The translations under genes and the position numbers were made by a program. The notes below the pieces were generated by a model. That model ran no database searches. It was not told the DNA's origin and saw only the letters and a list, made by a program, of their open reading frames with translations. A DNA stretch of 59,000 nucleotides, filler included. It is 5 parts of 5 records of this genome, joined end to end, with 100 filler letters (N's around TTAATTAATTAA, not from the genome) between each part and the next. Parts side by side here need not be neighbours in the genome. Positions count along the whole stretch, not along the records: positions 18,271 to 36,024 come from SRR31156797_12179; 4 more parts are not named here. The stretch is one strand, 5' to 3'. Positions 1 through 59,000 of this stretch are shown piece after piece. Each line of letters opens with the position of its first letter. The first letter of the stretch is position 1.

Positions 1-86
1 GTAATATGGAGAAAAAACGGACCGTTTCGGGTTAATAAGATCCGAAACAGCCCGCTCAATGCCAAATAAGGACGGAGGTAGACTCT

Positions 87-1718
87 ATGGCTATGGATAT
101 TGTTATCAAGAGCGGCAAAGTGATAAACGGACTGGGAGATCCGGTTCCTTTCCGCCCTTGGGAGTCACTGGATATAGGCATCAAAGACGGACGGATTATC
201 AAATTGGGCCGGATCGAGGAGGAAGGAGAGGTCCGGACCATAAACGCCGATGGGTTGATGGTCTCTCCCGGGATTGTTGACTGCCACAATCATTCCGACG
301 GCTATATCATGGAAAATCCCAAGGCCGAAAGCACGGTTCGACAGGGAATCACCACCATGGCTGTCGGCAATTGCGGAATGTCGGCCGCTCCAATCTATAA
401 CGACTTTCACCCTTCCACTTCCATTCTACCCGGAAAAATAGAATACACATGGACAACCATGAAGGAATACCTGGATAAGATCCGTAACACAGGACTGGCC
501 GTAAACATGATTCCCCTGGTTGGTCATTCCAATATCCGGGCCGCGGGCATGGGCTACAGGACCGGCAAGGCTTCGGCCGAAGAGTTACAGACAATGAAGC
601 GGGTCTTGCAGGAAACCTTTGACGCCGGCGCCTGGGGCATGAGCATAGGCCTGATCTATCCACCCGGATCTTTTTCAGATAAGGAGGAATTGGTCGAACT
701 TCTTAAAGTTGTGGCTGAGAACGGCGGAGTTCATCATGCTCATATACGCGGACAAGGGGAAACCCTTATCGCGGCCGTGCAGGAGGCCATCGACATTTCC
801 GAAGCCGCGGGGGCGCCTTTGCACATCCATCATCATAAGGGCATGGGCGATGCCAATGCTCCCAAAGTAATGGTCACTCTGCAGTTGGTGGAAGAAGCCA
901 TAAGCCGAGGGGGCAATGTATCCCTGGACATGTATCCGTATCAAGCCGGTCAGGGCGGATTGGCCATGTTTCTGCCTCCCTGGGTCCATGACGGCGGCAG
1001 TCCGGCCCTGGTCGAACGTTTAAAAAAATCCGACATGCGGAAGCGGATAAAAATGGAAATGTTGGAGCCTTCTTTAACCCCGGGCTACCAGAGCTATGTG
1101 CGCGACCTTGGATACCCCAAATGTTGGGACCACATAATCATCTGCGAGTGTCAGGCGCCTGAAAACCAGGCGCTGGCCGGCCTGACCATTGCCCAGGCCA
1201 GGCCGGACGGACGGGACGCCTTCAATTTTATTTTCGATCTGCTTGTGACCGAAGGCGGAGACGCGCCCGTGGTTATCCCTGACATAATCGATTTGGACGA
1301 CACATATCTTCAGATAGTCCATCGCCACCCAGCGGCCGTGTTCGGATCGGACGGATATGCACTGGCGCCTTACGGCATTTTAGGACAGGGTAATCCCCAT
1401 CCGCGCAGCTATGGCGCCTTCCCGCGCGTGTTGGGAAACTATGTCCGCGAACGCCGTCTTTTCAGTTGGCATGAAGCCATCCGTAAGATGACCTCCCAAC
1501 CGGCCCGCAATTTGGGCTTGTCGGATCGCGGAGTCATTGCCGAGAAAATGCGTGCGGACATCATGATATTCGATCCCGAGCGCATAATTGATCAGGCGAC
1601 CTTTGACAATCCCCATCAGTATCCCTTGGGAATCAACCAGGTGTTGGTCAACGGCGTGGTTGTAATTGACGAAGACGAGCACACCGGGGAATTGCCCGGC
1701 TTGATACTTGAGCGTTAA
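87..1718 (+). CDS. N-acyl-D-amino-acid deacylase (D-aminoacylase-like amidohydrolase)
   Basis: PGIVDCHNHSD metal motif, QGITTMAVGNCG, GSDG, PHPRSYGAFPRVLG, C-terminal ADIMIFDP; GGAGG RBS. Confidence 0.88.
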   Translation: MAMDIVIKSGKVINGLGDPVPFRPWESLDIGIKDGRIIKLGRIEEEGEVRTINADGLMVSPGIVDCHNHSDGYIMENPKAESTVRQGITTMAVGNCGMSAAPIYNDFHPSTSILPGKIEYTWTTMKEYLDKIRNTGLAVNMIPLVGHSNIRAAGMGYRTGKASAEELQTMKRVLQETFDAGAWGMSIGLIYPPGSFSDKEELVELLKVVAENGGVHHAHIRGQGETLIAAVQEAIDISEAAGAPLHIHHHKGMGDANAPKVMVTLQLVEEAISRGGNVSLDMYPYQAGQGGLAMFLPPWVHDGGSPALVERLKKSDMRKRIKMEMLEPSLTPGYQSYVRDLGYPKCWDHIIICECQAPENQALAGLTIAQARPDGRDAFNFIFDLLVTEGGDAPVVIPDIIDLDDTYLQIVHRHPAAVFGSDGYALAPYGILGQGNPHPRSYGAFPRVLGNYVRERRLFSWHEAIRKMTSQPARNLGLSDRGVIAEKMRADIMIFDPERIIDQATFDNPHQYPLGINQVLVNGVVVIDEDEHTGELPGLILER

Positions 1719-1800
1719 ACCGTTGAACCGTACCTGTGGAAAGACAGTGAAACGGACGAATATATATAGTTTAATTATCAGTGAAGCAAAAAGGAGAGCG

Positions 1801-2793
1801 ATGATGAAAAAGTTAGTTTCAGTTTTGTGCCTGATGTTGATCCTGGCTTGGGCGGCCCCGATGGCTTTGGCGGGTCAGGTTAAATGGGATATGCCCATTG
1901 CCTGGCCCCAAGAGAACTACAACGTGAAAAACGCCAAAATGTTCGCCGAAGCTGTTAAAAAGGCTACTGACGGGCAGGTTAACATCGTTATTCATCCCGG
2001 CGGCGCCCTGGGATACAAGGGACAGGAAATGCTGTCCGTGGTTCGCGACGGCCTGACGCCGATCGGTGAAATGTTGACTTCGCAACTGGTGGGTGAAGAA
2101 TCATTCTTCGGGATCGAGGCGGTCGCCTACCTGGCTCCGGGCTCCACACAGTTGAGGCTGCTGCAATTATTCTCCAGGCCTGTATATGACAAACTGGCTA
2201 AAAAGCACAATCAAAAGATCCTGTACATGTGCCCCTGGCCCGGCCAGAAAGTCTATACCAAAAAAGAAATCAAAACCCTGGATGATCTGAAAGGTCTTAA
2301 AATCAGGACCGTGGACAAGAACAGTTCCGACTTTTTTAAATCTCTTGGCGCTTCTCCGGTTCAGATGCCTTGGGGCGAGGTCGTGCCCGCCCTGGCCACG
2401 GGGGCCATTGACGGCGTGTCCACTTCCAGTTCATCCGGTGTTGACGGTAAATTCTGGGAATTCTTGTCCTTCGCCAGTGAATTCAATTGGCACTGCGCCA
2501 GTGATATGGTCACTGTCAACCTACAGGCCTGGAACAAGTTGACTCCCAAACAGCGGGAAGCTATAGAAACCGTTGCCCGCGAGTTGGAGCCGGTGTTCTG
2601 GTTGAAAGCGGTCCAGGAGGATATAGAATCTTTAAAAACTCTGACCGATAAAGGCCTTAAAGTGACCCAACCCTCGGATACTCTGAAAGTACAATTGGAT
2701 GATAAGGCCCGGGCCATTTGGGAAGGATTCATCAAGAAAAACCCGCAGGCCAAGCCGGTTATCGAAGGTTATCAAACCATTCTGGGCCGTTAG
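1801..2793 (+). CDS. dctP: TRAP transporter substrate-binding protein
   Basis: Signal peptide MMKKLVSVLCLMLILAWAAPMALA after AAGGAG RBS; DLKGLKIRT and PWGEVVPALATGAIDG motifs; start moved from 1708 to ATG 1801. Confidence 0.92.
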   Translation: MMKKLVSVLCLMLILAWAAPMALAGQVKWDMPIAWPQENYNVKNAKMFAEAVKKATDGQVNIVIHPGGALGYKGQEMLSVVRDGLTPIGEMLTSQLVGEESFFGIEAVAYLAPGSTQLRLLQLFSRPVYDKLAKKHNQKILYMCPWPGQKVYTKKEIKTLDDLKGLKIRTVDKNSSDFFKSLGASPVQMPWGEVVPALATGAIDGVSTSSSSGVDGKFWEFLSFASEFNWHCASDMVTVNLQAWNKLTPKQREAIETVARELEPVFWLKAVQEDIESLKTLTDKGLKVTQPSDTLKVQLDDKARAIWEGFIKKNPQAKPVIEGYQTILGR

Positions 2794-2820
2794 TCTGTCG
2801 CGGCGACCAAATCCGCTTCT

Positions 2821-2840
2821 CGGCCGCCTGCGGGCGGCCG
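2821..2840 (+). promoter_or_regulatory. Intergenic GC hairpin after dctP (possible mRNA-stabilising stem-loop)
   Basis: CGGCCGCC-TGCG-GGCGGCCG perfect 8-bp stem without U-tract, between dctP and dctQ. Confidence 0.4.
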
Positions 2841-3009
2841 GGATCGATCAGGCTGCAAAAGGAAACCCGGCAAATTGACTTGGTGAAGCAATCGGCCGGC
2901 CGGGCCGGGAATACATCCACGCCCGGCAGGTCATCGGCCAGAGCGGCGGTTGGGGCCTGCATGGCTGAGCGACTGATCCGGATTTGGCATCAAAAACGGA
3001 AGGACAGTT

Positions 3010-3543
3010 ATGAAAGAAAAAGTTTTAGCCGTTGCGTTCCAGTTGGACCGCATCACCAAGGGGCTGCACGTTGTGGCCGCGGTCTGTATGATCGGTATGG
3101 GATTGCTGACCCTGTCGGAAATCACCGCCCGATCTTTATTCGATCGCAGTCTGCCTTTTGTTTGGGAGGCGGGATCCTACCTGTTGGGGGCGTCCTGGTT
3201 TTTGGCCGCGCCCTATACTTTGCGCACGGACGGACATGTGCGGGTTTCCTTGGTTAACCAGCAACTCGGGGAAAAGGGGAGTCATATCCTTGATATACTG
3301 GCCAGTATGGCCGGCGTGGTTATCACCATTGTCCTGTTTGCATCCCTATTGCAGCTTACCGTGGATTCCATCAAGTTTGATCGCATCTCCTTCACTCCCA
3401 TGCAGACCCCATTGTTCATCCCCCAGGCGGTCCTGACCCTGGGCATGCTATTCATGGCTCTGCAGATGATTATGAGACTGATATTGCTATTGACGGGCAA
3501 CAAGCCGGATATCCCCCATGAAGTAACCACGGACCAAGTGTGA
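3010..3543 (+). CDS. dctQ: TRAP transporter small permease
   Basis: About 4 TM segments, GHVRV motif, lies between dctP and dctM. Confidence 0.9.
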   Translation: MKEKVLAVAFQLDRITKGLHVVAAVCMIGMGLLTLSEITARSLFDRSLPFVWEAGSYLLGASWFLAAPYTLRTDGHVRVSLVNQQLGEKGSHILDILASMAGVVITIVLFASLLQLTVDSIKFDRISFTPMQTPLFIPQAVLTLGMLFMALQMIMRLILLLTGNKPDIPHEVTTDQV

Positions 3544-3553
3544 GGTAAGGACT

Positions 3554-4852
3554 ATGGCAACAATTTACTTGACGGTTTTAATTCTGGCGCTGCTGCTCGG
3601 CGGTTCGGTATGGGTGGCTTTGGCTTTGACAGGGGCCGGCGTCGCAGGACTGTCCATCTTTCACAGCGTCCCCCTTCTCAAGCAAGTGGGTTACAGCGTC
3701 TGGAACACTTCCACCGGGGAGACAATGATCGCCCTGCCTTTGTTCATTCTCATGGCCGAGATACTCTTTAGGACCAAAGTGGCCCAATCCATCTTCACGG
3801 GTCTTACCCCATGGGTTATCAAACTGCCCGGCCGCCTTACCCATGTAAACATTCTGGGTTGTACTTTATTTGCTTCCGTCTCGGGATCTTCGGCGGCCAC
3901 AACCGCGACCATAGGCCGCGTCACTTTAAACGAACTGCAGGACCGGGGATATAAAAAGCAATTATCCATGGGCAGCCTGGCGGGCGCCGGCACGCTGGGT
4001 TTTCTGATACCGCCCAGCACCATGATGATTATTTACGGTGTTTTAGCCGAAGAGTCGATTCTAAAACTGTTCATTGCCGGAGTGATCCCAGGTCTGATTA
4101 TCGCCGGGCTTTACTCTCTTTATATCATTGGTTATTCACTGTTCGACAACAGCGTCTGTCCAAAGGAAAAAACCGATTTCACAATAAAGGAGCGCCTGCA
4201 GAGCCTCGGACAACTGCTCCCGGTGGCTTTCCTGATGTTTCTGATCATTTTTTCGATGTACGGCGGTTATGCTTCACCGACAGAAGCGGCGGCGGTCGGT
4301 GTTTTGGGAAGCTGTATAATAAGCATTATTCAGCGGTCCATGACCTGGCAGGGTTTGAAGAGCGCCCTGATGTCCGCGGCCCGGACCAGTTCCATGGTCG
4401 GCCTGATTGTCATCGGAGCGGTTTTTCTATCGCAAGCCATGGCCCTGCTGGGCATCCCAACGCTATTGGCCAACAAGATCGCGGCCATGAATTTGTCGCC
4501 GCTGGCCCTGATAGCAGTCTTGCTTATCTTTTACATGTTTTTGGGCTGCATAATGGAGGGCATGTCCACGATCGTCATGACCCTGCCTATTACTCTGCCG
4601 CTGATTCTTCAAGCCGGTTACGACAAGATATGGTTCGGCGTTTTTCTGGTGCTGGTTGTGGAAATGGCCCAGATCACACCGCCGATCGGCTTCAACCTGT
4701 TCGTTATACAAGGTTTGACCGGGGAAAGAATCGGCGCGATATCAAAAGCGACTTTACCGTTTTTTATAATAATGGCTTTATTCACTATGTTCATTGCCAT
4801 TTTCCCGGAGGTGGTCACCTATCTGCCCGAGACTATCAAGTTTTCCGGTTAA
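3554..4852 (+). CDS. dctM: TRAP transporter large permease
   Basis: ALPLFILM, SGSSAAT, GTLGFLIPPS, ITPPIGFNLFV motifs. Confidence 0.95.
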   Translation: MATIYLTVLILALLLGGSVWVALALTGAGVAGLSIFHSVPLLKQVGYSVWNTSTGETMIALPLFILMAEILFRTKVAQSIFTGLTPWVIKLPGRLTHVNILGCTLFASVSGSSAATTATIGRVTLNELQDRGYKKQLSMGSLAGAGTLGFLIPPSTMMIIYGVLAEESILKLFIAGVIPGLIIAGLYSLYIIGYSLFDNSVCPKEKTDFTIKERLQSLGQLLPVAFLMFLIIFSMYGGYASPTEAAAVGVLGSCIISIIQRSMTWQGLKSALMSAARTSSMVGLIVIGAVFLSQAMALLGIPTLLANKIAAMNLSPLALIAVLLIFYMFLGCIMEGMSTIVMTLPITLPLILQAGYDKIWFGVFLVLVVEMAQITPPIGFNLFVIQGLTGERIGAISKATLPFFIIMALFTMFIAIFPEVVTYLPETIKFSG

Positions 4853-4894
4853 TAAATTTGAACACATAAGTTCCTTATCGTAAACGGAGGAGAA

Positions 4895-6091
4895 ATGACC
4901 AAGTTATCTTCAGCCGCCAGGAATATTACGCCCTCGGCTACGGAAAAAACCTCGTTTCTGGCCAACCAGCTTAAGAGGCAAGGTATTGATATATTAAGTT
5001 TTGCTCAAGGGGAGCCTGATTTCGACACTCCCGAAGTTATTCGGAAAGCCGGTAAAAGGGCAATTGACAACGGCGATACCAGGTACACGGATGTTCCCGG
5101 CATATATGAATTACGGACCGCGGTTGCCGAAAAATTCCGCCGTGAAAACGGCCTTGATTACAGTCCGGAAGAAGTCATTGTATCCAGCGGGGGCAAACAG
5201 GCATTATACGTTCTTTTCAGGTCCATTCTGGATCCGGGAGACGAAGTGCTTTTAGCCGTTCCTTGTTATGTGAGCTATGCCGAACAGATCAAACTGGCCG
5301 GGGGCGCCCCGGTTTTTTTCGAAACAAGGCCGGAAGAATATTTTCGGGCCAAAGCCGCGGATATTGAAAGGGCTTTGACTCCGCGTACGAAAGCTCTTGT
5401 CCTTAATTCGCCGAATAATCCAACCGGAGCAGTTATCAGCCCTGAAGAACTGGAGAAGATCGCGGCCCTGGCCGTGGAAAAGGACCTGTTGGTGGTGGCG
5501 GACGAAGTATACGAACATCTGGTCTATGACGGCGCCCGCCACGTCAGCCTGGCCGCATTGAACCCGGAGATCAAGTCGCGCACAGTGACCGTGAACAGCG
5601 CTTCCAAAACTTTTGCCATGACCGGTTGGCGCATCGGGTACGCGGCCGGCCCGGAAGAAATAATCGCGGCCATGATCGAAATACAGGGGCATGCTTCAGG
5701 TAATGTGGCGGCAATGTGCCAGCGCGCGGCCTTGGCTGCTCTTGAAAGCGACCCGGCCCTGGTCAGCGAAATGGCGGGGGCTTACGCCCGCAGGCGTGAT
5801 TTAATGGTTCAAAGAGTCAATTCACTGGATGGATTGTCCTGCCGCGAACCCGACGGCGCATTTTATGTTTTTGCTTCAACTTCAGGCCTGACGGGACGAA
5901 ATTGGGAGAAAGGCATATTGCAAAACGACCTGGACGTTGCCGAGTTTTTTCTGGAAAAGGCTCATGTGGCCGTGGTTCCCGGTACGGCCTTCGAGTATCC
6001 CGATTACGTTCGTTTTGTTTTTGCCAAGTCAGAAGACGAAATTAACCAGGGTTTTGACCGTATTGCCGCGGCTTTGAAGCAACTGAACTGA
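4895..6091 (+). CDS. Class I/II PLP-dependent aminotransferase (AspC/AspB-like)
   Basis: GEPDFDTP, NSPNNPTG, DEVY, SASKTFAMTGWRIGY PLP-lysine motif. Confidence 0.93.
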   Translation: MTKLSSAARNITPSATEKTSFLANQLKRQGIDILSFAQGEPDFDTPEVIRKAGKRAIDNGDTRYTDVPGIYELRTAVAEKFRRENGLDYSPEEVIVSSGGKQALYVLFRSILDPGDEVLLAVPCYVSYAEQIKLAGGAPVFFETRPEEYFRAKAADIERALTPRTKALVLNSPNNPTGAVISPEELEKIAALAVEKDLLVVADEVYEHLVYDGARHVSLAALNPEIKSRTVTVNSASKTFAMTGWRIGYAAGPEEIIAAMIEIQGHASGNVAAMCQRAALAALESDPALVSEMAGAYARRRDLMVQRVNSLDGLSCREPDGAFYVFASTSGLTGRNWEKGILQNDLDVAEFFLEKAHVAVVPGTAFEYPDYVRFVFAKSEDEINQGFDRIAAALKQLN

Positions 6092-6114
6092 GAGACGGAA
6101 GGAAGGGGAACGCC

Positions 6115-7110
6115 ATGTTGTTAACCAAGGCGAAAAAAATGGCCGGGGCGATGAAGATCGTCCGTATGTGCGCCGACCTGAAACCGCATGAGCGGGTTTT
6201 GGTTTTGACCGATTATGAAACTCTGGAAGTAGGCGAACTGGTGTCCATGGCCGCCATACAGATTGCTTCCGAAACCGCTCTGATGGTTATTGCTCCGACG
6301 AGCGGTCACGGGGCCGAGCCTCCGGCTCAGGCTGCTCAGGCCATGATTGCTTCAGACCTGATCTTGATGCCTTTGAAATTCTCCATGACCCATGCAGCCG
6401 CCGTTAAGGCCGCCCGTAAACAGGGCGCCCGGGTGTTGAGCATGGGGGACTTCAATGCCGGAATGCTGGCTGAAGGAGGCATCGAAGCCGACTTTGATCG
6501 CTTGGCCGATGTAGTGCGTCAGACGGCCGAGTGTTTGGGCAAAGGCAATCAGGCCGAAATTCGCACTCCTGCCGGAACACATCTCACCATGGATATAGCC
6601 GGCCGGCAGGGCTTTGCCGAAGACGGTACGGCACACGAACCGGGCAGCATTGCCGGGCCGCCCAATGTGGAAGCCAACGTCGGACCTCTTGAAGGCACGG
6701 CTTCCGGAGAACTGGTGGTGGACGGCAGCATTCCTCACCCGTTGCTGGGAATAATCACGGAACCGATCCGCCTGACAGTGAACGAGGGCCGAATCACCCG
6801 CATACACGGGGGCGAGCAGGCCCAAATACTAAGCGGTCTGCTGGCGGATTTCGATGATCCCAATGTTTACAACATTGCCGAACTGGGCATTGGATTGAAT
6901 CCCTGTTCCAGTATTACCGGCAGCATGATGGAAGACGAAGGGGCGTATGGAACCTGTCACATCGGCATAGGAGACAACACTTCTTTCGGTGGAAAAGTTA
7001 AGGCCAAGACTCACCTGGACCTGGTCATGCGCCGGGCCGAAGTGGTCATTGACGGAGAATACCAGGAAAAAAACGGAAAACTACAAAACATAAAAATGAT
7101 TGATGAATAG
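6115..7110 (+). CDS. M29/aminopeptidase-T-like metallohydrolase
   Basis: TPAGTHLT, NIAELGIGLNP, EDEGAYGTCHIGIGDN, HLDLV motifs. Confidence 0.75.
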   Translation: MLLTKAKKMAGAMKIVRMCADLKPHERVLVLTDYETLEVGELVSMAAIQIASETALMVIAPTSGHGAEPPAQAAQAMIASDLILMPLKFSMTHAAAVKAARKQGARVLSMGDFNAGMLAEGGIEADFDRLADVVRQTAECLGKGNQAEIRTPAGTHLTMDIAGRQGFAEDGTAHEPGSIAGPPNVEANVGPLEGTASGELVVDGSIPHPLLGIITEPIRLTVNEGRITRIHGGEQAQILSGLLADFDDPNVYNIAELGIGLNPCSSITGSMMEDEGAYGTCHIGIGDNTSFGGKVKAKTHLDLVMRRAEVVIDGEYQEKNGKLQNIKMIDE

Positions 7111-7120
7111 GAATAAAGAT

Positions 7121-8263
7121 ATGAAGTCTCACTCGAGAGTATTAACAGGAACGCATTTCATGCTGGGCAATTTCGCCATGGTCGAAGGCGCCCTGGCCGC
7201 TGGTTGTGATTTCTTTGCCGGCTATCCGATCACTCCGGCCAATGAGATTTCGGAACGCATGTCCGAGAGAATGCCTGAAGTCGGCGGAGCTTTTTTGCAG
7301 GGCGAAGACGAGCTTTGTTCAATCTACGCTTTGTCGGGCGCGTCATTGGCCGGGGCCAGGGCAATGACCGCCACTGCCAGCGCGGGGTACAATTACATGC
7401 AGGAAGGAATCGGTTACGCCGTGGCTTCCGAAATCCCCATGGTCATCGTGGACGTGCAGCGTTGTCGTGGAGAAAATTTCGCCACACAGTCCGATGTCAT
7501 GCAGATGCGCTGGGGAGTCAGCGGCGATCATGAGATGATCGTTCTGGCGCCGTCCTCGGTACAGGAAGCATTTGATTTTACCGTTCGTGCATTCAATCTT
7601 GCGGAAAAATACCGTACTCCGGTTGTGGTCATGTCCGAAACGACCATTGCCTTGATGCGTGAAAAACTGGTCATTCCCGAACAGGACCAGATCGAAATAG
7701 TCAACCGGGTTAAGCCTGATGTCCCCCCGGCCGAATTCGTTCCTTTTCGGGCCGCGGCCGACGGTGTTCCGCCTTTTGCCGATTTAGGCGCAGGCTACCG
7801 CGTTATCCATTCCCTGAATCCCCACGACGAGTACGGCGGCATTGCCTGGGATCCGGATGTTTTTGAAGACTTGTACGACCGGATCACCGGGAAAATACAG
7901 GCCAATTACGATGACATCGTCCAGACCGAAAATTATTTTATGGACGACGCCCGTATCGTACTTGTCGCTTACGGCAGCGAATCCAGGCCCTGCCTGAGCG
8001 CGGCCGAACAAGCGCGTGAAAACGGGATGAAGGTAGGAGTGCTCAAGCTTAACACGGTCTGGCCCGTTCCCGAGCGGGAAATCCGTCAGGCGGCGGAACA
8101 AGCTGACTGTGTACTGGCCGTGGAAATGAACATGGGTAAATATGCCGGCGAGGTTGAACGTTGTTGCGGCGGGCTGACGCGCACCGTAAGGGTGACCAAA
8201 AACCGGGGGTTGATCCATACAACTACTGAAATTTATCAGGCAATAATGGAGGCGGCAAAGTGA
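7121..8263 (+). CDS. 2-oxoacid:ferredoxin oxidoreductase alpha subunit
   Basis: FFAGYPITPANEI, QGEDE, VEMNMG motifs; start could be 7103 or 7121. Confidence 0.92.
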   Translation: MKSHSRVLTGTHFMLGNFAMVEGALAAGCDFFAGYPITPANEISERMSERMPEVGGAFLQGEDELCSIYALSGASLAGARAMTATASAGYNYMQEGIGYAVASEIPMVIVDVQRCRGENFATQSDVMQMRWGVSGDHEMIVLAPSSVQEAFDFTVRAFNLAEKYRTPVVVMSETTIALMREKLVIPEQDQIEIVNRVKPDVPPAEFVPFRAAADGVPPFADLGAGYRVIHSLNPHDEYGGIAWDPDVFEDLYDRITGKIQANYDDIVQTENYFMDDARIVLVAYGSESRPCLSAAEQARENGMKVGVLKLNTVWPVPEREIRQAAEQADCVLAVEMNMGKYAGEVERCCGGLTRTVRVTKNRGLIHTTTEIYQAIMEAAK

Positions 8264-9075
8264 AACCGAATCCCTTACGTAAATATTTAAGAAAAGATTG
8301 TTTACCGCATTTCTTTTGCCCTGGCTGCGGCGCGGCCCAGGTTCTGAATTATTTTGTCCGTGCGGCCGACCAGATAAACCTGGATTTCGACAACCTGGTC
8401 GCCATCGGCGGCGTGGGCTGCGCGGCCAGGATACCGATATATTTGAGCGCGGATGTGCTTCACGGAGTACATGGCCGAACCCTTCCCTGGGCCACGGGCA
8501 TGAAACTTCATAATCCGGATTTGAAAGTTGTCATTTTCGCCGGGGACGGCGATGCCGCGGCCATCGGAGGAAACCACCTCATTCAGGCGGCCCGTCGAAA
8601 TCTTGACGTGACCATGATCGTGGTCAACAACCTGAACTTCGGGATGACCGGAGGCCAGATGGCGCCGACGACAAAGACTGATATGAAAACCACGACCACG
8701 CCCTATGGCAATGCTGAAAAACCCTTTGACCTGTGCAAATTGGCCATGACATCCGGCGCCACGTTTGTCAGCCGCTGGAGCACCGGCAAACCCTTAAAGG
8801 CCGTCAAGGCCATCAAGCAGGCCTTGCAACATAAAGGGTTTTCCATGGTGGAAATTATTACTCAATGCCCCACAAACCTGGGACGTAAAGCTTTATCAAC
8901 CGGGGATCCGGTCAAGATGCTGAATTGGATAAAGAAAAATTCGGTTACTCAAAAGCAGGCGGCGGAAATGTCTCCGGAATTGGCGGATAACTATTTTGTT
9001 CTGGGCGACTTTCTGTCTAAATCCGAACCTGTTTTTCGCGGCAGTTCGATCCGGCCGGTGGAGGAGGACGCTTGA
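8260..9075 (+). CDS. 2-oxoacid:ferredoxin oxidoreductase beta subunit (TPP-binding)
   Basis: FCPGCG, HGVHGR, GDGDAAAIGGNH, FGMTGGQMAPT, QCPT. Confidence 0.94.
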   Translation: MKPNPLRKYLRKDCLPHFFCPGCGAAQVLNYFVRAADQINLDFDNLVAIGGVGCAARIPIYLSADVLHGVHGRTLPWATGMKLHNPDLKVVIFAGDGDAAAIGGNHLIQAARRNLDVTMIVVNNLNFGMTGGQMAPTTKTDMKTTTTPYGNAEKPFDLCKLAMTSGATFVSRWSTGKPLKAVKAIKQALQHKGFSMVEIITQCPTNLGRKALSTGDPVKMLNWIKKNSVTQKQAAEMSPELADNYFVLGDFLSKSEPVFRGSSIRPVEEDA

Positions 9076-9635
9076 TGACCAATAAACAACTCAATATTCA
9101 GTTCTGCGGCTTTGGAGGGCAGGGGATCATCCTGTTAGCCGTGGTATTCGGGACGACGGCCGTGACCAAAGCCGGTTTAAACGCCGTTCAGACTCAATCC
9201 TACGGCTCCGAAGCCCGCGGCGGCGAGTGCCAGGCCGAGGTAATCGTTTCCCCAGACCGGATAGCGTCGCCTTTGGCCGACAGGAAAGACCTGCTGGTGG
9301 CCATGTCTCAATCAGCTCTGGACAAGTATCTTCCCGGGCTGGAAGAGAATGGCTATCTGTTTTATGATCCTGAATTGATCACCAGTCTGGATCGGGACGA
9401 CATTCATGTATATCAGGTTCCGGCAACCAGGATGGCCGGCGACCTGGGGGTTAAACTGGCGGCCAACATGGTGATGCTCGGTTACATGCACCAGGCGCTG
9501 GCTCTAACTTCTGACGACCTTCTTTTGGAAGTGGTCAAGGATAATGTACCGGCCAAGTTCGTGGAAGTTAACCTTGAGGCGGTTAAACAAGGCATGGAAC
9601 TGGCCCGAATGCATAAGGTCCGGCTGGAGGTGTAG
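9075..9635 (+). CDS. 2-oxoacid:ferredoxin oxidoreductase gamma subunit
   Basis: GFGGQGII, TQSYGSEARGG, ANMVMLG; TGATG overlap with beta. Confidence 0.93.
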   Translation: MTNKQLNIQFCGFGGQGIILLAVVFGTTAVTKAGLNAVQTQSYGSEARGGECQAEVIVSPDRIASPLADRKDLLVAMSQSALDKYLPGLEENGYLFYDPELITSLDRDDIHVYQVPATRMAGDLGVKLAANMVMLGYMHQALALTSDDLLLEVVKDNVPAKFVEVNLEAVKQGMELARMHKVRLEV

Positions 9636-9637
9636 GC

Positions 9638-10795
9638 ATGAAGCTTTTGGAATTCCAGGGTAAGCGTCTTCTGGCCGAGGCCGGCGTTCCGACGCCCCGG
9701 GGCTGTTTACTCTTTAAGGCTGACGATGTGAGCGGTATTAAAGAATACCCGGTTTTTCTCAAGGCCCAGGCGCCCGCCGGCAAAAGGGGGAAAGCCGGGG
9801 CGGTTCAGCGGGCGGACGACCAGGAAGAAGCGGCCCTGATTTTGGAAAAACTCTTATCCATGGAAGTAGGGGGCTTCCCGGTCGGATCCGTTCTGGCCGA
9901 AGAAGCCTTCGAAATCGAGCGGGAGTTGTATCTGTCTGTTTTGACGGATAAAAAAGCCGGGCGTCCCCTGGTCGTGACCAGTGCATACGGCGGTATGGAT
10001 ATTGAGGACGCAGCCCGGGAAAATCCGGATAAGGTAGTCAAGATGTATTACGATCCTTTTCTAGGTGTTCAAGACTACCAGGTACGGACCATATGTAAAA
10101 AGATCGGGCTGTCTAAAAATAAGGAGTTTGGCTCCGTTGTGCGGCGCCTTATAGAACTGGCCGAAACCTATGAGGCCGATTTGGTCGAGATCAATCCCCT
10201 GGCGGTCACAAACCGCGGATTGGTTGCGCTGGATGCAAAAATAAACCTGGATGACAAATCGGCTTTCAGACGTCGTGAATTGCATCAGTCTTTGGCGGAG
10301 GAGCAAAAGAATCAGGACCGAAGCAACATATCCCGGGCTGAAAAACTGGCCGGGGAGGCGGGAATGCAGTATGTGCCCCTGGACGGAGACATCGGTTTGA
10401 TTGCTGACGGCGCCGGCACGGGTATGTTGAGCCTGGATCTTATCTCTGATGTGGGCGGCCGTCCGGCCAATTTTTGTGAAATGGGCGGACAGGCGAACGC
10501 CGAATACATGGAGAAGGCATTGAATGTAGTCAGTGCGAATCCACGTGTCAAAGCGGTGCTGGTTAGCCTGATTGGCGGATTAACTCGTATGGATCATCTG
10601 GCTGAAGGCATTGCAGCGTATTTGGATAATAGCTCCTCCGACCTGCCCTTGGTGGTGAGAATGTGCGGGACTAAGGCCGATGTGGGCGTTCCCTTACTGA
10701 AAAGTCGTAATTTGTCAGTGTACGAAGACTTGACCGAGGCTGCCAGCCAAGTGGTTCAAAAGGCCGTGGAGGTGAATCATGGCAGTGCTAATTGA
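9638..10795 (+). CDS. ADP-forming acyl-CoA synthetase beta subunit (SucC-like, divergent)
   Basis: KLLEFQGKRLL, RGKAG, EINPL, ALDAK, PANFCEMGG; ATP-grasp plus ligase-CoA layout. Confidence 0.88.
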   Translation: MKLLEFQGKRLLAEAGVPTPRGCLLFKADDVSGIKEYPVFLKAQAPAGKRGKAGAVQRADDQEEAALILEKLLSMEVGGFPVGSVLAEEAFEIERELYLSVLTDKKAGRPLVVTSAYGGMDIEDAARENPDKVVKMYYDPFLGVQDYQVRTICKKIGLSKNKEFGSVVRRLIELAETYEADLVEINPLAVTNRGLVALDAKINLDDKSAFRRRELHQSLAEEQKNQDRSNISRAEKLAGEAGMQYVPLDGDIGLIADGAGTGMLSLDLISDVGGRPANFCEMGGQANAEYMEKALNVVSANPRVKAVLVSLIGGLTRMDHLAEGIAAYLDNSSSDLPLVVRMCGTKADVGVPLLKSRNLSVYEDLTEAASQVVQKAVEVNHGSAN

Positions 10796-11651
10796 TCGCG
10801 AAACGCGGATCCTGGTGCAAGGCGTTACCGGCCAGGTGGGCGCCTTCCAAACCAGAGTCATGAAAGAATACGGCGCCAAAATCGCGGCCGGTGTAACGCC
10901 GGGCAAGGGCGGTCAAACCGTGGCCGATGTCCCGGTGTACGACTTGGTGTCTGAAGCCGCGGCTGACCACCAGTTGGATGCGGCCATAAGTTTTGTGCCG
11001 GCGCCTTTTGCCAGGGATGCAGCCCTTGAAATTTTGGATGCGGGTATTCCCTTTCTAGTGCTGACCACTGAAGGCATTCCTGAAAAAGATGTTTTAACTA
11101 TCCTGGATCGGGCCCGGACTATGGGCGCCAGGGTTCTGGGACCGGATACACCGGGCATGATTTCACCCGGTCGATCCAAATTGGGGGTTCATCCGAACGC
11201 CATGTTTCGCGAGGGACCGGTGGGCGTGGTTTCCAAGAGCGGCTCCCTTTCATATGAAGTCGGCAGGGTTTTGACGGCCAATAACATCGGCCAGTCTTCA
11301 GTAGTCGGCATCGGCGGGGGACCGCTATGGGGAACCACACAGGAAGAGGTCCTGGCCATGTTCGAAGAGGATCCGGACACCGAGGCCGTGGTTTTGTTGG
11401 GTGAGGTCGGCGGGACTCTTGAACATGACGCCGCCCGTTTCATAGCGGAGAACGTCACCAAACCAGTGGTCGCGCTGATTGTGGGCCGGACCGCTCCGGA
11501 AGGGGCCCAGATGGGTCATGCCGGAGCCATTATAGAAGGGCGGGAAGGAACCGCTGAAAGTAAAATCCAGGCCTTGCGAGAAGCCGGTGCGCTCATTGCC
11601 GCCAATTCCCTGGAAATACCGAAATTAATCAAGGAAAATATCGGAGGATAA
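10779..11651 (+). CDS. Acyl-CoA synthetase alpha subunit (SucD-like)
   Basis: [35 protein letters not shown] phospho-His motif. Confidence 0.9.
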
Positions 11652-11656
11652 GGGCT

Positions 11657-11863
11657 ATGGCCGTTTATATAGATGAAAAATTGTGCAAGGGCTGCGGCCT
11701 TTGTCTGGACTATTGCCCGGCCGGGGTGCTGGCCATGTCAAGTCGACGTAATCAGAAAGGCTATTACCTGGCTGAGGTCGGTAATCCCGATGATTGTAAA
11801 ATCTGTCGCTCATGCGAGATCAATTGCCCGGATTTAGCCATTTTCGTGGAAGAAAGTCATTAG
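11657..11863 (+). CDS. 2[4Fe-4S] ferredoxin / oxidoreductase delta subunit
   Basis: [12 protein letters not shown] and [12 protein letters not shown]. Confidence 0.93.
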
Positions 11864-12250
11864 TGTCGTAATCGCTTTTTATAAAGTTATTCTCAATAGT
11901 TGATTGTTTCCGTCGGATTTAGCCTCGCCGACTCCTCATCCGCTCCTTTCGAGTCCTTATTCGAATTGAGCGGATTTCTTTTTCATGTAAAAACTACTGG
12001 TTCTGCTTGCGGGCAATGGTGACTATCCGGATTGCCCCCCAAATAAAATTGATTTTCCTTAAATATGTCAAAACCTGGATAAGATTTCTTGAAGCCCGGT
12101 CTTTGTGAACGTAACGTTTTGCACCCGGCAATACTCAAGCTAAAAAAAACTTGGAATATGGGCGCCGGCGATATATGTTGAAGAGCAAGTGGGCAGGCGC
12201 CGCAAACAACTGTGTTTTTCAAATAATAAGCGATAGTATGGTGTTGGAAT

Positions 12251-12952
12251 ATGCTGAAAAAGAAAATCAACGTTTCCCAAACAAAGAGTGAACTGGCCTA
12301 CCAGGCCATCAAGGACGCCATCATCTCCAATGAACTCCTTCCGGGGGAGGAGGTCTCGATGGGTTCTCTGGCAGACTATCTGGGGATCAGCCCAACTCCC
12401 GTGCGGGAGGCTGTGGCCAGGCTCCATTCTGACGGCCTGATAAAATATGAAGCCCATAAACGTTTAACCATATCTGAAATTACTGAAAATGATATCGCGG
12501 AAATTTATGCGGTTCGCCGTCTGATTGAACCTTATGTTGCTGAAAAGGCCGCATCGGTTCTGTCGGAATCCTCTGAAAAAATGGATTCTATTAAAGTGCT
12601 TCATGAAAAAGCCAAAAAATTGATCGATCAAAAGGATGACATTGATTACGATGATTATTTGGAAATAGATATAAAACTGGATCAATTCTTGTTGGAGCAG
12701 GTCGGACAAGGAGTTCTTTTCGAGGTGTTTCAATTTGTAAGCGAACGCTCCATGCGGGCCAGGACTTTTTCGGAAGCCGCCTCCGACCAGAAACCAACTT
12801 CGATGATGCGCAAAATCACCCTGGAGCATCTGGATATACTGGACGCACTACTATCCAGGGATCCTAAACTGGTGCGGGATAAGGTCCACGAGCACCTTGT
12901 GAAAGGCGAAGAGCGGACCAAGGAAGCTGTTCGGGGCAGGCTTAAAAATTGA
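12251..12952 (+). CDS. GntR/FCD transcriptional regulator
   Basis: LADYLGISPTPVREA wHTH; C-terminal EHLDILDAL..RD. Confidence 0.92.
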   Translation: MLKKKINVSQTKSELAYQAIKDAIISNELLPGEEVSMGSLADYLGISPTPVREAVARLHSDGLIKYEAHKRLTISEITENDIAEIYAVRRLIEPYVAEKAASVLSESSEKMDSIKVLHEKAKKLIDQKDDIDYDDYLEIDIKLDQFLLEQVGQGVLFEVFQFVSERSMRARTFSEAASDQKPTSMMRKITLEHLDILDALLSRDPKLVRDKVHEHLVKGEERTKEAVRGRLKN

Positions 12953-13431
12953 GCAGGCTTCCCAGCCTCAGCGATTCATTCATCATTTACAATAAAATAC
13001 TGTTCGTGCAAATTACTGAAAAACATTGCGTCGACAAATGCTTCCTCTTTTCATTTTCAGTCACACTTTTTCATAAAGAGCATAAACTGTGCTGGCAAGG
13101 TTTGTGGTGTTCATAGACTGAGTCTGAAAATAAATTCAATTCTATAAGCTAGTCTATCCAACCTTCTGCCGTCGGATGATTGTGCTGTTGTATTTCGCTT
13201 CACGCAAAAACTGATATCATTCTTTAAGCGCTCTTTTACTTCTTTCCTGCAAGAAACACTTATCGATTTTATGACCAGCCTTTAATAATTCAGGGATAAA
13301 GTCTCATAATACCGGTTATTTGTTGAAGATGTGAGATAATAAATTATAATTAGATAAAAATATTGTGATATAACTATTTTTAAAAACCATAAAAAAATAT
13401 TAGTTTCCTGAAGTTAAAACCGGGAGAAATA

Positions 13432-14469
13432 ATGAAAAAAACAAAAGTAGGGCTCTTGATGGGAGGAGTTTCGGAAGAGGGATACCTGTCATTAAGGTCG
13501 GCCGAGCAGATTTTTAACAATTACGACCGCAATAAATACTCTTTCAAGTGTATCGAATGGAAGCCGGACGGCGCCTGGGTGGAATACGCATACGATTCAT
13601 TCACGGACAAGTTGAAGTCTCATTCGTCAATGGTGGATGCTCTTGCCAAACTGGATGTTGATATTGTGTTTGTGGCTTTTCACGGCGACAAGGAAGGCAA
13701 CGGCAAGCTGGCGGGTTTCATGGAAATGATTGGCCTTCCATACACGGGCAACGGCTTTTTCACTTCTTTTGTGGGCATGAATAAATATACGAGCAAACTG
13801 GTTTTCATGGAGCTTGGCTTAAAAACGCCGGACTTTATCCGGATCATGGAAAGCGATAAGGAAACGCTCCCCGAAATGGGAAATCATATCATTAATAAAC
13901 TGGGGCTCCCGCTGGTGGCCAAGCCGGTTTCATCGGGTTCAAGCGTGGGAATAAAAATAATTAATAATGAGGACGAACTGGCAATGCTGCCGGGCTTGAT
14001 TGATAATTACGGCCCCATGCTCCTGGAGGAATATATAAAGGGCAGGGAGTTGAGCGTCGGAGTTTATGGCAGTTACAGGGGCGGCGATGTTAAAGCGCTG
14101 CCGGCGGCCGAAATAAAATACCCTGATGAAATATTCGACGAACAATGTAAATATGATGACACCTACGAGGTTATCGTGCCCGCGGATATTTCAAATGATA
14201 TTGAACAAAAGGTTTCCGCGACCGCGGTCATGATACATAAAAAAATGATGTTTGAAGGTCTTTCCAGAACGGATGTTATTGAAAGAGATGGGGAATTATA
14301 CGTTTTGGAGGTCAATACGCATCCAGGGCTGGGCGGTCACAGCATCTTCCCGGCCATGATGAAAGCAGCCGATGTCACTTATTCAAAGTTAATCGACGTT
14401 CTGGTGCATTGCGGGCTTGAGAGGCATGAGTGCCAGGAGTCATTAAGTAAATTAGAGGAAGATCATTAG
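13432..14469 (+). CDS. D-Ala-D-Ala ligase family ATP-grasp enzyme (divergent)
   Basis: LLMGGVSEE, PYTG, MNKY, KPVSSGSSVG, EEYIKGRE, LEVNTHPG. Confidence 0.85.
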   Translation: MKKTKVGLLMGGVSEEGYLSLRSAEQIFNNYDRNKYSFKCIEWKPDGAWVEYAYDSFTDKLKSHSSMVDALAKLDVDIVFVAFHGDKEGNGKLAGFMEMIGLPYTGNGFFTSFVGMNKYTSKLVFMELGLKTPDFIRIMESDKETLPEMGNHIINKLGLPLVAKPVSSGSSVGIKIINNEDELAMLPGLIDNYGPMLLEEYIKGRELSVGVYGSYRGGDVKALPAAEIKYPDEIFDEQCKYDDTYEVIVPADISNDIEQKVSATAVMIHKKMMFEGLSRTDVIERDGELYVLEVNTHPGLGGHSIFPAMMKAADVTYSKLIDVLVHCGLERHECQESLSKLEEDH

Positions 14470-14558
14470 CGGATTTTATAAGGTTAATTGATAGGTAAAG
14501 CCGACTTTAGAAAAGGTGCGGGCTCCCAAGGTGTTGGCGTGAAAGTGAGTGTGGTCGG

Positions 14559-16760
14559 GTGATAAAAGAAGGAGCTGCCGGCAGGATTATCCCCGCGGCC
14601 GCGGCGGGAATAATATCCGGAGTCAGATCCGTTATCGCGGTTGTATCTTTTGCCACACTCATATTTACAGGGCCCCTGGCGGAACATTTAGGCGCGGGCG
14701 TAGGTCTGGCTCTTTTAAGCGCCTTTGTTCTGGGCTTGTTGATGGCTCTTTTAAGTTCTTACAAAGGGGCCGTGGCCATACCTCAGGATATCACTTCCGC
14801 GATACTCGCCCTGGTTGCGGCTTCCATGGTAAAAGAATTGTCTCATTCGGTATCTTCCGAATCCATTTTTCATACAGTTCTAATCGTGCTTGCTCTTACT
14901 TCCGGTTTGACAGGGTGCGTTTTTTTTCTTCTTGGCACTTTTAATTTGGGCGGTTTTATCCGCTATATACCTTTTCCCGTGGTTGGCGGCGTGGTAGCCG
15001 GTTCCGGATTTCTTCTTATCCAGGGCGCGGTAAGGGTTATGACGGCCGGAAAAGCCGATCTAACGGACGTCGGCGCCCTGTTTATCCCGGCGACCATGCA
15101 GGCCTGGCTCCCCGGCGTTTTATTCGCCCTGGTTTTATTTGCCATAACCAGGAAAACCAGGCATTACCTGGTGCTGCCCGGAATGCTTTTCGGAGCAATC
15201 GCTTTTTTCTACGTGGTCATTTCTTTAACAGGGACGTCGATTGTTGAAGCAAGAAGCGCCGGCTTATTATTGGGCCCTTTTCCAAAGGACGCTCTGTGGA
15301 CGCCGGTGACCTTTAAAACATTTGCTTCAGCCGACATGCAGGCCATTTGGTCGGCTTTGCCCGATATCGGGACCATTATCCTGGTAAGCGTTGTCGCGCT
15401 TCTCTTATATGCTTCTGGAATGGAGCTTATAATCGCCCGGGATCTTGACCTTGACAGGGAGTTGCGGAGCGCCGGACTGGCCAACCTTGCCATTGCCGGT
15501 TTTGGAGGCATTGTCGGGTTTCATGCTTTAAGCCTTTCCGCCCTTTCTCATCGAATGAAGGCGGACAGCCGCTGGGTTGGAATTATTTCCGCGTCCATTT
15601 GCGGATTGACTCTTTATTGGGGCGTCGCCATAGTTTCGTTTTTTCCAATACCTGTTTTGGGCGGTCTTCTGTTATACCTGGGACTGGAGTTTATATATGA
15701 ATGGGTGATTGCGGCCCGAAAAAAGCTGGCCGGGAGTGAATATGCGATAATTATCATCATACTGGCCGTTGTCGCCGCGGTTGGATTTCTGGAAGGCATC
15801 ATTGTCGGCATTCTGGCAGGAATAATCCTGTTTGTTGTTAAATACAGCCGAATAGACGTGGTTAAATATGAAGTTGACGGCGCCTGCTGCCACAGCAACG
15901 TTGACCGGCCCGCCCAGCATCGCCGTTTGCTGCAGGATAAGGGAAGCCGGATACTTGTTTTGAAGCTTCAAGGATATCTTTTTTTCGGCACCGCCGATTC
16001 CCTCCTAAAGAAGCTTCGCCAAAAAATTATTGCTGAAGACAACGGGGCGCCCCGCTTTGTTCTTTTGGATTTCCGGCTTGTCTCCGGCCTGGATTCATCC
16101 GCCGTAATGAGTTTTATCCGGATTAATCAATTGGCGGCCGCCAACAACTTTTCAGTCGGTTTGGCAGGGGCGCCGGAAGATATTCTCCGGCAACTGCAAA
16201 CCAGCGGCTTCCCTGTTGAGGAAAATGGATCGGTTTTCTTTTTCAAAGACCTGGATCGCGGTCTGGAGCATTTCGAAAACAGCATTTTGATGATTGACGA
16301 CGCTTGCCGGGAATCCGAGTGCGAGACCTTGCTGGACAGGTTGAAACGGGAATTGGGTTTTGAATCGGAAGTCGATGAATTCATGCAATTCCTTGAAAAA
16401 TTGGAAGCGGAAGCCGGCCGGGTATTAATGCGGCAGCATGACGAATCGGACGATATGTTCTTTATTGAATCCGGCAGCGTCACGGCCAAGCTTAATCTTG
16501 GAGATGATAAATCTTTCAGGCTAAGAACCATGGGGCCGGGGACCGTGGTCGGCGAAATCGGTTTTTATCTTGGCGTCCCGAGAACCGCTTCTGTTGTCGC
16601 GGACGAGCAGGTGACTTATTATCGCCTGTCCAGAATGAAAATGAAGAACATGGAAAGCCAGGCGCCCCATATCGCCGCCGCTTTTCACGAGTTTATGGTC
16701 CGGTTGTTGGCTGAAAGGCTGGCGGATACAAACAAGCTTTTGCATTCGGTCCTGGATTAA
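14559..16760 (+). CDS. SulP/SLC26 anion transporter with STAS and cNMP-binding domains
   Basis: Multi-TM N-terminus (IRYIPFPVVGG), LQGYLFFGTA and LDFRLVSGLDSSA STAS motifs, C-terminal GEIGF..PRTASV. Confidence 0.92.
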   Translation: MIKEGAAGRIIPAAAAGIISGVRSVIAVVSFATLIFTGPLAEHLGAGVGLALLSAFVLGLLMALLSSYKGAVAIPQDITSAILALVAASMVKELSHSVSSESIFHTVLIVLALTSGLTGCVFFLLGTFNLGGFIRYIPFPVVGGVVAGSGFLLIQGAVRVMTAGKADLTDVGALFIPATMQAWLPGVLFALVLFAITRKTRHYLVLPGMLFGAIAFFYVVISLTGTSIVEARSAGLLLGPFPKDALWTPVTFKTFASADMQAIWSALPDIGTIILVSVVALLLYASGMELIIARDLDLDRELRSAGLANLAIAGFGGIVGFHALSLSALSHRMKADSRWVGIISASICGLTLYWGVAIVSFFPIPVLGGLLLYLGLEFIYEWVIAARKKLAGSEYAIIIIILAVVAAVGFLEGIIVGILAGIILFVVKYSRIDVVKYEVDGACCHSNVDRPAQHRRLLQDKGSRILVLKLQGYLFFGTADSLLKKLRQKIIAEDNGAPRFVLLDFRLVSGLDSSAVMSFIRINQLAAANNFSVGLAGAPEDILRQLQTSGFPVEENGSVFFFKDLDRGLEHFENSILMIDDACRESECETLLDRLKRELGFESEVDEFMQFLEKLEAEAGRVLMRQHDESDDMFFIESGSVTAKLNLGDDKSFRLRTMGPGTVVGEIGFYLGVPRTASVVADEQVTYYRLSRMKMKNMESQAPHIAAAFHEFMVRLLAERLADTNKLLHSVLD

Positions 16761-16820
16761 ACCCGACTTCGGCCTTAGTGGTTTTTATTAATGGATGGGG
16801 ATGACGGCCCGGTCAAAACT

Positions 16821-18035
16821 TTATTCATTACCGCCCGGACCATTCAACGATTGTTTCAACATGGCCATAAGGGATTTGGCTTCCCGGAATTCGGGAGATA
16901 GCGACAAGGCCTCTTCCAGGGCCGCGATGGCGCCGGCCGGATCCACGCCTTCAAACAGAGCGCGGGCTATATTGAACAGAAGATTTTCGTCATCCGGATG
17001 GTGCTGCCGGGCCTGGTTGTACAATTGAATGGCTTTTTCATATTTTTCCTGTTTTCTATAGGCGATGCCGAGCCTATTGTAAACATGCGCCAGGTTGGGA
17101 TCTATATCCAGAGCGTCGGTATAGTACTTTTCCGACTCTTCCAAATAACCCTTTTCAGCATAAGCATCGCCGATATCCGATCTCAACTCGGCATTTTCCT
17201 GGTCCAGTTCTATGGCTTTACTAAAAGCCTGCTCCGCTCCGGACAGTCTTTTCAACCTTAATTCAAACTCCCCGATAAAAAAGTTTAGTCTGGATTGCGA
17301 CTGGGGAGAGGCTTTTAGAAGCTGGGCTATGCCCAGTGCCTGTTTAAGGACGCCTATGGTCTGTTCATAATCATGGCGTTGTTCGTATATGTCGGCCAGG
17401 CTGATATAGGCTTCCATTGAATACTTGTTGATTTCCAAAACGCGCAGAAAAGTGCTTTCCGCTTCGTCAAATGATTCCAGTCTTAAATAGGCCCCGGCCA
17501 GCTTTATCCAGGCTTTTTCGTTATTTTCATATAGTTCTACCGATTTTTTATAGTTTTTTACCGCGTCCCGAATATTGCCTTCTTCGGCTTTTTTATCGGC
17601 CTCGTCCAGGTATTTATAGCTTTCTTCCTGATTGGGGTCGATAAACGGATCAAGCAGGTCCACAACCGATTTGGAAAAACCTTCATCGCTGACAGGCATG
17701 CCGACAATCCTGGCGGCGCCGGCTTTTTTTACCTGTTTTTCTATATCGCCTACCTTGAGATCTTCCTTGACCCCGAAGATAAGAACGGGTGTGTTTTTCG
17801 TTTCCTTATCCTGGCGAATCGCCGAAAGTAGTTGAGGTCCGGAAAATACATCGAAGCTAAGGGGCAAAACCACAAGTTTGGGTTTAGTTTTTTTTATCAG
17901 TTTTATAACTTTACGATCATCGCTTGTAGTATCGATTTTCCCAAAACCAAGCTTTGACAGCATTTCCTTGTATGTAGGTTGCGTCAATTCCGGCGCCGCA
18001 AGCAGAATTCGATAGTCTCTGAATACTCTTTTCAA
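16821..18035 (-). CDS. Receiver-like domain plus TPR-repeat protein
   Basis: N-terminal CheY-like pattern (LSAIRQDKETKNTPVL); many TPRs (AHVYNRLGIAYRKQEKYEKAI). Confidence 0.85.
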   Translation of the reverse strand: MKRVFRDYRILLAAPELTQPTYKEMLSKLGFGKIDTTSDDRKVIKLIKKTKPKLVVLPLSFDVFSGPQLLSAIRQDKETKNTPVLIFGVKEDLKVGDIEKQVKKAGAARIVGMPVSDEGFSKSVVDLLDPFIDPNQEESYKYLDEADKKAEEGNIRDAVKNYKKSVELYENNEKAWIKLAGAYLRLESFDEAESTFLRVLEINKYSMEAYISLADIYEQRHDYEQTIGVLKQALGIAQLLKASPQSQSRLNFFIGEFELRLKRLSGAEQAFSKAIELDQENAELRSDIGDAYAEKGYLEESEKYYTDALDIDPNLAHVYNRLGIAYRKQEKYEKAIQLYNQARQHHPDDENLLFNIARALFEGVDPAGAIAALEEALSLSPEFREAKSLMAMLKQSLNGPGGNE

Positions 18036-18170
18036 TAGTCCAATCCCCTTGAAAAAGCAGCTCTTAACAGCAGATCATATTCGGGCGCCGCTTGTTCATG
18101 CCTATTATGTATCACAGTTTTGGGCTACAGAGAAAAATAAAAGAACTGTCATTCAATAAACTTATTAGAA

Positions 18171-18270
18171 NNNNNNNNNNNNNNNNNNNNNNNNNNNNNN
18201 NNNNNNNNNNNNNNTTAATTAATTAANNNNNNNNNNNNNNNNNNNNNNNNNNNNNNNNNNNNNNNNNNNN
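18171..18270. other. Artificial contig spacer
   Basis: N-run with central TTAATTAATTAA; GC content shifts across it. Confidence 0.98.
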
Positions 18271-18381
18271 TCTTGATGGATTTATAGCTGTAATGGTATA
18301 TAGATTTCCAAATGAATATTTTACCATTGATGTGTTATTATTTGATCTCCAGTTCAAATTTAATTAATTATTTTCTCGTTA

Positions 18382-18999
18382 CTAATTGCTTACACTATAA
18401 TATTCTTGTAAATCTTTTTTTAGTGTTTTATAATTTAATATTTCGCAGCCTTCATGGTTATACTCATTTTCTAGTCCAGCATAATACACTTCGGCTTTCT
18501 CTTTATCAACCAAATAATATACTCTATTTTCTTCGTATATGAATCCCAATATTAAAGCCTTATATATTGCATATTTGCCTTTTTCATACACCTTAATAAA
18601 TGCTCTTTCAAATTTAGAATCAATTATTTTATTTCCCTCATAACTTAGAAATTCTACTTTTCCATATTTAAACTCATTTATTTTTATATATTCATTTGGA
18701 CAATAATCAAAGCCATTATTAATCCTCGCCCAATCTACATAACCCTCAAAACTAGTTGATACATGTTTTAACCTATTTGATGTATATAACGTGAAAAAAA
18801 TTTTTATATAATCTAGGTCTAGCATATCAACAACTATTAATTTATCAGCATCTTCCCAATCATTTAAGCTAGCATTCCATGCAACTTTTACTTCATCACA
18901 ACTTTTCTTATATACATAGCCAATCATTATATCTTTCGTCTTATTGTTACTTATCTTATCAAAGTTGTTTTTATGGACAACAACATCACCTATTCTCAT
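18382..18999 (-). CDS. Hypothetical protein
   Basis: 205-aa ORF with AAGGA RBS; no recognised motif. Confidence 0.65.
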   Translation of the reverse strand: MRIGDVVVHKNNFDKISNNKTKDIMIGYVYKKSCDEVKVAWNASLNDWEDADKLIVVDMLDLDYIKIFFTLYTSNRLKHVSTSFEGYVDWARINNGFDYCPNEYIKINEFKYGKVEFLSYEGNKIIDSKFERAFIKVYEKGKYAIYKALILGFIYEENRVYYLVDKEKAEVYYAGLENEYNHEGCEILNYKTLKKDLQEYYSVSN

Positions 19000-19213
19000 A
19001 ATCTTTTCCTTTCATATAGTAGTTTCTACAGTTTCGTAATCTGGAAATTTCATGACGCAATTCGTGACTATATATTGACGCAAATGTTTTATATCTATTT
19101 TTTTCTTCTTGATTCATACAACTCTCTCTATTACTTATATTTGTTAATGCAAAAATCTATAATTGTGAAATAGGCTATTATGTTTTTTATAGTTATTATA
19201 TGTTAAGATTACA

Positions 19214-19810
19214 TCATTCATATATCGACTCTAAGTCAACATGTCTTGATAATTTCGTAGTAATCTGCGAATAATAATCATCAATAATATCATAGCACTT
19301 TCTAACTTCAGAAGAATAAGTATCACTGCTCCCTCTTTCATTTCCATCGGTTCTTTCATACATGTTCCAAAGAAGCTCGTTGAAATTCTTTGCATAATTT
19401 TTGTAACTGTGAATTATGTAAAATATTTTATCATTCTCTAAGTCTAATCTCATCAAATAGAGTAAATCCGAGAGCTCATCAACCATCATAGAATAGTTAT
19501 TCACCTCTGCTCCAGAAATACTCTTAGCCATTAGTCCACTTGAAACATTTCTTACCTTGTATACCAATGATGCCAATTTTTTGTAATAACTTATCTTTAT
19601 GCGTAATTGTTCTTTTTGTAACTCACTCTTATTTAATAGCTTCACTCGCTCCCGTTCTTCATCTAATAAGTATTTGGATTTGTAGGAAACCAGATTTTTC
19701 TGATGCTTGTAGTTTTGTCTGTTCTCAAGTAGCACCTTAAGTACAGCTGAAAGAATCGTTGATAAAACTGTCGACCCTAACACTATTGTAATTATTTCAA
19801 CATTACTCAT
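19214..19810 (-). CDS. Hypothetical protein, N-terminal TM plus helical region
   Basis: GGAGG RBS; hydrophobic IITIVLGSTVLSTILSAVL. Confidence 0.7.
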   Translation of the reverse strand: MSNVEIITIVLGSTVLSTILSAVLKVLLENRQNYKHQKNLVSYKSKYLLDEERERVKLLNKSELQKEQLRIKISYYKKLASLVYKVRNVSSGLMAKSISGAEVNNYSMMVDELSDLLYLMRLDLENDKIFYIIHSYKNYAKNFNELLWNMYERTDGNERGSSDTYSSEVRKCYDIIDDYYSQITTKLSRHVDLESIYE

Positions 19811-19861
19811 AATGCCTCCTTATAAAACTATGCTTAAATATATGTTTAATACCTTTTTTAC

Positions 19862-20422
19862 TCACTTCTTTTTAGGTCCAAAACTATAATATACTCTTGA
19901 GTGACCTGCATGAGTATGGGGACCATTGACATCAAACCCCCCATCATTTAAATTCCACGAATATTCTCCATCAACTTTTACTAATCTTGATAAGACATCA
20001 AAACTTACTATGGAATAAGATGTATACCTTATCTCTACACTCTCATTACCTTTACGCACTCTATCTGCATACCCAAACTTAATGCTAGGATTTAATTCAG
20101 AAATTTCCTTAAGAATGCTCATAATTTCATTAGGAAAAGAGTGATATACGCAGCCGAAATGAACCAATATGTAAACAGGATTAAACTCGCCAATTACATT
20201 TTTTAATCTTCTTAACACCTTCTCAAAATCCATTTTATCTACTTTTCTTTCTGGCTCATCGTACTTTTGTCGGTTGCGCACTTTCTCTTGATTTTCTGCA
20301 TTCACTGGATAAAAATAATGAATATCAAAATCTTCTAATCTCCTACCTTGTCTAATAAAATCTCGTTTCATTTTTGATATTGAATCATCAACCGATTCGA
20401 ACATTAATATTCTTTTTTTCAT
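19862..20422 (-). CDS. Hypothetical protein
   Basis: Probable start MKKRILMFES after AGAGGA; no recognised family. Confidence 0.6.
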   Translation of the reverse strand: MKKRILMFESVDDSISKMKRDFIRQGRRLEDFDIHYFYPVNAENQEKVRNRQKYDEPERKVDKMDFEKVLRRLKNVIGEFNPVYILVHFGCVYHSFPNEIMSILKEISELNPSIKFGYADRVRKGNESVEIRYTSYSIVSFDVLSRLVKVDGEYSWNLNDGGFDVNGPHTHAGHSRVYYSFGPKKK

Positions 20423-20583
20423 ACCTATTCCTCTCTTAATGATTGTATCTTTTGCTATACGAATATCACTCTTATCGATTTTATTAGTAAAAAAATTAAT
20501 CACCTTCAATAGTTGTAGAAACAAAAATAATTGACTCCACGTTTTCTTAAGTGTCAAAATTCACTACATTTAGATATAGTATA

Positions 20584-21756
20584 CTATATTTTCTTATCAA
20601 AATTATTAGCTAACCAGTTTTCAACATTGTTTACTGAGGTAATACCTAGTTTTTTCAATATATTAATAATATCTTTTGCACAAACTATTATAATTGGATG
20701 TCCATCCTCCTTAATTTCTTTATAAGCTTGATGGTGTACATATGACGTAGTAATAAGCATTCCAAACTGCCTATACCTTAATCTGGATATTAAACGTGAA
20801 GTTTCTTTAACTCCAACCGCATTGTTCAAACCATACCTTTTTGCTTCAAGCGCAAAATCCACTAAAATAGAATTATCCTGTAAACCGATTTTGTATTTAC
20901 CTACTGCATCTCTTCCCCCATCAACCCACGGTCTCGTTAGATCACATTCGATAATATTCCTATCCATAAGTTTTACCAGTTCTACAGCACATGGTTCAAA
21001 AGAATACCCGTCTTCAAAATAATTATATATAGCATTTATTATTTTTACACCATCTTTGTCTGGTATTTGTTGTTCCTTATTTCTGTATTCTACTGTTTTT
21101 TCTGCCTTTAATGGTGTGTATACTCCATTATCAACCCATTTTACATAATTACTCGGCGTATTCTCAGTTATAATATTACCTGATTTCAAATCATCAATCC
21201 ATGCTCGAGTAATTGAGACTACATCTAATATTGTGAATATTGATTTATAGTTTTGAAACCTCATGCCTTCTTTAACTTTCCAAATTGCAACTAAATCTTC
21301 AAATGATGTTAAATTATACGATCCCGGTACAGCAAGCCCTTTAAAAACAACATCTCTTCCATTTGCTCCTTTAGTAAAAACAAAAAAAGGTGGTATATTG
21401 TATCGTTCATTACTATGTAATGCATCAAAACAATCCTTTAAAATCAAATTTCCCTTCTTCTTAGTTTTATATAAATCAGTTCCTGGCTTCTTATTGTCTC
21501 CAAAGTATGTAAATGTTCCAGTTTGATAATCTAAATTATCTGGCCAATCAGGATTAGTTAAGGTTGAATACAATACTACAAAAGAATTTGTGTATTTTTT
21601 ATGAGATTTTTTTAATCTAAATCCTCCCTGATTTCCACAGCCTAACAAAATAGTTAATGGATCATCACTTGAATTTCCCTGAGAACCCCCTTTATACAAG
21701 GCATCAACAAATAAATCTGCATCTTTTAATTCATTAAAATTTATAACTTTTTGCAT
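20584..21756 (-). CDS. AspBHI/MspJI-like modification-dependent restriction endonuclease (SRA-like plus Mrr-type nuclease)
   Basis: ADLFVDALYKGG, GNQGGFR, WPD..YFGDNKKPG, FKGLAVPG; C-terminal DGGRDAVG..FALEAKRY and RLISRLRYRQFG. Confidence 0.8.
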   Translation of the reverse strand: MQKVINFNELKDADLFVDALYKGGSQGNSSDDPLTILLGCGNQGGFRLKKSHKKYTNSFVVLYSTLTNPDWPDNLDYQTGTFTYFGDNKKPGTDLYKTKKKGNLILKDCFDALHSNERYNIPPFFVFTKGANGRDVVFKGLAVPGSYNLTSFEDLVAIWKVKEGMRFQNYKSIFTILDVVSITRAWIDDLKSGNIITENTPSNYVKWVDNGVYTPLKAEKTVEYRNKEQQIPDKDGVKIINAIYNYFEDGYSFEPCAVELVKLMDRNIIECDLTRPWVDGGRDAVGKYKIGLQDNSILVDFALEAKRYGLNNAVGVKETSRLISRLRYRQFGMLITTSYVHHQAYKEIKEDGHPIIIVCAKDIINILKKLGITSVNNVENWLANNFDKKI

Positions 21757-21988
21757 GAATCCCCCCATATCATGCCATTTTTTAGGTGCAGCTTTTATCT
21801 AGACATCACTATTCATTTTACTTAATAATATCTTAGATTGAACTACTAAAATAGCATCACATCATAATATATCGATTGTTATTTTTTACCTACTTAATTA
21901 TAAAACTAATACATAATAAAATCAATAAAATGCTTTGTTATTAGTAAACATGTGATATACTTATTACATAATTATTTAGGAGTATTTT

Positions 21989-23404
21989 ATGATAAAACAG
22001 TATGATGAAACTGATATTTATTCCATACTTGATTTTTCCAAGAAACTAGAGAAAACCACATTAAGAAAATACCTTGGAGAAAATGAATACTTTTACAATC
22101 AGAAGCATAAGGGTGCATTAGGCAATATTGTCGAAAGTGAATTTTTTGGTTACGCTATTAATTCTAAAAAAGAAGCTGACTTTAAAGAAGCTAAAATGGA
22201 ACTTAAAGTTGTTCCTATTAAAAAAATCAAAAAGAAACCTAGTTCTGAATTATTAATAAAACAACTTGGATTAAGCGCAAAAGAAAGAATTGTTTTATCA
22301 ATTATACAGTATGATGAAATTATAAATGAAACTTGGACTACAACAGAGCTGCATCATAAATTAGACAAAATCCTAATGATGTTTTATCAGCATGAAAAGA
22401 AACTAAGTCCATATGATTTATTATTTATTTTATCATCAATATGGGAACCATTGCAAGAAGATTTACCCTATCTACAAAAGGATTGGGAATTAATACAATC
22501 TAAGATTGTAGCAGGGAAAGCACATGAGCTATCTGAAGGAGATACACTGCTATTAGGAGCATGCACTAAAGGGGTTACTAGTAATTCTACACGCAAACAA
22601 CCAAACAGTGATGTACCTGCTATGCAACGAGCTTTCTCACTTAAAAGGTCGTATGTAGACCATATTTTTAATAGATTATATGCTGATGACTTAGAAACCA
22701 AAAATATTATACCACTAGATATTTATAGCAAAATCATAGTAGAGTTCAATAAGATTAAATATCAACCACTACAGAATCTCTTTAGCAAGTATAGTATAAG
22801 TGTAAATAGACAGGCAAAGCAATTTTTGTATCTAGTAACCTCAGCTTTATTCGAACAATTAATGGAAATTACTTCAAATGAGTTTAACGAAAACAATATT
22901 GCTGAAATAGAAATCAAAACCATTCTTTTAAAAAGTAATAATATACCTAAAGAAAGTATGTCGTTTGAACAAATTAAGTTTGATGAAATCATTGAAGAAG
23001 ATTGGCTGGATTCGGAGTTTAGATCTAAATTTGAAAATAAAAAACTACTATGGTTTATTTACAAAACAAATAAACCTTATAAAAATCAAAGAGAACTTGA
23101 TTTATCGGATATTTTCTTTATTGATTTATTTTACTGGAACATGCCTATCTCTGATTTGGATAGTTCAGTAAGAGAATTGTGGGTAGACACTGCTGAGAAA
23201 ATAAAAAATCAAAATTTCTATAATTTTAAAAAATTATCAGAAACAGAAGTTGCTCACGTAAGACCAAAAGCCACAAATAGCAAAGATTTATCATGGCTAA
23301 AATCGGGGATAAACGCACCAAAAAGAAGTTTTTGGCTAAATAACAAGTATGTTGCTAGACAGATCAAAGATTATATGAGTAACAACCAAAACAAGATGTA
23401 CTAA
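21989..23404 (+). CDS. Sau3AI/MutH-family type II restriction endonuclease
   Basis: HKGALGNIVESEFFGY..EADF..ELKVVP, AKER, HELSEGDT, ACTKG, QRAFSLK; second repeat KESMSF..HVRPKA..FWLN. Confidence 0.88.
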   Translation: MIKQYDETDIYSILDFSKKLEKTTLRKYLGENEYFYNQKHKGALGNIVESEFFGYAINSKKEADFKEAKMELKVVPIKKIKKKPSSELLIKQLGLSAKERIVLSIIQYDEIINETWTTTELHHKLDKILMMFYQHEKKLSPYDLLFILSSIWEPLQEDLPYLQKDWELIQSKIVAGKAHELSEGDTLLLGACTKGVTSNSTRKQPNSDVPAMQRAFSLKRSYVDHIFNRLYADDLETKNIIPLDIYSKIIVEFNKIKYQPLQNLFSKYSISVNRQAKQFLYLVTSALFEQLMEITSNEFNENNIAEIEIKTILLKSNNIPKESMSFEQIKFDEIIEEDWLDSEFRSKFENKKLLWFIYKTNKPYKNQRELDLSDIFFIDLFYWNMPISDLDSSVRELWVDTAEKIKNQNFYNFKKLSETEVAHVRPKATNSKDLSWLKSGINAPKRSFWLNNKYVARQIKDYMSNNQNKMY

Positions 23405-23416
23405 TCTATAGGTTTA

Positions 23417-24619
23417 TCATTCTTTCTCTATTATCTTGCTGATTTCTACTCCTAATTTCTCTACAATACCAACAACTAAGGCATTTCCCATACAAAAATA
23501 CCTGAATCTATTTGACATTCCTGTATTAGTCCATCCTTTAGGAAATCCGTTCAAAGCTTCGCATTCATCCGGTGTTAACTTTCTCAATTTATTTGATTCG
23601 GGATCCCTTATTACGTGAGTTGATCTATTTATCGAGGACTCACTTGTAAGCATTGTGCGTGCCGGTCTATCTATTGGATCCGGGAACGCTATACCTCCTT
23701 CTGCAAAGATATATTTATGTCCATCCTTATGCGTCCGCTGAATCTTCTTAGGTCCTTTGAGATACTCCCATTTAGACAAATCACTACCTATATAATACTC
23801 TTCAGCAACATTACAATCTAATATTGTTTCGAGCGGTACAGCTTTAGGTTTTATAGCTTTTAAATCAACTGTATATAGGTCATCATTCATTAAACATCCT
23901 GCATTCCAAAATTTTGTCTTAAATGCATCAGATATCTCTTTAATATTATCCATATCAAATTTTAATTTATTTACTCGCTTTAAATCATAAGATTGAGCTG
24001 GAAACGTACTTTGGAATAATCCGTTCTCAGAAACCATTTCTTCACTAGTAATTTTGCCTAAAAAATTTGATGCATATTTTGTGGTATTTTTAAAGGCATA
24101 AATAAACACACGCCTTCTTCTTTGTGGGAATCCATAATCTGCAGCGTTTATAACTCTCCATTCGACTGAATATCCTTGTTCTTTTAGACACCCTAATATT
24201 ACTCCAAAATCTCTACCTCGTTGTGAAGTTGGTGATTTTAGAAGCCTGTCTACATTTTCAAGAAGCAAGAAACTCGGTTTTTTATGTTTAATAATTTCAT
24301 AGATATTCCACCATAAAACACCCTTCTTCCCTTCGATGCCTTTTGCACCTGTTGAAGCCACACTATAGTCTTGACAAGGAAAGCCTCCAACTAAAAGAGT
24401 ATGGTTAGGAATATTTCTTATTTTCACTTCATTTATATCAATATTAGTATGATTTTCACTTTCCCCAAAGTTTGCTATATAGCAATCATATGCATCCTGT
24501 GATTTGCGGCCGGGTTCCCACTGATTAACCCATATCGTTTCAAACTTTTTATCAGCTCGTTCTAAACCAACTCTAAAGCCACCCACACCAGCAAATAACT
24601 CAACCACTGTCTTCTTCAT
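23417..24619 (-). CDS. C5 cytosine DNA methyltransferase (M.Sau3AI-like, probably GATC)
   Basis: ELFAGVGGF, GGFPCQDYS, LENVDRLLKSP, PQRRRR, MGNALV; GGAGGA RBS; convergent with the Sau3AI-like REase. Confidence 0.92.
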   Translation of the reverse strand: MKKTVVELFAGVGGFRVGLERADKKFETIWVNQWEPGRKSQDAYDCYIANFGESENHTNIDINEVKIRNIPNHTLLVGGFPCQDYSVASTGAKGIEGKKGVLWWNIYEIIKHKKPSFLLLENVDRLLKSPTSQRGRDFGVILGCLKEQGYSVEWRVINAADYGFPQRRRRVFIYAFKNTTKYASNFLGKITSEEMVSENGLFQSTFPAQSYDLKRVNKLKFDMDNIKEISDAFKTKFWNAGCLMNDDLYTVDLKAIKPKAVPLETILDCNVAEEYYIGSDLSKWEYLKGPKKIQRTHKDGHKYIFAEGGIAFPDPIDRPARTMLTSESSINRSTHVIRDPESNKLRKLTPDECEALNGFPKGWTNTGMSNRFRYFCMGNALVVGIVEKLGVEISKIIEKE

Positions 24620-24638
24620 CACTATCCTCCGTTTATCC

Positions 24639-24667
24639 ATTATACATTAGTTATAGAAAAAGATCAA
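24639..24667 (-). promoter_or_regulatory. Sigma70-type promoter of the methyltransferase; -35 box contains GATC
   Basis: Minus strand TTGATC-17 nt-TATAAT just upstream of the RBS. Confidence 0.7.
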
Positions 24668-24747
24668 GGAAAATGCTCTTTATATTATCATTAATATATA
24701 ATTAAAAAAATGGGTACGAAGTCTGTAAAGAAATTGTCATGCAATTT

Positions 24748-24784
24748 AAAAAACAGAACTACCCAATACAATTAGATAGTTCTG
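24748..24784 (-). terminator. Intrinsic terminator of the repeat sRNA
   Basis: CAGAACTATCTAA-TTGTA-TTGGGTAGTTCTG-TTTTTT; G.U pairs valid only on the minus strand. Confidence 0.8.
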
Positions 24785-24930
24785 CTATGGTTAGTTTAGT
24801 TCTGGTGTCTGCCACCGCACCAGCACTCGAAGTCTGGCAAAAAGTTCAGATTTAGTTATGGTGTCTGTCACCGCTCTAGCACTCGAAGTCTAGAAAAAGC
24901 TGCAGATTGAAACGTGCTAACCCACGTATT
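24748..24930 (-). ncRNA. Putative ~180-nt sRNA with two tandem 56-nt structured repeats
   Basis: Perfect promoter upstream, terminator downstream; repeats 24795-24850 and 24851-24906 (47/56 identical) with compensatory stem changes. Confidence 0.65.
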
Positions 24931-24936
24931 AACACT

Positions 24937-24965
24937 ATTATAATACTACTGCAAAAAACTGTCAA
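24937..24965 (-). promoter_or_regulatory. Consensus sigma70/sigmaA promoter
   Basis: Minus strand TTGACA-GTTTTTTGCAGTAGTAT(17)-TATAAT. Confidence 0.85.
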
Positions 24966-24983
24966 TAATGATAGTTACTACGT

Positions 24984-25310
24984 TTACTTTTTAACAAATC
25001 GTTCTCCATATACTGCGCCTCCTGTTATAATCAAATCTCCACTTTCTTCTACTGCTTTAAACAGTGTGTTTGAGTATAGACCCGAACCTTCTATTAGTAT
25101 GTCATAGCCTTCATCTGTTTTCTCGTATGTACCCTCAAAGTACTTATCAGCTTGTGTCCATAGACACTTCCCAAACGCCTTAAACTCTACATTATAAAAC
25201 CCTGTTTCGCTTGTATATGTGCCAGATAATTCACCACATGCAGTTGATGATAAAATCACAGCTGTGACTACTGTAGCACATAATATTACTCTTAATACTT
25301 TCTTATTCAT
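24984..25310 (-). CDS. Small lipoprotein
   Basis: AGGAGG RBS; MNKKVLRVILCATVVTAVILSSTA-CG signal with lipobox-like Cys. Confidence 0.75.
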   Translation of the reverse strand: MNKKVLRVILCATVVTAVILSSTACGELSGTYTSETGFYNVEFKAFGKCLWTQADKYFEGTYEKTDEGYDILIEGSGLYSNTLFKAVEESGDLIITGGAVYGERFVKK

Positions 25311-25444
25311 AATCCTCCTATTATTGGTAGATACCATATCACTTGCATCTACATGTTACATTATATGTTACAAATTATAACATATTAAACACATTCATTC
25401 AAACATAAACTAGAACTAACGAATATTATAGGGAGTTAGTATAG

Positions 25445-25627
25445 ATGAGTAATAAAAAGCTAAAAATAACTCGAAAGTTAGACGATAATTATAAAGTGTT
25501 TTCTGTTCGGATAAAAAATGAAATCATAGATGAACTAGATAAAATTTCGAACAAAACTAACAGAAGTAGAAATGAACTAATAAATATTATGCTCGAATTT
25601 GGCATAGAAAATATTGAACTTGACTAA
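25445..25627 (+). CDS. CopG/ribbon-helix-helix DNA-binding protein
   Basis: VFSVRIKNEIIDELDKIS..RSRNELINIML; ATGTTACA direct repeats at 25353 and 25365 upstream. Confidence 0.8.
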   Translation: MSNKKLKITRKLDDNYKVFSVRIKNEIIDELDKISNKTNRSRNELINIMLEFGIENIELD

Positions 25628-25685
25628 AGTATCAATCATATATAATTCTTAATGCAAAGAACTGTCATCATCCAGTTTTATTTTT

Positions 25686-26516
25686 TTAGCTGACTATCAC
25701 CTCAGCCGTTGGCTTTTGAATGTTTTTATACATTACTTCGATTTTACCAATAACTTTTACTATTCTGTCCATGCTTATCTGCGGAATTTGCTTGTTCTTA
25801 TCAAGGTATGCCCATAGGTAAGATGCGGAATTGCTTTTTATATTAACCCTATCACATACAAGATAACTAATGCATTCAGCTTCAAACTCCATTTGATCCT
25901 TTTCAAGATCTTTTCTATCGTCTAAATGACCGCAAAAATAATGTCCTAGTTCATGAGCAATTACAGCAAACATTGAAGTTACAGATAAGCTATCATTAAC
26001 AACTATTGAATGTGTTCTTTTGACCAAATACTTTTTACCTTTACAATACAACTCGATTACAGTCCCTTTATCTACCTGCATTATATATCCACCAGATTGA
26101 GAACCATGTTCTTGGTCGGTAAAGTCTACTCCTATAGCGTTCATATTGAAAACTATGTTATCAAAAAATTTACAGTTTATTTCACCATCACATTCAAATG
26201 GTTTCAAAATATGCTCTGGTATTTCATCTCCAAAGGTATCAGATAAGTCATACATGAAATTTACTGGTCCAAACGGCTTTAATATTACCATTGGATTAGC
26301 TTCAGGTTTTACTTCACGATTAAAACGCTTTTCCCAATCAGCTGTCGTTGCTGCAAACATACATCCAGGTCTCTGTATTTTTACTAGCATTGCATTGTAA
26401 ACCGACATATGCCTAAACTTTCTGAAAAATTCAAGTAGTTCTTTAACTTCATCTGAAGTTGAATATTCTTTTGTTTCTTCAAATAATAAGTCTAATGCAG
26501 CAATTCTTGTTTTCAT
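25686..26516 (-). CDS. ArdC-like N-terminus plus HExxH metallopeptidase-like protein (paralog 2)
   Basis: FRHMSVYNAMLVKIQRP..W..FNREVK; AHELGH; EFEAECISYLVC. Confidence 0.72.
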   Translation of the reverse strand: MKTRIAALDLLFEETKEYSTSDEVKELLEFFRKFRHMSVYNAMLVKIQRPGCMFAATTADWEKRFNREVKPEANPMVILKPFGPVNFMYDLSDTFGDEIPEHILKPFECDGEINCKFFDNIVFNMNAIGVDFTDQEHGSQSGGYIMQVDKGTVIELYCKGKKYLVKRTHSIVVNDSLSVTSMFAVIAHELGHYFCGHLDDRKDLEKDQMEFEAECISYLVCDRVNIKSNSASYLWAYLDKNKQIPQISMDRIVKVIGKIEVMYKNIQKPTAEVIVS

Positions 26517-27406
26517 ATATTTTCTCCTTTGTTTCTATCATATTTAACATATCCCTTTGTAGGGTTATCTTTGCTTTTTAGCATTAATTCAATTCTCCTT
26601 GCTGCTTCCAATATTCTATTAATACTACTTTTAGAGATTTCTTTATTTTCATCAAGATATGTCCATAAACACTCTTTTGTATCAGACGTAATACTCTTCC
26701 TGCTGCAGACAATATGATTTACACATTCAGCTTCAAATTCTTCTTGCTCATGTGTTAAATGCTCCTTTCTGCTAAACTTTCTTAATGGATTCAATTTTTC
26801 CTTTCTATAAATATGTCCGCAAAAATAATGTCCTAATTCATGAATTAGCGTAGCAATGATTTCTCTGTCTGATAGAGTATCACTAACTTCAATGATGTGA
26901 GTTGTCTTAACTAAATATTCTTTTTCATTACAAGTTAATTCAATTACCATATCTTCGTCAACAACTTTTATATGACCTGCAATTTTTGATTCAAGTATTT
27001 TCCTTTTAAAATCAATTCCCTTTGTTTTCATATTAAAAATTATATTCTTAAAATAATCATCAATTATCTCTTCTTCACATTCCGGCGGAACCCAATCTAA
27101 TTCATATTTTCTTGCATTTGTGTCTGATAAAGCATATACGAACTCAGCTCTGTTCCACCTTAATATAATTAAAGGTTTTGCTTCTGGTTTTATTTTTTTA
27201 TTATCAATAAACTTCCAGTAACGTGATTCTTGTGCGTACTTGCAATCTGGCTTTTGTACTCTTACTAGTATAGCATTATCAATAGACATATGCCTGAGCC
27301 TATTTACATATTTAATCAATTCCTTTACTTCTTCAACTTTAATATATTCACTTGAGTTTTGGTATATAATATCTAATGCCTCATTTGGAATTTTCCTATT
27401 CTCCAT
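26513..27406 (-). CDS. ArdC-like N-terminus plus HExxH metallopeptidase-like protein (paralog 1)
   Basis: LRHMSIDNAILVRVQKP; LIHELGHYFCGH; EFEAECVNHIVC. Confidence 0.7.
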   Translation of the reverse strand: MENRKIPNEALDIIYQNSSEYIKVEEVKELIKYVNRLRHMSIDNAILVRVQKPDCKYAQESRYWKFIDNKKIKPEAKPLIILRWNRAEFVYALSDTNARKYELDWVPPECEEEIIDDYFKNIIFNMKTKGIDFKRKILESKIAGHIKVVDEDMVIELTCNEKEYLVKTTHIIEVSDTLSDREIIATLIHELGHYFCGHIYRKEKLNPLRKFSRKEHLTHEQEEFEAECVNHIVCSRKSITSDTKECLWTYLDENKEISKSSINRILEAARRIELMLKSKDNPTKGYVKYDRNKGENI

Positions 27407-28198
27407 TTAACTCAATATCCTTTCTATCATGTTTTTGCACTCTATCAACCTATCTACTGATTCATTACTTAAAGGCTCATCTTCTTTACTTGAAAACTCA
27501 TTCTCAATTTCACAAATCAAATTGTGGGCTTTTTTTGAAACTTTATTAATATCAAATTTCTTTCTAGTATTGATATTCCCTTTATCTGGTTCCCGACTTT
27601 CTCCAATTGCCTCCTTAATGGTCAGCTCTCCTTTATCAACAGCATCTTGGATATCTTGAGGTTGTGAAGCAAGTTTATCATATCTATATACATTTCTCTC
27701 TGACATTTGAGTTGCTTTACTAATCCATTTCGCAACATTCTCAATTTTAATCTCTGCTATTAGTGACTTTAGGTATTGAATTTCTTTTATTTTTTCTGAT
27801 GGTTTCCTATCTCTTTGAGTCGAATTTGCAGTAATCAACATGATTTTAGCAAGAGCTTTTTCCTCCGGAGTTATTGCAATCAATTCTTTTGCTTCTATCT
27901 CTGTCTCTCCGAGTTCTTTAAAGATTCTAGTTCTTCTATGCCCAGATACTATGGTGTACCGTGAAGCGTGCATTTGGCTTTTCACTACAACTATAGGATT
28001 CATTAAGCCATTACGTCTTATATCTTCTTTTAAAAAGTCATCTGCTTTTTTGTCTGATTCATAAATCTTGCTATTATCAGGATTTTCATCAAGCTGCTGA
28101 ATCTTAATCTTTCTACTTATAGTTTCATATTCAGTTGATGTATCAATGTTATCCAATCCTAAATCAACATTATCAAAATCAATTATATTATTTGCCAT
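27407..28198 (-). CDS. parB: ParB/Spo0J-family partition protein
   Basis: GLMNPIVV..YTIVSGHRR CTPase motif, ANSTQR, HTH (QMSERNVYRY). Confidence 0.88.
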   Translation of the reverse strand: MANNIIDFDNVDLGLDNIDTSTEYETISRKIKIQQLDENPDNSKIYESDKKADDFLKEDIRRNGLMNPIVVVKSQMHASRYTIVSGHRRTRIFKELGETEIEAKELIAITPEEKALAKIMLITANSTQRDRKPSEKIKEIQYLKSLIAEIKIENVAKWISKATQMSERNVYRYDKLASQPQDIQDAVDKGELTIKEAIGESREPDKGNINTRKKFDINKVSKKAHNLICEIENEFSSKEDEPLSNESVDRLIECKNMIERILS

Positions 28199-28225
28199 TA
28201 TGTTCTTCCTTTCACTTTATGATAA

Positions 28226-28245
28226 GAACTGCCCTAGGGCAGTTC
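28226..28245. repeat. Perfect 20-bp palindrome, candidate parS/operator 1
   Basis: GAACTGCCCTAGGGCAGTTC between parA and parB. Confidence 0.75.
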
Positions 28246-28257
28246 AATATAATATTC

Positions 28258-29037
28258 TTAGAGTTCTGTATGTTTTTCAAGAAATTCATCTACAAAATCT
28301 CTATATGTTTGTGCTGCTTGACACTTGTCCTTAAAATGATTTATTGGTATTCCTGCAAAAGCTGCTTGCTCCACTGCAGTAGCTTTTGCTATCAATGTTT
28401 CAAAAGCTTTTAGGTTTTTGTTTTGTTGTATGGATTTTACAACGCCATCTGTTATGTTCCTCCCCTTCTCATGCATTGTTATCAGAATACCAAATCCTTT
28501 ATAACTTCTCATATAAGGCTTATACTCATTTATGAAATTAAAAATTCCTCTAATTCCATCTGTACTAAATTTTCGTGGTGAAGTAGTTATTACTATATTT
28601 GTAGCTGGCATAATTGCATTGGTTATTATTTGGTCTAATGCAGGTGGGCAATCAATTATTATAAAATCATATTCTGCTTCACTACTCTCTATTGCTCGTT
28701 TCAATATATTATCTTTATCAGCTATCCGCTCTACAGTGAGTTTAGATAATGCAGATACAAAGGCTACAGAGGATGATATTAAGTACAAATTTTCATACTC
28801 TGTTTTCATTGCTATATCGTCAATGTTTTTACCATTAAAGAATATATCAAAAATAGTCAATGTATCATCTGTTGTTTTTACTCCTAATGCAGCAGTTGCA
28901 TTAGCTTGTTGGTCTAAATCCAACAACAAAGTTTTGTATCCTCTTTGAGCTAGTATACTAGCCATTGTTACTGCTGTTATAGTCTTGGCTACGCCACCCT
29001 TATTATTAATAATTGGTATTATATATGTTTTTTTCAT
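28258..29037 (-). CDS. parA: ParA/Soj ATPase
   Basis: NNKGGVAKT deviant Walker A, LDLDQQANAT, IIIDCPP. Confidence 0.93.
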   Translation of the reverse strand: MKKTYIIPIINNKGGVAKTITAVTMASILAQRGYKTLLLDLDQQANATAALGVKTTDDTLTIFDIFFNGKNIDDIAMKTEYENLYLISSSVAFVSALSKLTVERIADKDNILKRAIESSEAEYDFIIIDCPPALDQIITNAIMPATNIVITTSPRKFSTDGIRGIFNFINEYKPYMRSYKGFGILITMHEKGRNITDGVVKSIQQNKNLKAFETLIAKATAVEQAAFAGIPINHFKDKCQAAQTYRDFVDEFLEKHTEL

Positions 29038-29070
29038 TTGATATCTCCTTATAGAATTTATTGTGTTCCT

Positions 29071-29090
29071 GAACTGCCCTAGGGCAGTGC
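29071..29090. repeat. Palindrome, candidate parS/operator 2
   Basis: GAACTGCCCTAGGGCAGTGC upstream of parA, 19/20 identical to copy 1. Confidence 0.75.
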
Positions 29091-29097
29091 TGTTATC

Positions 29098-30228
29098 TTA
29101 CATATCAAAATCCATGTTTCTTGATATGTTTCGTTTGCTTAAATTCGTTTGTTGTGAGTTCTCTAGAATTTTAGCTACCTTATCGTTGCCTATTTCCTTC
29201 TTTACTTTCTCATAGTCTTTATACTCTTTGAATAAAGCTTTATTAGCACCTATGGCTTTTTTATGAGATTTCTCCAAAGATGAAAACCTTCTTACTAAGT
29301 CTTTATACTTATCTTCCAAATTGCTATAAGCAATAATTACACTTCTAATAGCTGCCTTTAGTTTGTTTATGAAAGGGTCAATGAGTTGTGCTTTGTAATT
29401 ATCAGATTTCATCCTATTAAACGGTGATGGCGTTTGCCATTCTTCATCTTCATAATACCTTTCAATGTTTGTTTCAAAAAACTGTTGAGTATCTTTCAAG
29501 TCATTTATTTTACTTTCGATTTTATCAGCTTCTTTAGTAAGCTCAATAACTTCTTTTTCTCTTTCTCGCTTTTTATAGTCAAGCACACTTAGATGAGGTT
29601 TATGAGTATTAAGCTCCTTCCACTTAACGTTATAGTTTTCCATTACGTACGATAAAGATTCTTTTTCTGTCTTTACCCATTTCATGGCTTCAGTGTCTAG
29701 TTTTGATCCACCTTTGATGCCTTGTTGCGCAAGTGCTCGCCTTAAAGATACTCTTGTTTCAAGACCCGTTTTACTACCCGTAGTAAAGGGAACAAAATCT
29801 ATATGCAAATGTGGTGTTTCTTCGTCCAGATGTAGATAAGCTCCGAACACTCGTAGGTGTGGGTTTCTTTCCTGAAAGCCATACATATAGTCTGACAAGA
29901 TATTTTTAGCAATTTCACCGTTTTCGCTTTGGGTATTCATATCATCTATTGAACCTACCTGAACAATCATTTCGTGAAATAGTTTTTCTTGCTTGCTCAG
30001 TCTTATCTTTTCGTAATAATTAGCTATTTTCCTATCGTTCCTTGTCTGCTTATCATTGTATTTTCTAAGTGGCTCATCAAATAATTGATGATATACATCT
30101 TTGATATTATCATTAACAAATACTAAGTTATCAGCAGTTCTTGACGCATCAACGTTGTCTGCAAAAAATGTTCTGTTATTATGATTAATTGAACCTTCTC
30201 CTATTCTTATACTGATACTTCTTTCCAA
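29098..30228 (-). CDS. MobV/Pre plasmid recombination (relaxase) protein
   Basis: HNNR motif I, HLDEETPHLHIDFVP HUH motif, C-terminal coiled coil. Confidence 0.85.
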   Translation of the reverse strand: MERSISIRIGEGSINHNNRTFFADNVDASRTADNLVFVNDNIKDVYHQLFDEPLRKYNDKQTRNDRKIANYYEKIRLSKQEKLFHEMIVQVGSIDDMNTQSENGEIAKNILSDYMYGFQERNPHLRVFGAYLHLDEETPHLHIDFVPFTTGSKTGLETRVSLRRALAQQGIKGGSKLDTEAMKWVKTEKESLSYVMENYNVKWKELNTHKPHLSVLDYKKREREKEVIELTKEADKIESKINDLKDTQQFFETNIERYYEDEEWQTPSPFNRMKSDNYKAQLIDPFINKLKAAIRSVIIAYSNLEDKYKDLVRRFSSLEKSHKKAIGANKALFKEYKDYEKVKKEIGNDKVAKILENSQQTNLSKRNISRNMDFDM

Positions 30229-30266
30229 ATTTCACCTCCGAATCTATAATTTTGAGCAGACCGCAA

Positions 30267-30432
30267 GGCATCTTTTGATATTCATGTCAAAAGTGCCATT
30301 GCGTTACTTTTGACAAAAGTAACAAAATCGTCGAGTATTAGACTTTCGCTTATAAATCAACATAGCCACATTGCCTGTCTTAAAGAAATGGCAAGGTTGC
30401 CAAAATCATTAAGGGGCAAACTTGGCAACCTT
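30267..30432. promoter_or_regulatory. Candidate oriT/ori region with inverted repeats
   Basis: GTTACTTTTG-A-CAAAAGTAAC (30303-30323), AAGGTTGCCAA/TTGGCAACCTT (30393-30432), CTTTTGA..TCAAAAG; lies between rep and mob. Confidence 0.55.
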
Positions 30433-30437
30433 AATCA

Positions 30438-31403
30438 TTAAGGCAAACTCCAAAACCATTTGTTGCCCTCTTTTTTGGATATAATTCCTAGCCTTCTTTT
30501 TGCTCTATCCAATGTTCTTTTTGAAATATGCATAAGGTTTGCTTTGTTTAATATAACCTTTTGCTCCTGTTGCCTGTCGCTTAAAATATCTATTAACATC
30601 TTTTCGGCAATCCGTCCTTTACTCTCTCGTCCACCAGCCAATAAATCATCTATTGAAATATCATAATGCCCAAGCCACTCAAAAGCGTTTTCACGGCCAA
30701 GCCTAAATGCTAGAGGTTTGCCCTCGGAAGCAAGAGAACTTTTTAGTTGTGCAACTATTCTAACTTGTGGATCATCGTCAATCCTACCAACAACTAATAC
30801 ACTTCGTGCAGCTGCCTGTAAATCAATTGATCCCAGTCCTCTGTATGCTGACTTTGTGCCATTTGCCTTGTTCATATGTCCAATTAGCACAATAGCACAA
30901 TCATTCTCTTCTGCGACTACACTTAAGTGCTTCATGATAGGGCGGATTTCATTTGCCCTGTGCATATCTACACCACTACCCAAATAGCCTTGAAGAGGGT
31001 CTAGGATTACTAGCTTTGCTTGTGTTTTCTTTATAGCTTGCATGAGCCTTTCATCTGTCATGAAAAGTGGAGTATTAAAATCATCTATTACCATAATCCT
31101 ATTGCAATTTGCATTAGCTCTATCTAACCTTGGCTTAATAGTGTCACTAAGCCCATCCTCTGCAGATTGATAGATAATGTTTATAGGTTCTTGGTGTTTA
31201 TTGTTTTCAGGGAGTTGTCCTCCTCTGCTTAAAATAGCTGCAAGGTGCAGAATAAAAGTCGTCTTACCTTGCCCAGGATCTCCTTGAATAATAGTGATTT
31301 TGCTCATGGGAATGTATGGATAAAAAAGCCATTTTACCTCTGTAGCTTTTACGTCTGCCATACTAAAAATGTTTAGATTATCATCATTAAAATCTTCATA
31401 CAA
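30438..31403 (-). CDS. AAA-family (RepA-like) ATPase/helicase, probable replication protein
   Basis: VKWLFYPYIP, QGDPGQGKT Walker A, VILDPLQ Walker B, GHMNK, RGLGS; C-terminal wHTH. Confidence 0.82.
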   Translation of the reverse strand: MYEDFNDDNLNIFSMADVKATEVKWLFYPYIPMSKITIIQGDPGQGKTTFILHLAAILSRGGQLPENNKHQEPINIIYQSAEDGLSDTIKPRLDRANANCNRIMVIDDFNTPLFMTDERLMQAIKKTQAKLVILDPLQGYLGSGVDMHRANEIRPIMKHLSVVAEENDCAIVLIGHMNKANGTKSAYRGLGSIDLQAAARSVLVVGRIDDDPQVRIVAQLKSSLASEGKPLAFRLGRENAFEWLGHYDISIDDLLAGGRESKGRIAEKMLIDILSDRQQEQKVILNKANLMHISKRTLDRAKRRLGIISKKEGNKWFWSLP

Positions 31404-31424
31404 TGTGTACTCCTTTCGATACGG

Positions 31425-31540
31425 TTGATTTCAACCAAGGAGCTATGTTATAATTTTTCTTGTCACAGATAATATATACAGCTCTTTAGTTGTAGTGTTG
31501 TCAATAAATCCTTATCCTTATGGGTAGGGATTTTATTTAT
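31425..31540 (+). ncRNA. Putative counter-transcribed RNA antisense to the xis-rep intergenic leader (span includes its promoter)
   Basis: TTGATT-18-TATAAT with TGn extension (31425-31454); hairpin AAATCCTTATCC-TTAT-GGGTAGGGATTT followed by TATTTATT. Confidence 0.55.
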
Positions 31541-31781
31541 TGTTGACATACTTTTTTAATACATCACCACCACCTTTGTTTTGTCGAAGCCATTCTAGAT
31601 AATCTTGCATAATAATGAGTTTGCGAGAGCCTACGACTATACAAGGGAAGGATGGTTCCCTAAACAGCACATATGTTTGCGCCAGAGATATTCCTAAACT
31701 CTTTGATACATCAGACACACTCAATCCGACTGGTAAATCCTTATTTAAGTAATCATGTTCTTGTTGTTTTTTTGACTCCAT
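31533..31781 (-). CDS. Excisionase-like HTH protein
   Basis: LSVSDVSKSLGISLAQTYVLF..FPCIVVGSRKLI..YLEWL; AGGAGG RBS. Confidence 0.82.
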   Translation of the reverse strand: MESKKQQEHDYLNKDLPVGLSVSDVSKSLGISLAQTYVLFREPSFPCIVVGSRKLIIMQDYLEWLRQNKGGGDVLKKYVNNK

Positions 31782-31986
31782 ATTATCCTCCTAAAATGTT
31801 ATTCAAATACAGTACAAATATTATATACATTGACATATGTTATCACTAATTTTATAATATTATGATAGCTATATATGCTATGAATTATAGTATAATTCGC
31901 AATATCTGTCAATGGGTTTATATGCAATTAATGAATCGATGACATGATTAATAGGTGTTTTACTGAATTGTGTAAGGTGGATAAGA

Positions 31987-33039
31987 ATGAGTTTAAAAAT
32001 GAAGATATACGTTAAGGATAATACTGAGGTATATGAAGCGATAGACACAACTACAAATTATATTATAGCTAGCTATAAATATCCTCTGGGTACAACTTTT
32101 ATAGATTTTATATACTCAGACTACGAAAAATTCTCTCTTTTTATGCATGATATAAAGTTTATTATTAATAAAGTTTATGATGATAATTACTCAGAACCTA
32201 ATTTTTTTGGTGCAAACTCAGATTTTTCTAATAGCTATATTAATTCTGCACGTGACCCTCGTGAACTATCAGAGCTTAGTACATATAATAGTTTACTGAT
32301 AGAGAATCATATTTTTTATTTCATGTACTATATTTACAATGATAAAATAAATGATTATTATGCAAAATATAAAAATATTGATAAATTTCCTCTTTTAAAA
32401 AACGAAGAGACAATTATCAAAAATCTAATAAAAACTGTTAAAGTGTTCATATCAAAATGTCTACTTGTTGACACTAATAATGACATTACTTCTATTGAAA
32501 GATTTATGTCCATGATTGAAAATAGTAGCGAATATGGAATAGAGAAATTAGTTTTAAATTTACCATCTACTCAATATAGCTTTTACCCTGAACAAGAATA
32601 CAAGATAAATGATTTTTCTAACGAAAAGCTTAAACTGTCTCAAGCTATGTATCCCGAAAGTGTTGATCAAATAGTGCATTATCTTATGATTCAACAAATT
32701 CAAAACGGAACAAGTTATAACATTTGCAAAAACTGTGGTAAGTATTTCGTACATACAGGTCATAAAAATGTTGAATATTGCGAACGAGTAATTAAGGGTT
32801 CTAATAAAACGTGTAAACAAGTAGGTGCGTCAAAAAAATATCGTAGTAAGAAAAAGGAGAATCCGATATTTGTAGCATACAATAAGGCTTATAATACCAG
32901 AAATGCTCGTATTAAATATGGTATTATTACTCGAGAAGAATTCAAAAAATGGAGTAAGGAAGCTCGAGTACAGCGGGATAAATGTTACAATGGTGAGGTA
33001 ACACTATCAGAGTTTCTTTTGTGGTTAGACAAGAATTAA
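31987..33039 (+). CDS. Element-associated protein with C-terminal Cys cluster (DUF6076-like)
   Basis: CKNCGKYF..YCER..TCKQVGA; divergent from xis, possible regulator. Confidence 0.7.
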   Translation: MSLKMKIYVKDNTEVYEAIDTTTNYIIASYKYPLGTTFIDFIYSDYEKFSLFMHDIKFIINKVYDDNYSEPNFFGANSDFSNSYINSARDPRELSELSTYNSLLIENHIFYFMYYIYNDKINDYYAKYKNIDKFPLLKNEETIIKNLIKTVKVFISKCLLVDTNNDITSIERFMSMIENSSEYGIEKLVLNLPSTQYSFYPEQEYKINDFSNEKLKLSQAMYPESVDQIVHYLMIQQIQNGTSYNICKNCGKYFVHTGHKNVEYCERVIKGSNKTCKQVGASKKYRSKKKENPIFVAYNKAYNTRNARIKYGIITREEFKKWSKEARVQRDKCYNGEVTLSEFLLWLDKN

Positions 33040-33083
33040 TGAGCACAAATTCTCTATTTTCCAAACAGATTTAATCGCAGTGA

Positions 33084-33302
33084 CTACTTTTGTGGGATTT
33101 TTACAATAGAGCCATCTTCCATATATAATATAAGAATAGCAGATGAGTCTTTATCAATGTTATGCCTGCAATACAAAGAGGAAACATCGACAAACTTAGG
33201 TTTCGTACAATTACATTCTATAAAAGTGCCATTTGATTGTTGCTTGAATATTTTTAAACCACAGATTTTACACTCGAAGTCATATTTAACGATTTTCTTC
33301 AT
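33084..33302 (-). CDS. Small Cys-rich protein, translationally coupled to integrase
   Basis: CKIC..CNC; ATGA overlap with integrase stop. Confidence 0.5.
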   Translation of the reverse strand: MKKIVKYDFECKICGLKIFKQQSNGTFIECNCTKPKFVDVSSLYCRHNIDKDSSAILILYMEDGSIVKIPQK

Positions 33303-34435
33303 ATATTGTCCTCATGGTCTTTTTTCACCATCTCCGCCACAGCATTAACAGCCTTAGTATGTTTATCATCAAACAGATGTGTATATATCTTCTTTGTTGT
33401 ACTCACATTAGCATGACCTAATGCCTTACCAATATTAAACTCCTGTACTCCTGCTTCATTTGAAATTGATGCAAATGTATGTCTTAGCTCATGCAGCACA
33501 ATCTTGGGCATATCATTCCTTACCAAGAACTGCGTAAACAGTTCCGACACATAATTCGGTCTGTACGGCTTACCACCTTCCATAACTACGATATAAGGCG
33601 AATCCTCATATGTTTCACCTAATTTATCTCTAAGCTCCTGCTGCTTTTCTTGTTCTTTTCTTAGAGCAACTATCAAATCATCCGGCATATAAAGCTTTCT
33701 ATTTGATGCATATGTCTTTGTATCTTTTACTACAATTTCTGTACCAACCTGCGTCCTCGCTCTACGTACAAACAGGGTAGAGCTGTCCCAATCAATATCA
33801 TCCCAATGGAGTCCACAAATCTCCTCACGTCTAACCCCTAGATATGCTCCTAGCTTTATTACAACTTCTAGTCTATGTCCTTCACAAAGCTTTAAAAGCC
33901 TTTGTAATTGTTCTGGTGTATAGACCTTAGCTTCGTGCCGTATCTTCCTTGGTCTATCAACTCCACTCACAGGATTACGCATAATATACTGCTGTTTTAC
34001 AGCTGCTTTTAAAGCTGTATTTAATAGATCATGATGCTTAAGAACAGTATTAGGAGATAGTCCTTTTTCCTTCATTAAATAGGAATAGTAATGCTGAATT
34101 GTTGCAGGCTTTAGTTTCTGCAGAGTATTCTTTCCTAGCACAGGCTTGATATGATTACTTATCATCAGATTATAACTATACACACTGGTCTCTGCAGCTC
34201 TAGGGGTATACATGTGCTCCATCCAGTAGTCCAACCACTCACCCAGTTTTATATCTTTAGGTATAACAATATGTCCCTCTTCCATATCTACATTATGGTG
34301 AGACAGTCGCATTTCAGCTTTACTTTTTATTTTAAACGTTTTATATTTACGAATGCGTTTGCCGTTCTCATCTTTACCATAATCTAAACATACTCTATAG
34401 CCTTTTCCTATTTTTGAAATTGAACCGTGCGGCAT
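33299..34435 (-). CDS. int: Tyrosine recombinase/integrase
   Basis: GVRREEICGLHWDDID, TKT, LHELRHTFAS, LGHANVSTTKKIYTH. Confidence 0.96.
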   Translation of the reverse strand: MPHGSISKIGKGYRVCLDYGKDENGKRIRKYKTFKIKSKAEMRLSHHNVDMEEGHIVIPKDIKLGEWLDYWMEHMYTPRAAETSVYSYNLMISNHIKPVLGKNTLQKLKPATIQHYYSYLMKEKGLSPNTVLKHHDLLNTALKAAVKQQYIMRNPVSGVDRPRKIRHEAKVYTPEQLQRLLKLCEGHRLEVVIKLGAYLGVRREEICGLHWDDIDWDSSTLFVRRARTQVGTEIVVKDTKTYASNRKLYMPDDLIVALRKEQEKQQELRDKLGETYEDSPYIVVMEGGKPYRPNYVSELFTQFLVRNDMPKIVLHELRHTFASISNEAGVQEFNIGKALGHANVSTTKKIYTHLFDDKHTKAVNAVAEMVKKDHEDNI

Positions 34436-34444
34436 AATTAACTC

Positions 34445-35803
34445 CTATTCATTGCTCAAGTTTTTACATTCTTGCCTTCTCTTTTCTGCATCTGCTAAAT
34501 CTTCATTTATCCTATCACTTAAGTCTTTAACATAATCATCACTAAAATACTTCAATAGTATTTGTATTATCACATCATCCTTTAGCAAAATATCTAACAT
34601 GGATGAGTCATAAATGAATAATTTATTGGCGACTACTTCCTTATCAAAATTTCTATATGCTCTTTCTTTATATCCCAAATTATAATCGCACAAAATATCA
34701 TAAAGCCAATAAATATAAAACTTTGAGTCAACTTCATCCTTAAGTTTTCTCGCAATACTCTTACAATGCCTAAATTCGCTATTCTCATAATAATATCCTA
34801 ATACATAGCCTTTTATAGTATTATCAATATATTTCAATTTAGAAATTTTAGTTCCTAATTCTATAAATACTGCATAAATAAAATAGTATGAATCTGCTAT
34901 GATTGATGCGTCTTTCAATTCTAGGCTTTCATCTAATTTAAATGAGTTCAATCTTTTTACAATTACATCAATTAACACTATTATATCTGCAGATAAATTA
35001 TCTGGGAATCTAACAATACTTGAATATAACTCGTTAACATATTCTGTATGCTCTTTTAATTCTTTGCTTATACTTACGATATTAGCTGTCCTTGCTCCTC
35101 CCCAACATTTATTTTTAAGTAAATATTCAAACTCATCTTCACATAACTTGCCTGATATAAGCTCACTATGGAAGTAGATAGAATACCCCATAGGTCTTGT
35201 GTTACTATCAAATCTAGTCAAATCAATAAACATATGATATATTTCAAAATAGAACCTTTTTATATTATCAGCCATCAGCATTTTTAAATTATTATTATGT
35301 TTTCTTTTAATTAATTTATCTATTATTAACCAATAAACAAATGCAGCTACAACCGATGTAGCAATTGCTGTTAGTATTGATAATATTATATTGTTATTTT
35401 TACCATAACCATTTACAACATAAGCGATAGTCCCCATCGCTTCACTTGTTTTACCCTGTTCCAATAATTCAATCGCCTTAATGTATTCTATCTGTATCAG
35501 CTTATCTTTTGAATCTTTATACTCAATAATTTCATAGAAAACATCTATTGCATCATCATACTCTTTATTATTAAATGCCTCTATCCCTTTTTCATACTTG
35601 CAAATAACTATCATTTCTTTAGAATCTCTGTAACTATATGCCTTCTCAAATAATTCAATAGCATTGTCATAATTACCATTTTTATAGTTTTCAATTGCCT
35701 CATTATAATAATTATTAGGAAGTATTACTAAAACAACGATAAGCAAACCTATTGTAATAATTAGAATAATTGAAAGTGCCAAAATTAAAACTCTTTTTTT
35801 CAT
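34445..35803 (-). CDS. Membrane-anchored TPR-like repeat protein, possibly chimeric
   Basis: N-terminal TM, repeated Y..AI..F..Y(R/K)DSK units, second TM, long soluble tail. Confidence 0.7.
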   Translation of the reverse strand: MKKRVLILALSIILIITIGLLIVVLVILPNNYYNEAIENYKNGNYDNAIELFEKAYSYRDSKEMIVICKYEKGIEAFNNKEYDDAIDVFYEIIEYKDSKDKLIQIEYIKAIELLEQGKTSEAMGTIAYVVNGYGKNNNIILSILTAIATSVVAAFVYWLIIDKLIKRKHNNNLKMLMADNIKRFYFEIYHMFIDLTRFDSNTRPMGYSIYFHSELISGKLCEDEFEYLLKNKCWGGARTANIVSISKELKEHTEYVNELYSSIVRFPDNLSADIIVLIDVIVKRLNSFKLDESLELKDASIIADSYYFIYAVFIELGTKISKLKYIDNTIKGYVLGYYYENSEFRHCKSIARKLKDEVDSKFYIYWLYDILCDYNLGYKERAYRNFDKEVVANKLFIYDSSMLDILLKDDVIIQILLKYFSDDYVKDLSDRINEDLADAEKRRQECKNLSNE

Positions 35804-35870
35804 AATTACCTCTTCAATAATTAATATTATTTTGTATCTATTCCATTAATTACATATAATTATATCACGT

Positions 35871-35900
35871 TTGGCTACATTTGGCTACATTATGGCTACT
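35871..35900. repeat. Three tandem TGGCTAC repeats, candidate integrase arm-type sites
   Basis: TTGGCTACAT TTGGCTACAT TATGGCTACT, about 90 bp inside the att site. Confidence 0.6.
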
Positions 35901-35951
35901 AGCATTAATAATTATAGTGTGTAGCATCATATATAGTGCCTAAATAAAAGA

Positions 35952-35975
35952 AAAACCACCATATATGGTGGTTTT
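35952..35975 (-). terminator. Terminator downstream of tmRNA
   Basis: AAAACCACCAT-AT-ATGGTGGTTTT palindrome with T-run on the minus strand. Confidence 0.75.
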
Positions 35976-35986
35976 AATCTTAATTG

Positions 35987-36024
35987 TGGTGGAAGCGAGG
36001 GGAGTCGAACCCCTGTCCGAAACC
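35987..36024 (-). ncRNA. ssrA: tmRNA 3' end (partial, cut by contig end); probable attachment site
   Basis: Minus strand GGTTTCGGACAGGGGTTCGACTCCCCTCGCTTCCACCA: T-arm plus Ala-type acceptor ending CCA, preceded by tmRNA-typical GGAC. Confidence 0.8.
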
Positions 36025-36124
36025 NNNNNNNNNNNNNNNNNNNNNNNNNNNNNNNNNNNNNNNNNNNNTTAATTAATTAANNNNNNNNNNNNNNNNNNNN
36101 NNNNNNNNNNNNNNNNNNNNNNNN
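36025..36124. other. Artificial contig spacer
   Basis: N-run with TTAATTAATTAA. Confidence 0.98.
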
Positions 36125-36464
36125 CTGAGCATACCCATACTAATCATAATAAGATGGTTCCAGTTTGAAAAAACACTCCTTGAACATATTGGGTTATGGG
36201 AAAAGAATTGCCTTGAACATGAACAGACGGGCCAAGCCCCACCCCACGAATCACAGTGGAAATATTGTGGAAGTTTCTGAAAGAGGGTGGAAAATTGGCA
36301 TCAAAAATTTTCACACAGAATTATGAACGTAATCGGGAAATTTAAGAATCCTAAACAAGTAAATGCAACCTGCTAAATTTCTAGTTGTTGACACCCATCA
36401 CCTTCACAAAAAATAAGCCTTCCCATATGCAATTTTCTTTGCTTCACCCTCACGGATCGTTTAC

Positions 36465-37508
36465 CTATTTGGAATACATTTTTAAATCCGCAGTCATCAT
36501 AATCCGGACTAATTCTTTAAAATCGATTTTTCTGTCCCAATTCAACAAAGCTTTGGCCTTTTTAGAGTTTCCCTGAATTCTTAGTATTTCATTCTCTCGA
36601 TAAAATTCTGGATTAACGGCAACAATTGTTTTTCCGGTATTCTCATCAATACCGATTTCATTCACCCCGGATCCTTGCCAAAACAATTTAAATCCTGCAA
36701 TTTTTGAAGCATTCTCCACAAATTCCCTAACAGAATGCGTAGTTCCGGAAGATAGTATATAATCATCAGGCCTAGGTTGCTGAAGCATTGCCCACATTGC
36801 TTCGATAAAATCTCCAGCATAACTCCAATCTCTTTCTGAATCATAATTACCTAAATAAAGACAATCTTGCAAACCAGCTTTTATTTTTGCCAGCGATTGT
36901 GTAATTTTTCTTGTTACAAAATCTTCACCTCTTAAAGGAGATTCATGATTATACAATATGCCATTACATACAAAAATATTGTATTTTTCACGGTAAGTTC
37001 TACAGATAAAAAAACTATATAATTTGGCTATTGCATAAGGAGAAATGGGTGAAAAAGGAGTATTTTCTGTTTGCGGAATTTCTTTAGGTATTCCAAATAA
37101 CTCGGAAGATGCAGCTTGAAATATTTTACACCATGGGCAATGTTTCTTAACTGCATCTAATAAGTATAAAACAGCATTGGCATTTACTTGTGTCGTATAA
37201 ACAGGCTTGTCGTAGGAAATAACTGAATTACTCTGAGCTGCGAAATTGTAAATCTCATCAGGCTTTATATCAGCAATAACATTATTGATATCATCATAAC
37301 TCTCAACATTAACGTCCCTAATCTGTAATTGCAGGTTTTTATTATTTGCAATAATTCGTAATTTTTTAAAATAATAAAAGTTGTAATTTTTATGAATGTT
37401 TTTTTCTAAACCTATGACATAATATCCATTATCAATTAAATATTTTGAAAGTATTAGTCCGTCCTGACCAAGGATTCCAGTAATTAATGCTTTTTTTTTA
37501 GTAACCAT
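36465..37508 (-). CDS. gmd: GDP-mannose 4,6-dehydratase
   Basis: ALITGILGQDG, PDEIYNFAAQS, QAASSELFG, SPYAIAK, NHESPLRGEDFVTRKIT. Confidence 0.95.
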   Translation of the reverse strand: MVTKKKALITGILGQDGLILSKYLIDNGYYVIGLEKNIHKNYNFYYFKKLRIIANNKNLQLQIRDVNVESYDDINNVIADIKPDEIYNFAAQSNSVISYDKPVYTTQVNANAVLYLLDAVKKHCPWCKIFQAASSELFGIPKEIPQTENTPFSPISPYAIAKLYSFFICRTYREKYNIFVCNGILYNHESPLRGEDFVTRKITQSLAKIKAGLQDCLYLGNYDSERDWSYAGDFIEAMWAMLQQPRPDDYILSSGTTHSVREFVENASKIAGFKLFWQGSGVNEIGIDENTGKTIVAVNPEFYRENEILRIQGNSKKAKALLNWDRKIDFKELVRIMMTADLKMYSK

Positions 37509-37522
37509 ATAATTTATTAATC

Positions 37523-38764
37523 TTAAATGATTTCTATTTCCGGTAAAGGAAATAAAAATTTACCACCATGCTTCTGGTATTCTTTTTCTTTCCTCAAAAT
37601 TCCATCTTTGAAATGCCAGGGTAAAACTAAATAATAATCTGGTTTCATCATCAATGCATCTTCCTCAGATACAATCGGAATACCGGTTCCAGGAGTTACA
37701 CAGCCATATTTATCCGGATTTACATCAGCAATAGCAGATATTTCATTTTTACTAAAGTTACAAAATTGAAGCAGTACGTTACCTTTAGTTGATGCTCCGT
37801 ACCCCAATATTTTTTTACCATCTTTGACCAATCCCTTTATTAATCTGATCAAATCGTTTCTATGACGGTATATCTTTTCTTCAAAGTTTTTATATGTTAC
37901 AAGTTGGTCCAGACTCATCCTTATTTCTTGATTTAACAACCAATCTATTACTGTTTTATTTTCCGGTAATGTATTATTATTTGTTTTACAAGCAGTAACA
38001 GCAAAGCTACCTCCATTCACGGAATTCATTACAACATCAATAATTTTCAAACCGGCTTCTTCAAGGATGTATTTTATTACATTCAATGAATAGAACTCGA
38101 GATGCTCATGACAAATTGTATCATAAGAATTCATTCTCAGCATTGATGGCATATAGCTTTGTTCAAAATGCCATATCCCGTCATCATCCAAAATAACTTC
38201 AATATTTCTCACAAAATCAACAGGAGATTCCAGATCATAAAACATTGCAATAGAAGTAACAATTTTGGCTCTTTCCGACGCTATCATATTATAGTTTTCA
38301 GCTGAAAAAAATTCAGGCACCATTTTAATATCATCAGTATAAAATTTTTTAAATTTATTAGCTGTTGGATCGATACCGATTCTTTTAATATCTTTCGTTT
38401 CATAAGCTTTAAGTGAAGTGGCGTCATTGCTGCCAATATCAAGCACTGTATCGCCGGGTTTCAAGCTGACGAAACTTTCCAAGCTATGTATCTTATCTGT
38501 CAAATGTCGAACCATTGAATCATTAAGTCCGGACCTATACCCATAATTATCTCCGTACATCTCCTCTAAATCATATGAATGGCCCAACTGCAACAATCCA
38601 CATCTTCGGCACCAAACAAGCTCTAATGGCCCAGATGTTATTTTGCTGTCGACTGAATTCGGAAAAACTCCGGTAAGATACTGCTTTCCTAAATTTAAGA
38701 CATGTTCCAAATTTTCCGAATTGCAAACTCTGCATTTGCTAATATTTTTATAGTTTTTGCCTAT
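37523..38764 (-). CDS. NDP-sugar C-methyltransferase (zinc-binding, class I SAM)
   Basis: CRVC..LNLGKQYL..CRRCGLLQL, DIGSNDA, YDTICHEH, GYGASTKG, LPWHF; frame open 18 codons upstream of the ORF-track start. Confidence 0.85.
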   Translation of the reverse strand: MGKNYKNISKCRVCNSENLEHVLNLGKQYLTGVFPNSVDSKITSGPLELVWCRRCGLLQLGHSYDLEEMYGDNYGYRSGLNDSMVRHLTDKIHSLESFVSLKPGDTVLDIGSNDATSLKAYETKDIKRIGIDPTANKFKKFYTDDIKMVPEFFSAENYNMIASERAKIVTSIAMFYDLESPVDFVRNIEVILDDDGIWHFEQSYMPSMLRMNSYDTICHEHLEFYSLNVIKYILEEAGLKIIDVVMNSVNGGSFAVTACKTNNNTLPENKTVIDWLLNQEIRMSLDQLVTYKNFEEKIYRHRNDLIRLIKGLVKDGKKILGYGASTKGNVLLQFCNFSKNEISAIADVNPDKYGCVTPGTGIPIVSEEDALMMKPDYYLVLPWHFKDGILRKEKEYQKHGGKFLFPLPEIEII

Positions 38765-38798
38765 GACACGATTCCTTATTCAAAAGTTTATAAATAAT

Positions 38799-41435
38799 TT
38801 ATAACACGGAATCTTTTAGATTCTTTGTCAGTTTTACTTTTTTTCTAAAAACTCTGTGCGCATTATCCAAATCATGCAATAAATTCAAATTTACTTTCAG
38901 TTTTTTTTCTACCGCTATTTTAATAGCTTCCTCAAACAACGAATAATGGCAGGGAATATAGGACCATAGTTTTTCTCTGTCAACTCCTATATCTCTGGCC
39001 AAATCAAAAACTTCAGGCATCAATACCAAATGCCATCTAGGTCGATATGAAGACCAGCTATTATGGGCATTTGCAACAATACCGATTGTCTTGAACCAAT
39101 AAGCATTGCTATAAGAATATGTTTCTAAAATGAATTTTGTCGTTGGAATGCTTTCAACAAGATCATTAAAAGGAACTCCGTCAAATGGATAATTAAAACA
39201 TGCTGCCAAAATATCGGACCTAAACACAATCTGATAAATTGCCGTAAAAAAATTGTCATGTTCTGTTGCTATTTTCGCAATAGAATACACACCTTCCGGA
39301 CTAGGATTATTGCTAATTGGAGTAACTTCTCTTATAAATTTTTCAGGTAAATCCCCCTTCACAACAAATTCTCTATGGTAAACACCAAAATTGTGAAACA
39401 AAAAAGGAATACCCTGGTTTTTTTCGATAGCTTTCAATGTATTTGTAATTGTGCCTTTTGTGATATAGTCATCATCTCCAATAACCCAAACATATTCCGA
39501 TTCATTAATAATAGAACACATTCTTAAATTACCAAGCATGCCTGTATTTGCAGGATTACATATATATTTGAAATTACTATTTCCAATAAATTTTGTCAAT
39601 TTTTCATAAGTATTATCCGTAGACGAATTATCGACAACAATACAGTTTACGTCTAATTTTTCTTTTTGTATTAATTTCAGTATATGATTTACGTTCATTT
39701 CAACAAATTCTGCTCTGTTATAAGTTGAAATAACAATCGAAAAACGGCTTTTCTCTTTTGGAAGACTTGAGCACATATTTTTATAAAATACATTATAATT
39801 TTTTTCTGTTTCCGATATATTAAATATTCTTTTTTTTGAATGTATTAATAGATTGATTCTTTCATAAACATCTTTCAAGCTGTCATTTTTATATAATATG
39901 TGTTTTGTTATCGGTATATTTATCTTCTTATTATTTAAGATTTCTATAAAATAATCCAAAGATTTTTTTGTTTCAAAAATGATGCAGTCTGCATTAACAA
40001 ATTTTATAAAAAATGCCTCTTCCATATCGGCTAAAAGAACCTTATCCGATATTTTTAGAATGCATACGTTGTTAGCATTATTAATACTATTTTTTTTCAT
40101 AAATTTTGATATTTTATAACAAGCTTTATCATCTGTAAGCGAAATTTTTAAATATATATTATTTCCTTCAAAATAATCTGTATATATAAGATATAAATAG
40201 TCCCAATCAATATTTATTGGATTCATATCATTTAAATATATTTCATTTTTACAATCTTCTAAAGATTTCATTAATTCTAATGTATAATCATTCCACGATC
40301 TATTAGGTCTACTTCTTATTTCTTTTCTTAATTTTTTTCTGTAGTTACTATTTGTAAATATTTCAATAAATCCTTTTTCTATTTCTGAATCCTTCAAAAA
40401 ATTAACAGTTTTACACCCTCCCCCAACTGCGACTTCCTGCATAGCGCCAAAATTACTCGTTAGACAAGGTACACCATGCTTTATGCTTTCAACAATAGGT
40501 AATCCAAAACCTTCATTGGCAGAGGGGAAGACAGTAAACCAGGCTTTTGCATAAGATTTATCTATTTCTTCATCGGATGCATATTCATGATAAATTATCT
40601 TAGGATTCTTCTTTATTTCTTTATGGAAATCTTCAGAACATGCAGGATGTAGAGAGCCGAATATTTCAAAAGTTATTTTTTTTAATTCAGGATATTTCCT
40701 GCATAACTTATTAAAAATTTGTAAAAATTTTGTCTGCTGCTTCCTGGGTTCAATAGTTCCGACCATCATAACTAACGGTTCCACTGGTTCTTCAATATCA
40801 TTTTCTTCTATAAAAAATGACTCTTCATCAATTCTATATTCCCCTAGATTAATATGAATAATTTTATTATTGATCCTTTTCAGCTGATCTTTTGATAAAT
40901 ATTGGGTTGATTCTAAATATCTAATTAAATCACTTCTTATAAATTTTGTAATTGTAAAAATTCTATCGCAGCGAAGTAAATTTGCAATATAAATCGTATG
41001 ATTTTCTTTATAAATACGATAGTTTTTATCTATTATCGGAATTAGGTCATAAAATATAGCAGATATTATAATTTTGTATTCCCTGCACTGTGATATGATT
41101 TTGGCAAATATATCATTTCCCTCTTCCAAATGGTATGGTATTTCTGGAAACAGCAAATAGGTATTATCTTGTTCTAATGTATCCCCGAATCTATACGCGG
41201 TCCTGCTACAATAAGGATGAGATGTCCCGGACATTGAATTATCTTTAAAAACATTTTTTATTTCTTCTTCATTACAATATCTAAGTTGACCATCTATTTT
41301 GTCCCATTTAACCATATATATATTACAATGTTCTGTCAACGCTCTTGATACTTCAATAATTACACGCTGAACTCCAGAATAACTGATACAGTTAATCATA
41401 TGACCACAATATATTAATAGATTCATATTTTCCAA
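38799..41435 (-). CDS. Multidomain glycosyltransferase (GT4 plus GT2)
   Basis: SGVQRV, YDLIP, VGTIEPRK, EGFGLPIVES (GT4); SIVISTYNR, VVDNSSTD, IGDDD (GT2). Confidence 0.9.
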   Translation of the reverse strand: MENMNLLIYCGHMINCISYSGVQRVIIEVSRALTEHCNIYMVKWDKIDGQLRYCNEEEIKNVFKDNSMSGTSHPYCSRTAYRFGDTLEQDNTYLLFPEIPYHLEEGNDIFAKIISQCREYKIIISAIFYDLIPIIDKNYRIYKENHTIYIANLLRCDRIFTITKFIRSDLIRYLESTQYLSKDQLKRINNKIIHINLGEYRIDEESFFIEENDIEEPVEPLVMMVGTIEPRKQQTKFLQIFNKLCRKYPELKKITFEIFGSLHPACSEDFHKEIKKNPKIIYHEYASDEEIDKSYAKAWFTVFPSANEGFGLPIVESIKHGVPCLTSNFGAMQEVAVGGGCKTVNFLKDSEIEKGFIEIFTNSNYRKKLRKEIRSRPNRSWNDYTLELMKSLEDCKNEIYLNDMNPINIDWDYLYLIYTDYFEGNNIYLKISLTDDKACYKISKFMKKNSINNANNVCILKISDKVLLADMEEAFFIKFVNADCIIFETKKSLDYFIEILNNKKINIPITKHILYKNDSLKDVYERINLLIHSKKRIFNISETEKNYNVFYKNMCSSLPKEKSRFSIVISTYNRAEFVEMNVNHILKLIQKEKLDVNCIVVDNSSTDNTYEKLTKFIGNSNFKYICNPANTGMLGNLRMCSIINESEYVWVIGDDDYITKGTITNTLKAIEKNQGIPFLFHNFGVYHREFVVKGDLPEKFIREVTPISNNPSPEGVYSIAKIATEHDNFFTAIYQIVFRSDILAACFNYPFDGVPFNDLVESIPTTKFILETYSYSNAYWFKTIGIVANAHNSWSSYRPRWHLVLMPEVFDLARDIGVDREKLWSYIPCHYSLFEEAIKIAVEKKLKVNLNLLHDLDNAHRVFRKKVKLTKNLKDSVL

Positions 41436-41449
41436 TATCTAATATTTTT

Positions 41450-43451
41450 CTATATTAAAAGTGTTCGCAATGTTTCATCTTTTACATCGATTAATGGATT
41501 CAGCCATTTATCATTTTTTGAAATCTTTTCTCCCCACCTATTAATAAAATAATCATGTTCATAACCTCTAATTCGATTCATATTTTCATTGTTTAAACTG
41601 AAAGACAAAGAAATTGATTCCAAATGAAACATAATTGATCGTGGTTCTAATATCAATTTTACACCACGTTCAACAGCCCTTAAACAAATATCCACATCTT
41701 GGAGAAATGTCCCCAATAAAGGATCAAAACCATTTAGGTCAGAAAATAATTCTCTTTCAATCATCAACGCCGCACCAGTCAAACATGAAACCTGTTTCGG
41801 AGCTAACAATGAAATACCCAGACTTTTATCATAAACACCAACACCCCGATACTGATGCCCTGCACAATTTCTAAAACCAAGGTACATTCCGGCATGTTGT
41901 ATATTCTGATCAGGGTATAATAATAATGGTCCAACAATTGATTGTTGAAACTTCTGGGCAGTATTTGTCATTATATCCAACCAATGTCTATTAAATCCAC
42001 ATATATCATCATTCAAAAATAAAATATATTTTCCATTCGTATTTTGTGCACCTATATTGCTTTGTTTTGAAAAATTAAAAACATCGTTATAATATTCAAC
42101 ACTTATTTTTTTATTTTCTTTTATTGTATTCAAATATTCACGTCCATAATCATAAGTTGTTTGGTTTGATACGATAATTATTTCTTTTATGCTTTTTTCT
42201 AAATTGAGTGAGTTAATTAATGATTCAAGACAATGTGAGTTATTTTTTGAACAGATAACGACACTAACCATATCTTTATTTTTCGTTAATACGGATGATT
42301 CGGTATTAATAATATCCGTAGTATTTTTTATGTTTTCCTTTATCATCTTGTTTCTATTTTTCTTTGTCGGTAAATTTTCATAACCTGCTTTTATCAGAGG
42401 AAAATCTATATGCAACACTTTATCAGTTTTATTCAACTCGGAAAATTCCGTTGATAAAAATAATTGTTTTACAATATCATATGGATTACAACATATATAC
42501 TCGTTGCTATCGGATTTTGTGATATTTTTTGGTATGGAATCATGCAATGGATCATTTAAGAATTCTTGATCCTTTAGCATATTCATGCTTAATAATTTTA
42601 ATAAAGTTTCACCTTTAATGATAAATCTTGAGTAAAAATAATCACAATATATCCCATTGACAGAATCAACTCCATGAAGCAATACTGGAAAAGAATATTC
42701 CTCATTATAAAAATAAAAATCGAATAATATAATTTCCTTATCAAACGTATTATAAATTTTTAGTATTTTTATAATGTTTTCATTGATATCATCGCCATAT
42801 TTTATAAATATTACATAATCTTCATTTTTGATAATATTTTTCATATTTACAACATTAGAAACGATAACATTCCTATTTGTATATTTTTCATCAAATAATT
42901 CACCTATTATAGTTATATCAATATCTTTTCTTAACTTTTGAATTAATGTATTCACATAATATTCAATATCTTTATTTTCTAATTCATAAGATATATCTGT
43001 ATCCAATGTAATATGTATAACTAAATGTTTTTTTGTATTGTCATATTTTTTATGTGAATTCCTACACAAATCTTTATATCTTTTTATTAAATAATCACTC
43101 CATAAATTGATATCTATCTGCCAATAATAGGAATACTCGTTTTTATATTTATTTATTCTTTCATAGGTTTGTGTATTATTTATACAATTGATATTTTTAT
43201 GCTGGTGAACATTTTCTCGTCCAAATGTATCCAGATGGGCTTTTAAACTTGGATATTTATTTATTCGTTCGAGTAATCTTACCCGTAGATAGTCTCTTTT
43301 CATGGCAATTGCCACAATCCTGGAAGTAAACCGCTTAGGAACGGGTAGCACCCACATTACCAGAAAAAATGGTACTTGGTATGCCCGTTTAAAGACATCC
43401 AATAGTTTGCGGAAGGGCCAAGTGATTCGCCATGACCAACTTGCATATACG
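41450..43451 (-). CDS. GT2 glycosyltransferase, 5'-truncated by contig end
   Basis: SVVICSKN, FNFSKQSNIGA, FLNDD, QHAG, QDVDICLR; frame open to the contig edge with SWSWRITWPFR motif. Confidence 0.85.
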
Positions 43452-43551
43452 NNNNNNNNNNNNNNNNNNNNNNNNNNNNNNNNNNNNNNNNNNNNTTAAT
43501 TAATTAANNNNNNNNNNNNNNNNNNNNNNNNNNNNNNNNNNNNNNNNNNNN
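43452..43551. other. Artificial contig spacer
   Basis: N-run with TTAATTAATTAA. Confidence 0.98.
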
Positions 43552-43728
43552 TCAAAGGAAGTCCGATGCAGAATTTGGGTTAAATTATCGAGATTTTTTT
43601 CAGAGAGTCTCACCCACATTCTACATCTGTGTGGATTCCCTTCCCGCTTCTCTTGGTCTTGACGAAAGGGGAAGAGTACAAGGTGTTCTCCTTCTCTCTA
43701 AAAAGGAATAGAATGAAGATTTTTCTGA

Positions 43729-44286
43729 TTATATGTCTATTAATTTACTTGGTTTGGTCATCAATGCATTACGGCTATTTAAAGGGTTATTCTTCGGGGA
43801 AAGAGGACGCTCTTGAGAAGAAAGACTTTCAAAGGCGCGAGTTAAGATGGTTTCTTTATCCTTACTTTGGCACGATCCCATGTTGAGTATGATGGATATG
43901 ATGGCTAATATAGCCATTATAATAAATTGGGCGTCTTGTTTCGTTTCAGGAATTAGGTTCCAAATGCTTTTTTGCTCAGGGAACTTTTTCTTGAGTTTCT
44001 TTTTGATGTTTTTAGGACTTTTGGTTCGGCTTAATTCTTTTTGGATAGTAGTTAAAACTTTTTGTAGAATTAAAAAATCGTCAAATTTTTGTATCGTTGC
44101 AAATAATTTATCTTGTACAATTTTATATACACCATCCATTATCTCGCATGCTCCACCACAAGCCGGGCAAGGGCTAAAACCACAATTTGTGAACTGGATT
44201 TGTCCACCAGTACCACCAACAATGTTGTTCGCAAAAAAAAGAGTTCTGCATTTTGGATTGAGACATTTTACTGGGATTGGTGCCAT
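43729..44286 (-). CDS. Hypothetical protein with N-terminal zinc ribbon and C-terminal TM
   Basis: CLNPKC..CPAC; hydrophobic FIIMAILAIISIIL; GAGG RBS. Confidence 0.65.
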   Translation of the reverse strand: MAPIPVKCLNPKCRTLFFANNIVGGTGGQIQFTNCGFSPCPACGGACEIMDGVYKIVQDKLFATIQKFDDFLILQKVLTTIQKELSRTKSPKNIKKKLKKKFPEQKSIWNLIPETKQDAQFIIMAILAIISIILNMGSCQSKDKETILTRAFESLSSQERPLSPKNNPLNSRNALMTKPSKLIDI

Positions 44287-44860
44287 AAGAAGACCTCAAA
44301 AATGTAAACGATTTTTAAAAGACACTCGTCAATCCCTATATAATATAATTCTGCTTGAAGCAAGGACAGCATAGTGAGAGTTAAAGAATCAGCTCAATAT
44401 AAACTCTTTTTCCAGGGCCGCCCAATAACCTTTCGGGCGGCCTCCCTGGCCGGGGTCCCTTTTACAACCTCTTTGACGGCTTTCTTTGTGGTTATGTTGC
44501 TAATGTTATCGCTTTTTTCTATTTATTCAGGTCGGTTGTGGCGCCTGGTTCATTTGAACCACTCCCGTTTTTTATTTTCAACGCCTTTGACTTGATAGTC
44601 TCCACGTTCATATCGGTTTCAAAAATCCGGTTGACCTCTTCCGTCACGTCCCGCGCTATTGAGCTAACGCTTTTTATGGTGTCCCCGGTTTCCCAAAAGG
44701 ATTTTTATTGGATTCTTAACTGGATAACTATTCGGAATAATAGAGTTTTATTGACTTTTTCTTGCAGTCATGTCAAAAAGGTCGGGCTTTAAAATAGAAC
44801 AGCCCCGGAAATAAGCTGGAACTTTTCTCCGGGGCCTAACCACAATCATTTAAAAAGGAA

Positions 44861-45043
44861 ATGATCATGACTAAAAACAACACTACCCTACCGGCCAACG
44901 ACGTTCAACAAATTTCGATAGTAAAATATTGGCGCCTGGCCGAAAAATACCATGGGTCAGAAGAATTGAAAATTTTAATTTTGGAAAAACTCCAAGAAGG
45001 TTTTTTCATCAATAATATTATCAGGGCAATAGAAAAAGCCTGA
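44861..45043 (+). CDS. Small hypothetical phage-like protein
   Basis: AAGGA RBS, preceded by a GCCCCGG/CCGGGGC hairpin, followed by a CAAAAGCG/CGCTTTTG hairpin. Confidence 0.45.
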   Translation: MIMTKNNTTLPANDVQQISIVKYWRLAEKYHGSEELKILILEKLQEGFFINNIIRAIEKA

Positions 45044-45116
45044 TACCAAACACAAAAGCGCCTGGGTTAAATCCGGACGCTTTTGTTTAATGAAATAAAA
45101 TAAGGGTAACCACCCC

Positions 45117-45347
45117 ATGAACCAGACACGAAAAAATGAAAATAGTGCGTTGCATATTAGGCGGAGTATTCAGGCTATTGACGATTCAATTGACCAGTTA
45201 CAAAAGGCGCGGGCCGGGCTTGTGGCTATGTTGCCCCGAAAAAATTTAAAACCGGTTGATTTTAGAATCGAATTACCCGACGGGCGGGTTATAGGCCCTA
45301 AGGGATGGGTGACTAAAAAAGACAGCAGTACGAAGAATAAAGGGTAG
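45117..45347 (+). CDS. Small hypothetical protein
   Basis: 76-aa ORF, helical N-half; no motif. Confidence 0.4.
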   Translation: MNQTRKNENSALHIRRSIQAIDDSIDQLQKARAGLVAMLPRKNLKPVDFRIELPDGRVIGPKGWVTKKDSSTKNKG

Positions 45348-45479
45348 GCCGCCGGAGCCATGTTACCCAACAATTAGACGCTAAGGCCGATATTCAATTG
45401 ATTTTCTTGAATATTGGCCTAACCTTCCATTCTTCGTCCGGGTGGTCAAAGAATGGTGTATGTGGTAAATGGAAAAACC

Positions 45480-45785
45480 ATGAACACGAATGATAAAACA
45501 TATTGCTCCAATGAATTGGAAAAAGAGTATGGGCCGATCTCTTTTGGCCGCGCTCTTTGGGCATACCGGAAAGGGGAAGAAATCCGAAAAGAAGAGTTCG
45601 CCCAGGCCCTGGGCATTTCACCATTAAGCCTTTCTGATATGGAAAAAGGCCGGTGCATCCCCACAATCCGCCGGGCCGGTGACATCGCCAAACAGTTGGG
45701 GCAATCGGTGCCTTTATGGATTGAATTTGCCCTACAGGATCAGTTGCGGGTGGCGGGGCTTGATTATATTGTGGCTGTGAGATAA
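45480..45785 (+). CDS. XRE/HigA-like HTH regulator
   Basis: SFGRALWAYR..EEFAQALGISPLSLSDMEKGR..WIEFALQDQL. Confidence 0.82.
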   Translation: MNTNDKTYCSNELEKEYGPISFGRALWAYRKGEEIRKEEFAQALGISPLSLSDMEKGRCIPTIRRAGDIAKQLGQSVPLWIEFALQDQLRVAGLDYIVAVR

Positions 45786-45846
45786 AAAGGATGGTGAGCC
45801 TTTTCATTAGGTTTTTCAACAATCTTTTTTAAGGAGTATTCACTTT

Positions 45847-46407
45847 ATGGGGTTACTTGATAATCATACAAACCGGCACAAAGTTTTTGTAAGTTACCAT
45901 CATGCAAATGACCAATTATATCGAAATTTTTTTGAAAAGTTCTTTTCTGATACATATGATATAATGGTATCAAAATCTGTCCAAATTGGAGATATTGACT
46001 CAAATCTAAAGACTGATACTATTCGTCAAAAAATTAGAGATGAATATCTCCGGGATTCCACCGTGACGGTTGTTTTAATAGGGGCTGAAACATGGAAACG
46101 TAAACATGTAGATTGGGAAATTGGGGCAAGTATAAGAGCCACCCAATATAATCCACGATCTGGATTGTTGGGCATTGTATTGCCGACTTACCCCAGGTCA
46201 AGCCAACAAAACTACTCCCGCTATACTATTCCACCAAGGCTTTATAAGAACATTGAATGTAAGTTCGCAAAAATTTACAATTGGAGCGAGAATCCAAGCT
46301 CTGTCCACAGCTGGATTCATGAAGCTTTTTTAAGAAGAAATGAGGTAAATCCCGATAACTCTTATCCCAATTTTGTGAATAATCGTTCAGGGGAAAGGTG
46401 GTATTAA
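45847..46407 (+). CDS. TIR domain protein, ThsB/DUF1863-like
   Basis: HKVFVSYHHAND, DSTVTVVLIGAETWKRKHVDWEI with catalytic Glu, GLLGIVLP; AAGGAG RBS. Confidence 0.9.
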   Translation: MGLLDNHTNRHKVFVSYHHANDQLYRNFFEKFFSDTYDIMVSKSVQIGDIDSNLKTDTIRQKIRDEYLRDSTVTVVLIGAETWKRKHVDWEIGASIRATQYNPRSGLLGIVLPTYPRSSQQNYSRYTIPPRLYKNIECKFAKIYNWSENPSSVHSWIHEAFLRRNEVNPDNSYPNFVNNRSGERWY

Positions 46408-46880
46408 TGAAGTGGGAAAAATGGTTAGAAAAATGGGATATGACATCCCTCAAAATAAAAGTACCATTTCTTGATATGGAATGGAAACCCCAAGATGAGG
46501 ATAAAAAAGCCGCATGGGAGCTTTATATTGAACTTTTGACGCGAATTACCACACAGCCTCTTGATCTAAAGCATGGGGATGAAGAAACCGCTTTAAAAAG
46601 CATATATTCAATATTTCCTATTTCCCGCGAAGTAATGAAAAATAATGGTCGGCACTGCATGGAATTTACAAAAATCGCAGTGATTGTTCTAAACCAGGTA
46701 GTCAGGCCATTTACGGCTAAATGGCATGGAGTTCTGACCAAAAAGGGGTTTGAGTCTCCTAAAATATGCGCTGAATTTAGAGACGAATTAGAGGAACTAC
46801 AGGCTGTTTTAAAAAACTATACAAAAATGCTCGCAGATATGGCTGGGGTAGAAGATTTGACCGAAATGGAAAAAAATTAA
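46407..46880 (+). CDS. Helical protein of unknown function coupled to TIR
   Basis: TAATG stop/start overlap with the TIR gene; AAWELYIELLTRITTQPL, VLNQVVRPFTAKWH. Confidence 0.8.
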   Translation: MKWEKWLEKWDMTSLKIKVPFLDMEWKPQDEDKKAAWELYIELLTRITTQPLDLKHGDEETALKSIYSIFPISREVMKNNGRHCMEFTKIAVIVLNQVVRPFTAKWHGVLTKKGFESPKICAEFRDELEELQAVLKNYTKMLADMAGVEDLTEMEKN

Positions 46881-46971
46881 CGACACTCCAAATTATTATA
46901 AAAGACTCAATATGGCCCCTTTTTTTTGAAAGAGGGGTGGGAAATATGTATGTTTAAATTGAGGAATTAAA

Positions 46972-47412
46972 ATGCCTGGGAATGATAAATCTTGTATTGA
47001 TGAGATTGATTTTATAAAAGCTGAGCAGATGCATGCTGCCGCTTTACAAATAAGCAAAACGTGTTTTGATTTTAAGAAATTGTGTGTTTCATTTTTGGGC
47101 GTTGCAATGGCTGTCCTTATAAAGTTCACAGGCAAACATGTCGACCACAGTTTCTTTGTTGTCGGGCTTATTATAATCATCGGTTTTTGGATTTCAGACG
47201 CCACAGCATATTACTATCAAAAAAGCCTTCGACAACGAATTGATATTCAATTTAAACAAATTGCGGCTCGAAATGATATAGCCAGTATGCCAGAGTTGTC
47301 GAAAACAAACGCAAAGGAAGCACTTTTTAATCCATCAATGTTTTTGTACTATATACTTGGATTGCTTTTTATAGGTTCTTGGGTGTCATTTTCCGCAGGA
47401 TGGATAAAATAG
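46972..47412 (+). CDS. Small membrane protein (~3 TM), candidate TIR-linked effector
   Basis: GAGGA RBS; hydrophobic LCVSFLGVAMAVLI, FFVVGLIIIIGFWISD, MFLYYILGLLFIGSW. Confidence 0.78.
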   Translation: MPGNDKSCIDEIDFIKAEQMHAAALQISKTCFDFKKLCVSFLGVAMAVLIKFTGKHVDHSFFVVGLIIIIGFWISDATAYYYQKSLRQRIDIQFKQIAARNDIASMPELSKTNAKEALFNPSMFLYYILGLLFIGSWVSFSAGWIK

Positions 47413-47415
47413 GAT

Positions 47416-47778
47416 ATGCGAATTTTTGTGAGTTATACAACCCGGGATAATTATCTGAACGAAAAACGTCTAAAAGAAGTTTTCATTGTGATGAAACAAT
47501 TCGGTCAGACCTATATCGATTTATTGCACAATGATTCAAAAGACCGGCAAAGAAGGGTTGAAAATGAATTGGCCCAATCATCTACTGTTGTTTTTCTTGA
47601 AACCTCTGCTATTTCAGAATCTTTTTGGTTTATGAAAGAAAAAAATCTTGCCATTAAACATCAAAAAAGATGTGTTGAAATTCCCATAGACGATTCTTTG
47701 AAATGGGCAGACACATTATATTTAATCAAAGTATCGATGGAAACCGTCATCAATAAACGTGGCCTGAGCAACTTATAA
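47416..47778 (+). CDS. Stand-alone minimal TIR domain protein
   Basis: RIFVSYTTRD, YIDL, SSTVVFL, SESFWFMKE with Glu at the expected catalytic position. Confidence 0.75.
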   Translation: MRIFVSYTTRDNYLNEKRLKEVFIVMKQFGQTYIDLLHNDSKDRQRRVENELAQSSTVVFLETSAISESFWFMKEKNLAIKHQKRCVEIPIDDSLKWADTLYLIKVSMETVINKRGLSNL

Positions 47779-48015
47779 GGCGGCACTTTTCGTTCGATTT
47801 AAGACAGGTTCAAGATTTTATGGATATTATCCCATGTGTCACTTGTTACCCTTTTGAAAAAAGCCCGTATGAAGTGGGAATTTGCGGTCTTTCCAGCCCT
47901 CGACAAATGGCGGGGGAAGGACCCATAGTGACAATGGTTTTATCCTTGAATTTTTCGGACAGAAATACTTATCAATCATTTAAATTTCAAATACTTTAAG
48001 CAGAGACACAAACTC

Positions 48016-48939
48016 ATGAAATATTTATTGACGTGTTGGCATCTGGGGGGGGGGGCCGAAATCGAAATTGAGAAAGAAAAATTCGAAGATATAAAAATTG
48101 CAAAAGAAATTTTGATTGCCTCATTGGCGATAGAAGAAAAGTATGAATTGCTTCTTTCTAATTATATTGAATTTGAAAATGAGCTTTTAAATTCCAGCAC
48201 AGACTTTATGGTAAGGCGGTCTTCAGACCTTTCAGGTTATTTTGATATTCGATTACTTTTTAATCGCAGAATTGTAAACTTATTAACATCAACAAAATTG
48301 TATATAGATCAAGCATCCAGTCACATCAAAAATTGTTTTTCTAAAAAAGAAGATATAGGTCAAAAAGTAAAATCTTATTTCTCTGAAGAATATGACAAAA
48401 ATTTTGAATATCGTTTTTTGGAAGCTTTGCGAAATTATGTGCAGCACAGGGGGCTGGCCGTTCATTTAACTTCGCAACATATGAGTTGGAAACCTCCGAT
48501 AAAACATGAAAAGTTAGAATTTAGCCAGTCTTTATTTTCCAAAAAAACTGATTTAATGGAAGACAAGGTTTTCAAAGCTCAGGTCCTTGATGAAATGCCG
48601 GATGAAGTTGAATTAATTCATGCCGTTCGAAGCTATATTAGCTCGTTAAGCAGAATACACGGGAATAATAGAGAATTGCTGGCAAAAAAATCGGAATGGG
48701 CCAGGGATATTTTAGAAAAAGTAATTCATGATTATGAGCTCCAAAATGAAGGAGATTCGATTGCTCTATCTGTTGTTATTCAAGATTGTGTTAATTCAAA
48801 AACAGAAATTATTAAAAAAATTCCTATTTCCCTCGAATGGGATAATATCAGATTAAAAATGGTAAAAACAAATCAAGTATTAAACAATTTAGAGCAAAGA
48901 TATGTATCTGGTATGCCACATAAAGAGCGGTCTAAGTAG
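48016..48939 (+). CDS. Putative HEPN-domain (RxxxxH) protein
   Basis: Helical pattern; NLLTSTKLYIDQ and YRFLEALRNYVQH. Confidence 0.6.
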   Translation: MKYLLTCWHLGGGAEIEIEKEKFEDIKIAKEILIASLAIEEKYELLLSNYIEFENELLNSSTDFMVRRSSDLSGYFDIRLLFNRRIVNLLTSTKLYIDQASSHIKNCFSKKEDIGQKVKSYFSEEYDKNFEYRFLEALRNYVQHRGLAVHLTSQHMSWKPPIKHEKLEFSQSLFSKKTDLMEDKVFKAQVLDEMPDEVELIHAVRSYISSLSRIHGNNRELLAKKSEWARDILEKVIHDYELQNEGDSIALSVVIQDCVNSKTEIIKKIPISLEWDNIRLKMVKTNQVLNNLEQRYVSGMPHKERSK

Positions 48940-48969
48940 AAAAAGGCCCCCGGCCATTGACCAGGGGCC
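48940..48969 (-). terminator. Terminator between converging genes
   Basis: GGCCCC..GGGGCC stem with A-run on the plus side (U-tract on minus). Confidence 0.6.
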
Positions 48970-48981
48970 AGAATTGATTAA

Positions 48982-49580
48982 TTATTCATAAGCCAACCGC
49001 CTTTCCTGGGCCATCATGCCCCGCATGTTATCCATTGCGCTTGTCACTCCATCTTGAACGGCCTGGGTCACGGCTTTGTGATCTGCACCGGCCCCGACAC
49101 TAACCGGGATTGTGATAGAATTTTCTTGCCGTATATTGGACGTGGCCCCCCGGCCTTGTGGCATACGGTCCACGGCCCGAACAAAGGGGCGGGACGTTTC
49201 CGGGGTTTTTTCTTGTTTGAATAAGCGACCAACCAGGGGGATTCTTTTCATGACGGAACCAATCTTATTCCCGATATCAAAGAATAGTTGTTTAATCGGT
49301 TCCCAATGCTTCCAAACCTGATAGGCGGCCAAGCCCACACCGGCAACCGCCGCACCAATAGCAAGCACCGTACCGGATATGGGGGCCGTAACCAAAGCCA
49401 ATCCGGCAAACCCGGCCTTTAATCCCGCCAGGACAGGCCCCAGGGTTGCAAGCCCACCAAGAGCAAAACTAATACCAGAAACAGCAGCCCCCAGGGTCAA
49501 AGCACCCGTGACAAGGCCACCAATGGCAATTGTCCCCCCGGCAATGATTTTTGTCAGGGTTTGGTGTTCCCTGAAGCGGT
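48982..49580 (-). pseudogene. Phage tail tape-measure protein, C-terminal fragment
   Basis: Ala/Gly-rich amphipathic run, AAYQVWKHWEPIKQLF; N-terminal part missing. Confidence 0.72.
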
Positions 49581-50214
49581 CTTGGCCCAAGCCGCCTCAG
49601 AGGGTCGGCAGGGTAGTTTCTCTGCTGCTGTATCAAACCTCCTGGGATCATTGAGCGGCCAACAGGGTATCTCCGTCAGCACCATACTCAGCCTTGCAGA
49701 CACGGTACCGGACTTGAGCGGCAAACTCGGGATCCAGGGGCCGATCGCTGCGGAAGTATCCCTTGCAGCCCAATTGTTCGGGACCAACGGCAGCGGCCAG
49801 GTGATAACCGAGGGGTCGCTTAATAGCATCACCGAAGCGATAGGTGCGGAAATTTTCGGGCAAGCAGGGAATTCAGGAACCTTGGCCGGGCAGCTTGTTG
49901 CCGCGGCCTCACTTGCCGGGAAACTTGGAGCCAGCGGATCCTATACCATGCAGCTTGACGGCATATCTGCCATGATTGAGGGCATTTTGGGGGTGTCCGG
50001 ACAGATCATCACAACGGTGTCAGCCGGGGCAAATATGGCTGGGAAAATAGGAGTGTCTGCAGATGTGATCACCGCCTTGTCAGACCTGGACCTTCAGCTA
50101 ATCGAATTCACCATTTCGGATCAAATCCACCGGATTATTATATCAACAAAAACCGGGCAGGCCATATTTCTGGCCCCTAAGACCGGAACTATAGATTTTT
50201 CAATAGAAACATAA
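49561..50214 (+). pseudogene. Phage-like Gly/Ala/Ser-rich protein, probably 5'-truncated
   Basis: Repeated xGxxGxSG units; no RBS; abuts the opposite-strand tape-measure fragment. Confidence 0.5.
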
Positions 50215-50223
50215 GGAGGCCCC

Positions 50224-50631
50224 ATGACATTAGGAGTCGCAGTATCATTAAGAAACGCTTATCTCAACACCCTTCGGGATGCAATCGATGGGGGCACGGC
50301 AGAGGGGGAAATTAAATTTTATACCGGCGTCCGGCCGGCAACCGGGGGGGCCTTGTCCGGCAATACCCTCCTTGGCATTGTTAATTTCAGCGATCCCTGC
50401 GCACCTGATGCAGTAGGCGGTGTGCTGACTTTTAACAGTTTTATCGATGATGACAATGCCGATAATAACGGGCAGGCTGCCTGGGCAAGGATCACGGACA
50501 GCGAGGATAATTTCGTGACCGATGCCAGTGTGGGGCTTTCCGACGCGGACATTATCCTGAACAGCTTGGACATTGCCCAGGGCGGAATTATCCGGGTCAC
50601 CTCCGGAACCCTGACAGCTGGGAATGCGTGA
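50224..50631 (+). CDS. Phage-like structural protein
   Basis: AAGGAGG RBS; RNA.L..I.FYTG.RPA..G.AAWARI pattern recalled from phage tail-region proteins. Confidence 0.6.
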   Translation: MTLGVAVSLRNAYLNTLRDAIDGGTAEGEIKFYTGVRPATGGALSGNTLLGIVNFSDPCAPDAVGGVLTFNSFIDDDNADNNGQAAWARITDSEDNFVTDASVGLSDADIILNSLDIAQGGIIRVTSGTLTAGNA

Positions 50632-51011
50632 TGAGTCAGCCTAAAGTTGGGGAAGGAAAAACGTCTTATCATGAGTATTCTCTTTTAAAGCCGGCTCCCG
50701 ATCCTGTTCCGGCTGAAGCCGTTTCTATTGACGGGCAGCCTTATATCCCTGTAGAAACAGTGGAAGCCTTGAAGTATAAATTGTCTGACGGTTATGAGGA
50801 CCTGCTTCCCTGGACAGAACTTCCTTTAGAAACTACCGGAGTCATTGAAATTCCAGGGCACATAAATCGTGTTTCGAATCGTAGGCGGACTCGGATATTA
50901 ACTCTGTTTGCGGTTCATGACGGTGGGAAACACTTACCCATGGAGATATCCTATACTCTGGTCGATTGCTCCGGCATTACGGCGGAAACTGAGCCCAAAA
51001 CTCAGATTTAG
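50628..51011 (+). CDS. Hypothetical phage-like protein
   Basis: GTGA overlap with the previous gene; 127 aa. Confidence 0.55.
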   Translation: MMSQPKVGEGKTSYHEYSLLKPAPDPVPAEAVSIDGQPYIPVETVEALKYKLSDGYEDLLPWTELPLETTGVIEIPGHINRVSNRRRTRILTLFAVHDGGKHLPMEISYTLVDCSGITAETEPKTQI

Positions 51012-51318
51012 TTGATGGGGGGATCCGGGGGTCGGAAATAGGGAATTTAAATTTTAAAAATATGGTATTACCTGCAAAAAAACCTTAGATTGCGTGCCGC
51101 GTTACAAGGTTCATCGCTTTCCGGTCAGAACCTTTAAATGAATGTAAATAAATCTCTGTGGTCGTTCTGTTTTCATGTCCCAGAAGATCCTGGATGGTTC
51201 TTAAGGGATTATCATGGAAAAGAGTTGCGGCTCCCCCGACGTCCGGGTATTATCCGGAAGATGATTTTTTAGACTGGCATGAGGATTAAGTTTTTAAGGG
51301 TGAAAGCAGGCATCTAAG

Positions 51319-51681
51319 ATGAGCAATCAATACCACAAAGAAATGCGCTACCATTTGGGCCGGGATATGAGGAAAGAAAGCATCTCAACCCCAAGGTCTG
51401 TAGGGGATGTCTTAAATAAGCTTCTTCCAAAAATGCGGCCGAAACAGAATCAAGCCATGGATCAAATATGGCGGCATTGGCGGGGTGCTGTCGGGCCGTT
51501 TATTTCTGAATCTGCAAAACCCCAAGCATATAAAGATGGGGTTTTGGTGGTTCGGGTAGCCAGCTCAAGCCACATGATGCAGTTTCGGTTTTTGGAAGCT
51601 GAGATGATAAAAAACTTAAATGCCTGTATCGACGGCATTGAGGTGCGGCAGCTTAACATGAAGGTGGGAAGGGTGGATTGA
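51319..51681 (+). CDS. DUF721/DciA-family protein
   Basis: IWRHWRGAVGPFISESAKP..DGVLVVRVASS..F.E.EMIKNLN. Confidence 0.8.
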   Translation: MSNQYHKEMRYHLGRDMRKESISTPRSVGDVLNKLLPKMRPKQNQAMDQIWRHWRGAVGPFISESAKPQAYKDGVLVVRVASSSHMMQFRFLEAEMIKNLNACIDGIEVRQLNMKVGRVD

Positions 51682-51770
51682 ATATCTATATTCTTTTTAT
51701 CTATATAATTTCTTAATTTTAGGGAAACGGACTTGCAAAGAACACTGGAGTCAGGCTACTCTTCAATTAA

Positions 51771-52298
51771 ATGGATTTTCGTAAAATTTTTACCTCAAAA
51801 ATGATTGAACAAAAAAAGGCGTGTATGAAACATATTCCTCCATATTTAATTTCGGGGTTTATTGGATCTCTTTTAGTCAGTTTGATGTCTTTGGTTCATC
51901 ATTCCTTTATTTTGAAAATATCTAACACGCCAAAATCATTCATTATACCGATACTGGTTGGTTTTGTGTCTGGAATATTAATACAATATTTTAAAATAAA
52001 GTGGAAAAATGAGGCTATTGAAAAAGAGAAGGCAAAACTTGAAACGATTAGAGAGATCACAGGTGCCGTTTGCCATGAGTTAAATCAGCCCTTAATGATT
52101 ATTAGTGGGTATCTTGAAATATTAATTGAAGATCTATCCGAAAAAGATATGGGGTACAAAAATGTCATGGAAATTCAAAAGCAAACAAAACGTATTGCTG
52201 AATTGACAAATAAAATGATTGAAATTAACGATTATGTAACTAAACCTTATTTATCAGGGAAAATAATGGATATAGAACAATCTTATATCGAAAAATGA
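51771..52298 (+). CDS. 2-TM protein with HisKA dimerisation domain, no ATPase domain
   Basis: Two TMs; GAVCHELNQPLMIISGY H-box; ends YVTKPYL..IMDI. Confidence 0.75.
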   Translation: MDFRKIFTSKMIEQKKACMKHIPPYLISGFIGSLLVSLMSLVHHSFILKISNTPKSFIIPILVGFVSGILIQYFKIKWKNEAIEKEKAKLETIREITGAVCHELNQPLMIISGYLEILIEDLSEKDMGYKNVMEIQKQTKRIAELTNKMIEINDYVTKPYLSGKIMDIEQSYIEK

Positions 52299-52352
52299 GA
52301 GCCAACTTAAATAGCTATACATTTACATTATTTTCCAGCCCGGCCCAGGAAC

Positions 52353-52399
52353 AAAAAAGCCCCCCTTCCCAGCAAAAATAGGAAGGGGGGCTTTATTTT
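52353..52399. terminator. Bidirectional intrinsic terminator
   Basis: AAAAAAGCCCCCCTTCC..GGAAGGGGGGCTTTATTTT. Confidence 0.75.
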
Positions 52400-52558
52400 A
52401 AATCCGAAAATTACCGGTTCAACTGACTCCGAATATTAGCAGCCATAGTCTATCGGTCAGGCCCTTCCTGATCCTTGTCCAAGTATGAAGCAAAGCTGGC
52501 CGGACTCTGTTCAAGCCTGCACTCTCGATCACTTTTCCAGGCCAGGGCCTTTTCATGC

Positions 52559-52658
52559 NNNNNNNNNNNNNNNNNNNNNNNNNNNNNNNNNNNNNNNNNN
52601 NNTTAATTAATTAANNNNNNNNNNNNNNNNNNNNNNNNNNNNNNNNNNNNNNNNNNNN
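52559..52658. other. Artificial contig spacer
   Basis: N-run with TTAATTAATTAA. Confidence 0.98.
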
Positions 52659-52687
52659 GTAAAGACGCAGCATTGCTGCGTCTCTAC
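52659..52687. repeat. GTAG-type REP palindrome
   Basis: GTAAAGACGCAGCATTGCTGCGTCTCTAC. Confidence 0.8.
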
Positions 52688-52731
52688 AATTTAATCGTTT
52701 TTTTATATCACATTTCCACTTACATTCTCAC

Positions 52732-54894
52732 ATGAAAAACAAACCCGAACTCCTCGCTCCCGCCGGCAATCTTAATGCCGCTATCACAGCTTTCGAGAAT
52801 GGTGCCGATGCCGTCTATGCCGGATTAGGCAAATTCAATGCGCGTGAACGCACCGAAAATTTTAATTTCTACGATTACGGCAAATTAATGGCCTATGCAA
52901 ATAAGCATGGGAAAAAGGTCTATTTGACCTTTAACACGCTTGTTAAAGAAAATGAGATCGAGGAAGCCATCAACATGCTGTATCGCATTACGCGACTTCA
53001 GCCTGATGCGGTCATTACACAAGATATCGGTGTCGTGCGATTAATGAGGGAATACTTTCCTCACATTCCGGTGCATGCTTCCACTCAAATGGCCATCCAT
53101 AATTCTGCCGGTGTTGCTCAGGCAAAAAAAATGGGTATCGAACGTGTGATCCTGGAACGCCAGGTCACAATGGATGAACTAAAGGAGATCAAAAAGAACT
53201 CCGAATTGGAACTGGAAGTATTCATTCATGGAGCGCTTTGCTGCTCTTTGTCCGGTGTATGCCTGTTCTCGTCCTGGATGGGGGGACATAGCGGAAATCG
53301 TGGCAAATGCAAGCAACCTTGTCGTCGTCGTTATCATTCACAAGACGGCAATGGTTTCTTTTTCTCAACTCAAGACCTCTATATGCTTGAAGATATTCCG
53401 AAATTGAAAGAAGCCGGACTGGCGTCGCTCAAGATCGAAGGCAGACTGAGAAAATCGGACTACGTGGCTGCTACGGTCAAAGCCTATCGTATTATGCTGG
53501 ATGCCGAAGATCATGAGATCAAACAGAAATTACCGGAAGCAAAAGCCATTTTGAATGATGCATTCGGAAGAAAATGGTCCACCGGATTCTATGAAAAAGA
53601 AAAATATGGCGATGTGATCGAATCCGAACGACTGGGGGTTTCCGGAAAACAGATCGGACATGTTCTAAGTTCAAAGAAAAGTGGATTTGAAATGCAGGCC
53701 TCTCAGCCGCTCAGGCTTGGAGATAAGATCAGGGTTCAACCCAAAAGTGGAATGGAAGGTCCTGCCATAACTGTGACCAAAATCACAAAAGATGGACAAC
53801 AGGCCACGCGACTGGGTAATAGAGAGATCGGTTTTATCCATTGTAACAAACAGATCCCGGAAGACGGCATGGTTTATAAGACCGGTATTTCCGTTAAAGA
53901 ATACACTCGTTTGATCGAACAACTTCCAATCCTAGAACAAAACTTGGATCTGGATATCGAGATCAACGATAAACTTATGCGGGTAAGCGTAAAACATCAT
54001 CCGCATCTTCCCGTTTGGGAGTCTCAAACAGGTTTTCCTGCTGCGGAGAAGAGAGCGGTAGAAGCCCAAAATTTTGAAAAAGAATTCTTAAAAGCAGGAA
54101 CTCACAGACTCGGTATCAAACGCGTGTCAGTTAGCCTGGCTGGTGAATACTTTGTTGCCCAGCGGGACGTAAGAAAATTCCGTCAGGCTTTTACCGAATG
54201 GCTCATGGATAATTATATTCCAGCACCTGTTCCCGATTATGCAGTACCCCTTCCGGGAGAAGCAAAAAATAAGATCATACATACGACTGCAGTTAATGGC
54301 CAAGGACAGGGGCGAATTGCAAGAACTGAGAATGTGAAAGCTGGAGAAGAGTATATTCTACCCTTATTTTGTCCTGAGACAGGACTTAAAGAATTAAAAA
54401 ACAAAATATTACAGTCATATAAAAATGGCGTCAGAAATTTCAGAGTAACATCACTATTTCAATTTGAGATGTTAAAAGATCTGAAAGATATCGAGATCAA
54501 TACAGGATTGCCTTTACCCGTTACAAATAGATTGGCGATCGAAACCCTGAAAAAATGGGGTGTGAATAAAGCGCAACTATGGGTTGAACTTGAAAAAGAG
54601 ATTTTAATACGATTGATCGAGCAAAAACCCGATGATGTGGAAGTTTATGCCTACGGCAGATTACCTATTCTTCAAACTCGCGCAAAATTACCGGCTGAAG
54701 GCAAGATCACCGATGGCCGCGGTGCCGGATTTTTTATCGAAAGGGGAGATGTGTTGACTTCCTTGTATCCCGAAAAGGTTTTTGCATTGCCGACGGAAGA
54801 ATTACCCGACGTTTCCACTTTTACCGATCTGACCCATGCCAAGCCTAATGAAGAAGCGGTGTCGATGTTTAATTATGAACGGGAAATGGCTTAA
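52732..54894 (+). CDS. U32-family protein, long RlhA-like form (RNA hydroxylation family)
   Basis: PELLAPAG, GADAVYAG, HASTQ, HGALCCSLSGVC, NRGKCKQPCR, SLKIEGR. Confidence 0.88.
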   Translation: MKNKPELLAPAGNLNAAITAFENGADAVYAGLGKFNARERTENFNFYDYGKLMAYANKHGKKVYLTFNTLVKENEIEEAINMLYRITRLQPDAVITQDIGVVRLMREYFPHIPVHASTQMAIHNSAGVAQAKKMGIERVILERQVTMDELKEIKKNSELELEVFIHGALCCSLSGVCLFSSWMGGHSGNRGKCKQPCRRRYHSQDGNGFFFSTQDLYMLEDIPKLKEAGLASLKIEGRLRKSDYVAATVKAYRIMLDAEDHEIKQKLPEAKAILNDAFGRKWSTGFYEKEKYGDVIESERLGVSGKQIGHVLSSKKSGFEMQASQPLRLGDKIRVQPKSGMEGPAITVTKITKDGQQATRLGNREIGFIHCNKQIPEDGMVYKTGISVKEYTRLIEQLPILEQNLDLDIEINDKLMRVSVKHHPHLPVWESQTGFPAAEKRAVEAQNFEKEFLKAGTHRLGIKRVSVSLAGEYFVAQRDVRKFRQAFTEWLMDNYIPAPVPDYAVPLPGEAKNKIIHTTAVNGQGQGRIARTENVKAGEEYILPLFCPETGLKELKNKILQSYKNGVRNFRVTSLFQFEMLKDLKDIEINTGLPLPVTNRLAIETLKKWGVNKAQLWVELEKEILIRLIEQKPDDVEVYAYGRLPILQTRAKLPAEGKITDGRGAGFFIERGDVLTSLYPEKVFALPTEELPDVSTFTDLTHAKPNEEAVSMFNYEREMA

Positions 54895-54918
54895 TTTATA
54901 AAAAATATTCCTGAATAT

Positions 54919-54946
54919 GTAGAGGACGGTCGCGACCGTCCAGTAC
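54919..54946. repeat. GTAG-type REP-like palindrome (second variant) between convergent genes
   Basis: GTAGA-GGACGGTCGCGACCGTCC-AGTAC. Confidence 0.65.
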
Positions 54947-54969
54947 ACTACCAAAAATTTATTATTGTA

Positions 54970-55536
54970 TTAAGATACCGGCTTAGAAATCATCCTGAGA
55001 AACTCTTCTCTCGTTTCCGGATCATCATGAAATTCACCCAGAACCGCTGAAGTAGTGGTGAGTGATTTTGCTTTTTCAACACCGCGCATCTGCATGCACA
55101 TATGTCGTGCTTCAATGACCACACCTAAGCCCTTGGGTTCAAGAATATCAAAAAGCGTATCGGCAATTTGCTGGGTCAATCTTTCTTGAAGCTGTAAACG
55201 ACGGGCAAAAACATCAACGATACGGGGTAGTTTTGAAAGTCCCAAAAGCTTTTCATTGGGAATATATCCAACATGCGCCACACCAAAGAAAGGCAGTAGA
55301 TGGTGCTCACACATGCTGTAAAACTCGATATCGCGGACAATGACCATGCCCTTTGCATTTTCATGAAAAACGGCGCTATTTATGACCTCGTTGACATCTT
55401 TTGAATAACCTTGGGTCATGTATTCCCAGGCTTTGGCAACACGTTTGGGTGTTTTGATCAATCCTTCGCGACCGGGATCTTCGCCCAGTTCACTCAGCAG
55501 TTCATGTATGAGTTTTTCGACTTTATCATGGTTCAT
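54970..55536 (-). CDS. folE: GTP cyclohydrolase I
   Basis: [59 protein letters not shown] before MNHDK. Confidence 0.97.
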
Positions 55537-55598
55537 GTCGTGTCCTTTCAATTCAGTTGTGAATTTACATTTACATTGTGACATTGCAAAGAAATATT

Positions 55599-55688
55599 AG
55601 CTGTCAGCAATCGGCTATCAGCTATCAGCAAATAACGATTCTTTCTCAGAAATTAGCTGCTGGCTTACAACTGTTAGCTAATAGCTGA
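55599..55688. repeat. Inverted arrays of degenerate heptamers (RGCTATC)
   Basis: AGCTGTC AGCAATC GGCTATC AGCTATC AGC, then GCTGCTG..CTGTTA GCTAATA GCTGA. Confidence 0.55.
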
Positions 55689-55778
55689 AATTTTTGTTTC
55701 TATTCGGTACCGCAATCCTTATATTTGCTAAAAATCAACAGTATGGATTACAGCAAAAATAGGGGAGGCCCGGGCTAA

Positions 55779-57374
55779 ATGAAAAAGTATCAAGATTTAT
55801 CATTTACAGGTAAATTTATGGGACGGTCGGTTTCGGTCATCAACGATCTTTCTGCAGATGAGCAATGGTATTTGTACAACAAGACCCGCCAACTGAAGGA
55901 AACCATCGCCTCCGACGGTGATCGGAGTCCTTTTCAGATTAACAGCACAGATGTGGGTGCCTACCTGGTTTTTGTAGAACCCAGTACCCGAACCAAGGAA
56001 TCCTTTCTGAATGCCGTGAAGTTTCATAACGTCAAAACGAATATCTTTGATGCGACGACCTCCTCGTTCAACAAGAAAGAAAGCTACGCGGATACCTTTC
56101 GCATGCTGACCACCTATAGTCCATACTCACTTTACATTATCCGTACCAAACTGGAGGGTGTGACGCGCTGGCTGGATTATGATCTGGGACAATTCTCCGA
56201 AAGGATGGGATTGCGCAAACCTTCCTTTATCAACGGTGGTGACGGAAAGCATGAGCATCCCACACAAGAGATCCTAGATGAATATACTTTCCTGGAACAG
56301 AATAATTTCAATCGTGACCATATCCATATCGCTTTGGTGGGTGACCTTTTTCACGGTCGAACTGTACATTCCAAAGCCGACGGATTGAAGATCTTTAAGA
56401 ACGTTGAAGTTGATCTGGTGGCTCCAAGAGAACTTGGTATGCCGATGTACTATAAACACAAGATGGAAGCAAATGGTTATAAGATCAGAGAATTTGAATC
56501 AATTGAAGAGTATGTAGCTCAGAATAAGAAAGCGAATATCTGGTATTTTACCCGCTTGCAGCTTGAACGTATGGGTGAAGATGTGCTTCAGCACGCTGAG
56601 CGCCTGACGGATTCTGTGACCTTTCGTCGCGAATGGATTGAAAAGATGGTTGAAGGAACGAAATTCTATCATCCTTTACCACGAAACCGGGAATATCCCA
56701 CCATCCCTTTCTTCCTGGATAAAACGGATCTGAACGGCTGGGATGTACAAGCCATGAATGGCTACTATACCAGAGCGGTTCTGGTTGGAATGCTGGGTGG
56801 ATCTTTAGGAGAGGATTTTGACGGTGAACATCTGAACATTAGATTTCCTCATATTGATTATATTGAAGAAGTAAAAAACTTTCAGTCTGTCCCCAAAGAA
56901 TTCAAGATAGGGACCAAGCCGGTTGAGAACGGCATTGTGATCGACCATATCGGTAAAGGTGAGGAAATAGCGACTATCTGGGAGCATATTTATAAAGCAC
57001 GGATGATACTGGATCTGAATGTTGTGTCATCTCATGGTGTGTACAAATCCCACAAGACTGGAAAGTACAAGGGAGTTCTTTCACTACCCGGGTTAGAAAA
57101 ATTTGATCTGGTCAAAATGAAGAAATTGTCTGCCATAGCACCTGAAACAACATTAAATATCATTAAAGATAGTTTAGTCCAGAAAAAATATAAGATCCAC
57201 TTCCCGCCAAAGATCTATGATTTTGATCAGATCAGTTGTAAGAATCCGGATTGTATCTCACATCCTGACCACCATGAAAATGCAACGCCTTTCTTTTACA
57301 AAACTGAAGAAAATACCTTCATATGCAAGTACTGTGATAAAAACCATAACTACAAAGATGTATGGGATATTTAA
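55779..57374 (+). CDS. pyrBI: Fused aspartate carbamoyltransferase catalytic and regulatory subunit
   Basis: EPSTRT, HEHPTQ, GDLFHGRTVHS, TRLQLER, HPLPR; then NGIVIDHI and CKNPDCIS..CKYCD zinc site. Confidence 0.93.
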   Translation: MKKYQDLSFTGKFMGRSVSVINDLSADEQWYLYNKTRQLKETIASDGDRSPFQINSTDVGAYLVFVEPSTRTKESFLNAVKFHNVKTNIFDATTSSFNKKESYADTFRMLTTYSPYSLYIIRTKLEGVTRWLDYDLGQFSERMGLRKPSFINGGDGKHEHPTQEILDEYTFLEQNNFNRDHIHIALVGDLFHGRTVHSKADGLKIFKNVEVDLVAPRELGMPMYYKHKMEANGYKIREFESIEEYVAQNKKANIWYFTRLQLERMGEDVLQHAERLTDSVTFRREWIEKMVEGTKFYHPLPRNREYPTIPFFLDKTDLNGWDVQAMNGYYTRAVLVGMLGGSLGEDFDGEHLNIRFPHIDYIEEVKNFQSVPKEFKIGTKPVENGIVIDHIGKGEEIATIWEHIYKARMILDLNVVSSHGVYKSHKTGKYKGVLSLPGLEKFDLVKMKKLSAIAPETTLNIIKDSLVQKKYKIHFPPKIYDFDQISCKNPDCISHPDHHENATPFFYKTEENTFICKYCDKNHNYKDVWDI

Positions 57375-57388
57375 CTTAGAGGAGATCC

Positions 57389-58042
57389 ATGGAAAACATC
57401 GCAAGACAGATCGCTAAAGCAGCGCTCGAGATCAAAGCCGTAAAATTACAACCAGATGATCCTTTTACCTGGGCATCGGGTTACAAAATGCCGATCTATA
57501 ACGATAATCGCTTATTTTTATTTTATCCGAAATACCGGAGATTGATCGCTGAAGGTTTCGCAAAACTGATCAATGAAAAACAGATATCCTGCGATATCGT
57601 TGCCGGAACTCCGACTGCCGGTATCCCCCATGGTGTTTTATTCGCTGACGTGATCGATAAACCCTTCATTTATCCCCGTAAATGGCAAAAAGGTCATGGA
57701 ATGAAGAACATGATCGAGGGTGTTCCGAATATTGACATGATCAAGGATAAAAATGTCGTCATGATCGAAGATTTGATCTCAACAGGTGGAAGCTCGGTCG
57801 AATCTCTTGAAGTTGTCAGATCAGCCGGAGCAAAAGTTGATACCTGTTTATCAATTTTCTCATATGGCTTTCAGAAAGCGCAAGATGCTTTTGATGCGGT
57901 TGAAGCAAAATATTATTCATTGATCAGTCTGGATACTTTGATTGCAGTTGTTGAAGAAGAAGAGTATTTTAATGCAGAACAGGTAGAATTATTAAGACAG
58001 TGGCAAGCATCACCCTTCACTTGGGGTGAACGCTTTAAATAA
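57389..58042 (+). CDS. pyrE: Orotate phosphoribosyltransferase
   Basis: FTWASGYKMPIYNDNR, TAGIPH, IEDLISTGGS. Confidence 0.95.
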   Translation: MENIARQIAKAALEIKAVKLQPDDPFTWASGYKMPIYNDNRLFLFYPKYRRLIAEGFAKLINEKQISCDIVAGTPTAGIPHGVLFADVIDKPFIYPRKWQKGHGMKNMIEGVPNIDMIKDKNVVMIEDLISTGGSSVESLEVVRSAGAKVDTCLSIFSYGFQKAQDAFDAVEAKYYSLISLDTLIAVVEEEEYFNAEQVELLRQWQASPFTWGERFK

Positions 58043-58053
58043 AAGGATCAAGC

Positions 58054-58932
58054 ATGAGTTATCTGAATTTCTTACGCGAAACGGCTGACAGGGCCGGAAA
58101 TGTGGTTTGTATGGGACTGGATCCCGTATTGGATCATCTGCCTGCAAGATTGGGCTATCGTATTGATGAGATCATCCCGAATTTTTTTGAGAAATTATTC
58201 GATGAAATGAGTAATCGTTACCTTAAACCGGCAGCTTTTAAACCCAATGCCGGTTATTATATTAAACATGACGTTCCCCTGCAGGGTGATTTTAGTGGAT
58301 CTCTTGCTTTATCAAAGACCATCAAGCTATGTCGTGAATATTTCCCGCATACTCCGGTTATCATGGATTATAAGCGTGGTGATATCGCAACATCTTCCGG
58401 TAATTATGCAAAAGAGGGATTTGAGCGTTGGGTAGCCGATGCCGTAACGATCTCTCCTTACATGGGTTCCGATTCTGTTATTCCTTTTTTGGAATATACA
58501 TCAAAGGGGCAAGGGACATATGTCTTGAATCGGACATCCAATGCCGGCGGCAAAGATCTTCAGAATTTAAAATTAGATGATGGACGTACTTTGTTTGAAG
58601 CCGTTGGTGATAAATTGATCGAATGGTCAAAAAAGTATCCGGGAACAGGTGCTGTTGTCGGTGCGACGTCTTTGAAAGAATTGAAAACTCTGGCAGAACA
58701 ATATGCTGAACATGAGATCCCGCTTCTTATCCCGGGTGTTGGCTCGCAAGGCGGTTCGGCAGTAGATGTTATGAATGCTTTGAAAAAAGCGAAATATGAC
58801 GTCAAATTGGCTCGAATTAATTCCTCCAGCGGATTGACACACCCCTGGAAAAAAGACGGTCATATCCCTGAAAACTGGGCAACGGTCTGTGCCGATGCTT
58901 TGGAAGTATTGATCGGTGATTGTAAAGTATAA
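58054..58932 (+). CDS. pyrF: Orotidine-5'-phosphate decarboxylase
   Basis: CMGLDP, AFKPN, DYKRGDIATS, RTSN, GAVVGAT, LIPGVGSQGG. Confidence 0.95.
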   Translation: MSYLNFLRETADRAGNVVCMGLDPVLDHLPARLGYRIDEIIPNFFEKLFDEMSNRYLKPAAFKPNAGYYIKHDVPLQGDFSGSLALSKTIKLCREYFPHTPVIMDYKRGDIATSSGNYAKEGFERWVADAVTISPYMGSDSVIPFLEYTSKGQGTYVLNRTSNAGGKDLQNLKLDDGRTLFEAVGDKLIEWSKKYPGTGAVVGATSLKELKTLAEQYAEHEIPLLIPGVGSQGGSAVDVMNALKKAKYDVKLARINSSSGLTHPWKKDGHIPENWATVCADALEVLIGDCKV

Positions 58933-58979
58933 AAGTGACCGGTTAAGGCAAAAGCTAAAGAAAAAGTCAAAAATATGAA

Positions 58980-59000
58980 GTAGAGACGCAGCATTGCTGC
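58980..59000. repeat. GTAG-type REP palindrome (cut by window end)
   Basis: GTAGAGACGCAGCATTGCTGC, same family as 52659-52687. Confidence 0.78.

Follow-up and report, generated by a model that had tools for sequence, protein, structure and literature searches.

A candidate small-RNA gene was found on the minus strand of the window, the whole stretch of 59 kb of DNA that was analysed. As judged from its sequence and predicted structure, the RNA belongs to a conserved, so far uncatalogued family, and at most sites in phages and plasmids its relatives are followed directly by a gene encoding a protein of the PBECR4 family (PF18813), a predicted RNase. With moderate confidence in the reading as a whole, we consider the copy in the window to be an orphan antitoxin-type RNA of this PBECR4-linked family, left behind by an exchange of cargo.

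The gene is predicted to be about 184 nt long, from 24930 to about 24747. It is preceded by a promoter of the form TTGACA, a 17-nt spacer and TATAAT (24965-24937), which agrees with the consensus at all 12 positions and whose spacing places the candidate transcript start near 24930. Exact copies of this pattern number three in the window, whereas 100 shuffles give an expectation of 0.04, and all three fall inside one low-GC island. The other two (31830-31858 on the plus strand and 31884-31912 on the minus strand) are divergent and lie between the AAA_25 and DUF6076 genes. Tandem Repeats Finder reports a repeat of period 56 with 2.0 copies and 86% matches at 24795-24908, and the ungapped comparison of the two 56-nt units, in the register starting from 24908, gives 47 identical bases out of 56. 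No ATG and no ribosome-binding site were seen in the transcript on reading its sequence. Every feature listed in the earlier note was found in place: the perfect promoter, the two tandem repeats, a strong terminator (a 16-pair hairpin followed by a T run), an RNA of about 180 nt with no convincing ORF, pair-preserving differences between the two repeat hairpins, HP1 and HP2, and, in the first repeat copy, a pseudoknot in which the loop CAGA pairs with TCTG past an A-rich linker.

The predicted minimum free energy of the RNA is -54.7 kcal/mol; with a z-score of -2.86 and 2 of 200 shuffles equally stable, the fold energy by itself is just moderately unusual. Such a value would fit a chance repeat accompanied by fortuitous promoter- and terminator-like sites, or an element acting at the level of DNA. 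We regard a feature of this kind as extremely improbable, since covariation, conservation across phyla and the constant orientation of the RNA between promoter and terminator, all described below, argue against it.

The Rfam scan suggested in the earlier note returned no Rfam 15 family at the gathering score, either in the window or in 11 related loci, and a permissive scan of two stretches (E up to 10) produced only noise, with no relevant family. The RNA thus belongs neither to ToxI, CptI or TenpI nor to any known riboswitch or curated motif. Two known types of small pseudoknot are similar in outline. The STAXI motif, one of the Rfam families, consists of small pseudoknots in tandem and is found on mobile elements in the vicinity of DNA-modification and anti-restriction genes; the window RNA and the 11 related loci differ from it by the same lack of an Rfam 15 match. 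Riboswitches of the preQ1-I type are H-type pseudoknots in which the stem is short, the loop pairs with a segment on the 3' side and the linker is rich in A. Unlike them, the RNA considered here has no match to their covariance model, unconserved loops and no visible expression platform.

The relatives were collected by several routes. A blastn search with the RNA gave no match among plasmids and one weak match among phages (E 5e-3), in a 6.9-kb phage record. There, a similar promoter, two tandem units of about 57 nt and a terminator are followed directly by a PBECR4 ORF. When 185,579 species genomes were scanned for a degenerate 22-nt motif, six loci emerged in Lactococcus, Streptococcus and Lactobacillus, five of them with PBECR4 directly past the terminator. 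When the PBECR4 protein was used as the query, tblastn found 14 phage and 95 plasmid records, and eight loci of each kind were inspected (16 of the 109 PBECR4-bearing records). The RNA is present upstream of PBECR4 in all eight inspected phage loci and adjoins it in six of the eight plasmid loci, five times upstream and once, in L022, tail-to-tail. It was not found in L021 and L023, the most distant of the plasmid loci with a PBECR4 domain. The relatives share an upstream promoter of their own and a downstream intrinsic terminator, as read in their sequences.

The phages and plasmids that carry the RNA come from Lactococcus, Streptococcus, Lactobacillus, Enterococcus, Erysipelothrix, Macrococcoides, Latilactobacillus, Lactiplantibacillus, Pediococcus, Ligilactobacillus and the gammaproteobacterium Avibacterium. 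The Enterococcus version of the RNA was observed in 79 plasmid records, compared with 76 Enterococcus records for PBECR4. The window RNA is 40-61% identical to any other member. It scores 97.4 bits (E 1.4e-22) with the family covariance model R2 and 90.1 bits with R1, where the window sequence is itself one of the ten seed rows and the E-values are rough.

The core of the RNA, about 145 nt, comprises three hairpin and A-rich-tail modules, two spacer hairpins sitting between them and three pseudoknot helices (the window features are listed in the table). Every family member contains the three modules, each consisting of a hairpin of 4-5 bp, an A-rich tail and a short segment, with the exception of the RNA of L022 (1969-2106, minus strand, Ligilactobacillus plasmid), in which both pseudoknots are local and no clear module 0 is seen; this RNA represents a simpler form within the family. 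In module 1, the loop pairs with its own segment s1 and a local pseudoknot results. The loops of the outer modules pair reciprocally over a long range, loop 0 with s2 and loop 2 with s0, and these swapped helices are predicted to clasp the 5' end of the RNA to its 3' end. In the window RNA all eight helices are intact, with six Watson-Crick pairs in loop0:s2, four in loop1:s1 and five in loop2:s0. The earlier note had described two structured repeats. Both are present, but the third module at the 5' end (24927-24912) and the two long-range helices had been overlooked, and with them the RNA is one integrated fold and not merely two repeats.

Candidate features of the RNA gene and its immediate neighbours in the window.
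Feature	Position	Strand	Remarks
117-aa ORF upstream of the RNA	24984-25337	-	signal-peptide/lipobox-like N-terminus (translation read); no family match
-35 hexamer TTGACA	24960-24965	-	promoter match 12/12
-10 hexamer TATAAT	24937-24942	-	promoter match 12/12
Module 0 hairpin	24912-24927	-	stem 24927-24923 with 24916-24912 (5 bp); stem columns covary
Module 0 loop GGTTAG	24922-24917	-	6 nt
Segment s0 TCTGC	24902-24906	-	after short A-rich tail; pairs with module 2 loop, long-range, 5 bp
Hairpin HP1	24875-24894	-	5 bp, bulged G, 3 bp, 3-nt loop; 6/6 pairs double-changed
Module 1	24847-24872	-	4-bp stem, 5-nt loop (24872-24860); local H-type pseudoknot
Module 1 A-rich tail	24859-24851	-	
Segment s1 TCTG	24850-24847	-	helix 98.6% of cells paired
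Hairpin HP2	24819-24838	-	diverged copy of HP1 with pair-preserving changes; helix covaries
Module 2	24789-24816	-	stem-loop 24816-24804, A-rich tail 24803-24795
Segment s2 CTAACC	24794-24789	-	pairs with module 0 loop, long-range
Intrinsic terminator hairpin and T run	24748-24786	-	stem 24786-24752, 16 pairs (4 G-C)
C-5 cytosine DNA methylase gene	23417-24640	-	PF00145, E 3.9e-69; occupies the place of PBECR4 in relatives

The paired sequences vary among lineages yet remain complementary. For example, loop 0 and s2 are GGTTAG and CTAACC in the window, AGTCGG and CCGACT in streptococci, and GCTTGA and TCAAGC in the Erysipelothrix phage. Modules 1 and 2, together with their hairpins, are near-copies of each other within one RNA and diverge between lineages, which would fit two equivalent binding sites co-evolving with a partner. 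Two other descriptions of the fold were rejected. The register in which each loop pairs with a segment upstream of its own module fails in L005 and in the streptococcal RNAs, and the relatives that had seemed to be forms with a single pseudoknot contain three modules according to the covariance model.

The covariation among homologues that the earlier note had named as a check proved to be strong. Among 18 distinct sequences in a model-fitted alignment, paired cells make up 93.5%, compared to 63.7% after shuffling, and 26 of 26 pairs have changed on both sides; the covariation score was reached by none of 500 shuffles, and slid controls have 20-47% of cells paired. For the hairpin stems, the respective values are 91.9% and 67.1%, with 22 of 25 pairs double-changed. 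The columns of the module 1 pseudoknot, the one seen in the earlier note, covary as well, with four of four pairs changed on both sides. L011, misregistered by the model R2, was left out of alignments A5 and A6. The wobble-pair support for the strand is weak, as the excess of G-U over A-C cells is modest (18 vs 8 and 16 vs 11).

Since model-fitted alignments lean toward the fitted structure, two further checks were added. Firstly, RNAalifold applied to a plain unfitted MAFFT alignment predicts the long-range helix between loop 0 and s2, with six of six pairs double-changed. Secondly, in an alignment-free test on nine lineages, the partner segments were sought in unaligned sequences, with the hairpin stems located from alignment A2. 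The cognate pairings 0-2, 1-1 and 2-0 have on average 5.3, 4.0 and 4.1 bp, whereas the other combinations of loop and segment have 2.2-2.9 bp and the non-cognate lineages 2.1-2.7 bp; the observed sums were reached by none of 5000 permutations. In six plasmid loci obtained after the rule had been set, the means are 4.3, 3.8 and 3.7 bp, the exception being L022 with its local pairing.

PBECR4 is located at most 1000 nt downstream at 20 of the 23 RNA sites, in a single frame at 17 of them and split over two frames at three. The sites lacking it are the window, L003 and L022. In this count L011 was given the coordinates of its near-identical relative L012, and near-duplicate loci (L001/L002, L001b/L009, L006/L007 and L011/L012) are included. 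The list of genes downstream of the relatives, which the earlier note had called for, agrees with the type III antitoxin-like layout proposed there. In both phages and plasmids, the solo PBECR4 gene starts within a few dozen bases past the RNA terminator. When the PBECR4 frame is followed back toward the RNA, it meets a stop codon before reaching it at 11 of the 17 single-frame sites; the RNA is thus outside the PBECR4 ORF. In phiLC3 (L012), only the 3' part of PBECR4 is annotated.

The prediction that PBECR4 is an RNase comes from its Pfam family and from one paper, the accessible part of which defines the PBECR domains as predicted metal-independent RNases of the BECR fold, with an active-site histidine, from phages and conjugative elements (PMC5512222). 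The motif N-x-M-H-L-C-G is invariant in 22 aligned PBECR4 sequences. An AlphaFold model with pLDDT 89 has no significant structural neighbour in PDB (best E 0.42), and no relative was found in PDB by sequence; thus the RNase fold of PBECR4 rests on the Pfam assignment. PADLOC 2.0 contains no model for PBECR4.

The order of promoter, structured RNA, terminator and gene is also that of a transcription attenuator. The RNA could be a cis-acting leader, similar to an attenuator or a riboswitch, that senses a signal and sets read-through into PBECR4 in the relatives or into the methylase gene in the window. Indeed, pseudoknots with A-rich tails recall small pseudoknot riboswitches, and s2 ends 2 nt ahead of the terminator hairpin. 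However, the terminator stem shares no bases with the three pseudoknot helices, so that no switch is visible; the loops and their partners vary freely and form no conserved pocket; and no riboswitch model matches. Moreover, the RNA is kept where it has no downstream target, in L022, where it is tail-to-tail with PBECR4, and in L003, where the next unit has a promoter of its own. Given this balance, a cis-acting role is distinctly unlikely.

The RNA has been retained at several sites where the protein has not. In L005, L014 and L015, PBECR4 is split over two frames and the RNA is intact. In L003, a Streptococcus sanguinis prophage, a ToxIN cassette (7074-7900, minus strand) occupies exactly the position of PBECR4 between the same flanking genes. 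Upstream of this cassette, which consists of 41-nt repeats and a gene for ToxN (E 2.2e-39), the three-pseudoknot RNA has been kept. ToxN was seen in L003 only, with its own 41-nt repeats. This persistence of the RNA where PBECR4 is split, or replaced as in L003 and the window, is expected for an antidote.

The tight linkage between the RNA and PBECR4 shows only that the two work jointly, and near-identical modules 1 and 2 within each RNA fit two equivalent protein-binding sites of any kind. Both observations would also suit an RNA serving as a cofactor, guide, sensor or preferred substrate, in which case the pair would be an RNA-dependent nuclease and not a toxin-antitoxin system. We consider this even a little less probable than a leader, as a cofactor, unlike an antidote, would not be expected to survive the splitting or loss of its protein, and the intervening terminator, like that of type III systems, reduces the amount of protein compared with that of RNA.

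The promoter, structured RNA, terminator and RNase-type gene, the linkage to PBECR4 and the persistence of the RNA, taken together, suggest that the RNA silences PBECR4, and the gene order points to an antitoxin function. In phages and plasmids, the RNA would be transcribed from its own promoter and end at the terminator ahead of PBECR4. It would then bind and silence the protein, while terminator read-through would hold the output of the toxin under that of the RNA. It might be speculated that the A-rich tails mimic the substrate of PBECR4. Two observations do not fit this scheme easily. Known type III antitoxin RNAs are runs of identical short repeats, whereas the RNA considered here appears as one integrated unit and not as a run of identical processable repeats; and the tail-to-tail arrangement in L022 is at odds with co-transcription.

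Several known systems are similar to the one described here. Judging from the accessible parts of the literature, ToxIN, CptIN and TenpIN share with it the promoter, the repeated pseudoknotted RNA, the intrinsic terminator and the endoribonuclease gene (PMC3401426, PMC13682666, PMC13064643), as well as carriage by plasmids and prophages and an RNA that outlives the toxin gene. The differences are that the partner here is PBECR4 and not a member of the ToxN/CptN/TenpN family, and that the RNA folds as one unit of three modules, with two swapped long-range helices. The earlier note had compared the layout with that of ToxI, CptI and TenpI; the RNA is not a relative of these, given the lack of an Rfam match and a partner outside the ToxN family. 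As regards the features of type III systems, tandem direct repeats are present in the window as two 56-nt units and a diverged 5' module, whereas an endoribonuclease gene past the terminator is absent from the window and present in the relatives.

Type III systems include, as described in the accessible part of PMC13064643, both ToxN/AbiQ and the HEPN proteins AbiF and AbiV with upstream ncRNAs. The latter are analogous to the pair considered here in that an upstream structured ncRNA neutralises an RNase and that they are phage- or plasmid-borne (PMC13064643, bioRxiv 10.1101/2025.04.15.648962). In contrast, the toxin there is a HEPN protein and here a predicted BECR one, the RNAs are unrelated, and the accessible text of these reports describes no pseudoknot clasp.

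The RNA gene of the window is located in an island at approximately 18,000-44,000 with 28-35% GC, compared to 41-54% in the flanks; the island contains a mobilisable element and a glycosyltransferase cluster. FolE encoded in the flank is 87-93% identical to proteins from Marinimicrobia/Fidelibacterota assemblies, and the island looks foreign to its host. On the minus strand toward the RNA, the island encodes a tyrosine integrase, an AAA_25 ATPase, a Mob_Pre relaxase, a ParA-type ATPase and a ParB_N protein, followed nearer to the RNA by a protein with a weak zincin (MPTase-PolyVal) match, an IrrE/M78 protein and the 117-aa ORF; the plus strand between the integrase and ATPase genes carries a gene for a DUF6076 protein. 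Past the RNA there is a defence cluster (20584-24640) composed of the C-5 methylase, a convergent MutH/Sau3AI-like endonuclease and an AspBHI-like type IV enzyme. The earlier note had assigned to the next gene the role of a DNA methyltransferase with its own promoter; the enzyme is indeed a C-5 methylase, but the promoter-like site ahead of it (24667-24639) is weak, with a match of just 10/12. Past the cluster, three ORFs (18382-20557) have no family match. No tRNA genes were found in the window. This gene content identifies the island as an integrated mobilisable element, with the RNA just ahead of a restriction-modification cluster. No close relative of this element was found.

Two further loci in the window were noted. 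A 27-nt tandem repeat (1.9 copies, 30404-30457) at the start of the AAA_25 ATPase gene, adjoining the relaxase gene, may be iteron-like. The region 45847-51011, with an ORF for a ThsB-like TIR protein (PF08937, E 1.5e-19) followed by several ORFs with no Pfam match, may be another defence locus.

No PBECR4 was found in the 59-kb window with 132 queries and a profile, and a Pfam scan of its 59 ORFs revealed no toxin, in agreement with the earlier note, which had recognised none. The ORFs 18382-18999 and 19214-19810, considered as candidate toxins, have no similarity to PBECR4; these two, the ORF 19862-20557 and the 117-aa ORF have no meaningful match in Pfam or PADLOC, and the 117-aa ORF resembles a lipoprotein. 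Since PBECR4 is absent and a restriction-modification cluster is in its place, the window RNA is best described as an orphan of the antitoxin type. Both of the earlier suggestions, an orphan antitoxin-like RNA and a new class of ncRNA on a mobile element, fit this situation. The cargo behind the RNA would have been swapped for the restriction-modification cluster while the RNA gene stayed, and an exchange of the kind visible in L003 is the simplest history for the window copy.

Additional genes were observed around two of the related loci. In L015 (2026-3628), a phage-labelled Enterococcus record, three matches to the type I antitoxin RNA RatA flank the PBECR4 locus. In L023 (1372-3403), a Lactobacillus gasseri plasmid, a relaxase gene is followed by a gene for a longer, 297-aa PBECR4-domain protein with no RNA and then directly by a DNA cytosine methyltransferase gene. 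This gene order resembles that of the window; however, the methylases are 25% identical, and thus do not support an ancestral arrangement common to the two.

As the window RNA appears to be intact and expressible, it could retain the ability to neutralise a matching PBECR4 that is produced elsewhere in the cell. One possibility is that it has been selected for this, the island keeping the toxin-less RNA as a decoy that would, on entry into a new cell, disarm the addiction or abortive-infection modules with PBECR4 that resident prophages and plasmids carry, much as a phage pseudo-ToxI suppresses ToxN. The perfect consensus promoter and the eight helices kept intact at 40-61% identity to other members are consistent with a selected function, as is the setting, a low-GC island that carries genes for an integrase, a relaxase and ParA/ParB-like, zincin and IrrE-like proteins within a genome of higher GC content. 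There is also a precedent, as the accessible part of PMC3475682 describes a phage pseudo-ToxI, an antitoxin-like RNA on a toxin-less mobile element that acts by molecular mimicry of ToxI; an escape function was demonstrated there, whereas the decoy role of the window RNA is putative. However, neither a matching PBECR4 in the host, as far as covered by the window, nor any other partner was found; the lineage-specific hairpin sequences argue for narrow specificity; the other fully toxin-less copy, in L003, is explained by a simple swap of cassettes; and the intactness of the RNA may just reflect recent loss of the toxin. We therefore consider a selected decoy unlikely. The same holds for the combined claim that the RNA and PBECR4 form a new, widespread type III-like family, with a BECR-fold RNase as toxin, a three-pseudoknot clasp RNA as antidote and frequent carriage by Enterococcus megaplasmids and prophages of lactic acid bacteria, and that the window copy is a decoy retained in a distant phylum.

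No RNA partner of PBECR4 is described in the non-subscription full-text literature searched, and none is mentioned in the accessible parts of PMC5512222, bioRxiv 10.64898/2026.08.28.747851 and PMC11134301. A catalogue of candidate structured RNAs from 2021 lists, in its accessible part, five candidates of 33-66 bp, some instances of which lie at most 5 kb from PBECR4 (PMC8040213), and these may be an earlier partial sighting of fragments of the RNA. The pair would bring together a new putative toxin family and a new RNA in the layout seen for toxin-antitoxin systems of type III.

If the antitoxin reading is true, the family would provide an RNA antitoxin for the BECR fold, whose partners in the literature searched have so far been proteins, acting in immunity or as antitoxins. 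The swapped-pseudoknot architecture of the RNA is unusual and has strong covariation behind it, and the RNA family could readily be proposed as an Rfam entry and taken up in structural work. Toxin-less copies such as that in the window allow a direct test of RNA decoys on mobile elements. The pair is frequent on plasmids of Enterococcus as well as in dairy and streptococcal prophages and, again if the reading is true, may influence how plasmids are maintained and phages resisted in organisms that matter to medicine and industry.
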